IMG/VR virus record: IMGVR_UViG_2563366928_000007
Strand: one strand, 5' to 3'
Length of the DNA stretch: 12,483 nt
Source: a virus
Lineage: Duplodnaviria > Heunggongvirae > Uroviricota > Caudoviricetes
Program-made: the position numbers and the translations under genes
Shown here: positions 1 through 12,483 of the stretch, one piece after another
How the letters are laid out: the number at the start of each line of letters is the position of its first letter
Numbering within the stretch: position 1 is the first letter of the stretch
The notes under the pieces: model-generated
The model's input: the letters and a program-made list of their open reading frames with translations, nothing else
Told to the model about the DNA's origin: nothing
Database searches by the model: none

Positions 1-357
<357 letters not shown>

Positions 358-487
358 AAACTGGGGATAACGCCTTAAATGGCGAAGAAACGGTCTAAAT
401 AGGCTGATTCAAGGCATTTACGGGAGAAAAAATCGGCTCAAACATGAAGAAATGAAATGACTGAGTCAGCCGAGAAGAATTTCCCCG

Positions 488-503
488 CTTATTCGCACCT
501 TCC
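488..503. repeat. IS5 16-bp terminal inverted repeat (CTTATTCGCACCTTCC) marking the element boundary; followed by CTAG (504-507), the expected IS5 target tetranucleotide
   Basis: Exact reverse complement of the IS5 terminal sequence GGAAGGTGCGAATAAG. IS5 inserts at YTAR and duplicates 4 bp (established knowledge). Confidence 0.85.
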
Positions 504-1852
504 CTAGTGAACTTGCAAAACTGGAAAAACTAAAGAGTCAGTATTCAAAGGAAGAATATAATAATCTTATCGCTCAAATAAATGAGCGTTATAAAGATCC
601 AAAGCAACCAAAGGCGAAAGGTTATTCGGATGATGCTGCCCAACGAATGATTGATCATCTGAATCAACAGAATGCGTTACTAAGTTCACAAACTGAATTA
701 ACCGTTAAATTAAGTTCCTCTGAACAGGAACTGGTTAAGTGGCGTCAGCAGATTGCCGACCTGGAGTCACGACCGTCATCGAAATTAACCAAGGATCAGA
801 AATCGCTTCTCTTACACCGGGAAGAAATAACCGCGTTGATGGAGAAAAATGTTGCGATTGAAAAAAATAACAGGCTAATCAAGGAATCCGCCGAAATAGC
901 TGCATGGCGTGATTCATTGCAGGCTTCGATTGATAATCGTCAACAGGGGTATGATATTCAGATTGCTGGTTATGGGGTTGGCGATAAAAATCAGCAACGC
1001 CAGCAGGAATTACTGCGGATTGAACGTGAATATAACAATCAGCGTCTGCAACTTGAACGTGACTATGCAGATAAATCCCGTGGGATGTCAAATCATGTTT
1101 TTCAGGAGAAAATGCAGGCTCTGAATGATGCTCTGGAACGAGAAAAAGAAATTGTCAGACAGAAAAACGAGCAGCTCGATATTCAGGCAGGAGACTGGGT
1201 TAGTGGTGCCTCCCAGGGATTCAATAACTGGCTGGATGACACTAAAGATATCAGTGAGCAGATAAAATCAACCACGACTCAGATGTTTGATGGAATGACC
1301 GATGCGCTGGGTGATTTTGTCACGACAGGCAAAGCAAATTTTCGTTCTTTCGCTACTTCCGTGATTTCGGATCTTAGTCGAATAGCATTAAAGGCTTCAA
1401 TTACTGGGATTTTCGACAGCATTAGTAACAGTTCTTCTGGGGGGATTTTAGGAACTATCGGGAGTGCTATTAGTAAATTTATTCCGAATGCAAAGGGCGG
1501 TGTTTATGAGTCTCCGTCATTGAACACGTATTCGAACGGTATTTATGATTCCCCGCAATTTTTTGCTTTTGCAAGAGGGGCTGGTGTTTTTGGTGAGGCT
1601 GGTCCGGAAGCCATTATGCCATTAACACGAACTTCCGATGGTTCTCTTGGTGTCAGAGCTGTTAATAGTAAAAGTGGTAATGGAGGCGGAGATATTACCT
1701 ATGCCCCTGTATACCAAATCACTATTCAAAATGACGGCCAGAATGGAGAGATTGGCCCTCAGGCAATAAAAGCACTTATGGGGATGGTTGATCAGCGGGT
1801 GCAGGGCAATCTGTTAAATATGCGACGTGATGGGGGAATGTTAAGTGGCTAA
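504..1852 (+). pseudogene. Tail tape measure protein (lambda gpH-like), 3' fragment; gene interrupted by the IS5 insertion
   Basis: The reading frame is open, with no stop, from the IS5 boundary (codons from 506) through to TAA at 1850-1852. The product is coiled-coil-like and Q/E/K/R-rich, then Gly/Ser-rich, typical of a tape measure C-terminus. Its position immediately upstream of M-L-K-I-J and its stop overlapping the M start match lambda H. The ORF track gives an ATG-initiated remnant at 647-1852 (401 aa). Confidence 0.78.
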
Positions 1853-2183
1853 TACGGAAGAATTTCACTGGTTACCAGAGGATGGAATGAAAACAGAAAA
1901 TAAACCATCGATAAAAACTGTAAGATTTGGCGATGGTTATGAGCAACGAAGTCCAAATGGACTTAATCATTCTCTGCGCGTTTTCACCTGTGATTTCAAA
2001 GTTGAGGCGAATGAACGTGATTCATTTGAAAAATTTTTAGCCCGGCATGAAGGCTATAAATCTTTTTTTTGGCGCCCGCCGGGTATTAACAGAAAAATCA
2101 GAGTGGTGTGTCGAACGTGGTCAGCGACAGAACATATCACCTATACCGATTTTTCGTGTCAGTTTGACGAAGTGGTGATCTGA
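1845..2183 (+). CDS. M: Minor tail protein M (lambda gpM-like)
   Basis: 112-aa ORF. The N-terminal FHW…GM…PS…VRFGDGYEQR and C-terminal …FDEVVI align by eye with lambda gpM (MKTFRWKVKPGMDVASVPSVRKVRFGDGYSQR…EFEQVVN, recalled). An alternative internal start exists at ATG 1887 with a GAGGATGG Shine-Dalgarno; the upstream start is favoured because the N-terminal residues are conserved with lambda M. Confidence 0.85.
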   Translation: MANTEEFHWLPEDGMKTENKPSIKTVRFGDGYEQRSPNGLNHSLRVFTCDFKVEANERDSFEKFLARHEGYKSFFWRPPGINRKIRVVCRTWSATEHITYTDFSCQFDEVVI

Positions 2184-2881
2184 TGCAGGACATACAACAG
2201 GAAACGCTGAATGAATGCATTCGTGCGGAGCAGTCGGCCAGCGTGGTGCTCTGGGAAATCGACCTGACCGAGGTAGGCGGGGATCGCTACTTTTTCTGTA
2301 ATGAGCAGAACGAAAAAGGTGAGTCTGTCACCTGGCAGAGTCGGCAGTATCAGGCCTATCCCATTCAGGGGAGTGGATTTGAGATGAACGGCAAGGGCAG
2401 TGCTGCCCGTCCGACACTGACGGTCTCTAACCTGCACGGCATGATCACCGGGATGGCGGAAGATCTGCAGAGTCTGGTCGGCGGAACGGTGGTCCGGCGT
2501 AAGGTTTACGCCCGCTTTCTGGATGCGGTGAACTTCGTCAACGGAAACAGCGAAGCCGATCCGGAGCAGGAGGTGATCAGCCGCTGGCGCATCGAGCAGT
2601 GCAGCGAACTGAGCGCGGTCAGTGCCTCTTTTGTACTGTCCACGCCGACTGAAACGGATGGCGCTGTTTTTCCGGGACGTATCATGCTGGCCAACACCTG
2701 CACCTGGACCTATCGCGGCGATGAGTGCGGTTATAGCGGTCCGGCGGTCGCGGATGAATATGACCAGCCGACGTCCGATATCACGAAGGATAAATGCAGC
2801 AAATGCCTGAGTGGCTGTAAGTTTCGCAATAATGTCGGCAACTTTGGCAGCTTCCTTTCCATTAACAAACTTTCGCAGTAA
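2183..2881 (+). CDS. L: Minor tail protein L (lambda gpL-like)
   Basis: 232-aa ORF, the same length as lambda gpL. Its start overlaps the M stop (TGATG). The C-terminal Cys cluster (CSKCLSGCKF) is consistent with the Fe-S-binding gpL family. Conserved gene order. Confidence 0.9.
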   Translation: MQDIQQETLNECIRAEQSASVVLWEIDLTEVGGDRYFFCNEQNEKGESVTWQSRQYQAYPIQGSGFEMNGKGSAARPTLTVSNLHGMITGMAEDLQSLVGGTVVRRKVYARFLDAVNFVNGNSEADPEQEVISRWRIEQCSELSAVSASFVLSTPTETDGAVFPGRIMLANTCTWTYRGDECGYSGPAVADEYDQPTSDITKDKCSKCLSGCKFRNNVGNFGSFLSINKLSQ

Positions 2882-2886
2882 ATCCC

Positions 2887-3630
2887 ATGACAGAGACAGA
2901 ATCAGCGATTCTGGCGCACGCCCGGCGATGTGCGCCAGCGGAGTCGTGCGGCTTCGTGGTGAGAACGCCGGAGGAGGAAAGATATTTTCCCTGCGTGAAT
3001 ATCTCCGGTGAGCCGGAGGAGTATTTCCGGATGTCGCCGGAGGACTGGCTGAGTGCAGAAATGCAGGGAGAGATTGTGGCGCTGGTCCACAGCCACCCCG
3101 GTGGTCTGCCCTGGCTGAGTGAGGCCGACCGGCGGCTGCAGGTACAGAGTGATTTGCCGTGGTGGCTGGTCTGCCGGGGGGCGATTCATAAATTCCGCTG
3201 TGTGCCGCATCTCACCGGGCGGCGCTTTGAGCACGGGGTAACGGACTGTTACACGCTGTTCCGGGACGCTTACCATCTGGCGGGAATTGAGATGCCGGAT
3301 TTTCATCGCGGGGATGACTGGTGGCGTAACGGTCAGAATCTCTATCTGGATAATCTGGAGGCCACAGGGCTGTATCAGGTGCCGTTGTCAGCGGCGCAGC
3401 CGGGCGATGTGCTGCTGTGCTGTTTTGGTTCATCGGTGCCGAATCATGCCGCCATTTACTGTGGTGACAGCGAGCTGCTGCACCATATTCCTGAACAACT
3501 GAGCAAACGAGAGAGGTACACCGACAAATGGCAGCGACGCACACACTCCCTCTGGCGTCACCGGGCATGGCACGCATCTGCCTTTACGGGGATTTACAAC
3601 GATTTGGCCGCCGCATCGACCTTCGAGTGA
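2887..3630 (+). CDS. K: Tail assembly protein K (lambda gpK-like) with N-terminal JAB/MPN (JAMM) domain and C-terminal NlpC/P60 domain
   Basis: 247-aa ORF. JAMM motif H-S-H-x7-S-x2-D (VHSHPGGLPWLSEAD); NlpC/P60-type Cys (VTDCYTLF) and His (VPNHAAIY). The 3' end overlaps I by 103 nt, as in lambda. The classical lambda annotation corresponds to the internal ATG at 3031 (199 aa). Confidence 0.85.
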   Translation: MTETESAILAHARRCAPAESCGFVVRTPEEERYFPCVNISGEPEEYFRMSPEDWLSAEMQGEIVALVHSHPGGLPWLSEADRRLQVQSDLPWWLVCRGAIHKFRCVPHLTGRRFEHGVTDCYTLFRDAYHLAGIEMPDFHRGDDWWRNGQNLYLDNLEATGLYQVPLSAAQPGDVLLCCFGSSVPNHAAIYCGDSELLHHIPEQLSKRERYTDKWQRRTHSLWRHRAWHASAFTGIYNDLAAASTFE

Positions 3631-4169
3631 AAACGGGGTCCGAAGCCATCCGGGCGCTGGCCATGCAGATCCCGGCATTTCGTCAGAAACTGAGCGACGG
3701 CTGGTACCAGGTACGCATTGCCGGGCGTGATGCAGGTGAAACCGAATTGTCTGCCCGTCTTAATGAGCCGCTGGAAAATGGTGCCGTGATCCATATCGTG
3801 CCGCGTCTGGCAGGAGCCAAAAGTGGCGGTGTGTTTCAGGCTGTGCTGGGGGCGGCTGTTATGGCGGTTGCTATATGGATGCCGGGGGTAGGAATTATGG
3901 CGAGTAATCTGCTGTTTTCTCTCGGTGCCAGTATGACGCTTGGCGGTGTTGCACAGATGCTGGCCCCTAAACCCAAAACCCCCCGCACACAGACAACGGA
4001 TAACGGCAAACAGAACACCTATTTTTCTTCACTGGATAACATGGTTGCCCAGGGCAATGTTCTGCCGGTTCTGTACGGTGAAATGCGCGTGGGGTCACGC
4101 GTGGTTTCTCAGGAGATCAGCACGGCAGACGAAGGGGATGGTGGTCAGGTTGTGGTGATTGGTCGCTGA
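3528..4169 (+). CDS. I: Tail assembly protein I (lambda gpI-like)
   Basis: 213-aa ORF beginning MAATHTLPLASPGMARICLYGDLQRFGRRIDL… and ending …VVSQEISTADEGDGGQVVVIGR, matching lambda gpI termini from memory. Its start lies inside the 3' end of K in another frame. Confidence 0.9.
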   Translation: MAATHTLPLASPGMARICLYGDLQRFGRRIDLRVKTGSEAIRALAMQIPAFRQKLSDGWYQVRIAGRDAGETELSARLNEPLENGAVIHIVPRLAGAKSGGVFQAVLGAAVMAVAIWMPGVGIMASNLLFSLGASMTLGGVAQMLAPKPKTPRTQTTDNGKQNTYFSSLDNMVAQGNVLPVLYGEMRVGSRVVSQEISTADEGDGGQVVVIGR

Positions 4170-4187
4170 TGCAAAATGTTTTATGTG

Positions 4188-4215
4188 AAACCGCCTCCGG
4201 GCGGTTTTATCGTTT
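4188..4215 (+). other. I-J intergenic hairpin (AAACCGCC-TCCG-GGCGGTTT) followed by a T-rich tract (TTTTATCGTTT); possible weak terminator or attenuator
   Basis: 8-bp perfect inverted repeat with a 4-nt loop read directly from the sequence. The U-tract is interrupted, so the terminator call is weak. Confidence 0.35.
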
Positions 4216-4229
4216 ATGGAGCATGACGA

Positions 4230-7200
4230 ATGGGTAAAGGCAGCAGTAAGGGGCATACCCCGCGCGAAGCGAAGGACAACCTGAAGTCCACGCAGCTGCT
4301 GAGTGTGATCGATGCCATCAGCGAAGGGCCGGTTGAAGGTCCGGTGGATGGATTAAAAAGCGTGCTGCTGAACAGTACGCCGGTGCTGGACAGTGAGGGG
4401 AATACCAATATATCCGGCGTCACGGTGGTGTTCCGGGCCGGTGAGCAGGAGCAGACACCGCCGGAGGGATTTGAATCCTCCGGCTCCGAGACGGTGCTGG
4501 GTACGGAAGTGAAGTACGACACGCCGATTACCCGGACCATCACGTCGGCAAACATCGACCGTCTGCGCTTTACCTTCGGTGTGCAGGCACTGGTGGAAAC
4601 CACCTCAAAGGGGGACCGGAATCCGTCGGAAGTCCGCCTGCTGGTTCAGATACAGCGTAATGGTGGCTGGGTGACGGAAAAAGACATCACCATTAAAGGC
4701 AAAACCACCTCACAGTATCTAGCATCGGTGGTGGTGGGTGACCTGCCGCCGCGCCCGTTCAATATCCGGATGCGCAGGATGACGCCGGACAGCACCACAG
4801 ACCAGCTGCAGAACAAAACGCTCTGGTCGTCATACACCGAAATCATCGATGTGAAACAGTGCTACCCGAACACGGCACTGGTCGGCGTACAGGTGGATTC
4901 GGAGCAGTTCGGCAGCCAGCAGGTGAGCCGTAATTATCATCTGCGCGGGCGTATTCTGCAGGTGCCGTCGAACTATAACCCGCAGACTCGGCAATACAGC
5001 GGTATCTGGGACGGAACGTTTAAGCCAGCATACAGCAATAACATGGCCTGGTGTCTGTGGGATATGCTGACCCATCCACGCTACGGCATGGGGAAACGTC
5101 TTGGTGCGGCGGATGTGGACAAATGGGCGCTGTATGTCATCGGCCAGTACTGCGACCAGTCAGTGCCGGACGGCTTTGGCGGCACGGAGCCGCGCATCAC
5201 CTGTAATGCGTACCTGACCACACAGCGCAAGGCGTGGGATGTGCTCAGTGATTTCTGCTCGGCGATGCGCTGTATGCCGGTATGGAACGGGCAGACGCTG
5301 ACGTTCGTGCAGGACCGACCGTCGGATAAGGTGTGGACCTATAACCGCAGTAATGTGGTGATGCCGGATGATGGCGCGCCGTTCCGCTACAGCTTCAGCG
5401 CCCTGAAGGACCGCCATAATGCCGTTGAGGTGAACTGGATTGACCCGGACAACGGCTGGGAGACGGCGACAGAGCTTGTTGAAGATACGCAGGCCATTGC
5501 CCGTTACGGTCGTAATGTCACGAAGATGGATGCCTTTGGCTGTACCAGCCGGGGGCAGGCACACCGCGCCGGGCTGTGGCTGATTAAAACGGAACTGCTG
5601 GAGACGCAGACCGTGGATTTCAGCGTGGGTGCTGAAGGGCTTCGCCATGTACCGGGCGATGTCATTGAAATCTGCGATGATGACTATGCCGGTATCAGCA
5701 CCGGTGGTCGCGTGCTGGCGGTGAACAGCCAGACCCGGACGCTGACGCTCGACCGTGAAATCACGCTGCCATCCTCCGGTACCACGCTGATAAGCCTGGT
5801 TGACGGAAGTGGTAATCCGGTCAGCGTGGAGGTTCAGTCCGTCACCGACGGACTTAAGGTGAAAGTGAACCGGGTTCCTGACGGCGTTGCAGAATACAGT
5901 GTGTGGGGGCTGAAGCTGCCGACGCTGCGCCAGCGCCTGTTCCGCTGTGTGAGTATCCGTGAGAACGATGACGGCACGTATGCCATCACTGCCGTGCAGC
6001 ATGTACCGGAAAAAGAAGCCATCGTGGATAACGGGGCGCACTTTGACGGCGACCAGAGCGGCACGGTGAATGGTGTCACGCCGCCAGCGGTGCAGCACCT
6101 GACCGCCGAAGTCACCGCAGACAGCGGGGAATATCAGGTGCTGGCGCGCTGGGACACGCCGAAGGTGGTGAAGGGCGTGAGCTTCCTGCTTCGCCTGACC
6201 GTGGCAGCGGATGACGGCAGTGAGCGGCTGGTCAGCACGGCCCGGACGACGGAAACCACATACCGCTTCACGCAACTGGCGCTGGGGCGGTACACGCTGA
6301 CAGTCCGGGCGGTAAATGCGTGGGGACAGCAGGGCGATCCGGCGTCGGTATCGTTCCGGATTGCCGCACCGGTAGCACCGTCGCGGATTGAGCTGACGCC
6401 GGGGTATTTTCAGATAACCGCCACGCCGCATCTTGCCGTTTATGACCCGACGGTACAGTTTGAGTTCTGGTTCTCGGAAAAGCGGATTACCGATATCAGG
6501 CAGGTTGAAACCACAGCGCGCTACCTTGGCACGGGGCTGTACTGGATAGCCGCCAGTATCAATATCAAACCGGGCCATGATTATTATTTTTACGTTCGCA
6601 GTGTGAACACCGTTGGCAAATCGGCATTCGTGGAGGCTGTTGGTCAGCCGAGTGATGATGCATCCGGCTATCTGGATTTTTTCAAAGGCGAGATAGGGAA
6701 AACCCATCTGGCTCAGGAGCTGTGGACGCAGATTGATAACGGTCAGCTTGCGCCTGACCTGGCTGAAATCAGGACGTCCATTACGGATGTCAGCAATGAA
6801 ATCACGCAGACCGTCAATAAGAAACTGGAAGACCAGAGTGCAGCGATCCAGCAGATACAGAAGGTTCAGGTTGATACAAATAATAACCTGAACAGCATGT
6901 GGGCAGTGAAGCTGCAGCAGATGCAGGACGGACGCCTTTATATTGCGGGTATCGGTGCCGGTATTGAGAACACCCCCGACGGCATGCAGAGTCAGGTGCT
7001 GCTGGCGGCAGACAGGATTGCGATGATTAATCCTGCGAATGGCAACACAAAGCCGATGTTTGTTGGTCAGGGCGATCAGATATTCATGAATGAAGTGTTC
7101 CTGAAATATCTGACGGCTCCCACCATTACCAGCGGCGGTAATCCTCCGGCATTTTCCCTGACACCGGACGGGCGACTGACGGCGAAAAATGCCGATATCA

Positions 7201-7709
7201 GCGGTAGCGTGAATGCGAACTCCGGGACGCTCAACAACGTCACGATTAACGAGAACTGTCGGGTTCTGGGAAAACTGTCCGCGAACCAGATTGAAGGCGA
7301 TCTCGTTAAAACAGTGGGCAAAGCTTTCCCCCGGGACTCCCGTGCACCGGAGCGGTGGCCATCAGGGACCATTACCGTCAGGGTTTATGACGATCAGCCG
7401 TTTGACCGGCAAATTGTTATTCCAGCGGTGGCTTTCAGCGGTGCCAGACATGAACGGGAGAATAGCGATACTTATTCGTCATGCCGCCTGATAGTGAAGA
7501 AAAACGGGGCTGAAATTTATAACCGAACGGCTCTGGATAATACTCTGATTTACACGGGTGTTATTGATATGCCTGCAGGCAGTGGCGTAATGACACTGGA
7601 GTTTTCTGTATCAGCATGGTGGGTAAATGGCTGGTATCCCACAGCAAGTATCAGCGATTTGCTGGTTGTTGTGATGAAGAAAGCCACTGCAGGCATCACG
7701 ATTAGCTGA
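4230..7709 (+). CDS. J: Central tail fibre / host specificity protein J (tip attachment protein)
   Basis: 1159-aa ORF with GGAG Shine-Dalgarno 8 nt upstream. The N-terminus [34 protein letters not shown]… and most of the first ~1000 aa match lambda gpJ from memory. The C-terminal ~150-200 aa diverge from lambda in sequence but retain the …[23 protein letters not shown] ending. Confidence 0.95.
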
Positions 7710-7727
7710 ATTTTATAACCCAGATAC

Positions 7728-7755
7728 GGGCGCCAGAAATGGCGCCTTTTTTATT
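7728..7755 (+). terminator. Rho-independent terminator downstream of J
   Basis: GGCGCC (7729-7734), loop AGAAAT, GGCGCC (7741-7746), followed by TTTTTTATT. Confidence 0.7.
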
Positions 7756-7776
7756 GCAGAAAAGCGAGAGGTAATT

Positions 7777-8376
7777 ATGCGTAAATTATGTGCTGTTATT
7801 CTGTCCACAGTAGTCTGGCTGGTCGCCGCTGGTACGCCAGCGAGCGCAGCAGAGCATCAGTCCACACTAAGCGCCGGGTATCTTCAGACCCATACTGATA
7901 TGCCCGGCAACGATGACCTGAAGGGCATTAACGTGAAATACCGTTATGAATTTACGGACACGCTGGGGCTGGTGACGTCATTCAGTTATGCCAATGCCAA
8001 AGATGAGCAAAAAACGCATTACAGCGATACCCGCTGGCATGAAGATTCAGTGCGTAACCGCTGGTTCAGCATGATGGCGGGGCCGTCTGTACGCGTGAAT
8101 GAATGGTTCAGTGCTTATGCGATGGCAGGTGTGGCTTACAGCCGTGTTTCAACTTTTTCCGGGGATTATCTCCGCGTAACTGACAGCAAGGGGAAAACGC
8201 ACGATGTGCTGACTGGAAGTGATGACGGTCGCCACAGCAACACGTCTCTGGCGTGGGGGGCTGGCGTGCAGTTTAACCCGACCGAATCCGTGGCCATTGA
8301 TATTGCTTATGAAGGCTCCGGCAGTGGTGACTGGCGCACTGACGGTTTCATCGTGGGTGTCGGTTATAAATTCTGA
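7777..8376 (+). CDS. lom: Outer membrane beta-barrel protein Lom (Ail/Lom/PagC/OmpX family)
   Basis: 199-aa ORF with GAGAGG Shine-Dalgarno. N-terminal signal peptide (MRKLCAVILSTVVWLVAAGTPASAAE), alternating amphipathic beta-strand pattern, and C-terminal …GVGYKF ending in Phe as in outer-membrane barrels. Position between J and stf is as in lambda. Confidence 0.9.
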   Translation: MRKLCAVILSTVVWLVAAGTPASAAEHQSTLSAGYLQTHTDMPGNDDLKGINVKYRYEFTDTLGLVTSFSYANAKDEQKTHYSDTRWHEDSVRNRWFSMMAGPSVRVNEWFSAYAMAGVAYSRVSTFSGDYLRVTDSKGKTHDVLTGSDDGRHSNTSLAWGAGVQFNPTESVAIDIAYEGSGSGDWRTDGFIVGVGYKF

Positions 8377-8402
8377 TTAGCCAGGTAACACAGTGTTATG
8401 AC

Positions 8403-8430
8403 AGCCCGCCGGTTCAGGCGGGCTTTTTTG
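8403..8430 (+). terminator. Rho-independent terminator downstream of lom
   Basis: AGCCCGCC (8403-8410), loop GGTTCA, GGCGGGCT (8417-8424), followed by TTTTTTG. Confidence 0.75.
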
Positions 8431-8440
8431 TGGAGTGGAT

Positions 8441-10816
8441 ATGGCAGCAGTAAAAATCTCAGGTGTGCTGAAAGATTGTGCGGGAAAACCAATACAGAAC
8501 TGCACTATTCAACTGAAGGCAAAGCGTAACAGCACCACGGTACTGGTGAACACGGTGGCCTCTGAAAATCCGGATGAAGCCGGGCGTTACAGCATGGATG
8601 TTGAGCATGGCCAGTACAGCGTCATCCTGCTGGTTGAAGGTTTTCCGCCTTCACATGCCGGGACCATTACCGTCTATGAAGGCTCCAGACCAGGTACGCT
8701 GAATGATTTTCTCGGTGCCATGACGGAAGATGATGTCATGCCGGAGGCATTGCGTCGTTTTGAGGCAATGGTGGAAGAAGTGGCACGCAACGCCGAAGCC
8801 GCCTCTCAGAGCGCAGCGGCGGCAAAGAAATCCGAAACTGCAGCGGCATCATCGAAGAACGCGGCGAAAACCTCAGAAACGAATGCAGCTAATAGTGCAC
8901 AGGCGGCAGCGACCTCAAAGACTGCATCGGCAAACTCCGCGACAGCAGCCAAAAAATCAGAAACCAACGCGAAAAACAGTGAGACAGCCGCAAAGACGAG
9001 CGAAACCAACGCAAAGTCCAGCCAGACGGCAGCGAAAACCAGCGAAACGAATGCTAAAGCCAGTGAAACTGCAGCAAAAAACAGCCAGGCTTCAGCAGCC
9101 GAAAGCGAGAGCGCGGCAGCCGGTTCTGCGACTTCAGCAGCTGGATCAGCAACTGCTGCGGCTAACAGCCAGAAAGCTGCGAAGACGAGTGAAACTAACG
9201 CAAAGTCCAGCCAGACGGCAGCGAAGACCAGCGAAACGAATGCCAAAGCCAGTGAAACTGCGGCGAAAAGCAGTCAGGATGCAGCGGCCCAAAGCGAGAG
9301 TGCCGCAGCCAGTTCTGCAAGCGCGGCGGCTGCTTCTGCCACTGCATCAGCTAACAGTCAAAAAGCAGCAAAAACCAGTGAAACCAACGCAAAGGTGAGC
9401 GAAACAGCGGCTGCGAACTCAGCGAAAGCATCGGCAGCAAGCCAGACGGCAGCTAAAGCAAGCGAAGATGCAGCCAGAGAGTACGCAAGCCAGGCTGCGG
9501 AGCCGTATAAATATGTCTTACAGCCGCTGCCTGATGTGTGGATACCATTTAACGATTCGCTGGATATGATTACGGGCTTTTCGCCATCATATAAAAAAAT
9601 TGTTATTGGTGACGATGAAATAACGATGCCTGGCGACAAGATTGTTAAGTTTAAACGTGCATCGAAAGCAACCTATATTAACAAATCTGGTGTGCTGACA
9701 GAGGCTGCCATTGACGAGCCACGATTTGAACGTGATGGCCTGCTTATTGAGGGGCAAAGAACAAACTACATGCTCAATTCGGAAAGCCCTGCCAGTTGGG
9801 GGCGATCGTCAAATATGGATGTGCCCGAAACAGGGACGGATAATTTTGGTTTTACCTATGGAAAGTTTGTCTGCAACGATTCTCTGATTGGGCAAACCTC
9901 AGCCATTAATATGGCATCAATTGCTGCAACAAAGTCAGTTGATGTCTCAGGCGATAATAAACACGTGACAACCTCATGTCGTTTTAAAACAGAACTGCAG
10001 GTAAGGTTGCGTATCCGGTTTGATAAATATGACGGTAGCGCAACAACTTTTCTTGGTGATGCGTATATTGATACACAAACGCTTGAAATTAATATGACAG
10101 GCGGTGCTGCCTCAAGGATTACAGCGAGAGTCAGAAAGGACGAAGCTACCGGATGGATTTTTGCAGAGGCAACAATTCAGGCAATTGATGGGGAGTTAAA
10201 AATAGGCTCTCAGATACAGTATTCTCCTAAGCAGAGCGGGGCAACCGTATCTGGTGACTATATTTATCTGGCCACCCCACAAGTAGAAGATGGGCCTTGT
10301 GTATCATCTTTTATTATATCAGGAGCGACGGCGGCGACCCGCGCAAGCGATATAGTTACAGTTCCAATTAAGAATAATCTTTATAATCTTCCTTTTACGG
10401 TTCTTTGTGAGGTACATAAGAACTGGTATAAAACGCCAAATGCAGCGCCACGTGTTTTTGATACCGGCGGTCATCAAACCGGAGCGGCTATTATTCTTGG
10501 CTTCGGTCGTTCAACAGATTACGACGGATTTCCTTATTGCGATATTGGAGGAGCTAACAGACGGGTAAACGAAAACGCATCGCTTGAAAAAATGGTTATG
10601 GGGATGCGTGTAAAGTCAGAGCAGTCTACGTGCTCAGTAAGTAACGGGCATATATCCAGCGAAACAAAAACCACATGGTCCTGTATTCAGAACACCGCAA
10701 TTATCCGTATTGGAGGCCAGACTACAGCCGGGTTACGTCATTTATTTGGTCATGTCAGGAATTTCAGAATATGGCACAAGGCATTGACTGATGCTCAGGT
10801 GGGGGAGTCAATCTAA
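8441..10816 (+). CDS. stf: Side tail fibre protein Stf, mosaic: lambda-like N-terminal domain, repeat shaft, divergent C-terminal receptor-binding region with LamG-like terminal motif
   Basis: Long ORF (track start GTG 8435; ATG 8441 is preferred, with GGAG 5 nt upstream, giving MAAVKISGVLKD… like lambda Stf MAVKISGVLKDGTGKPVQNCTIQLKA…). An S/A/T/K/E/N-rich repeat region follows. The C-terminal ~430 aa are unrelated to lambda Stf and end …GLRHLFGHVRNFRIWHKALTDAQVGESI. Confidence 0.9.
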   Translation: MAAVKISGVLKDCAGKPIQNCTIQLKAKRNSTTVLVNTVASENPDEAGRYSMDVEHGQYSVILLVEGFPPSHAGTITVYEGSRPGTLNDFLGAMTEDDVMPEALRRFEAMVEEVARNAEAASQSAAAAKKSETAAASSKNAAKTSETNAANSAQAAATSKTASANSATAAKKSETNAKNSETAAKTSETNAKSSQTAAKTSETNAKASETAAKNSQASAAESESAAAGSATSAAGSATAAANSQKAAKTSETNAKSSQTAAKTSETNAKASETAAKSSQDAAAQSESAAASSASAAAASATASANSQKAAKTSETNAKVSETAAANSAKASAASQTAAKASEDAAREYASQAAEPYKYVLQPLPDVWIPFNDSLDMITGFSPSYKKIVIGDDEITMPGDKIVKFKRASKATYINKSGVLTEAAIDEPRFERDGLLIEGQRTNYMLNSESPASWGRSSNMDVPETGTDNFGFTYGKFVCNDSLIGQTSAINMASIAATKSVDVSGDNKHVTTSCRFKTELQVRLRIRFDKYDGSATTFLGDAYIDTQTLEINMTGGAASRITARVRKDEATGWIFAEATIQAIDGELKIGSQIQYSPKQSGATVSGDYIYLATPQVEDGPCVSSFIISGATAATRASDIVTVPIKNNLYNLPFTVLCEVHKNWYKTPNAAPRVFDTGGHQTGAAIILGFGRSTDYDGFPYCDIGGANRRVNENASLEKMVMGMRVKSEQSTCSVSNGHISSETKTTWSCIQNTAIIRIGGQTTAGLRHLFGHVRNFRIWHKALTDAQVGESI
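8815..9480 (+). repeat. Low-complexity coding repeat region inside stf, including a ~189-bp (63-aa) tandem direct duplication (copies starting near 9011 and 9200, third partial copy after ~9389)
   Basis: The motif gcaaagtccagccagacggcagcgaa… occurs at ~9011 and again at ~9200, with collinear similarity over ~190 bp. The protein shows reiterated AAKTSETNAK(S/A)S(Q/E)TAAK units. Confidence 0.8.
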
Positions 10817-11097
10817 TGAAAGATTTAACACTCAAATTTGCCGACAGGGCCGACTTTTCGGCCTTTATGGAGAGTATTGGCTATTATGATGACGAGTCGA
10901 TGCAGGATGATATTCTTATTGACGTGATAGGTAACGTGTACAAAGAAACCGGAGAACTGACTGAAGATGGCGAACCGGTATGTGTTAAGGAAGACGGATA
11001 TTTTGTAAACGTGCGCATCATTAATGATTCGCAAATATCGTCATTATTCGATGAATACGTGGTTGCTGTTGAGCATCAACTTCGTGGCTGGATGTGA
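10816..11097 (+). CDS. Hypothetical small acidic protein (93 aa), translationally coupled to stf
   Basis: ATG overlaps the stf stop (TAATG). Codon usage is coherent with neighbouring genes. Strongly acidic (many D/E). No family recognised by eye. Confidence 0.6.
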   Translation: MKDLTLKFADRADFSAFMESIGYYDDESMQDDILIDVIGNVYKETGELTEDGEPVCVKEDGYFVNVRIINDSQISSLFDEYVVAVEHQLRGWM

Positions 11098-11106
11098 GGA
11101 AGAAAA

Positions 11107-12147
11107 ATGGCTACATCGACAGTAATTCCTGATGACATCAAAACGCTAAAATCCGACGTTAGCAAATTAAAAAACGATCAAGGAAGCTACGCAACAAAAT
11201 TATATGTAGACAGCAAAGATGAAATCGTTGGTGACTGGTCTGCTTCATGGTATCAGCAGGTATTGCCAACTAGCGGAGCTATATTTGGGAGAAAACTCCG
11301 CTCAACTCACAGGACGGCAGGTGTTGAGGATGCGTATTGCGAACTATACCTCAAAAAATGGATAGACAGTCCAGGTAACGCAATGGCGCGCCTTAACCTG
11401 AACGATAACGGGACAAACATTTGCTGGGACTTTACCAACCTTTATGGCGGTACGATGATTTTTCCCGGTGACAGCGGATACCTCAAAATGGGTAACTGCC
11501 TTATGTCATACAGCAAGCGTGGAAGTAACGCGCTTATTAAATTTGATTACACCGACACATTACAGATCAAATATGCCAATCATGGGTCAACCATGACATT
11601 AAACACACAGGGAACCGCTTATGCTGGTGTTACTGCTCAATTGTGGGGCAACTCCAGCCGTCCTGTTGTTTATGAAGTCGGTGTTGATGGTGGCGCTTAT
11701 ATGTTCTATGCGCAGAAAAATACCGATAACACCTATATGTTAAGCGTTAATGGTGCATGTCATGCCACCGCATTTAACCAGCATTCCGACCGGGATCTGA
11801 AAGACAACATTCAGGTGATCGATAATGCAACCGACCGCATCCGTAAAATGAACGGCTATACATACACGCTTAAAGAAAACGGTATGCCCTATGCTGGTGT
11901 CATTGCACAGGAAGCTCTGGAAGCAATCCCAGAAGCTGTAGGTTCCGCAATGAAATATCAGGACGGTGCAAGCGGATCGGAAGGTGAAGAAGGTGAACGT
12001 TATTACACAGTAGATTATTCTGGTGTTACTGGCTTGCTTGTTCAGGTAGCCAGAGAGTCAGACGACAGAATAACAGCACTGGAAGAAGAAAATGCAGAAT
12101 TAAAACAAAGATTATCTGCAATTGAGGCGACGCTTGCGTCTAAATAA
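11107..12147 (+). CDS. Tail fibre/spike-like protein with C-terminal intramolecular chaperone autocleavage domain (peptidase S74 / endosialidase-chaperone type)
   Basis: 346-aa ORF with strong GAGGAAG Shine-Dalgarno. The C-terminal ~120 aa carry the S74-type signature: HSDRDLKDNIQ (Ser-x4-Lys autocleavage motif), …YAGVIAQEALEAIPEAVG…, …YYTVDYSGVTGLLVQVARE…, and a terminal coiled coil ITALEEENAELKQRLSAIEATL. The N-terminal ~225 aa are beta-rich and fibre-like. Confidence 0.85.
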   Translation: MATSTVIPDDIKTLKSDVSKLKNDQGSYATKLYVDSKDEIVGDWSASWYQQVLPTSGAIFGRKLRSTHRTAGVEDAYCELYLKKWIDSPGNAMARLNLNDNGTNICWDFTNLYGGTMIFPGDSGYLKMGNCLMSYSKRGSNALIKFDYTDTLQIKYANHGSTMTLNTQGTAYAGVTAQLWGNSSRPVVYEVGVDGGAYMFYAQKNTDNTYMLSVNGACHATAFNQHSDRDLKDNIQVIDNATDRIRKMNGYTYTLKENGMPYAGVIAQEALEAIPEAVGSAMKYQDGASGSEGEEGERYYTVDYSGVTGLLVQVARESDDRITALEEENAELKQRLSAIEATLASK

Positions 12148-12153
12148 TATTAA

Positions 12154-12176
12154 GGGGCCGAGCGCCCCGTTTTATT
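12154..12176 (+). terminator. Possible weak intrinsic terminator or hairpin after the S74 fibre gene
   Basis: GGGGC (12154-12158), loop CGAGC, GCCCC (12164-12168), followed by GTTTTATT. The stem is short and the U-tract imperfect. Confidence 0.35.
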
Positions 12177-12183
12177 GGGTAGG

Positions 12184-12483
12184 ATGAAAATGGATATAAC
12201 ACCTTTCCTTCATGCACTTTGTGCTGTGGCTGCGCAGGTACTGGTTGGTCTTTTTACCGGAAACTGGGCTTACGGGGCGATAGCCGGTTGTACGTTCTTC
12301 ATTGCTCGTGAACATACCCAGGCAGAATATCGCTGGATTGAAATGTTCGGGCATGGCAAGCGTATGAATATGCCGTGGTGGGGTGGTTTTGATCCGCGAG
12401 TGTGGGATGTGGCAAGCCTGATGGATTTTTCTGTGCCGGTGGTGGCTTGTCTGCTGGTCTGGCTGTTGGTTAATCGTGGGTGA
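12184..12483 (+). CDS. Small predicted inner-membrane protein (~97-99 aa, two hydrophobic segments), function unknown; moron candidate
   Basis: ORF complete within the window (TGA 12481-12483). Track start is TTG 12175; more likely starts are ATG 12184 or ATG 12190 (AGGA 5 nt upstream of 12190). Hydrophobic stretches LHALCAVAAQVLVGLFTGNWAYGAIAGCTFFIA and VASLMDFSVPVVACLLVWLLV flank a charged loop. Confidence 0.6.
   Translation: MKMDITPFLHALCAVAAQVLVGLFTGNWAYGAIAGCTFFIAREHTQAEYRWIEMFGHGKRMNMPWWGGFDPRVWDVASLMDFSVPVVACLLVWLLVNRG

Follow-up and report, generated by a model that had tools for sequence, protein, structure and literature searches.

The exchange of J C-termini as modules has long been known, and the hybrid phage lambda h434 uses OmpC. 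In lambda J, the shaft comprises residues 809-861, and the porin used can be changed by single mutations (PMC11101478). Phage 21, a LamB user, likewise acquires the use of OmpC through one mutation (PMC11336670); receptor use in the J family is labile. Percent identity between domain classes is also a poor guide to the receptor, the receptor-binding domains of phi330 (OmpC) and phage 21 (LamB) being 81% identical. For phi330, an AlphaFold3 model with OmpC has residues E953-S962 pointing into the barrel and A1015-P1020 contacting its rim, and the T918-Y921 loop is discussed in the same model (PMC12502783). The most pertinent described protein is 1A2, an engineered lambda gpJ chimera (Brodel et al., Nature 2024; PMC11338833). 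The chimeras of that study were fused at lambda residue 964 (PMC11338833), and because the fusion point lies there, the segment downstream of it is enough for specificity. In MG1655 dlamB dompC supplied with natural OmpC variants on a plasmid, 1A2 delivered DNA with 20 of the 23 variants, at 76-99% for the top MOI, and the variant of EDL933 (G17) was among these 20 (PMC11338833). The variants missed were G1, G2, and G40; delivery was 2% with the K-12 OmpC (G1) and no higher than 5% into LamB-positive wild-type MG1655 (PMC11338833). In the source data, the sheet belonging to Extended Data Fig. 2c duplicates the panel b numbers, so the EDL933 result rests on Fig. 1b and Extended Data Figs 1 (G17) and 8a of that paper (PMC11338833).

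The window, by which we mean the whole stretch of 12,483 nucleotides analyzed here, derives from an E. coli prophage, its genes arranged as M-L-K-I-J and then lom and the side tail fibre genes (Table 1). Its J protein is identical in amino-acid sequence to RefSeq WP_016234318.1, the J of E. coli GN06156. We read it as a mosaic lambda-family fibre in which two modules have been exchanged and whose receptor-binding domain, of the 1A2 class, most probably recognizes OmpC, and we give this reading a probability of roughly three in four. Seven Pfam gpJ domains were found in lambda order, all above the Pfam cut-offs (the set comprising Phage-tail_3, FNIII-A_GpJ, Ig_J, Ig_J_second, Phage_Tail_Tip, and Ig_GpJ_C), so that the overall architecture is kept, as an earlier note on this DNA had maintained. 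Phage_Tail_Tip (PF09327) covers residues 872-1000 and Ig_GpJ_C (PF12421) residues 1029-1159 (E = 7e-37), while the same Pfam search returned no domain for residues 818-872. As its hub part is 97% identical to that of lambda, the protein would be expected to assemble as a trimer into the tail tip. Two open reading frames inside the J region, at 7076-7372 (-) and 7213-7491 (+), were treated as spurious because they had no Pfam match and lie within a well-supported gene. The terminator-like hairpin just past the J stop codon has a counterpart in phage 21, where a terminator is annotated at the same position.

When the window J (1159 aa) and lambda J (1132 aa) are aligned globally as proteins, residues 1-803 are identical at 782 of 803 positions (97%); identity is then 30% over residues 804-889, 62% over 890-955, 82% over 956-1023, and 40% over 1024-1159. 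Over the same five segments, identity is 97, 98, 98, 93, and 61% to phage 21 J and 98, 31, 61, 97, and 99% to PhiR47_1 J, and the N-terminal 803 residues are equally close to lambda, phage 21, PhiR47_1, and lambda h434. The divergence of the C-terminus from lambda that the earlier note described is thus real, and the pairwise alignment that it named beforehand as a check found the last 250 residues to be anything but essentially identical. The window J closes with the 14-residue end quoted in the note, where lambda J has VMVIKKQALGISVV. The extent of likeness was overestimated: about 803 residues are near-lambda rather than the first 1000 or so, a figure that also conflicted with the note's own coordinate of 6700, which corresponds to residue 824. 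The breakpoint lies about 60 nt upstream of 6700, at nt ~6638 (residue 804), just ahead of the 15-residue motif that the note quoted (residues 817-831). Divergence beyond this point is uneven, comprising a 28-residue insertion (within residues 836-866) and a well-conserved island (residues 956-1023).

At the DNA level, nucleotides 4230..6638 are 95.7% identical to lambda; the density of mismatches rises sharply at nt ~6638-6641, and GC content falls from 0.59 to 0.51 across this breakpoint. The following stretch, nt 6641-7090, shares 96.7% identity with phage 21 and 92.9% with VT1-Sakai. The junction between the window and PhiR47_1 falls at nt ~7076-7094 and that with phage 21 at nt ~7298-7330. 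With the junctions placed in this way, the linker (residues 956-1023) is taken to be where fibre and receptor-binding domain are joined by recombination.

Table 1. Features of the window (nucleotide coordinates count from its first letter; aa, residues of J).
Feature	Coordinates	Strand	Remarks
IS5 3′ end, inside tape-measure gene	1..503	+	frame-1 translation is InsH transposase C-terminus
ORFs M-L-K-I	1845-2183, 2183-2881, 2887-3630, 3528-4169		upstream of J
Gene J (tip attachment protein / central tail fibre)	4230..7709	+	intact ORF, 1159 aa
Lambda-like N-terminal part (hub domains, FNIII-A, two Ig/FNIII domains), aa 1-803	4230..6638	+	
Alpha-helical shaft, long variant, aa 804-889	6639..6896	+	30% lambda, 98% phage 21
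Proximal central straight fibre (beta-prism), aa 890-955	6897..7094	+	phage-21/VT1-Sakai type
Conserved linker, distal fibre, aa 956-1023	7095..7298	+	79-97% identity across all J types compared
Receptor-binding domain (Ig-like), aa 1024-1159	7299..7706	+	1A2 / VT1-Sakai / PhiR47_1 class
Predicted receptor-contact loop 1, aa 1036-1043 (DSRAPERW)	7335..7358	+	aligns with phi330 T918-Y921
Predicted receptor-contact hairpin, aa 1075-1081 (ERENSDT)	7452..7472	+	aligns with phi330 E953-S962
Predicted receptor-contact loop, aa 1131-1137 (WVNGWYP)	7620..7640	+	aligns with phi330 A1015-P1020
Terminator-like hairpin and T-run, just past J stop	7728..7757	+	8-bp stem, 6 GC pairs, then TTTTTATT
lom	7777-8376		Ail_Lom, E = 4e-126
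stf	8435-10816		after lom

The shaft corresponds to lambda 809-861 with 28 extra residues (within nt 6735-6827), which appear as alignment gaps of 6, 15, and 7 against lambda and amount to four heptads. Together with the matching proximal beta-prism, this longer shaft places the window J with the phage 21/VT1-Sakai type. Residue F952 (nt 7083-7085), in the proximal fibre, aligns with lambda F924. Since residues 804-955 are 98% identical to those of phage 21, which uses LamB, their divergence from lambda is uninformative about the receptor. The divergent stretch of J therefore consists of two modules, and only the distal ~140-170 residues bear on the receptor.

The receptor-binding domain was modelled by AlphaFold as a monomer, with a pLDDT of 78.7; a word-indexed protein search had yielded mainly short J fragments, some of them frameshifted, which were removed before modelling. 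The best structural matches are two gpJ pairs, each comprising one structure alone and one bound to a porin, that of A8 (OmpC; 9wca/9wcb) and that of lambda (LamB; 8xck/8xcj), at TM scores of 0.74-0.78, and the sequence matches in the PDB are led by 9wca (1e-132) and include 8xcj (2e-111). Three elements were assigned as predicted receptor contacts, carried over from the AlphaFold3 model of another class (phi330) rather than from a solved complex of the 1A2 class. All three differ in length and sequence from those of lambda and of phage 21; loop 1 is four residues longer than its phage 21/phi330 counterpart, and its column entropy is high. With these different contact-element sequences and the 40% identity to lambda over residues 1024-1159, the domain lacks the close likeness to lambda J residues ~997-1132, loops L1-L4 included, that would mark it as a LamB-binding domain of the lambda type.

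The last 169 residues of the window J fall in the class of 1A2. Downstream of lambda residue 964, which aligns with window residue 992 within the conserved linker, about 158 of 169 residues (about 93%) are identical to 1A2, leaving ~11 differences, the 1A2 protein being a stitched translation from a machine-read PDF supplement with indel errors and a few illegible residues; class membership holds within those reading errors. The 1A2 residues that differ are N993, K1073, K1076, H1078, T1079, I1081, R1090, H1118, H1120, L1131, and N1134. Several of these ~11 positions are in predicted contact loops. 1A2 was located in the supplement by name and compared with the window at the protein level across frames; an exact-string search of the window DNA against the supplement gave no match at any string tried. 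Loop lengths are the same in the window, 1A2, and VT1-Sakai. Because the domain lies only ~11 residues in 169 from an OmpC-dependent, LamB-independent protein, OmpC is, by homology, the most likely receptor of the window J. The earlier suggestion that the primary receptor has changed, perhaps to a different outer-membrane porin, gains support from the same comparison.

Literature on related phages was also consulted. Papers naming PhiR47_1, PhiR55_1, PhiR46_1, and vB_EcoS-640R1, which concern ManYZ/SNIPE phenotypes, yielded no outer-membrane receptor for them, and for long-tailed Stx phages the only receptor found in the literature was that of phi330 (OmpC), which has another domain class. A large receptor-screen preprint deals with Drexlerviridae-type GpJ rather than the 1A2 class.

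In the preferred reading, J is a recombinant in which lambda-type codons 1-803 precede two modules that lambdoid phages swap independently. The mosaic structure, its breakpoints, the fold, and the class membership are shown by the comparisons above, whereas OmpC as the receptor, the range of OmpC alleles, and the effect of the longer shaft are inferred. The first module (residues 804-955), a long alpha-helical shaft with the proximal beta-prism, is common to phage 21 and O157 prophages and does not decide the receptor; its 28 extra residues would lengthen a shaft that in lambda refolds upon receptor binding. The second (residues ~1024-1159) is an Ig-like receptor-binding domain of the class of 1A2, VT1-Sakai, and PhiR47_1, and the linker offers a homologous stretch at which the two can recombine. 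On the model of the lambda gpJ-LamB and A8 gpJ-OmpC complexes, a trimeric domain would push its bottom loops into a porin trimer and thereby trigger tail opening. That porin would most probably be OmpC rather than LamB, and most natural OmpC alleles would serve, the K-12 allele excepted.

Divergence of this kind could also reflect arms-race drift on an unchanged receptor, with LamB still used as by lambda and phage 21. In favour of this, lambda's LamB-binding domain adopts the same fold, and phage 21, itself a LamB user, matches the window J at 98% over the shaft and proximal fibre and at 61% over the receptor-binding domain. However, the far closer 1A2 barely enters LamB-positive MG1655 and works in a dlamB strain given a suitable OmpC, and the contact elements are unlike those of lambda and phage 21, so we consider continued LamB use very improbable. 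A shift of this particular allele to another porin, such as OmpF, or to another OmpC spectrum, including variants that 1A2 misses, is unlikely but deserves more weight. The last 150 residues are 92.7% identical to VT1-Sakai. Of the 12 substitutions relative to the VT1-Sakai domain, 5 fall within the 21 residues aligned to phi330 contact elements (hypergeometric p = 0.008). Four of the 12 are in the hairpin at residues 1075-1081; the loop at 1131-1137 carries W1131L and G1134N relative to VT1-Sakai and 1A2, and two further substitutions are in the AGSGV loop. Judged against VT1-Sakai, therefore, the contact loops are not identical to those of the class. 1A2 is itself allele-selective, and the porin of both phage 21 and lambda J is altered by single mutations (PMC11101478 for lambda J). 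Given the ~11 differences from 1A2 and this clustering, the window J could differ from 1A2 in the OmpC alleles it accepts, or even in its receptor. Against such a shift stand the identity to 1A2 and the equal loop lengths, and alleles at 80-100% nucleotide identity across 62% of E. coli genomes fit one common polymorphic receptor. Membership in the class holds in either case, and the OmpC allele range may differ from that of 1A2.

The state of the prophage raises another alternative, that J is a non-functional remnant whose diverged C-terminus has no present role. Just upstream, IS5 breaks the tape-measure gene: its terminal repeat, cttattcgcaccttcc, occupies nt 488-503, the CTAG target follows (504-507), and it is exactly at nt 504 that the sequence begins to match the tape-measure gene of GN06156, which is intact. 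This prophage copy is therefore probably tail-defective and probably makes no infectious tails, and the function of J in this genome cannot be assumed; the VT1-Sakai homologue is moreover annotated as truncated by mutation. (A match in strain 144 that seemed full-length is partly an artefact of that strain's own IS5 copy in stf, a different insertion.) The J reading frame is nonetheless intact over 1159 codons, the same protein is found in GN06156 beside an intact tape-measure gene, and a 99% identical domain works in the isolated phage PhiR47_1. The IS5 insertion is limited to this genome copy and leaves the divergence unexplained, so this alternative has very little to recommend it. Under the preferred reading, of a mosaic fibre with an OmpC-directed domain, J would survive as an intact gene within a decaying prophage.

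J mosaicism of this sort is ordinary and already catalogued, and adds little new biology; a near-identical domain has already been employed to retarget lambda particles to OmpC. The class is widespread: 3369 of the 5426 complete E. coli genomes carry it (62%), in contrast to lambda's own domain, found in 98 of 5426 (2%), for which all five genomes listed are laboratory or DE3 strains. The rarity is thus lambda's LamB-binding tip rather than the 1A2 class. A more speculative and rather doubtful proposal is that the contact-loop substitutions confer recognition of other OmpC alleles or another porin, and that the four-heptad shaft extension is a selectable module tuning reach or triggering. If this were so, the hundreds of class alleles in E. 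coli would form a natural library of OmpC-allele-specific adhesins.

Among known J proteins, lambda gpJ (P03749 / NP_040600; PDB 8XCK closed, 8XCJ with LamB) has the same gene position, the same seven-domain architecture, and an Ig-like receptor-binding domain of the same fold (TM 0.78), and its HepS trigger residue, F924, is conserved in the window; however, its shaft is 28 residues shorter and it binds LamB, whereas OmpC is expected for the window's class. 1A2, unlike the window J, is lambda in its shaft and in the fibre as far as residue 964. Phage 21 J (OL657228, UMO75436; 1160 aa) is 97-98% identical through residue 955, long shaft included, and in both phage 21 and the window the tail-fibre genes are followed by sitD and sitC, but its receptor-binding domain is just 61% identical and it uses LamB (PMC11336670). 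PhiR47_1 J (PV340566), from an isolated, plaque-forming phage, shows the converse combination, a 99% identical receptor-binding domain on a short lambda-type shaft (1131 aa), which shows that each module can be exchanged without the other. The recorded host of PhiR47_1 is ECOR13; among the phages examined from its deposited set, those with a 1A2-class domain have ECOR13 or E. coli C as their recorded host, and those recorded on K-12 had a 434-type domain. The J of prophage VT1-Sakai (Sp15) is 93-98% identical at the nucleotide level from nt ~6375 to the end, long shaft included, but only ~77% over its N-terminal 700 residues, and the gene is split by mutation. A8 gpJ (PDB 9WCA/9WCB) and phi330 J (PV189401) share the fold and have both been shown to use OmpC, but they belong to another domain class, 60-63% identical to the window and nearer to phage 21, and A8 accepts the K-12 OmpC while 1A2 does not.

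In an alignment with lambda J (1132 aa), aa 1-803 of the window J are nearly unchanged (782 of 803 residues identical), and identity then drops to 30% at aa 804-889, 62% at aa 890-955, 82% at aa 956-1023, and 40% at aa 1024-1159. The density of DNA mismatches rises abruptly at nt ~6638-6641, where GC content shifts from 0.59 to 0.51. The C-terminal divergence from lambda proposed in an earlier note is therefore real, and it begins close to the motif named there (aa 817-831), although the true start lies ~60 nt before the coordinate given and the near-lambda stretch ends at ~803 residues, not ~1000. As that note also held, overall architecture is retained: Pfam finds every gpJ domain, and the protein has the C-terminal ending noted there. 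An antisense ORF of 515 aa (5160-6707, minus strand) within the GC-rich portion of J most likely arises from composition alone.

Comparison with the J genes of lambda, lambda h434, phage 21, PhiR47_1, VT1-Sakai, and phi330 divides the divergent part into two independently assorting modules. The first (aa 804-955) consists of the alpha-helical shaft together with the beginning of the beta-prism fibre; phage 21 matches it at 98% identity and VT1-Sakai at 93% (nt), and lambda, h434, and PhiR47_1 at just 30-62%. The lambda shaft spans residues 809-861 (PMC11101478), and relative to lambda this module carries 28 additional residues, all within aa 836-866; as these amount to four heptads, we infer a longer shaft in which the coiled-coil register is kept. 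The second module (aa ~1024-1159) is the Ig-like receptor-binding domain; among the J genes compared, PhiR47_1 comes closest to it (99% identity), followed by VT1-Sakai (92.7%), then phage 21 and phi330 (60-63%), and finally lambda and h434 (40-41%). The two modules are separated by a conserved linker (aa 956-1023), and recombination junctions fall in or beside it, at nt ~7076-7094 with PhiR47_1 and nt ~7298-7330 with phage 21. PhiR47_1 J combines the short lambda shaft with a receptor-binding domain of the window type, whereas phage 21 J has the long shaft but a different receptor-binding domain, which is direct evidence of independent exchange.

The fold is that of solved gpJ fibres. The C-terminal 369 aa match 9wca ("A8 gpJ 713", E = 1e-132) and lambda gpJ 8xcj (E = 2e-111). 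An AlphaFold model of aa 991-1159 has a mean pLDDT of 78.7, with low values confined to the first ~35 residues, part of the trimeric prism, and its best structural matches (TM 0.74-0.78) are two pairs of closed and open structures: 9wca/9wcb for the chimera A8 gpJ, whose open form is with OmpC G17 of EDL933, and 8xck/8xcj for lambda gpJ, whose open form is with LamB. In lambda, a 32-residue peptide (J 902-933) triggers the prophage abortive-infection nuclease HepS, with F924 critical (PMC13043305). Its counterpart at aa 929-960 (7014-7109) conserves 24 of 32 positions, including the phenylalanine (F952, 7083-7085), and on this basis the window J is predicted to trigger HepS.

A literature search found no receptor report for the closest isolated phages (e.g., PhiR47_1). 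The chimeras A8 and 1A2, which Brodel et al. characterised (Nature 2024, PMC11338833), carry the C-termini of natural J proteins joined to lambda gpJ at aa 964. The 1A2 gene was taken from their supplement and translated across frameshifts from machine reading; in this machine-read sequence its C-terminus is of the VT1-Sakai type and differs from the window at ~11 of 169 positions. Delivery by 1A2 was at most 5% into wild-type LamB+ MG1655 and 2% into dlamB dompC with K-12 OmpC (G1), but of 23 natural OmpC variants 20 gave 76-99% at top MOI, that of EDL933 (G17) among them; G1, G2, and G40 failed (PMC11338833). On these results the domain class depends on OmpC and not on LamB, and is blind to the K-12 form of OmpC. 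In the deposited data for Extended Data Fig. 2, the panel C numbers for OmpC-EDL933 (1A2, A8) are identical to those for OmpC-MG1655 in panel B, which looks like a copy-paste slip; the EDL933 result is backed by Fig. 1b, Extended Data Fig. 1 G17, and Extended Data Fig. 8a (PMC11338833). Among the records found, deposited phages with the window-class domain have ECOR13 or E. coli C as recorded hosts, and those recorded on K-12 carry a 434-type domain, a fit to K-12 blindness that is suggestive only. The close relationship to an OmpC-binding domain characterised by experiment supports the altered receptor, another porin, that the earlier note had suspected, and by homology to 1A2 OmpC is most likely the receptor of the window J.

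Receptor use is labile in the J family, which limits how far homology can predict the receptor. A single mutation adds OmpC to the LamB used by phage 21 (PMC11336670), phi330 uses OmpC (PMC12502783), and the receptor-binding domains of these two phages are 81% identical. The window and VT1-Sakai domains are near-identical, and of the 12 positions at which they differ, 5 lie within the 21 residues aligned to phi330 loops (hypergeometric p = 0.008). Since these are predicted contact loops, the OmpC allele range of the window J may differ from that of 1A2.

Features of the tail-tip region (window nt unless aa is given)
Feature	Position	Remark
Tape-measure gene, 3′ end	to 1852	
M	1845-2183	
L	2183-2881	
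K	2887-3630	
I	3528-4169	
J	4230-7709	1159 aa
Residues aligned to three phi330 loops	aa 1036-1043, 1075-1081, 1132-1137	phi330 AlphaFold3 OmpC model, PMC12502783
Terminator-like hairpin	7728-7757	3′ of J; counterpart annotated in phage 21
Ail/Lom gene	7777-8376	
Side tail fibre gene (stf)	8435-10816	793 aa; then two more tail-fibre-region genes

The window comes from the tail-tip region of a lambdoid E. coli prophage and is 99.5-99.9% identical to many complete genomes from nt 504 onward, and its J protein is 100% the same as that of E. coli GN06156 (RefSeq WP_016234318.1). Nucleotides 1-503 are the 3′ end of IS5, inserted at CTAG of the tape-measure gene: frame 1 encodes the C-terminus of the InsH transposase, the terminal repeat cttattcgcaccttcc lies at 488-503, and the CTAG target at 504-507. 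As the interruption leaves just the C-terminal remainder of the gene (401-aa ORF, 647-1852), the prophage copy in this genome is probably tail-defective and could not assemble tails, even with an intact J. In stf, tandem 42-nt and 189-nt repeats produce a strong A-over-T skew at 8941-9394 (AT skew 0.57) and give the N-terminal half of the encoded protein a repeat rich in Ala, Ser, Thr, and Lys (AAKTSETNAKxSxT...); the GN06156 counterpart is annotated in RefSeq as two pieces, one a pseudogene. The sitABCD and uspF genes adjoin this prophage in E. coli genomes (L007 19793-23242; L004 7302-8507), and the phage 21 genome record has sitD and sitC directly after the tail-fibre genes, which suggests a common insertion context or flanking host DNA picked up.

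Neither the phenomenon nor the protein nor the domain class is new, and the finding is in that sense ordinary. At ≥80% identity, the receptor-binding segment (nt 7291-7709) has matches in 3369 of the 5426 complete E. coli genomes (median two copies), and 237 records match it at ≥99%. The corresponding lambda segment is present in 98 genomes, and among the matches listed 5 of 5 are laboratory or DE3 strains; the "diverged" tip is therefore the common natural form, and the lambda tip the unusual one.

What the first reader, a model, noticed from the sequence alone, without database searches (positions are those of the whole stretch)
10816..12147. The 93-aa acidic ORF and the S74 fibre ORF are in the same frame, separated by a single TGA
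The ORF starting at 10816 and the one starting at 11107 share a reading frame (both coordinates are 1 mod 3). The only stop between them is TGA at 11095-11097, followed by three sense codons (GGA AGA AAA) and then ATG. Three readings are possible: a single ancestral ~443-aa fibre gene split by a nonsense mutation; low-level UGA readthrough producing an N-terminally extended fibre; or two genuinely separate genes, since the ATG at 11107 has a strong GAGGAAG Shine-Dalgarno that contains the TGA. Same-frame arrangement occurs by chance one time in three, so this is suggestive only.
Basis: seen in the sequence. Interest (0 to 1): 0.55.

Follow-up and report, generated by a model that had tools for sequence, protein, structure and literature searches.

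The report
Two adjacent tail-fibre genes, in frame by chance
The small acidic gene and the S74 tail-fibre gene really do share a frame across one TGA, but comparison with relatives shows two ordinary, separately translated phage tail-fibre genes, not a split gene or a readthrough site.

Summary
ORF 10816-11097 (93 aa, stop TGA 11095-11097) and ORF 11107-12147 (346 aa, Peptidase_S74) share a frame and are separated by TGA plus GGA AGA AAA.

- **No fused relatives.** Every genuine relative of the 93-aa protein among 1.84 billion representative proteins is a small stand-alone protein. All end at a conserved R-x-W-x-stop.
- **Frame is random.** Across 159 related loci the gap to the next gene is -10, -4, 1, 2, 9, 10, 11, 12 or more bases. 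Grouped by cluster and junction type, 10 are in frame, 9 are +1 and 12 are +2.
- **Stop codons.** Most relatives use TAA. One variant of the same clade has a second in-frame TAA in the spacer. No contig has a sense codon at the TGA (159 of 159 are TGA).
- **No RNA structure** follows the stop.

The 9-base gap is what a Shine-Dalgarno sequence built into a stop codon produces. The window is a lambdoid prophage side-tail-fibre module, about 99% identical to phage Tritos: proximal Stf-like fibre, small protein, distal S74 fibre.

The small protein (phrog_1361, function unknown) is translationally coupled to the upstream fibre. That is the only mildly interesting point.

The parts
8435..10816 (+). 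Proximal side tail fibre (Stf-like). The ORF opens at GTG 8435. The likely start is ATG 8444, giving 790 aa as annotated in phage Tritos. Domains: N-terminal tail anchor, GTA_spike_fiber domain, C-terminal ConA-like/LamG-like domain.
   Evidence: Pfam phage_tail_N at residues 5-134, E=1e-65. NCBIfam GTA_spike_fiber at 437-637. Weak Laminin_G_3 at the C-terminus, E=0.0028, below the cut-off. The N-terminus matches PDB 9e7m 'Tail fiber protein', E=1e-47. Tritos TRITO_19 is annotated as a lambda stf homologue.
10814..10818 (+). TAATG overlap: the stop of the proximal fibre gene shares a base with the start of the small gene (translational coupling).
   Evidence: Sequence. The same stop/start overlap (TAATG or ATGA) occurs in 85 of 93 distinct family members.
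10816..11097 (+). Gene for a 93-aa acidic protein (phrog_1361, function unknown). It is a stand-alone small protein ending in the conserved R-x-W-x motif.
   Evidence: PHROG match E=2.4e-46 over the full length. No Pfam or NCBIfam match. AF2 model with pLDDT 86.4: a compact alpha/beta domain with a low-confidence C-terminal tail. Family alignment A1.
11095..11097 (+). TGA stop codon of the small gene. It is a genuine terminator that doubles as the 5' end of the next gene's Shine-Dalgarno.
   Evidence: TGA in 83 of 83 viral and 76 of 76 metagenome contigs carrying this junction. Relatives have TAA at the same position.
11096..11102 (+). Shine-Dalgarno GAGGAAG for the distal fibre gene.
   Evidence: Sequence. 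Relatives have TAAGGA/TAAGGAG/TGAGG at the same place with gaps of 9-12 bases.
11107..12147 (+). Distal tail-fibre protein (346 aa) with a conserved N-terminal attachment motif (MATSTVIPDDIKTLK), a variable receptor-binding middle part and a C-terminal S74 intramolecular chaperone domain.
   Evidence: Pfam PF13884. phrog_4563 'tail fiber protein', E=3.5e-220. The N-terminal motif is conserved from Met1 in JK16, KarlJaspers, JenP1, IrisVonRoten and L6jm.
11785..12144 (+). S74 intramolecular chaperone region starting at the SDRDLK Ser/Lys motif (fibre residues 227-232). It is expected to be cleaved off after trimerisation.
   Evidence: Motif position. It aligns with SDRRIK of PDB 6f45, a long tail fibre distal subunit. 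The cleavage is inferred from knowledge of the family, not tested.
12154..12176 (+). Terminator-like hairpin GGGGCCGAGCGCCCC followed by a T-run, after the fibre gene.
12190..12483 (+). 97-aa predicted membrane protein (phrog_1443, function unknown), the next gene of the module.
   Evidence: Annotated as a separate CDS in Tritos. The phage 21 homologue is annotated 'putative membrane protein, 2 TMDs'.

Best explanation
These are two separate, independently initiated genes of a lambdoid prophage side-tail-fibre operon, and their shared frame is a coincidence. The 93-aa gene ends at a real, ancestral stop codon. That stop forms the 5' part of the Shine-Dalgarno (tGAGGAAG) for the next gene, and a stop-embedded SD naturally places the next ATG 9-12 bases downstream. 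Here the gap happens to be 9. The operon encodes three products. The first is a proximal Stf-like fibre that anchors to the tail tip and ends in a ConA-like lectin domain. The second is a small acidic protein of unknown role, translationally coupled to that fibre. The third is a short distal fibre whose conserved N-terminus attaches it to the proximal part, and whose C-terminal S74 chaperone domain folds the trimer and then cuts itself off. Shown here: gene boundaries, family memberships, and variation of frame and spacing among relatives. Inferred: the attachment order, the S74 self-cleavage, and the role of the small protein. For that role I estimate about 45% a structural connector at the proximal/distal joint, about 35% an assembly chaperone for the upstream fibre's C-terminal domain, and the rest other.
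For: (1) All public annotations call separate genes: Tritos TRITO_20/21, E. coli C4, PhiR49_1 and JK16. The module occurs in 1,865 of 5,426 complete E. coli genomes. (2) There are no fused homologues. Of 227 word-index hits, the 120 listed are 87-114 aa and nearly all 93 aa. An exhaustive HMMER scan of 1.84 billion representatives gave 52 hits. All genuine ones are at most 150 aa. The only two long proteins match short acidic stretches of 26-30 residues, repeated several times. (3) The C-terminus R-x-W-[AMSC]-stop is conserved across the family. This holds whether the next gene is an S74 fibre, another fibre tip, a membrane protein, a terminase small subunit or a GIY-YIG endonuclease. (4) The junction survey covered 159 loci with 61 distinct junctions. 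Gaps were -10, -4, 1, 2, 9, 10, 11, 12, 28 and larger. Frames were 10 in frame, 9 at +1 and 12 at +2, p=0.62. Close functional equivalents KarlJaspers and VogelGryff have TAA + 2 bases, which is out of frame, and Dhillonvirus 'rolling' has TAA + 11. (5) In-frame relatives almost all use TAA: JK16, JenP1, IrisVonRoten, L6jm, AZ21 and APEC E18055. (6) Variant L064 of the same clade reads TGA GGG AGA TAA ATG, so readthrough would stop two codons later. (7) No sense codon occurs at the stop in 159 contigs. (8) The distal fibre N-terminus is conserved from Met1 onward, while the spacer is conserved only as an SD. (9) There is no RNA structure after the stop: z = +0.92, with 162 of 200 shuffles folding as well. 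(10) The small protein is predicted to be a self-contained domain (pLDDT 86.4).
Against: Within this E. coli clade the TGA, the 9-base gap and the shared frame are fixed: 96 of 97 junctions have no further stop. UGA is the leakiest stop codon in E. coli (established knowledge, from memory). A trace of a 443-aa fusion is therefore probably made, and nothing here proves it is functionless. Among enterobacterial junctions with a stop-embedded SD, gaps of 9 or 12 bases (12 types) are somewhat commoner than 10 or 11 (7 types). Many of those types are related by descent, and 9 is the expected optimum for SD spacing. No protein-level data were available.
Confidence: 0.93

Rival explanations
1. Programmed low-level UGA readthrough makes a minor 443-aa fibre species carrying the small domain covalently at its N-terminus, as the Qbeta A1 protein is made.
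For: The shared frame, the single TGA and a spacer free of stops are fixed in this clade: 159 of 159 contigs have TGA, and 96 of 97 junctions have no second stop. UGA is the leakiest stop in E. coli (from memory).
Against: Frame is not conserved across the family: 10 of 31, which is chance level. Functionally equivalent modules are out of frame, namely KarlJaspers, VogelGryff and 'rolling'. In-frame relatives use TAA. L064 has an in-frame TAA in the spacer. No downstream structure is present. The TGA and spacer are already accounted for as the SD.
Confidence: 0.03
2. A single ancestral fibre gene of about 443 aa was split by a nonsense mutation, so the locus is a pseudogene or a recently fissioned gene.
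For: Only the shared frame and the short gap.
Against: There is no continuous homologue among 1.84 billion representatives or among 227 close hits. The stop sits at a family-wide conserved C-terminus. The small gene occurs without any S74 gene in phage 21, 4A7, ev243, Vequintavirinae and many environmental phages. The downstream ATG has its own SD, and the N-terminus is conserved from Met1. The stop is TGA in all 159 contigs, so it is not a sporadic mutation.
Confidence: 0.01
3. The same-frame arrangement is maintained because the junction is a recombination joint. A conserved cassette is exchanged as a block between phages, and the frame is merely inherited with it. The cassette comprises the end of the Stf gene, the small gene and the first ~25 codons of the distal fibre gene.
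For: E. coli matches often cover only query 1 to about 480 plus the far end, while the fibre body differs (hits H11-H17). Pairs with small proteins at least 90% identical include 645 with upstream C-terminal identity below 50%, but only 17 with divergent downstream N-termini.
Against: This explains why the arrangement persists within the clade, not why it would be functional. It is compatible with, and really a refinement of, the best explanation.
Confidence: 0.5

Closest known systems
Lateral tail fibre locus of Tequintavirus IrisVonRoten (Bas32): Gp22 proximal fibre, Gp23 small protein, Gp24 distal 'T-shaped' fibre with intramolecular chaperone (Humolli et al. 2025, PMC11990801)
   Same: Same three-gene order. 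The proximal fibre's C-terminal 220 aa are 67% identical, and that paper describes the region as a galectin-like domain. The small protein is 39% identical. The distal fibre has the same N-terminal motif and an S74 domain. The gap after the small gene is also 9 bases.
   Different: The stop there is TAA. The distal fibre is 574 aa with two receptor-binding domains. The proximal fibre anchors through a T5-type LtfC collar rather than a lambda-type tail tip. The paper does not assign a role to the small protein.
Branched LtfA/LtfB lateral tail fibres of T5-like phages DT57C and DT571/2 (Golomidova et al. 2016, PMC4728585; Ayala et al. 2023, PMC10713586)
   Same: A two-protein fibre in which the second protein attaches through the first. 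S74 chaperone domains are present. Recombination within the locus is documented, including an in-register deletion that fused ltfA and ltfB in a laboratory stock.
   Different: No small gene is listed between ltfA (gp108) and ltfB (gp107). Both proteins carry S74 domains there, whereas here only the distal one does.
Phage lambda stf-tfa (fibre gene followed by a small assembly-chaperone gene)
   Same: The N-terminal Stf anchor domain is homologous (PF08400; Tritos annotation). The fibre gene is followed immediately by a small gene.
   Different: The 93-aa protein has no detectable similarity to Tfa: no Pfam or NCBIfam hit, and the fold search gave only generic alpha/beta matches with Z no higher than 5.4. 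A chaperone role is a hypothesis only.
Qbeta A1 protein (programmed UGA readthrough of the coat gene); comparison from memory
   Same: A UGA followed by an open in-frame extension in an E. coli phage.
   Different: In Qbeta the extension has no start codon or SD of its own, and the readthrough product is essential and conserved. Here the downstream ORF has its own SD and ATG, and frame and stop identity are not conserved among relatives.

Membership tests
Programmed stop-codon readthrough site | Downstream ORF in the same frame with no further stop before the extension | tested here: met
   Translating 10816-12147 gives one internal stop. One clade variant (L064) has a second in-frame TAA.
Programmed stop-codon readthrough site | Frame and a leaky stop codon conserved in homologous loci | tested here: not met
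   Frames are 10 in frame, 9 at +1 and 12 at +2. Gaps range from -10 to more than 100 bases, and most stops are TAA.
Programmed stop-codon readthrough site | Stimulatory sequence context or downstream RNA structure | tested here: not met
   The MFE of 11080-11180 is -12.9 kcal/mol, z = +0.92 against shuffles. The bases after the stop are accounted for as the SD.
Programmed stop-codon readthrough site | The extended protein is detected and required | not testable with these tools
   This needs proteomics or a reporter, plus a TGA-to-TAATAA mutant.
Gene split by a nonsense mutation (pseudogene) | Intact homologues encode one continuous protein spanning both ORFs | tested here: not met
   No spanning protein appears among the 52 hits in 1.84 billion representatives, nor among the 120 best-scoring of 227 word-index hits, which are 87-114 aa. 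There is no sense codon at the stop in 159 contigs.
Gene split by a nonsense mutation (pseudogene) | The stop lies at a position that is internal in the family | tested here: not met
   The stop follows the family-wide C-terminal R-x-W-x motif.
Peptidase_S74 / intramolecular-chaperone tail fibres (PF13884) | Profile match above Pfam's gathering score | tested here: met
   53.7 bits against 22, residues 227-278.
Peptidase_S74 / intramolecular-chaperone tail fibres (PF13884) | Ser and Lys of the catalytic dyad in the S-D-x-x-x-K motif at the start of the domain | tested here: met
   SDRDLK at residues 227-232, aligned to SDRRIK of PDB 6f45. The dyad assignment comes from knowledge of the family.
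Peptidase_S74 / intramolecular-chaperone tail fibres (PF13884) | Autoproteolytic release of the C-terminal domain after trimerisation | not testable with these tools
   Biochemical.
phrog_1361 small proteins (function unknown) | Full-length profile match | tested here: met
   E=2.4e-46, residues 1-93 on profile positions 1-92 of 92.
Lambda-type side tail fibre (Stf), PF08400 N-terminal anchor | N-terminal 'Prophage tail fibre N-terminal' domain, located after J and lom | tested here: met
   E=1e-65. There is a PDB 9e7m match.
Two-part (proximal + distal) lateral tail fibres | The distal protein physically attaches to the proximal protein | not testable with these tools
   Inferred from homology to IrisVonRoten Gp22/Gp24. 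It needs structure determination or multimer modelling.

The most novel reading that the evidence does not exclude
In this E. coli lambdoid clade the in-frame UGA has been fixed because a small fraction of ribosomes read through it. That would covalently tether the small acidic domain to the N-terminus of a few distal-fibre subunits and so modulate how the distal fibre docks on the proximal fibre. The evidence does not exclude this for this clade alone, since TGA, frame and gap are invariant in 159 contigs. Nothing in the wider family supports it.
Probability: 0.03. Interest if true: 0.55.

Novelty: already known. Interest (0 to 1): 0.1.

Why it matters
For the question asked it matters little. 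The locus is an ordinary, correctly annotated pair of adjacent phage genes, and the shared frame carries no recoding signal.

The useful by-product is a clearer picture of a very common but unstudied small protein family, phrog_1361. It is present in about a third of complete E. coli genomes. It also occurs in lambdoid, T1-like, T5-like, 9g-like, Dhillonvirus and rV5-like phages.

- It is almost always translationally coupled to a fibre protein that ends in a ConA-like lectin domain.
- It sits inside the conserved 'joint' between the variable receptor-binding parts of two-part lateral tail fibres.
- If it proves to be the connector or assembly factor for these fibres, it would matter for engineering host range by swapping fibre modules.

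Tried and rejected
- **Locus search with the 18-sequence alignment A1.** It failed because no stretch was conserved enough.
- **The single allowed genome-contig scan.** With a narrower alignment it returned only 3 loci, so diversity came from viral contigs and GenBank phages instead.
- **PDB sequence search with the family profile.** No significant hit.
- **Literature.** The DT57C papers describe a different two-gene locus without the small gene. The two BASEL papers describe the proximal/distal fibre architecture but assign no role to the small protein. The Hf4s and E. coli HS preprints were not informative.
- **Co-variation analysis.** I compared the small protein with the upstream C-terminus and with the downstream N-terminus. 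The correlations were similar (0.61 and 0.60), so they do not identify the partner. Only the discordant-pair counts hint at tighter linkage to the downstream N-terminus, and physical proximity could produce that.
- **Modelling the 443-aa fusion with AF2.** I decided against it. A single-sequence monomer model of a trimeric fibre would not be interpretable.
Full report
**1. Observation**

The sequence is as described.
- The 93-aa ORF runs from ATG 10816 to TGA 11095-11097.
- The next nine bases are GGA AGA AAA.
- ATG 11107 opens a 346-aa ORF that ends at TAA 12145-12147.
- Both starts are 1 mod 3, and one stop lies between them.
- GAGGAAG (11096-11102) includes the last two bases of the stop.
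- The 346-aa protein carries Peptidase_S74 at residues 227-278.
- The 93-aa protein is acidic, with pI 4.05.

**2. Context**

The window is the tail end of a lambdoid prophage.

| Coordinates | Gene |
|---|---|
| 4230-7709 | J |
| 7777-8376 | Lom |
| 8435/8444-10816 | Stf-type fibre |
| 10816-11097 | small gene |
| 11107-12147 | S74 fibre |
| 12154-12168 | terminator-like hairpin |
| 12190-12483 | 97-aa membrane protein |

- The Stf-type fibre has a PF08400 N-terminal anchor, a GTA_spike_fiber domain and a weak Laminin_G_3 match at its C-terminus.
- The region is 99-100% identical to E. coli prophages and to phages Tritos and 2G7b, where the genes are annotated separately.
- Part or all of it occurs in 1,865 of 5,426 complete E. 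coli genomes.

**3. Is it one gene?**

No.
- A word-index search returned 227 relatives of the small protein. The 120 listed are 87-114 aa and nearly all 93 aa.
- An exhaustive HMMER scan of 1.84 billion representative proteins returned 52 hits. All genuine ones are at most 150 aa. The only two long proteins match 26-30 acidic residues, repeated several times.
- The family ends uniformly in R-x-W-[A/M/S/C] followed by the stop.
- The AF2 model is a self-contained alpha/beta domain (pLDDT 86.4) with a floppy C-terminal tail.
- The model has no informative structural or sequence relative in the PDB.

**4. Is the frame conserved?**

I collected homologous loci from several sources.
- GenBank phages: lambdoid, Drexlerviridae, Dhillonvirus, Queuovirinae, Tequintavirus and Vequintavirinae.
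- IMG/VR viral contigs.
- Three bacterial genomes.

Across 159 loci there are 61 distinct junctions.

| Gap to next gene | Examples |
|---|---|
| -10 | one environmental contig |
| -4 (ATGA overlap) | environmental contigs |
| 1 | environmental contigs |
| 2 | KarlJaspers, VogelGryff |
| 9 | this clade, JenP1, IrisVonRoten, L6jm, AZ21 |
| 10 | L099, L122, L123 |
| 11 | 'rolling' and several environmental phages |
| 12 | JK16, APEC E18055, phage 21 |
| 28 to more than 100 | CarlMeissner (98, with a terminator) and others |

- Counting each 70%-identity cluster and junction type once gives 10 in frame, 9 at +1 and 12 at +2. That is 1/3 each (p = 0.62).
- Nearly all in-frame relatives end in TAA.
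- Variant L064, from the same clade as the window, reads TGA GGG AGA TAA ATG.
- Pattern scans with NNN at the stop position found TGA in 83 of 83 viral and 76 of 76 metagenome contigs. There was never a sense codon.
- The RNA after the stop is unstructured (z = +0.92).

**5. Why 9 bases?**

In most enterobacterial members the stop codon is the first part of the next gene's Shine-Dalgarno (TAAGGA, TAAGGAG, TGAGGA). With the SD fixed there, normal SD-to-ATG spacing puts the ATG 9-12 bases after the stop. All four values occur, and two of the four are in frame. The distal fibre's N-terminal motif (M-A/V-T-x-T-x-I-P-x-D-I-x-x-L-K) is conserved from Met1. The spacer is conserved only as an SD.

**6. 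What the small gene goes with**

- In 85 of 93 distinct family members, the stop of a long upstream ORF overlaps the small gene's ATG as TAATG or ATGA.
- About 82 of 86 of those upstream proteins end in an H-I-R-N-F-R-I-W-H-x-x-L-T-x-x-Q-I-x-G-L-R-like motif.
- That motif is the last strand of a ConA-like/LamG domain. The Pfam match is weak for the window and above threshold for L116. The 67%-identical IrisVonRoten Gp22 C-terminus is described as galectin-like in PMC11990801.
- The downstream gene is not constant. It can be an S74 fibre, another fibre tip, the membrane protein directly (phage 21, 4A7, ev243), a terminase small subunit, a GIY-YIG endonuclease, or a baseplate-like protein.
- Within E. 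coli, the block formed by the end of stf, the small gene and the first ~25 codons of the distal fibre stays conserved while both flanks vary.

So the small protein belongs functionally to the fibre joint. Whether it is a connector or an assembly factor cannot be decided here.

**7. Comparison with known systems**

- The architecture matches the proximal/distal lateral tail fibres described for IrisVonRoten (PMC11990801).
- It is conceptually like the LtfA/LtfB fibres of DT57C (PMC4728585, PMC10713586).
- The S74 domain has the expected SDRDLK Ser/Lys motif at residues 227-232.
- None of the defining features of a recoding site beyond the bare frame is met.

**8. Verdict**

These are two ordinary genes, and the shared frame is chance. 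Trace UGA readthrough is physically likely in E. coli (from memory) but shows no sign of selection. Interest is low. The residual point of interest is the uncharacterised but very widespread small protein.

Noticed in passing
window 12190-12483; L085 3292-3585 (phage 21); L093 2789-3082 (ev243); L090 2792-3085 (4A7): A 97-aa two-TM membrane protein (phrog_1443, function unknown) closes the fibre module. In phage 21, 4A7 and ev243 it follows the small gene directly, with the same 9- or 12-base SD-in-stop junction and no S74 fibre gene. This looks as if the distal fibre gene had been excised or inserted precisely as a cassette.
   Followed up: partly
window ~10700-11180; E. coli hits H11-H17: The last ~35 codons of stf, the small gene and the first ~25 codons of the distal fibre form a conserved block, while the stf lectin domain and the distal fibre body are swapped among prophages. 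Distal fibres of 227, 229, 234 and 346 aa occur. This is probably a recombination joint for fibre mosaicism.
   Followed up: partly
L086 3270-3947 (KarlJaspers bas06_0035); L087 3267-4433 (VogelGryff bas25_0024): GenBank starts for the S74 genes of these BASEL phages lie 10 bases inside the small gene. The conserved MAT.../MAK... N-terminus begins at the ATG 2 bases after the small gene's TAA, so the deposited starts are probably 4 codons too early. The same genes are labelled 'putative lateral tail fiber chaperone', although they are distal fibres with an S74 domain.
   Followed up: partly
window 8435-8446: The longest ORF for the Stf-like fibre opens at GTG 8435 (793 aa), but an ATG lies at 8441 (VDMAAV...). 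Tritos annotates 790 aa, which corresponds to a start at 8444, and the PHROG profile aligns from residue 4. The true start is uncertain by a few codons.
   Followed up: no
L319 363-2720 (E. coli APEC E18055): In this prophage the stf gene is broken into a pseudogene fragment and a separate 'head spike fiber domain' CDS. The small gene (89 aa, TAA + 12 bases) and the 346-aa S74 fibre remain intact.
   Followed up: no
L002 3810-4601 (E. coli C4): An Avs2 (AVAST type 2) anti-phage defence gene sits about 500 bases downstream of the membrane-protein gene at the end of this prophage's fibre module.
   Followed up: no
window 5160-6707, minus strand: A 515-aa antisense ORF lies entirely inside the J gene. 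It is most likely a by-product of J's codon composition. I did not examine it.
   Followed up: no
window 9743-10345 (Stf residues 437-637): The proximal fibre carries NCBIfam's GTA_spike_fiber domain, named after the head spikes of the Rhodobacter gene transfer agent. Here it sits in the shaft of a tail fibre.
   Followed up: no

What the first reader, a model, noticed from the sequence alone, without database searches (positions are those of the whole stretch)
10816..11097. Strongly acidic 93-aa protein translationally coupled to stf
Its start overlaps the stf stop (TAATG), implying co-expression with the fibre. Its size and acidity do not fit the lambda Tfa or T4 gp38 chaperone families. It could be a novel fibre chaperone or adaptor, the N-terminal module of the downstream fibre (see the TGA finding), or an unrelated small acidic effector.
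Basis: inference. Interest (0 to 1): 0.45.

Follow-up and report, generated by a model that had tools for sequence, protein, structure and literature searches.

The report
Small acidic partner of lectin-headed fibre
The 93-residue acidic protein is a real gene of unknown function that phages of many kinds almost always encode directly after a tail fibre ending in a sugar-binding "lectin-like" head, so it is most likely a helper of that head, not part of the next fibre.

Summary
ORF 10816-11097 encodes 93 aa (pI 4.05, net charge -14), and its ATG overlaps the stf stop (TAATG).

It is identical to E. coli WP_000654155.1 and belongs to PHROG 1361 (unknown function). It has no Pfam, NCBIfam, PADLOC or PDB relative. 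AlphaFold2 gives a confident small alpha/beta fold (pLDDT 88) with no informative structural neighbour.

The new result is its genetic partner. In 95 homologue-bearing loci from sipho-, myo- and podovirus contexts, all but two (L040, L049) carry an upstream gene ending in a LamG-like fibre end: 81 by HMM, directly upstream. Here that head matches GTA_spike_fiber. The downstream gene falls into 44 unrelated clusters.

Phage 21 and EmilHeitz carry the small gene with no second fibre. In rV5-like phages, "lectin head plus small gene" replaces an S74 self-chaperoning fibre end between the same flanking genes.

Stop codon and downstream frame vary, and no fusion was found in about 170 loci, so the read-through idea fails.

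Best reading: a head-specific accessory, probably an assembly chaperone sitting where lambda has tfa. Binding was not tested, and 18 of 73 heads lack an adjacent homologue.

The parts
8403..8424 (+). Terminator-like hairpin with a T-run between lom and stf. It marks the upstream edge of the stf-orf93-fibre block.
   Evidence: 8-bp stem, 7 GC pairs, TTTTTTG tail
8435..10816 (+). stf, side tail fibre (793 aa from GTG). It has a lambda-type N-terminus (PF08400, aa 5-134), a repetitive Ala/Ser/Thr/Lys-rich shaft (tandem repeats 8941-9394) and a C-terminal head.
9512..10813 (+). C-terminal head of Stf, 434 aa. NCBIfam GTA_spike_fiber domain at head aa 78-278. The end resembles Laminin_G_3 (...LFGHVRNFRIWHKALTDAQVGESI). 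This is the conserved genetic partner of orf93. GC falls to 0.44 from about 9500 onward, consistent with a mobile cassette.
   Evidence: AF2 is confident only for head aa ~95-260.
10801..10807 (+). Shine-Dalgarno-like GGGGGAG for orf93, inside the end of stf, 8 nt before the ATG.
   Evidence: read directly from the sequence
10816..11097 (+). orf93, the finding: a 93-aa acidic alpha/beta protein of PHROG 1361, identical to WP_000654155.1. Conserved motifs are D-V-I-G (aa 36-39), G-Y-F-V-N-V-R (aa 61-67) and the extreme C-terminal L-R-G-W-M (family consensus P-x-R-V-W-A).
11096..11102 (+). Shine-Dalgarno-like GAGGAAG for the 346-aa fibre gene. It overlaps the orf93 TGA stop (11095-11097).
   Evidence: read directly from the sequence
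11107..12147 (+). Distal or second fibre, 346 aa. Residues 1-15 (MATSTVIPDDIKTLK) are conserved among fibres that follow the small ORF. Peptidase_S74 intramolecular chaperone at aa 227-278 (nt 11785-11940).
12154..12168 (+). Terminator-like GC hairpin followed by GTTTTATT. It closes the stf-orf93-fibre block.

Best explanation
orf93 is the dedicated trans-acting accessory of the lectin-like receptor-binding head at the C-terminus of Stf. That head is a GTA head-spike-fibre domain with a LamG-like end.

Proposed mechanism. orf93 is made from the same late transcript by translational coupling, so it appears next to the newly made head in matched amounts. The small acidic alpha/beta protein binds the conserved C-terminal end of the head through its own conserved surface and C-terminal R-x-W tail. 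It then either assists folding or assembly of a head that has no built-in chaperone (the role Tfa plays for lambda Stf), or it stays on the head as a small accessory subunit. In enterobacterial branched fibres the distal S74 fibre docks nearby through its conserved N-terminal peptide.

Shown here: the gene is real and under purifying selection. It is linked to the head in sipho-, myo- and podovirus contexts. It is swapped together with the head in place of an S74 end. It stays a separate polypeptide. It does not depend on a second fibre.

Inferred, not shown: physical binding, chaperone activity, and whether the protein is in the virion.
For: (1) Linkage, starting from the small gene. Of 95 homologue-bearing loci with at least 600 nt upstream, 81 have an ORF matching a 'LamG-end' HMM that stops -4 to +62 nt from the small ORF start. 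Across all loci, 37 show a 1- or 4-nt stop/start overlap. Six more have the head about 590-680 nt upstream, with one inserted gene. Six have a variant end. Only 2 are exceptions. The HMM hits 92 of 10,236 ORFs in these loci, 86 of them directly upstream.

(2) Linkage, starting from the head. In loci chosen by the head alone, 55 of 73 have the small homologue immediately downstream.

(3) The upstream N-termini differ: lambda phage_tail_N, P2 Phage_tail_fib, or none. All share GTA_spike_fiber and/or a LamG-like C-terminus.

(4) Downstream genes fall into 44 unrelated clusters, including S74 fibres, Mu GpP baseplate protein, T7-type terminase and small membrane proteins.

(5) Natural swap in rV5-like phages. 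rV5 gp41 and AlexBoehm gp26 end in an S74 intramolecular chaperone and have no small ORF. EmilHeitz gp26 ends in the lectin head and is followed, with overlapping stop/start, by a 110-aa homologue. The flanking genes are the same. RBPseg reports a lectin-like head D69 in RBP_10, the EmilHeitz fibre in its cryo-EM figure, where the related RBP_11 has an S74 end (PMC12143355); equating RBP_10 with gp26 is my inference from the shared lectin end.

(6) Phage 21 has stf, then the small ORF, then a membrane protein, with no second fibre. The small gene sits where lambda has tfa.

(7) Coupling signals and bracketing terminators are present.

(8) No head/small fusion occurs in about 170 loci, although a single frameshift would create one.

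(9) Pairwise divergence of the small protein tracks that of the head (Spearman 0.70).
Against: No interaction was tested.

18 of 73 head-bearing loci have no detectable adjacent homologue. Some of these are tandem head genes or are followed by tailspikes. The protein is therefore not universally required, or it is encoded elsewhere.

The RcGTA head fibre Rcc01080 acts as a single subunit and is reported to lie directly upstream of capsule genes (PMC7296036, PMC5026251). That weakens a 'trimerisation chaperone' argument.

The mirror-tree correlation is confounded by co-inheritance.
Confidence: 0.55

Rival explanations
1. Branch adaptor. orf93 sits on the Stf head and provides, or completes, the docking site for the N-terminal peptide of the distal S74 fibre, building a branched LtfA/LtfB-type side fibre.
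For: Residues 1-26 of the distal fibre of IrisVonRoten (M.T.T.IP.DIT.LK...) gave full-length hits only in T5-like phages; of the 22 listed full-length hits besides IrisVonRoten itself, five (T5_ev219, JLBYU40, mar004NP2, L6jm, ECO111 5-P) also appear among the listed small-ORF records and the rest were not checked. Residues 27-80 are widespread, including inside DT57C LtfA.

The block made of the last ~80 nt of stf, orf93 and the first 44 nt of the distal fibre gene (window 10736-11150) is shared at 92% identity with phages whose flanks differ (hits H13-H14; 84.5% over 10709-11150 in H15).

A 9-nt spacer is conserved in lambdoid, Nonagvirus and T5-like versions.

BASEL-2025 models Gp24 attached to proximal fibre Gp22 in IrisVonRoten and does not discuss Gp23, the homologue of orf93 (PMC11990801).
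Against: Phage 21, EmilHeitz and most metagenomic loci carry the small gene with no following fibre. This can therefore be at most an added role in enterobacterial phages. The BASEL model, as described, docks Gp24 on Gp22 without Gp23.
Confidence: 0.2
2. Masking cap. The strongly acidic protein mimics an anionic polysaccharide and occupies the glycan-binding site of the lectin head, keeping new fibres from sticking to host glycans or debris until it is released.
For: Acidity is conserved across the family: median net charge -10, range -21 to -3. The head type binds polysaccharide in RcGTA (PMC7296036). The protein is always a separate polypeptide.
Against: Purely inferential, with no structural or sequence precedent found. 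Acidity is common in small phage proteins.
Confidence: 0.08
3. Unrelated moron or effector, for example a DNA-mimic anti-restriction protein, that merely rides in the fibre cassette.
For: It is small and acidic, has no annotated function, and lies in a low-GC mobile cassette.
Against: It has a fixed position between two late structural genes, inside one terminator-bounded block, with an overlapping stop/start. Its linkage to one domain type holds across three phage morphotypes. There are no PADLOC hits.
Confidence: 0.07
4. N-terminal module of the 346-aa fibre, produced by TGA read-through. The two ORFs are in the same frame, 9 nt apart.
For: In this window the frames coincide, and the stop is the leaky codon TGA.
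Against: Homologues use TAA or TAG. The gap is 2 nt (out of frame) in KarlJaspers and VogelGryff, and other loci overlap by -10 or -13 nt. Many downstream genes are not fibres. The distal gene has its own SD and a conserved Met-start peptide. No long fusion protein appears among the homologues.
Confidence: 0.02

Closest known systems
Lambda Tfa / Mu U / P2 G tail fibre assembly proteins (Pfam Caudo_TAP)
   Same: The gene lies immediately after the side-fibre gene in the late operon and is coupled to it. In phage 21 and this prophage it occupies the position tfa has in lambda. It is a separate small polypeptide, expected to act on the fibre's C-terminal receptor-binding part.
   Different: No sequence relation (no Pfam hit, and both PHROG hits are to families of unknown function). 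It is half the size. The predicted fold is beta-alpha-alpha-beta4-alpha, with no match to solved chaperones. Its partner is a lectin-like head that is probably monomeric, not a trimeric beta-helical tip.
Peptidase_S74 intramolecular chaperone (endosialidase, T5 pb1, DT57C LtfA/LtfB)
   Same: It is an alternative solution at the same place. In rV5-like phages the fibre ends either in an S74 domain, or in the lectin head followed by the small gene.
   Different: S74 is fused to the fibre and cleaves itself off. orf93 is never fused and has no S74 signature. In this window S74 belongs to the downstream 346-aa fibre.
RcGTA head spike (Rcc01079 base plus Rcc01080 fibre)
   Same: The Stf head matches the NCBIfam GTA_spike_fiber domain modelled on the Rcc01080 type. 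That is a polysaccharide-binding module paired with a small partner protein.
Gp23 of Tequintavirus IrisVonRoten and gp23 of phage 21 (homologues annotated as hypothetical protein; the IrisVonRoten RefSeq record calls Gp23 'tail fiber protein')
   Same: Direct homologues (39% and 54% identity) in the same position after a lectin-headed proximal fibre.
   Different: None has been characterised. BASEL-2025 describes Gp22 (with a galectin-like C-terminal domain) and Gp24 (T-shaped distal fibre) but not the function of Gp23.

Membership tests
PHROG 1361 (unknown function) | Full-length match to the family profile | tested here: met
   E=2.4e-46, residues 1-93 against profile 1-92 of 92. The rV5-like branch corresponds to phrog_18574 (E=1.8e-8).
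Small acidic partner family as defined here | Conserved motifs D-x-I-G, G-[YW]-[FH]-V-N-[VL]-R and C-terminal P-x-R-x-W-[AGM]; 75-140 aa; acidic | tested here: met
   Alignments A2 and A3 and the 66-sequence conservation profile. In this window: DVIG, GYFVNVR, LRGWM, pI 4.05.
Small acidic partner family as defined here | Encoded directly downstream of a gene ending in the GTA_spike_fiber / LamG-like head | tested here: met
   The Stf end is ...FGHVRNFRIWHKALTDAQVGESI, with a 1-nt stop/start overlap.
Tail fibre assembly protein Tfa (Caudo_TAP) | Sequence match to the Tfa family model | tested here: not met
   No Pfam hit at E<=1. No NCBIfam hit. The only PHROG hits are the two unknown-function families.
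Tail fibre assembly protein Tfa (Caudo_TAP) | Binds the fibre tip and is needed for fibre assembly | not testable with these tools
This needs co-expression/pull-down or AF-Multimer.
T4 gp38 adhesin/chaperone | Sequence match; glycine-rich receptor-binding segments | tested here: not met
   No hits. No Gly-rich segments in the sequence.
Peptidase_S74 intramolecular chaperone | PF13884 domain with the conserved Ser-Lys cleavage motif | tested here: not met
   orf93 has no hit. The downstream 346-aa protein does: 53.7 bits, aa 227-278.
GTA_spike_fiber domain (NF048003), applied to the Stf head and not to orf93 | Score above the curated cut-off of 36 bits | tested here: met
   52.3 bits, head aa 78-278. 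PGAP names the same protein 'phage head spike fiber domain-containing protein'.
Laminin_G_3 (PF13385), applied to the Stf C-terminal end | Score above the gathering threshold of 27.6 bits | tested here: inconclusive
   17.2 bits, E=0.006 in this window. The related head in L025 reaches 32.2 bits. The AF2 model is unreliable for this region. The literature calls the homologous domain galectin-like or lectin-like.
RcGTA head-spike base protein Rcc01079 | Jelly-roll fold; pentamer binding the fibre N-terminus | tested here: not met

The most novel reading that the evidence does not exclude
The family is a new class of fibre-head partner with no relation to Tfa, gp38, gp57A or S74. It would work as a polyanionic 'safety cap' that mimics the polysaccharide receptor and masks the lectin site of the head until the virion is released. 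It may also double as the docking hub for a second fibre in branched enterobacterial side fibres.
Probability: 0.08. Interest if true: 0.75.

Novelty: new variant of a known kind. Interest (0 to 1): 0.45.

Why it matters
Fibres with this lectin-like head occur in lambdoid prophages, T1-like phages, Dhillonvirus, Queuovirinae, T5-like and rV5-like coliphages, and in many environmental phages. They are candidates for O-antigen or capsule recognition.

If the small gene is needed to fold or complete that head, host-range engineering by head swapping must move "head plus small gene" as one unit, which is how nature appears to do it. The gene would then define a widespread new family of fibre accessory proteins.

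It also corrects a likely misreading. Neither the 346-aa fibre nor a read-through product explains this ORF. In BASEL phage records the label "putative lateral tail fiber chaperone" belongs to the downstream S74 protein, not to this gene.

Tried and rejected
1. Sequence annotation of orf93. Pfam, NCBIfam, PADLOC, PDB phmmer and a PDB profile search gave nothing meaningful.

3. Complex prediction.

4. Stf head alone. AF2 with 25 close homologues gave mean pLDDT 49. Only the central domain (aa ~95-260) is confident, so no fold search was run on it.

5. Searches that failed outright. Three single-seed scans of viral contigs found nothing. Two alignment-based scans failed for lack of a conserved stretch.

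6. A wasted search. The second homologue search listed only close E. coli clusters.

7. Literature. Searches covered LtfA/LtfB, BASEL, LamG plus chaperone, virion mass spectrometry, the WP accession and galectin-like plus small protein. No characterisation of this family was found. PMC12309495 concerns small proteins after gpJ, not after Stf.

8. Read-through fusion: rejected on comparative grounds.

9. Variable patch. Residues 72-77 occur as discrete alleles (SQISSL, VKTPSI, AKKSSI). ESCO3 shares the head and distal fibre with this window but carries another allele, so the patch does not track either neighbour. This was not pursued.

10. Inter-protein covariation (DCA or mutual information) was considered and dropped. 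There are too few independent pairs, and shared ancestry would confound it.
Full report
**What is in the window.** The window is the tail-tip and fibre end of a lambda-like E. coli prophage. It carries J (4230-7709), lom (7777-8376), stf (8435-10816), the 93-aa ORF (10816-11097), a 346-aa fibre (11107-12147) and a small membrane protein (from 12175). It is 99.9% identical to prophages in E. coli chromosomes and about 99% identical to phages Tritos, 2G7b, HannyBb and PhiR63_1. The cassette made of the stf 3' part, the small ORF and the second fibre also occurs at 94% identity in the virulent Nonagvirus ESCO3. GC drops from about 0.55 to 0.44 at about position 9500. This fits a horizontally mobile receptor-binding module.

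**The observation.** It is correct in every detail.
- ATG 10816 overlaps the stf stop (TAATG), and GGGGGAG lies 8 nt upstream.
- The ORF encodes 93 aa, with pI 4.05 and net charge -14.
- The TGA stop overlaps the SD (GAGGAAG) of the next gene.
- Terminator-like hairpins at 8403-8424 and 12154-12168 bracket stf, orf93 and the fibre gene as one block.

The gene is real.
- It is identical to WP_000654155.1.
- It matches PHROG 1361 over its full length.
- It has hundreds of homologous clusters.
- dN/dS is 0.12-0.27 between diverged copies.
- AlphaFold2 predicts a compact beta-alpha-alpha-beta4-alpha domain with pLDDT 88. The last ~12 residues are less confident.

**The key result: its conserved partner is upstream.** Distant homologues share D-x-I-G, G-[YW]-[FH]-V-N-[VL]-R and a C-terminal P-x-R-V-W-A. 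I collected 108 loci carrying a homologue.

- Upstream gene. Of 95 loci with enough upstream sequence, 81 have an ORF whose C-terminus matches one HMM and stops -4 to +62 nt from the small ORF. The typical end is NGHIR[KR]IAYYPxRLTNAQLQALT; here it is FGHVRNFRIWHKALTDAQ. Six more have this ORF one inserted gene further up, six have a variant end, and two are exceptions. The HMM hits almost nothing else in these loci.
- Upstream architecture. N-termini differ (lambda Stf type, P2 collar-fibre type, none). All share the NCBIfam GTA_spike_fiber domain and/or a Laminin_G_3-like end.
- Downstream gene. These fall into 44 unrelated clusters, including S74 fibres, Mu GpP baseplate protein, a gp53-like fibre, T7-type terminase and small membrane proteins.
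- Converse test. In loci chosen by the head alone, 55 of 73 carry the small homologue right after it. The other 18 include tandem head genes and heads followed by tailspikes.

**Named-phage examples.**
- Phage 21 has stf, the small ORF and a membrane protein, with no second fibre.
- In Vequintavirus, rV5 gp41 and AlexBoehm gp26 end in an S74 intramolecular chaperone and lack the small gene.
- EmilHeitz gp26 ends in the lectin head and is followed, with overlapping stop/start, by a 110-aa homologue, between the same neighbours.
- RBPseg reports a lectin-like head (D69) in RBP_10, the EmilHeitz fibre shown in its cryo-EM figure, where RBP_11 has S74 (PMC12143355); that RBP_10 is gp26 is my inference.
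- BASEL-2025 describes the homologous IrisVonRoten proximal fibre Gp22 as ending in a protruding galectin-like domain, with T-shaped Gp24 attached to it. Gp23, the homologue of orf93, is not discussed (PMC11990801).
- In RcGTA the related head fibre Rcc01080 is a single subunit that binds capsule polysaccharide (PMC7296036).

**Read-through and fusion.** In this window the two ORFs are in frame, 9 nt apart, with a TGA stop. Homologues use TAA or TAG. Gaps of 2 nt and overlaps of 10-13 nt put the next gene in other frames, and often the next gene is not a fibre. No ORF in about 170 loci combines the head end with the small domain. The small protein is kept as a separate polypeptide.

**Mechanism.** The best-supported reading is a head-specific accessory. 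It would be made by coupled translation beside the emerging head, and would bind the head's conserved C-terminal end. It would then either chaperone a head that lacks a built-in chaperone or remain as a small subunit.

I put 0.55 on 'acts on or binds the head', with chaperone the more likely form. The reasons for favouring chaperone are the tfa-equivalent position, the exchange with an S74 end, and the fact that it is never fused.

A branch-adaptor role for the distal fibre is possible as an enterobacterial add-on (0.2). The distal fibre's first ~26 residues are found only in fibres that, where checked, follow the small ORF. The block 10736-11150 also travels as a unit.

The weaknesses are these.
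- No binding test was possible.
- A quarter of heads lack an adjacent homologue.
- The GTA fibre seems to manage without one.
- The co-divergence figure (r=0.70) is confounded by co-inheritance.

**Novelty and score.** The gene itself is already in the databases as a hypothetical protein. What is new is the family-level link to the lectin-like head, its exchange as a unit with that head, and the exclusion of the read-through and second-fibre explanations. I rate it a new variant of a known kind (a fibre accessory or chaperone gene of an unrelated family), with interest 0.45.

Noticed in passing
window 12175-12483 (PGAP start 12190): A ~97-102-aa predicted membrane protein (PHROG 1443, unknown function) closes the fibre module. 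It follows the small ORF directly in phage 21, where it is annotated as having 2 TMDs. It could be a lysogenic-conversion or exclusion gene. No Pfam, NCBIfam or PADLOC hit.
   Followed up: partly
window 8403-8424: A strong terminator-like hairpin (8-bp stem, 7 GC pairs, T-run) lies between lom and the stf GTG start at 8435. Expression of stf therefore presumably needs late antitermination or read-through.
   Followed up: no
window 8941-9394: The Stf shaft holds nested tandem repeats: period 42, 3.5 copies; period 189, 2.2 copies at 82% identity. They encode the (A/S)KTSETNAK-type repeat. Variation in repeat number probably changes shaft length, and related proteins range from 662 to 793 aa.
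   Followed up: partly
L207:1642-4017 (E. coli MS 196-1, 99.9% identical to the window): PGAP splits the continuous stf ORF into a 'partial' N-terminal pseudogene and a separate 'phage head spike fiber domain-containing protein' that starts internally. In the window the frame is open from 8435 to 10816, so this looks like an annotation artefact.
   Followed up: partly
window 11029-11046 (orf93 aa 72-77): This is a short hypervariable patch with discrete alleles among E. coli copies (SQISSL, VKTPSI, AKKSSI, MKTPSI). All differences between the window and ESCO3 in orf93 are non-synonymous (pN 0.036, pS 0). That suggests a recombined or positively selected contact patch at the start of the last helix.
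   Followed up: partly
L080-L083, L045, L052 (IMG/VR loci): A gene of about 200 aa is inserted between the head gene and the small ORF; one copy ends ...EIAQEYGVASSLASLIRTRQIW.... It may be a homing-endonuclease-like or HTH insertion splitting an otherwise tight pair.
   Followed up: no
L130, L140, L167, L168, L178, L196: Two head-domain genes lie in tandem. The first of the pair lacks its own small partner gene.
   Followed up: no
L156:4320-4646: A head gene here is followed by a 108-aa ORF that is equally acidic (pI 4.05) but is not detected by the family HMMs. It may be a very divergent member or an analogue.
   Followed up: no
window 5160-6707 (- strand): A 515-aa antisense ORF lies inside gene J. 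It is most likely a by-product of the GC-rich codon usage of J (GC 0.57), not a gene.
   Followed up: no
L115-L120 (Cupriavidus / Burkholderiaceae genomes): GC-rich members of the small-protein family sit in Cupriavidus chromosomes. tblastn also finds members in cyanophage S-WAM2 and Aeromonas phages. The family therefore reaches well beyond enterobacterial phages.
   Followed up: partly

What the first reader, a model, noticed from the sequence alone, without database searches (positions are those of the whole stretch)
11107..12147. A second receptor-binding-protein candidate with a self-cleaving S74-type chaperone domain replaces lambda tfa
Lambda carries stf followed by the chaperone gene tfa. 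Here stf is followed by a compact 346-aa fibre-like protein whose C-terminus has the hallmarks of the intramolecular chaperone domain found in K1F endosialidase and T5 L-shaped tail fibre (Ser-x4-Lys autocleavage motif HSDRDLKDN, GVIAQE…PE motif, terminal coiled coil). It lacks an obvious lambda-Stf-type N-terminal anchoring domain, so how the mature ~225-aa product attaches to the virion is open. It may attach via Stf or via the upstream 93-aa product, which would make a branched or dual-fibre arrangement. Such modules often determine host range and are engineering targets.
Basis: partly seen in the sequence, partly recalled or inferred. Interest (0 to 1): 0.6.

Follow-up and report, generated by a model that had tools for sequence, protein, structure and literature searches.

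The report
Second short tail fibre with self-cleaving chaperone
The gene encodes a short phage tail-fibre protein with a built-in, probably self-cleaving folding domain; it is the third gene of a portable side-fibre cassette that is common in E. coli prophages and several lytic phage groups, so it is real but largely ordinary.

Summary
Window 11107-12147 (+) is an intact 346-aa ORF with a significant Peptidase_S74 intramolecular-chaperone (IMC) domain (Pfam E=2.6e-14), a conserved S227/K232 pair, the GVIAQE...PE motif and a C-terminal helix.

It is a common, already annotated "tail fiber domain-containing protein": 512 of 5,426 complete E. coli genomes, plus phages Tritos, 2G7b, HannyBb and PhiR63_1.

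It is the third gene of a conserved cassette: side fibre with a lectin-like C-terminal head, then a ~92-aa ORF, then a short IMC fibre. The cassette occurs in lambdoid prophages, T1-like, Dhillonvirus, Nonagvirus/Seuratvirus and T5-like phages. Each backbone supplies a different anchor on the first fibre.

All short fibres share the N-terminus M-x-T-x-T-x-I-P-x-D-I-x-x-L-K plus heptads. In 117 of 117 testable viral contigs that motif lies just after the 92-aa ORF. This points to docking inside the cassette, on Stf or orf93, giving a two-RBP side fibre. A published model proposes this arrangement for the homologous Gp22-Gp23-Gp24 of T5-like phage IrisVonRoten. Attachment and cleavage remain inferred.

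"Replaces tfa" is true only of position. This copy lies in a prophage whose tape-measure gene is cut by an IS5-like element.

Verdict: new member of a known kind, moderate interest.

The parts
8435..10816 (+). stf, the side tail fibre (793 aa from GTG 8435; an ATG at 8441 is the more likely start). Aa 5-134 form the lambda Stf-type tail anchor. Aa ~115-355 form an Ala/Ser/Thr-rich repeat shaft. Aa 365-793 form a lectin-like C-terminal head.
   Evidence: PF08400 matches with E=1e-65. PDB 9e7m 'Tail fiber protein' matches aa 5-97 with E=1e-47. NCBIfam GTA_spike_fiber matches aa 437-637. The 42- and 189-nt tandem repeats lie at 8941-9394. The head is ~70% identical to the head of IrisVonRoten Gp22.
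9527..10816 (+). First part of the portable cassette: the Stf C-terminal head (aa 365-793). It has two variable blocks (aa ~454-633 and ~674-753) between conserved ends.
   Evidence: The left breakpoint of the ~95%-identical transfer into the virulent Nonagvirus ESCO3 lies here. GC is 44% here, against 54-59% upstream. Conservation profile over 52 distinct heads.
10816..11097 (+). orf93, a small alpha/beta protein whose start overlaps the stf stop codon (TAATG). Function unknown; candidate adaptor or assembly factor.
11096..11100 (+). Shine-Dalgarno-like GAGGA, 6 nt upstream of the ATG at 11107.
   Evidence: Read from the sequence. The spacing between orf92 and the next gene is 9-12 nt in all cassettes examined.
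11107..12147 (+). Short IMC-bearing tail fibre protein (346 aa, 38.0 kDa precursor).
   Evidence: Full-length match to phrog_4563 'tail fiber protein', E=3.5e-220. PF13884 match. The 90%-identity cluster holds 2,132 member sequences.
11107..11196 (+). Aa 1-30: conserved N-terminal motif M-x-T-x-T-x-I-P-x-D-I-x-x-L-K followed by heptads. Proposed docking peptide plus the start of a trimeric coiled coil.
   Evidence: Conserved in homologues down to 40% identity and in all backbones. Column entropy is lowest here, together with the IMC. The motif follows an orf92 homologue in 117 of 117 testable contigs. It is absent from the Bas19 fusion fibre.
11197..11421 (+). Aa 31-105: the most variable segment among 346-aa alleles. 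Candidate specificity region.
   Evidence: Entropy is 0.56-0.80 here, against 0.0-0.4 elsewhere. Mosaic alleles are seen in alignment A1. AF2 predicts beta strands with pLDDT 55-80.
11422..11784 (+). Aa 106-226: conserved beta-rich region. It includes a domain homologous to the C-terminal region of T4 gp34 (aa ~150-225), directly before the cleavage serine.
   Evidence: A profile search hits 4uxe/5nxf with E=1.4e-9 to 7.3e-9. The region is shared with the C-terminal ends of long fibres (phrog_6578, phrog_5668). AF2 pLDDT is 85-92 for aa 170-220.
11785..12147 (+). Aa 227-346: the intramolecular chaperone domain. It contains S227 (11785-11787), K232 (11800-11802), the Pfam S74 core (aa 227-278), the GVIAQE...PE motif (aa 264-276) and a C-terminal helix (aa 304-344).
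   Evidence: Sequence match to the solved IMC-bearing tip of S16 gp37 (6f45): E=8.6e-4 with the single sequence and 6.7e-9 with the profile.
12154..12168 (+). GC-rich hairpin GGGGCCGAGCGCCCC followed by GTTTTATT; terminator-like.
   Evidence: This is a consensus match only.
12190..12483 (+). Conserved 97-aa putative membrane protein. It forms the right flank of the cassette. In phage-21-type prophages it directly follows orf92.
   Evidence: phrog_1443 match. Phage 21 annotation. The flank is conserved in 139 loci.

Best explanation
What it is: The gene encodes the subunit of a short homotrimeric tail fibre, a second receptor-binding protein of the side-fibre apparatus.

Domains: The chain has five parts.
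- A conserved N-terminal peptide and short coiled coil (aa 1-30).
- A variable beta-rich segment (aa 31-105).
- A conserved T4-gp34-like beta domain (to aa 226).
- A C-terminal intramolecular chaperone (aa 227-346).

Folding and cleavage (inferred from the family): The IMC nucleates trimerisation of the part upstream of it. It then removes itself by Ser227/Lys232-dependent autoproteolysis. This would leave a ~25-kDa mature subunit.

Attachment (inferred): The protein has no tail anchor of its own. I infer that its N-terminal peptide docks on a component of its own three-gene cassette, either the lectin-like head of Stf or the 93-aa protein. One Stf anchor would then carry two different receptor-binding modules, as a branched or serial bipartite side fibre.

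Shown here: the domain architecture, the conservation of the catalytic pair, the cassette and its portability, and the allelic variation.

Inferred: cleavage, trimer state, virion incorporation, the docking partner and the receptor (probably a surface glycan).
For: IMC membership:
- PF13884 matches with E=2.6e-14.
- S227 and K232 are invariant in 47 homologues.
- The sequence matches the IMC-bearing S16 gp37 tip, 6f45.

Fibre nature:
- Aa 92-343 match the C-terminal ends of 1,200-1,570-aa tail fibres in PHROGs.
- There is a gp34-like domain.
- In Nonagvirus ChristophMerian (Bas19), the body of such a short fibre (the HMD-P4 homologue, aa 45-333, 76% identity) is fused behind a PF08400 anchor in a single 633-aa lateral fibre. 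Only the N-terminal ~44 aa are missing.

The cassette (fibre, ~92-aa ORF, motif-bearing protein at 9-12 nt spacing) was found in:
- lambdoid prophages and phages;
- Nonagvirus;
- Seuratvirus;
- T5-like phages;
- T1-like phages;
- Dhillonvirus.

Portability:
- The fibre's N-terminal anchor changes with the backbone: PF08400 in lambdoids and Bas19, pb1/LtfA-type in HMD-P4.
- The short fibre's N-terminus stays the same.
- ESCO3 carries Stf aa 365-793, orf93 and the short fibre at ~95% nucleotide identity on a non-lambda anchor.
- The cassette has a uniform GC of 42-44%, against 54-59% in the tail genes upstream.

Linkage: In 117 of 117 IMG/VR loci with enough upstream sequence, the N-terminal motif follows an orf92 homologue.

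Allelic swapping: The same slot holds a 234-aa allele that shares only the first ~32 aa plus a divergent S74 domain (E=4.6e-6).

Published precedent: For the homologous IrisVonRoten cassette, the IMC fibre Gp24 is modelled as attached to the proximal fibre Gp22, which has a galectin-like head (PMC11990801).

Functional phages carry near-identical genes: Tritos forms plaques and siphovirus particles (PMC9928086).
Against: - There is no direct evidence for cleavage, trimerisation, presence in virions or any protein-protein contact.
- The AF2 monomer model is poor (mean pLDDT 62.6; the IMC core is below 50), and Foldseek against the PDB gave no significant match. The fold is therefore not independently confirmed.
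- The orf93 model gave only generic fold matches.
- orf92 also occurs without any short fibre, in phage-21-type prophages (1,127 of 5,426 genomes) and in rV5-like phages. It is therefore not dedicated to docking.
- The 117/117 linkage and the 'conserved island' come mostly from closely related E. coli prophages, and those loci were selected by these very sequences. They are not independent observations.
- In this particular window the prophage's tape-measure gene is interrupted by an IS5-like element. This copy is probably not assembled into virions.
Confidence: 0.6

Rival explanations
1. The protein is an independent fibre. It docks directly on the tail tip (J or another tail-tip protein) and not on Stf or orf93.
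For: No contact has been shown. The docking partner proposed above is only inferred from gene linkage. orf92 and the Stf head exist without the short fibre, so neither is obviously a dedicated receptor for it.
Against: The same N-terminal motif is used on lambda-like, T1-like, Queuovirinae and T5-like tails. Their fibre anchors differ: PF08400 versus pb1/LtfA-N with an LtfC collar. The motif was never seen away from orf92 in 117 testable loci. ESCO3 acquired the short fibre together with the Stf head and orf93 as one block, and the fibre's N-terminal 31 aa were unchanged.
Confidence: 0.13
2. The protein is a trans-acting chaperone for Stf, a functional replacement of Tfa, and not a structural fibre. 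This is what annotations such as 'putative lateral tail fiber chaperone' and 'endosialidase chaperone' suggest.
For: It occupies the position that tfa has in lambda. Homologues are annotated this way in KurtStettler, HMD-P4 and ESCO3.
Against: - Characterised S74 domains act in cis on their own polypeptide (established knowledge; Schulz et al. 2010, cited in PMC12143355).
- The 226 aa upstream of the IMC are fibre-like and vary between alleles like a receptor-binding protein.
- The body of such a short fibre is the distal half of a genuine fibre in Bas19.
- Heads of the same family as this Stf head occur without this gene in 1,127 genomes and in phage 21. It therefore cannot be generally required for Stf folding.
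- There is no Tfa-family Pfam hit.
Confidence: 0.07
3. In this genome the gene is an inert passenger of a defective prophage and has no current function.
For: An IS5-like element ends at window position 503, inside the tape-measure gene. Only the C-terminal 401 aa of the tape-measure protein remain as an ORF.
Against: The ORF is intact. It is 100% identical to copies in other genomes whose tape-measure gene is intact. Plaque-forming phages carry genes that are 97-99% identical at the protein level. This rival concerns the state of this copy, not what the gene is.
Confidence: 0.15

Closest known systems
IrisVonRoten (Bas32, T5-like) lateral fibre locus Gp22-Gp23-Gp24 (Humolli et al. 2025, PMC11990801)
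   Same: The cassette is homologous. The Gp22 head aligns with the Stf head (52% identity over the whole alignment, about 70% in the head). Gp23 is an orf93 homologue (39% identity). Gp24 starts MVTKTVIPTDITKLK and ends in an S74 IMC. The paper models Gp24 attached to the proximal fibre Gp22, whose galectin-like head may be an extra receptor-binding domain.
   Different: Gp24 is 574 aa and T-shaped, with a Gp12-like RBD1 and a T5-like RBD2. The protein here is 346 aa and has a different, compact body; only the first 17 aa and the IMC align. The proximal fibre is anchored by a pb1/LtfA-type N-terminus and the LtfC collar, not by the lambda Stf N-domain. The role of the 92-aa protein is not addressed in the paper. 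The attachment there is a prediction, not an experiment.
DT57C / DT571/2 branched L-shaped tail fibres LtfA-LtfB (Golomidova et al. 2016, PMC4728585; Ayala et al. 2023, PMC10713586)
   Same: A siphovirus lateral fibre built from two proteins. The first carries the tail anchor and the second has none. The second protein adds a second O-antigen specificity, and a short conserved N-terminus is thought to mediate its docking.
   Different: The docking parts are not homologous. The LtfB N-terminus and LtfA residues 223-471 gave no significant match to the short fibre, orf93 or the Stf head. There is no 92-aa ORF between ltfA and ltfB.
Intramolecular chaperone domains of K1F endosialidase, T5 pb1 and S16/T2-type gp37 (MEROPS/Pfam S74)
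   Same: A C-terminal S74 domain with a Ser-x4-Lys pair, a G-x-IAQE motif and a terminal helix. Direct sequence match to the S16 gp37 tip, 6f45.
   Different: The carrier protein is very short, at 226 aa. It has no virion anchor of its own and no enzymatic domain. K1F and T5 pb1 chains were not reached by sequence search at E<=0.01.
Lambda Stf-Tfa
   Same: The same genomic position downstream of J and lom, and the same Stf N-terminal anchor on the first fibre.
   Different: The Stf head is a different, lectin-like type. No ORF scanned matched a Tfa-family Pfam model. The downstream genes are orf93 and an IMC fibre.

Membership tests
Peptidase_S74 / intramolecular chaperone domain (Pfam PF13884, MEROPS S74) | Significant match to the family HMM above the curated threshold | tested here: met
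   E=2.6e-14, 53.7 bits against a cut-off of 22; aa 227-278 match profile positions 1-57 of 58.
Peptidase_S74 / intramolecular chaperone domain (Pfam PF13884, MEROPS S74) | Catalytic serine and lysine five residues apart (S-x4-K) at the start of the domain | tested here: met
   S227 and K232 lie in HSDRDLK. Both are invariant in the 47-sequence alignment A3.
Peptidase_S74 / intramolecular chaperone domain (Pfam PF13884, MEROPS S74) | Located at the C-terminus of a fibre or spike polypeptide and followed by a helical region | tested here: met
   The domain occupies aa 227-346 of 346. A helix is predicted at aa 304-344. The upstream part is homologous to fibre tips and to T4 gp34.
Peptidase_S74 / intramolecular chaperone domain (Pfam PF13884, MEROPS S74) | Fold match to a solved IMC structure | tested here: inconclusive
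   In the AF2 monomer model, pLDDT is below 50 for aa 226-277. Foldseek against the PDB gave no hit at E<=0.001. At the sequence level, the solved S16 gp37 IMC tip (6f45) is matched with E=6.7e-9 by profile.
Peptidase_S74 / intramolecular chaperone domain (Pfam PF13884, MEROPS S74) | Autoproteolytic release of the domain after trimer folding | not testable with these tools
   Requires expression and SDS-PAGE or mass spectrometry, with S227A and K232A controls.
Bipartite lateral fibre cassette of the IrisVonRoten Gp22-Gp23-Gp24 type | Proximal fibre with a homologous lectin/galectin-like C-terminal head | tested here: met
   Stf against Gp22: 52% identity over 762 alignment columns, with the head about 70% identical.
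Bipartite lateral fibre cassette of the IrisVonRoten Gp22-Gp23-Gp24 type | A ~92-aa ORF whose start overlaps the end of the fibre gene | tested here: met
   orf93 at 10816-11097. The Bas32 homologue is 39% identical. The same arrangement is seen in all cassettes examined.
Bipartite lateral fibre cassette of the IrisVonRoten Gp22-Gp23-Gp24 type | Distal protein that starts with M-x-T-x-T-x-I-P-x-D-I-x-x-L-K and ends in an IMC | tested here: met
Bipartite lateral fibre cassette of the IrisVonRoten Gp22-Gp23-Gp24 type | Physical attachment of the distal fibre to the proximal fibre | not testable with these tools
   Only single-chain structure prediction was available. The published claim is itself an AlphaFold-Multimer model.
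DT57C LtfA/LtfB branched fibre | LtfB/phiEco32-gp15-type N-terminal 45 aa on the second fibre, and an LtfA/phiEco32-gp14-type branch region on the first | tested here: not met
   BLASTP of DT57C LtfA and LtfB against the cassette proteins matched only the pb1-type anchor (in HMD-P4), repeat and shaft segments. Nothing matched the short fibre N-terminus, orf93 or the Stf head.
Lambda Tfa (tail fibre assembly protein) | Match to a Tfa-family profile | tested here: not met
   No Tfa-family hit in Pfam or NCBIfam for the 346-aa protein or for orf93.
Lambda Stf-type anchored side fibre | PF08400 N-terminal tail-attachment domain | tested here: not met
   Absent from the 346-aa protein. Present in the upstream Stf with E=1e-65.

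The most novel reading that the evidence does not exclude
The conserved junction could be a universal plug-and-socket for adding a second receptor-binding protein to a side fibre. The junction consists of the end of the lectin-headed fibre, the ~92-aa protein and the peptide M-x-T-x-T-x-I-P-x-D-I-x-x-L-K. It is shared by lambdoid, T1-like, Dhillonvirus, Queuovirinae and T5-like phages. In this reading the 92-aa protein is the structural adaptor: a small beta-sheet protein that accepts the N-terminal strand of the short fibre, much as LtfC accepts LtfA in DT57C. Any trimer that carries the peptide would then be displayed. This would give lambda-type particles a natural slot for a second, exchangeable host-range determinant.
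Probability: 0.3. Interest if true: 0.6.

Novelty: new member of a known kind. Interest (0 to 1): 0.37.

Why it matters
Side-fibre proteins set which strains a lambda-like phage, or a lambda-derived DNA delivery particle, can adsorb to. If this cassette displays two exchangeable binding modules on one Stf anchor, two things follow. First, it would explain part of the host-range mosaicism of E. coli prophages. The 346-aa allele is in 512 of 5,426 complete genomes, the 234-aa allele in 740, and the two-gene form in 1,127. Second, it would offer a ready-made docking peptide for fitting engineered lambda particles with a second receptor-binding protein. The 92-aa protein is a widespread tail-fibre-linked gene that has no assigned function.

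Tried and rejected
- AF2 monomer model of the 346-aa protein, from a 47-sequence alignment: mean pLDDT 62.6, with the IMC core below 50. Foldseek against the PDB gave nothing at E<=0.001. This is uninformative, as expected for an intertwined trimer.
No multimer prediction was possible.
- Homology between DT57C LtfA/LtfB and this cassette: absent at the docking parts.
- PDB sequence search with orf93: only chance-level hits.
- Literature searches for the S74 domain together with lambdoid side fibres found nothing specific. The Tritos paper and the Eligo lambda-STF paper do not discuss this gene. The first BASEL paper notes only that the lateral-fibre locus is variable.
- The genome-contig scan with orf92 returned only 3 loci and added little.
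- Does the last 130 aa of Stf correlate with presence of the short fibre? Rejected: JenP1 and JenP2 have other variants yet carry the fibre. Stf head identity varies from 40% to 100% independently of the short-fibre allele.
- The 'conserved island' profile is partly circular, because the loci were selected by orf93 or by the motif. I use it only to show that the two flanking blocks vary independently.
Full report
**1. What is in the window**

The window is the tail end of a lambda-like E. coli prophage. The genes, in order on the + strand, are:

- the C-terminal 401 aa of a tape-measure protein (647-1852);
- the M-, L-, K- and I-type minor tail genes;
- J (4230-7709);
- lom (7777-8376);
- stf (8435-10816);
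- a 93-aa ORF (10816-11097);
- the ORF of the finding (11107-12147);
- a 97-aa putative membrane protein (12190-12483).

The finding's ORF has an ATG start and a TAA stop. GAGGA lies 6 nt upstream of the start. A GC-rich hairpin followed by a T-run lies just downstream, at 12154-12168.

**2.

- Pfam PF13884 (Peptidase_S74, 'chaperone of endosialidase') matches aa 227-278 with E=2.6e-14 and 53.7 bits. The curated cut-off is 22.
- HSDRDLK starts at aa 226, which gives S227 and K232. Both residues are invariant in 47 homologues that share as little as 35% identity.
- The G-V-I-A-Q-E...P-E motif and a C-terminal helix at aa 304-344 are present.
- The solved IMC-bearing tip of Salmonella phage S16 gp37 (6f45) is matched directly. 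The E-value is 8.6e-4 with the single sequence and 6.7e-9 with a family profile. The SDRxxK segments are aligned in that match.
- If processing occurs at or next to S227, as in characterised IMCs (established knowledge of the S74 family), the mature chain is about 25 kDa and the released domain about 13 kDa.
- The protein has no PF08400 anchor, whereas the upstream Stf has one.

**3. The part upstream of the IMC is fibre-like**

- The whole protein matches phrog_4563 'tail fiber protein' (E=3.5e-220). Residues 92-343 match the C-terminal ends of fibres of 1,200-1,570 aa.
- A family profile matches the C-terminal region of T4 gp34 (4uxe/5nxf, E about 1e-9). The match covers the stretch directly before the serine, aa ~150-225.
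- Among 37 distinct 346-aa alleles, the N-terminal 30 aa and the IMC are nearly constant. Residues 31-105 are the most variable.
- The single-chain AF2 model is poor (mean pLDDT 62.6) and gave no significant structural neighbours. The fold is therefore supported by sequence only.

**4. It is common and already annotated**

- The 90%-identity cluster has 2,132 member sequences named 'tail fiber domain-containing protein'.
- The gene is present at >=80% coverage in 512 of 5,426 complete E. coli genomes.
- The isolated phages Tritos (prophage 3 of strain LF82), 2G7b, HannyBb and PhiR63_1 carry proteins that are 97-99% identical.
- Tritos forms plaques and siphovirus particles (PMC9928086).

**5. 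The gene is the third member of a conserved cassette**

The same arrangement was found in each of the groups listed below. It consists of a lateral fibre of 580-800 aa, then a ~92-aa ORF whose start overlaps the fibre's stop codon, then (9-12 nt after the ORF's stop) a protein with the same N-terminus.

- Lambdoid prophages and phages.
- Nonagvirus JenP1, JenP2 and ESCO3.
- Seuratvirus KurtStettler.
- T5-like HMD-P4, IrisVonRoten and a metagenomic contig.
- T1-like phages and contigs.
- Dhillonvirus KarlBarth.

All the first fibres end in the same kind of head (...RHLFGHVRNFRIWHKALTD...). NCBIfam calls this head GTA_spike_fiber. Humolli et al. describe the homologous head as galectin-like.

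The N-terminal anchor of the first fibre differs with the backbone. It is PF08400 in lambdoids and in Bas19, and pb1/LtfA-type next to an LtfC collar in T5-like phages.

The third protein always begins M-[AV]-T-x-T-x-I-P-x-D-I-x-x-L-K. A variable number of heptads follows.

The virulent phage ESCO3 carries Stf aa 365-793, orf93 and the short fibre at about 95% nucleotide identity to the window, behind an unrelated fibre N-terminus. The same block has 42-44% GC in the window, against 54-59% in J, K, L and the first half of stf. The unit that moves therefore runs from Stf residue ~365 to the end of the short fibre.

**6. Evidence on how the short fibre is held**

- In 118 IMG/VR stretches that contain the DNA motif for the N-terminal peptide, all 117 with at least 300 nt of upstream sequence encode an orf92 homologue directly upstream.
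- In lambdoid prophages, the slot after orf93 holds either the 346-aa allele or a 234-aa allele. The 234-aa allele shares only the first ~32 aa and has a divergent but significant S74 domain (E=4.6e-6). It is present in 740 of 5,426 genomes.
- Stf heads vary from 40% to 100% identity independently of which short-fibre allele follows. Only aa 365-450 and the last ~40 aa are conserved.
- Nonagvirus ChristophMerian has no separate short fibre. Instead, aa 45-333 of such a fibre (the HMD-P4 homologue, 76% identical) are fused behind a PF08400 anchor and shaft. Only the N-terminal ~44 aa are specific to the free-standing form.

Together these results argue that the N-terminal peptide is a docking element and that its partner is encoded inside the cassette, as either the Stf head or orf93. 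This remains an inference. The prophage loci are closely related and were selected by these same sequences, so the counts are not independent.

orf92 is not dedicated to the short fibre. Phage 21 and 1,127 of 5,426 genomes have fibre plus orf92 followed directly by the membrane-protein gene. rV5-like phages have a lectin-headed fibre plus an orf92-like gene with no motif-bearing neighbour. orf92 may therefore be an assembly factor of the lectin head, an adaptor, or both. Its predicted alpha/beta fold (pLDDT 81) has only generic neighbours.

**7. Comparison with known systems**

*IrisVonRoten (Bas32).* This is the closest described system. Its Gp22 head is about 70% identical to the Stf head here, and Gp23 is an orf93 homologue. 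Gp24 starts MVTKTVIPTDITKLK and ends in an IMC. Humolli et al. 2025 show an AlphaFold-Multimer complex in which Gp24 attaches to the proximal fibre Gp22. They suggest that the Gp22 head is an additional receptor-binding domain (PMC11990801). The protein in the window shares only the docking peptide and the IMC with Gp24. Its body is a different, compact module.

*DT57C LtfA/LtfB.* This branched fibre is supported by genetics and is a functional analogue. Its docking parts are not homologous to this cassette.

*Lambda Tfa.* It is unrelated. 'Replaces tfa' is therefore only a statement about position.

*Existing annotations.* Homologues are annotated 'putative lateral tail fiber chaperone' or 'endosialidase chaperone'. 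These names probably reflect the Pfam domain name rather than evidence for a trans-acting chaperone.

**8. State of this copy**

Window 1-503 is the end of an IS5-like (ISKpn26-family) element. Homology to an intact copy of the prophage begins at position 504, inside the tape-measure gene. This prophage is therefore probably unable to build tails. The fibre cassette itself is intact.

**9. Verdict**

The feature is a lambdoid member of a widespread lateral-fibre cassette that has been partly described. The IMC assignment is firm. Autocleavage, virion incorporation, docking on Stf or orf93, and the receptor are inferred. The open and useful questions are what the 92-aa protein does, and whether the N-terminal peptide is a general docking tag.

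Noticed in passing
window 1-503 and 504-1852: The right end of an IS5-like (ISKpn26-family) element abuts the interior of the tape-measure gene. Only the C-terminal 401 aa of the tape-measure protein remain as an ORF, so this prophage copy is probably tail-defective. An otherwise 99.2%-identical prophage in E. coli TUM14771 has an intact 3,234-nt tape-measure gene.
   Followed up: yes
window 9527-12147 versus 2183-9526: GC content drops from 54-59% (L, K, I, J and the first half of stf) to 42-44% (Stf head, orf93, short fibre). The drop coincides with the recombination breakpoint seen in phage ESCO3.
   Followed up: yes
L017:5292-5996 and many other IMG/VR loci: An alternative 234-aa allele occupies the same slot after orf93. 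It has the same first ~32 aa, a mature part of only ~115 aa and a divergent S74 domain (S-S-I-R-Y-K). It is found in 740 of 5,426 complete E. coli genomes, more than the 346-aa allele.
   Followed up: partly
L002 (phage 21) 3998-6639; E. coli genomes: A two-gene form of the cassette (fibre plus orf92, then the membrane-protein gene directly) lacks any short fibre. It occurs in 1,127 of 5,426 genomes, including Nissle 1917 and the type strain ATCC 11775.
   Followed up: partly
L218 (Dhillonvirus KarlBarth) 4270-5149: After the orf92 homologue come two short ORFs of 98 and 196 aa. The first starts MVTKTNIPADITALK. No Ser-x4-Lys or IAQE-type IMC motif is visible in either sequence, but neither was run against Pfam. 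Either the docking motif sits on a non-IMC body, or this is a split gene.
   Followed up: no
L219 (T1-like phage tuinn) 4292-5029: A 234-type short-fibre gene is interrupted by a stop codon inside the S74 domain (it ends ...WYGLIAE*). The rest of the IMC lies in a separate small ORF. This could be a pseudogene, a sequencing error or recoding.
   Followed up: no
L006 (Seuratvirus KurtStettler) 5001-6533: The homologous protein is 510 aa, with the S74 domain at aa 208-259. About 180 aa therefore follow the expected end of the IMC, which is unusual for a domain that is normally C-terminal.
   Followed up: no
L217 (rV5-like EmilHeitz) 5001-5333: A 110-aa orf92-like gene follows a 1,478-aa lateral fibre in a myovirus. 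The 92-aa family is therefore not restricted to siphoviruses. The next gene lacks the docking motif.
   Followed up: partly
window 8941-9394: The Stf shaft contains 42-nt and 189-nt tandem repeats that encode S-E-T-N-A-K-type Ala/Ser/Thr-rich repeats. Phage 21 Stf differs from this Stf by large gaps (112 alignment gap positions) in this repeat region.
   Followed up: no
L215 17683-20058 (E. coli TUM14771): In the genome that carries a 100%-identical short-fibre gene, stf itself is annotated as split into an incomplete N-terminal pseudogene plus a separate head ORF. The cassette can therefore persist when the anchor part of stf is damaged.
   Followed up: no

What the first reader, a model, noticed from the sequence alone, without database searches (positions are those of the whole stretch)
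12184..12483. Small membrane-protein moron at the distal end of the tail fibre module
Immediately downstream of the fibre genes, after a hairpin, lies a ~100-aa ORF with two predicted transmembrane segments and a charged, Trp-rich loop (…REHTQAEYRWIEMFGHGKRMNMPWWGGFDPRVWD…). The region downstream of tail fibre genes in lambdoid prophages is a classical site for lysogenic-conversion or superinfection-exclusion genes (for example cor and lom-type morons). A small inner-membrane protein here is a plausible exclusion, abortive-infection or envelope-modifying factor, but no family was recognised.
Basis: inference. Interest (0 to 1): 0.55.

Follow-up and report, generated by a model that had tools for sequence, protein, structure and literature searches.

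The report
Conserved small membrane protein after tail fibres
The ORF is a real, strongly conserved 97-residue inner-membrane protein of unknown function that sits just after the host-recognition (tail fibre or tailspike) genes of many unrelated phages and also occurs as an ordinary chromosomal gene in some bacteria; it is a widespread uncharacterised accessory gene, not a classical self-transcribed moron.

Summary
An intact ORF ends at the window's last base. Its conserved start is ATG 12190 (97 aa), not 12184. It follows a short GC hairpin with a T-run that lies after the last fibre gene. AlphaFold2 (pLDDT 91.8) gives three helices, not two, plus the quoted Trp-rich loop.

The protein belongs to phrog_1443 (unknown function). 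It is the same protein as phage 21 CPT_21_24 and E. coli B 'Ybl63'. It has no Pfam, NCBIfam or PADLOC match and no informative fold match. It occurs in 1912 of 5426 complete E. coli genomes, with pN/pS 0.12 and no disrupted copies among 81.

Phage-borne copies sit directly 3' of receptor-binding-protein genes in lambda-like, P22-like, epsilon15-like, P2-like, phage-plasmid and jumbo phages. They often overlap the upstream stop codon, and homology between contexts begins at the start codon. No promoter was found in the window. Late-operon expression is therefore the better inference than lysogenic expression.

Aeromonas and sphingomonads carry chromosomal copies among housekeeping genes, so phages probably captured a cellular family.

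Function is untested. My best guess (about 0.3) is an envelope or inner-membrane effector that makes the infected cell refractory to further phage entry. Interest is moderate.

The parts
12190..12483 (+). ORF for a 97-aa three-helix inner-membrane protein (phrog_1443; identical family to phage 21 CPT_21_24 and E. coli B Ybl63). The stop codon is the last base of the window.
   Evidence: Translation. PHROG match E 7.7e-59 over the full length. AF2 pLDDT 91.8. Conserved ATGGAT start across three junction types. pN/pS 0.12.
12181..12184 (+). Weak Shine-Dalgarno-like AGGA, 5 nt before ATG 12190. Homology to the phage 21/Lambda_2E9-type context starts here.
   Evidence: Read from the sequence. The Lambda_2E9 match starts at query base 1382, which is window position 12181. 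Other junction types carry AAGGAGG instead.
12154..12176 (+). Terminator-like hairpin (5 G-C pairs, 5-nt loop) with a T-run, between the last fibre gene and the ORF.
   Evidence: Terminator scan. Fold of -10.8 kcal/mol, z -0.94. Conserved together with the S74-type fibre 3' end in about 21 of 80 related loci and in phage 611R6.
11107..12147 (+). 346-aa tail fibre protein with a C-terminal intramolecular chaperone (Peptidase_S74). It is the gene immediately upstream (context).
   Evidence: Pfam PF13884. phrog_4563, tail fibre.
10816..11097 (+). 93-aa ORF (phrog_1361, unknown function) whose start overlaps the stf stop. In phage 21-type prophages it lies directly before the membrane-protein gene, so it is a possible cassette partner.
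   Evidence: ORF list. PHROG match. stf, 92 aa, 97 aa order in phage 21, PhiR41_1, PhiR40_1 and E. coli B Rac. Weak similarity to the 95-aa ORF at the same position in Comamonas (E 0.035).
8435..10816 (+). 793-aa side tail fibre (Stf) with a lambda-type N-terminus. It is the start of the variable receptor-binding cassette whose 3' end is the membrane-protein gene.
   Evidence: Pfam phage_tail_N. phrog_1419 and phrog_5939. Its C-terminal domain is shared with the proteins upstream of the homologue in Comamonas and Chelativorans.

Best explanation
**Shown.** Window 12190-12483 encodes a 97-aa polytopic inner-membrane protein. It consists of a TM hairpin (residues 4-23 and 26-39), a juxtamembrane helix plus a Trp-rich loop (40-73), and a third TM helix (74-96). 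It belongs to a stand-alone family (phrog_1443, 'Ybl63') under strong purifying selection. In phages the gene is the constant 3' end of otherwise interchangeable receptor-binding-protein cassettes, and it is arranged as the last cistron of the tail-fibre (late) operon rather than as a self-contained transcription unit. The family also has chromosomal members among housekeeping genes in Aeromonas and Sphingomonadales.

**Inferred.** Phages captured a cellular membrane protein. Its nearly invariant polar cluster is H8, R40, E41, Q44, E46, R58, W72 and D79, together with P83. The positive-inside rule places this cluster at the cytoplasmic membrane interface. I infer that it binds a component of the inner membrane or envelope machinery that is conserved across Proteobacteria. 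When made late in infection (and from orphan copies in cryptic prophages and chromosomes), the protein would alter that component so that the cell becomes refractory to further phage genome entry or to loss of progeny. This would be functionally analogous to T4 Imm, P22 SieA or HK97 gp15, but the protein is unrelated to them in sequence.
For: - **Real, conserved gene.** 570 homologous clusters and 436 representative clusters at 50% identity, all about 70-146 aa and stand-alone. It occurs in 1912 of 5426 complete E. coli genomes. There are 36 alleles, none disrupted, with pN/pS 0.12.
- **Membrane fold.** Hydropathy and AF2 pLDDT 91.8 with three helices.
- **Conserved polar residues.** The block AREHTQAEYRWI...MPWWGGFD is invariant between Escherichia, Aeromonas and Comamonas. 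In an alignment down to about 30% identity, E41, W72 and P83 are invariant and H8, R40, Q44, A45 and E46 are at least 90% conserved.
- **Slower evolution than its neighbours.** The protein is 64% identical to the Comamonas copy. The adjacent fibre shows about 33% local identity and the small upstream ORF 25%. This fits a conserved host target.
- **Accessory, RBP-linked and operonic.** It lies directly after the Stf, tailspike or Tfa gene in Tritos, phage 21, Gally, PhiR41_1, phiHAP-1, Aeromonas 4_4512, ACP1, Carin-5, phiv142-3, EC.W1-9 and a Comamonas prophage.
- **Coupling to the upstream gene.** There are 4-nt start/stop overlaps in L012, L027, L028, L040 and phiHAP-1. Two of the three E. 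coli junction types have an AAGGAGG Shine-Dalgarno sequence 5-12 nt after the upstream stop. No promoter was found.
- **Autonomy from any one fibre.** Protein that is at least 93% identical follows unrelated RBPs.
- **Chromosomal copies without phage genes.** Aeromonas (between Pirin and RIO1 genes, syntenic in several species) and sphingomonads (neighbours include ligA, ftsZ, thiC and kpsF).
- **Retention in a cryptic prophage.** It is intact in E. coli B Rac.
- **Topology.** The loop carries 5.4 K+R on average, against 0 in the turn and 0.4-0.8 in the C-tail.
Against: - No functional data exist. Full-text searches for phrog_1443, the WP_000355360 accession and ybl63 found nothing relevant.
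- There is no similarity to any annotated PHROG, Pfam, NCBIfam or PADLOC family. Exclusion is therefore argued only from position and analogy.
- Known exclusion proteins usually diverge fast and are expressed from the prophage. This protein is unusually conserved and has no visible promoter in lambda-like contexts.
- Under the three-TM model the conserved loop is cytoplasmic, so it could not contact incoming phage parts in the periplasm directly.
- Housekeeping-context homologues in sphingomonads suggest a cellular role that need not concern phages.
- Topology is unresolved. The phage 21 record reports TMHMM with two TMDs, N-in and C-in, which would put the loop in the periplasm.
Confidence: 0.3

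Rival explanations
1. It is an envelope-glycan or lipid-carrier modifying (or regulating) factor. A very small membrane enzyme or inhibitor would act at the membrane interface on a lipid-linked intermediate or its synthase. This would change the surface receptor, in a way similar to serotype conversion. It would explain both the cellular homologues and the near-invariant H/E/E/D/R cluster.
For: - A His/Glu/Glu/Asp/Arg cluster conserved to about 30% identity lies at one membrane face.
- In a P22-like phage the gene sits beside an OafA-type O-acetylase gene, between the tail genes and int.
- In Gally it occupies the slot between the tailspike gene and int.
- In epsilon15-like phages it sits between the tailspike and lysis genes. 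From my own knowledge, that slot holds O-antigen conversion genes in P22 and epsilon15.
- Chromosomal copies occur near envelope or division genes in some sphingomonads (ftsZ, ligA, kpsF, polysaccharide export).
Against: - There is no match to any known transferase, phosphatase or flippase family and no fold match.
- At 97 aa it is at the lower limit for an enzyme.
- Chromosomal neighbours are heterogeneous and show no conserved operon.
- The same protein occurs in hosts with very different surface glycans.
Confidence: 0.2
2. It is a membrane-associated helper for maturation or assembly of the receptor-binding proteins encoded just upstream, occupying the genomic slot of the tail fibre assembly protein.
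For: - The gene is strictly adjacent to RBP or Tfa genes and often translationally coupled to them.
- At the Rac locus the 92-aa and 97-aa pair of E. coli B replaces tfaR of K-12 and leaves only a tfa 3' remnant.
- The trio of RBP, a roughly 93-aa ORF and the membrane protein recurs in E. coli and Comamonas, and the RBP-membrane protein pair recurs in Chelativorans.
Against: - Nearly identical protein follows unrelated RBPs. These include self-chaperoning S74 fibres and P22-type tailspikes, which need no helper.
- Aeromonas and sphingomonad copies have no phage genes nearby.
- It is kept intact in a cryptic prophage that lacks a full fibre gene.
- It has decayed to a 51-codon remnant in lytic HC6-like phages that keep the upstream 859-aa presumed fibre gene.
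- There is no Caudo_TAP or other chaperone signature.
Confidence: 0.1
3. It has a lysis-related function, as a class I-like holin, an antiholin or a lysis-timing modulator made late in infection.
For: - It has about 100 aa and three helices, and its arrangement implies late-operon expression.
- In epsilon15-like phages it lies two genes before the holin and endolysin genes.
- In a Comamonas prophage it is followed by three small overlapping ORFs.
Against: - There is no holin PHROG or Pfam match.
- The C-terminal tail is only 2-4 residues, not a charged cytoplasmic tail.
- From my own knowledge, lambda-like phages carry their S-R-Rz lysis cassette at the other end of the late operon.
- Intact copies persist in cryptic prophages and chromosomes under purifying selection.
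- The Comamonas downstream ORFs match no lysis family.
- Holins do not usually keep an invariant polar loop across classes of bacteria.
Confidence: 0.07
4. It has no function of its own in this phage. It would be a hitch-hiker kept because it provides the conserved right-hand homology arm for exchange of tail-fibre cassettes by recombination.
For: - Homology between contexts begins at the start codon (at window 12181, 9 nt upstream, for the Lambda_2E9 type), and the upstream fibres are swapped.
- HC6-like lytic phages carry a truncated remnant after an 859-aa presumed fibre gene, consistent with acquisition by recombination.
- Phage 611R6 carries the fibre 3' remnant, the hairpin and the ORF without an intact fibre gene.
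Against: - pN/pS is 0.12 and none of 81 copies is disrupted. The selection is therefore on the protein, not only on the DNA.
- Chromosomal orthologues are conserved across genera.
Confidence: 0.05

Closest known systems
Phage 21 CPT_21_24 'putative membrane protein' / E. coli B 'Ybl63' / PHROG phrog_1443
   Same: It is the same protein family, at about 95% identity. It has the same position after the side tail fibre genes and the same length.
   Different: Nothing of substance differs. In the window an extra S74-type fibre gene and a hairpin lie between the 93-aa ORF and this gene. None of these entries has an assigned function.
Inner-membrane superinfection-exclusion proteins (T4 Imm, P22 SieA, HK97 gp15)
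   Same: These are small phage-encoded inner-membrane proteins, accessory to the virion, that block genome entry (own knowledge; P22 SieA in PMC10883804, title and abstract only). This is the proposed way of working.
   Different: There is no detectable sequence similarity, since only phrog_1443 and phrog_34165 match. From my own knowledge, SieA and gp15 are prophage-expressed, whereas this gene shows no promoter and sits in the late operon. This family is also far more conserved and has cellular homologues.
Cor / Llp receptor-blocking lipoproteins of T1-, phi80-, N15- and T5-like phages
   Same: They are also encoded right next to the receptor-binding protein gene and are also accessory (own knowledge).
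   Different: From my own knowledge, those are secreted lipoproteins that plug a specific outer-membrane receptor and co-vary with the RBP. This protein is polytopic, does not co-vary with the RBP, and its lipobox-like IAGC(31-34) is not conserved in distant members.
P2 Z/fun locus and the P22 / epsilon15 conversion-gene slots
   Same: The genomic slot is the same. In phiHAP-1 the gene lies between the tail fibre assembly gene and the sheath gene. In P22-like phages it lies between the tailspike gene and int. In epsilon15-like phages it lies between the tailspike and lysis genes. From my own knowledge, those slots hold lysogenic-conversion or exclusion genes in the model phages.
   Different: The proteins are unrelated. 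Here the gene is usually co-oriented with the structural genes and coupled to them.
   Same: It is an accessory envelope protein in the same tail-fibre region. A true lom gene is present in this window at 7777-8376.
   Different: Lom is an outer-membrane beta-barrel, whereas this protein is an alpha-helical inner-membrane protein. They share no homology.

Membership tests
PHROG phrog_1443 (unknown function) | Full-length match to the family profile | tested here: met
   E 7.7e-59, residues 3-98 of the 99-aa form against profile positions 1-96 of 97.
Moron in the strict sense (own knowledge of the definition) | Own sigma-70 promoter directly upstream | tested here: not met
   There is no promoter-like site between 12000 and 12190 in the window and none in phage 21. 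By eye, only an 8-of-12 match (TTGAGG-17-TAATAT, 12122-12150) is present, below the scan threshold. Gally has one 9-of-12 site, but the count there is no higher than in shuffles.
Moron in the strict sense (own knowledge of the definition) | Own factor-independent terminator directly downstream | tested here: inconclusive
   The window ends at the stop codon. In the 98.8%-identical phage Tritos no + strand terminator-like site is found in the 300 nt after the gene.
Moron in the strict sense (own knowledge of the definition) | Inserted between genes that are adjacent in related phages, with deviating base composition | tested here: met
   K-12 Rac has stfR-tfaR-pinR, whereas E. coli B Rac has stf'-92aa-97aa-tfa remnant-pinR. 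GC is 0.517 against 0.43-0.46 in the fibre genes.
Cor/Llp-type exclusion lipoproteins | Cleavable lipoprotein signal peptide with a conserved lipobox cysteine | tested here: not met
   IAGC at 31-34 resembles a lipobox. However, the preceding segment holds invariant H8 and Q16 and has no basic n-region, and the Cys is lost in distant members. AF2 models residues 4-53 as a helical hairpin.
Ail/Lom outer-membrane proteins | Beta-barrel OMP domain (PF06316) | tested here: not met
   There is no Pfam hit and the model is all-helical.
Class I holins | Three TMDs with a charged cytoplasmic C-terminal tail, encoded in a lysis cassette | tested here: not met
   Three helices are present. However, the C-tail is 2-4 residues with 0.4-0.8 K+R, there is no holin PHROG or Pfam match, and the gene is not next to lysis genes in the lambda-like contexts.
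Tail fibre assembly proteins (Tfa, Caudo_TAP) | Soluble chaperone domain matching the family profile | tested here: not met
   There is no Pfam or PHROG match and the protein is membrane-embedded.
Known anti-phage defence systems (PADLOC-DB v2) | Match to any defence-protein profile | tested here: not met
   Zero families at E <= 1.
Inner-membrane superinfection-exclusion proteins (Imm, SieA, gp15) | Blocks genome entry of superinfecting phage when expressed alone | not testable with these tools
   This needs efficiency-of-plating and DNA-entry assays. At the sequence level no annotated PHROG matches.

The most novel reading that the evidence does not exclude
The family is a previously unrecognised, ancient cellular inner-membrane factor with a juxtamembrane His/Glu/Asp/Arg ligand- or metal-binding site. 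It would act on a process universal to proteobacterial envelopes. Phages of at least six architectures would have captured it repeatedly and fixed it as the last cistron of their receptor-binding cassettes. That would make it a new class of late-expressed auxiliary gene linking host recognition to manipulation of the host membrane, not one more Imm/Sie/Cor analogue.
Probability: 0.15. Interest if true: 0.7.

Novelty: new member of a known kind. Interest (0 to 1): 0.42.

Why it matters
About a third of complete E. coli genomes carry this gene, with a median of two copies in the genomes that have it. Classic phage 21 and the Rac prophage of the B/BL21 laboratory lineage carry it too, yet it has no name, no Pfam family and no literature.

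Three features make it a tractable candidate for a new phage-host membrane interaction:
- It is linked to receptor-binding genes across sipho-, podo-, myo- and jumbo phages.
- It is far more conserved than those genes.
- It has cellular homologues.

It also marks the constant right-hand edge of exchangeable tail-fibre cassettes. That is useful for annotating receptor-binding modules and prophage boundaries, and for engineering them. If it does nothing measurable, it is simply one more conserved hypothetical phage gene.

Tried and rejected
- **Family searches.** Pfam, NCBIfam and PADLOC scans of the protein gave nothing, apart from a sub-threshold hit to the PhoR N-terminal TM hairpin. Scanning 44 diverse members against Pfam gave only scattered weak hits (PhoR in 4 of 44, VirB3 in 3 of 44).
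- **Literature.** Searches for phrog_1443, WP_000355360 and ybl63 found nothing relevant. The phage 21 genome announcement mentions morons only in general terms. The NC-SV svsR sRNA paper concerns the cI region, not this locus.
- **Lipoprotein idea.** The IAGC motif was rejected on conservation grounds.
- **Invertible-segment idea.** A pinR-like gene lies downstream in Tritos and in E. coli B Rac. No convincing inverted crossover sites flank the cassette.
- **Domain fusions.** Searching for fusions that might hint at function found only variants with loop insertions and spurious N-terminal extensions.
- **Upstream neighbours.** An aggregated PHROG scan of upstream neighbours across 62 genomic loci was too heterogeneous to summarise. 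It was replaced by per-phage annotation and neighbour clustering.
- **Viral-contig scan.** A scan with the deep alignment failed for lack of a conserved stretch.

Full report
**1. What is in the sequence**

The last 300 bases of the window hold an open frame from 12175 to the TGA at 12481-12483, which is the final base of the window. Two in-frame ATGs exist, at 12184 and 12190.

The second ATG is the real start:
- In 80 closely related E. coli proviral loci the sequence upstream of the gene falls into three unrelated junction types, and all converge on ATGGAT.
- The PHROG profile aligns from that methionine.
- The GenBank records of phages Tritos and 21 annotate a 294-nt CDS.

The product is 97 aa. 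The preceding gene (11107-12147) is a 346-aa tail fibre with a Peptidase_S74 intramolecular chaperone. A hairpin of five G-C pairs plus a T-run follows it at 12154-12176. The fold is -10.8 kcal/mol with z = -0.94, so it is present but weak statistically.

The rest of the window is a lambda-type tail module:
- tape-measure C-terminus, then M, L, K, I
- J (4230-7709)
- lom (7777-8376)
- a 793-aa Stf (8435-10816)
- a 93-aa ORF (10816-11097)

**2. The protein**

Hydropathy shows a strongly hydrophobic stretch at 5-23, a moderately hydrophobic stretch at 26-39 and a strongly hydrophobic stretch at 77-95. AlphaFold2 with a 29-sequence alignment gives pLDDT 91.8 and three helices, at 4-23, 26-53 and 74-96. 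TMHMM, as quoted in the phage 21 record, merges the first two.

K+R counts across the family are 5.4 in the 40-74 loop, 0 in the hairpin turn and 0.4-0.8 in the C-tail. With three TMDs the positive-inside rule puts the N-terminus and the conserved loop in the cytoplasm. This is an inference and the topology is not settled.

Conservation is striking:
- Among sequences that are only about 58-64% identical overall (Escherichia, Aeromonas, Leclercia, Comamonas), the block AREHTQAEYRWI and the block MPWWGGFD are essentially invariant.
- Down to about 30% identity, E41, W72 and P83 stay invariant, and H8, R40, Q44, A45 and E46 stay at least 90% conserved.
- In the model's topology H8, R40/E41, E46 and D79 all lie at the same membrane face.

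**3. Family and known relatives**

A search of 1.84 billion representatives found 436 clusters, all about 70-146 aa and stand-alone. The longer ones have a loop insertion of about 45 residues or spurious extensions, not fused domains.

The exact family is annotated 'putative membrane protein' in phage 21 (CPT_21_24), 'Ybl63' in UniRef for the E. coli B copy, and 'hypothetical protein' everywhere else. Full-text searches found no paper about it.

**4. Distribution and selection**

The gene occurs in 1912 of 5426 complete E. coli genomes, with a median of two copies, and 57 places are on plasmids. Among 81 copies there are 36 DNA alleles. None is disrupted, and pN/pS is 0.12. The protein itself is therefore under selection.

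**5. Genomic context in phages**

In every annotated phage examined, the gene lies directly after a receptor-binding-protein gene or its chaperone:

| Phage type | Examples | Position of the gene |
|---|---|---|
| Lambda-like | Tritos, phage 21, PhiR40_1 | after Stf or fibre genes |
| SSU5-like phage-plasmid | PhiR41_1 | after Stf and the 92-aa ORF |
| P22-like | Gally | tailspike, gene, int |
| P22-like | 611R6 | O-acetylase, fibre remnant with hairpin, gene, int |
| Epsilon15-like | phiv142-3, EC.W1-9 | tailspike, gene, 134-aa membrane protein, holin, endolysin |
| P2-like | phiHAP-1 | overlaps the tfa stop, before the sheath gene |
| P22-like (Aeromonas) | 4_4512 | between a 698-aa protein and gp10 |
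| Jumbo Aeromonas phage | ACP1 | between a 1125-aa protein and a tail fibre gene |
| Cobetia phage | Carin-5 | between a tailspike gene and a fibre gene |
| Comamonas prophage | (L073) | after a 2520-aa J-like protein |

In many loci the start overlaps the upstream stop by 4 nt (L012, L027, L028, L040, phiHAP-1). Two of the three E. coli junction types have AAGGAGG 5-12 nt after the upstream stop.

Homology between contexts begins at the start codon or, for the Lambda_2E9 type, 9 nt upstream at window 12181. No promoter travels with the gene, and none is detected in the window or in phage 21. The arrangement is that of a last cistron of the late fibre operon. From established knowledge of lambdoid phages, Q-modified polymerase reads through terminators such as the hairpin at 12154.

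At the Rac locus, K-12 has stfR-tfaR-pinR. E. coli B has stf'-92aa-97aa-(tfa 3' remnant)-pinR. The same tfa remnant and pin-like gene follow the gene in Tritos. The gene is thus the constant right-hand end of an exchangeable fibre cassette.

Lytic HC6-like phages carry a truncated 51-codon remnant directly after an 859-aa hypothetical protein, presumably the tail fibre.

**6. Context outside phages**

- **Aeromonas.** Species carry the gene at a syntenic chromosomal site between Pirin and RIO1-kinase genes, with no phage genes nearby.
- **Sphingomonadales.** In 27 loci from Sphingomonadales and other Alphaproteobacteria the neighbours are housekeeping genes (ligA, ftsZ, thiC, kpsF-like, cox, methyltransferases), and no phage family appears among the recurrent hits. 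In three loci the gene follows ligA directly.
- **Leclercia.** Copies lie between prlC-like and metE-like/ABC-transporter genes.
- **Silvania.** The 'chromosomal' copies sit next to ompN and nifJ, which is the Rac attachment neighbourhood. They are therefore probably prophage relics.

The family is thus cellular as well as viral. The simplest reading is capture of a cellular gene by phages, but the direction is not proven.

**7. Interpretation**

*Shown:* this is a real, selected, helical membrane protein. It is accessory to the virion module, linked to receptor-binding genes of many architectures, not tied to any one of them, operonic with them, and has cellular homologues.

*Inferred:* the protein evolves much more slowly than the fibres next to it. 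It is 64% identical to the Comamonas copy, against about 33% local identity for the fibre and 25% for the small upstream ORF. Its conserved residues form a polar juxtamembrane cluster. I therefore infer that it binds something conserved in the proteobacterial inner membrane or envelope machinery.

Four facts bear on the most likely role:
- It appears to be made late.
- It sits where Cor, Llp, Z/fun and conversion genes sit in model phages (own knowledge).
- It is kept in cryptic prophages.
- It is dispensable in some lytic phages.

Taken together, I consider the most likely role to be making the infected or carrier cell refractory to further phage entry or to progeny loss. My confidence is about 0.3, because nothing functional was tested.

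The rivals are:
- an envelope-glycan or lipid-carrier modifying factor (0.2)
- a fibre-maturation helper (0.1)
- a lysis modulator (0.07)
- a functionless recombination arm (0.05), which the pN/pS value argues against

The remaining probability is 'something else'.

**8.

- 'Accessory membrane protein at the end of the fibre module' holds.
- 'Moron' in the strict, self-transcribed and lysogen-expressed sense is not supported.
- The family is recognisable but uncharacterised.

**9. Novelty**

The gene is already present in databases as a hypothetical protein. What this work adds is the cross-architecture linkage to receptor-binding genes, the operonic arrangement, the deep conservation pattern and the cellular homologues. 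It is best filed as a new, uncharacterised member of the known kind 'phage accessory envelope proteins encoded beside receptor-binding genes'. Interest is moderate.

Noticed in passing
window 10816-11097: A 93-aa ORF (phrog_1361, unknown function) has a start that overlaps the stf stop. In phage 21-type prophages it directly precedes the membrane-protein gene. A 95-aa ORF at the same position in Comamonas is weakly similar (25% identity, E 0.035). This suggests an old three-gene cassette of RBP, a roughly 93-aa ORF and the membrane protein.
   Followed up: partly
L001 7690-7815 (Tritos); L167 6314-6424 (E. coli B Rac): The 3' remnant of a tail fibre assembly gene lies just after the membrane-protein gene, followed by a pinR-like recombinase gene on the other strand. 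The fibre cassette seems to have replaced an stf-tfa pair up to the end of tfa. No convincing inversion crossover sites were found.
   Followed up: partly
L085-L164 (IMG/VR loci); window end 12483: Many IMG/VR proviral contigs end exactly at this gene's stop codon, as the window does. The gene is routinely called as the last gene of the predicted prophage, which looks like a boundary-calling artefact. In full genomes sitABCD, pinR or int follow it.
   Followed up: partly
L084 3965-4120 (phage HC6 and relatives): Lytic 47.7-kb coliphages carry an unannotated, truncated 51-codon remnant of the gene (it retains ...IPWWGGFDWRAWDLPSLLD). It lies right after an 859-aa hypothetical protein, presumably the tail fibre. 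This suggests the module was acquired from prophages and the membrane-protein gene then decayed.
   Followed up: partly
L002 and L080 (Lambda_2E9-type phages, phage 21): The complete sitABCD manganese/iron transporter operon lies immediately downstream of the gene on the opposite strand in phage 21-like phages.
   Followed up: no
window 7777-8376: A full-length lom (Ail/Lom outer-membrane protein) gene lies between J and stf. It is the classical lambda moron.
   Followed up: yes
proteins P0148, P0193, P0258: A subgroup of homologues carries a hydrophilic insertion of about 45 residues in the conserved loop, after FGKPF and before the MPWWGGF block.
   Followed up: no
window residues 31-34 of the protein (12280-12291): IAGC resembles a lipoprotein lipobox and is conserved among close relatives but not among distant ones. 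One UniRef entry names an Aeromonas member 'Prolipoprotein diacylglyceryl transferase', which is probably a misannotation.
   Followed up: partly
L005 (MAG labelled Collinsella); cluster member P0265 labelled Alistipes onderdonkii: Near-identical copies of this E. coli prophage gene appear in assemblies labelled as Gram-positive or Bacteroidetes taxa. This most likely reflects contamination or mis-binning.
   Followed up: no
L055, L065, L067 (sphingomonad and alphaproteobacterial MAG loci): The chromosomal homologue lies directly downstream of ligA. In two of these loci ftsZ lies further upstream, so the gene may sit at the end of the division and cell-wall cluster.
   Followed up: no
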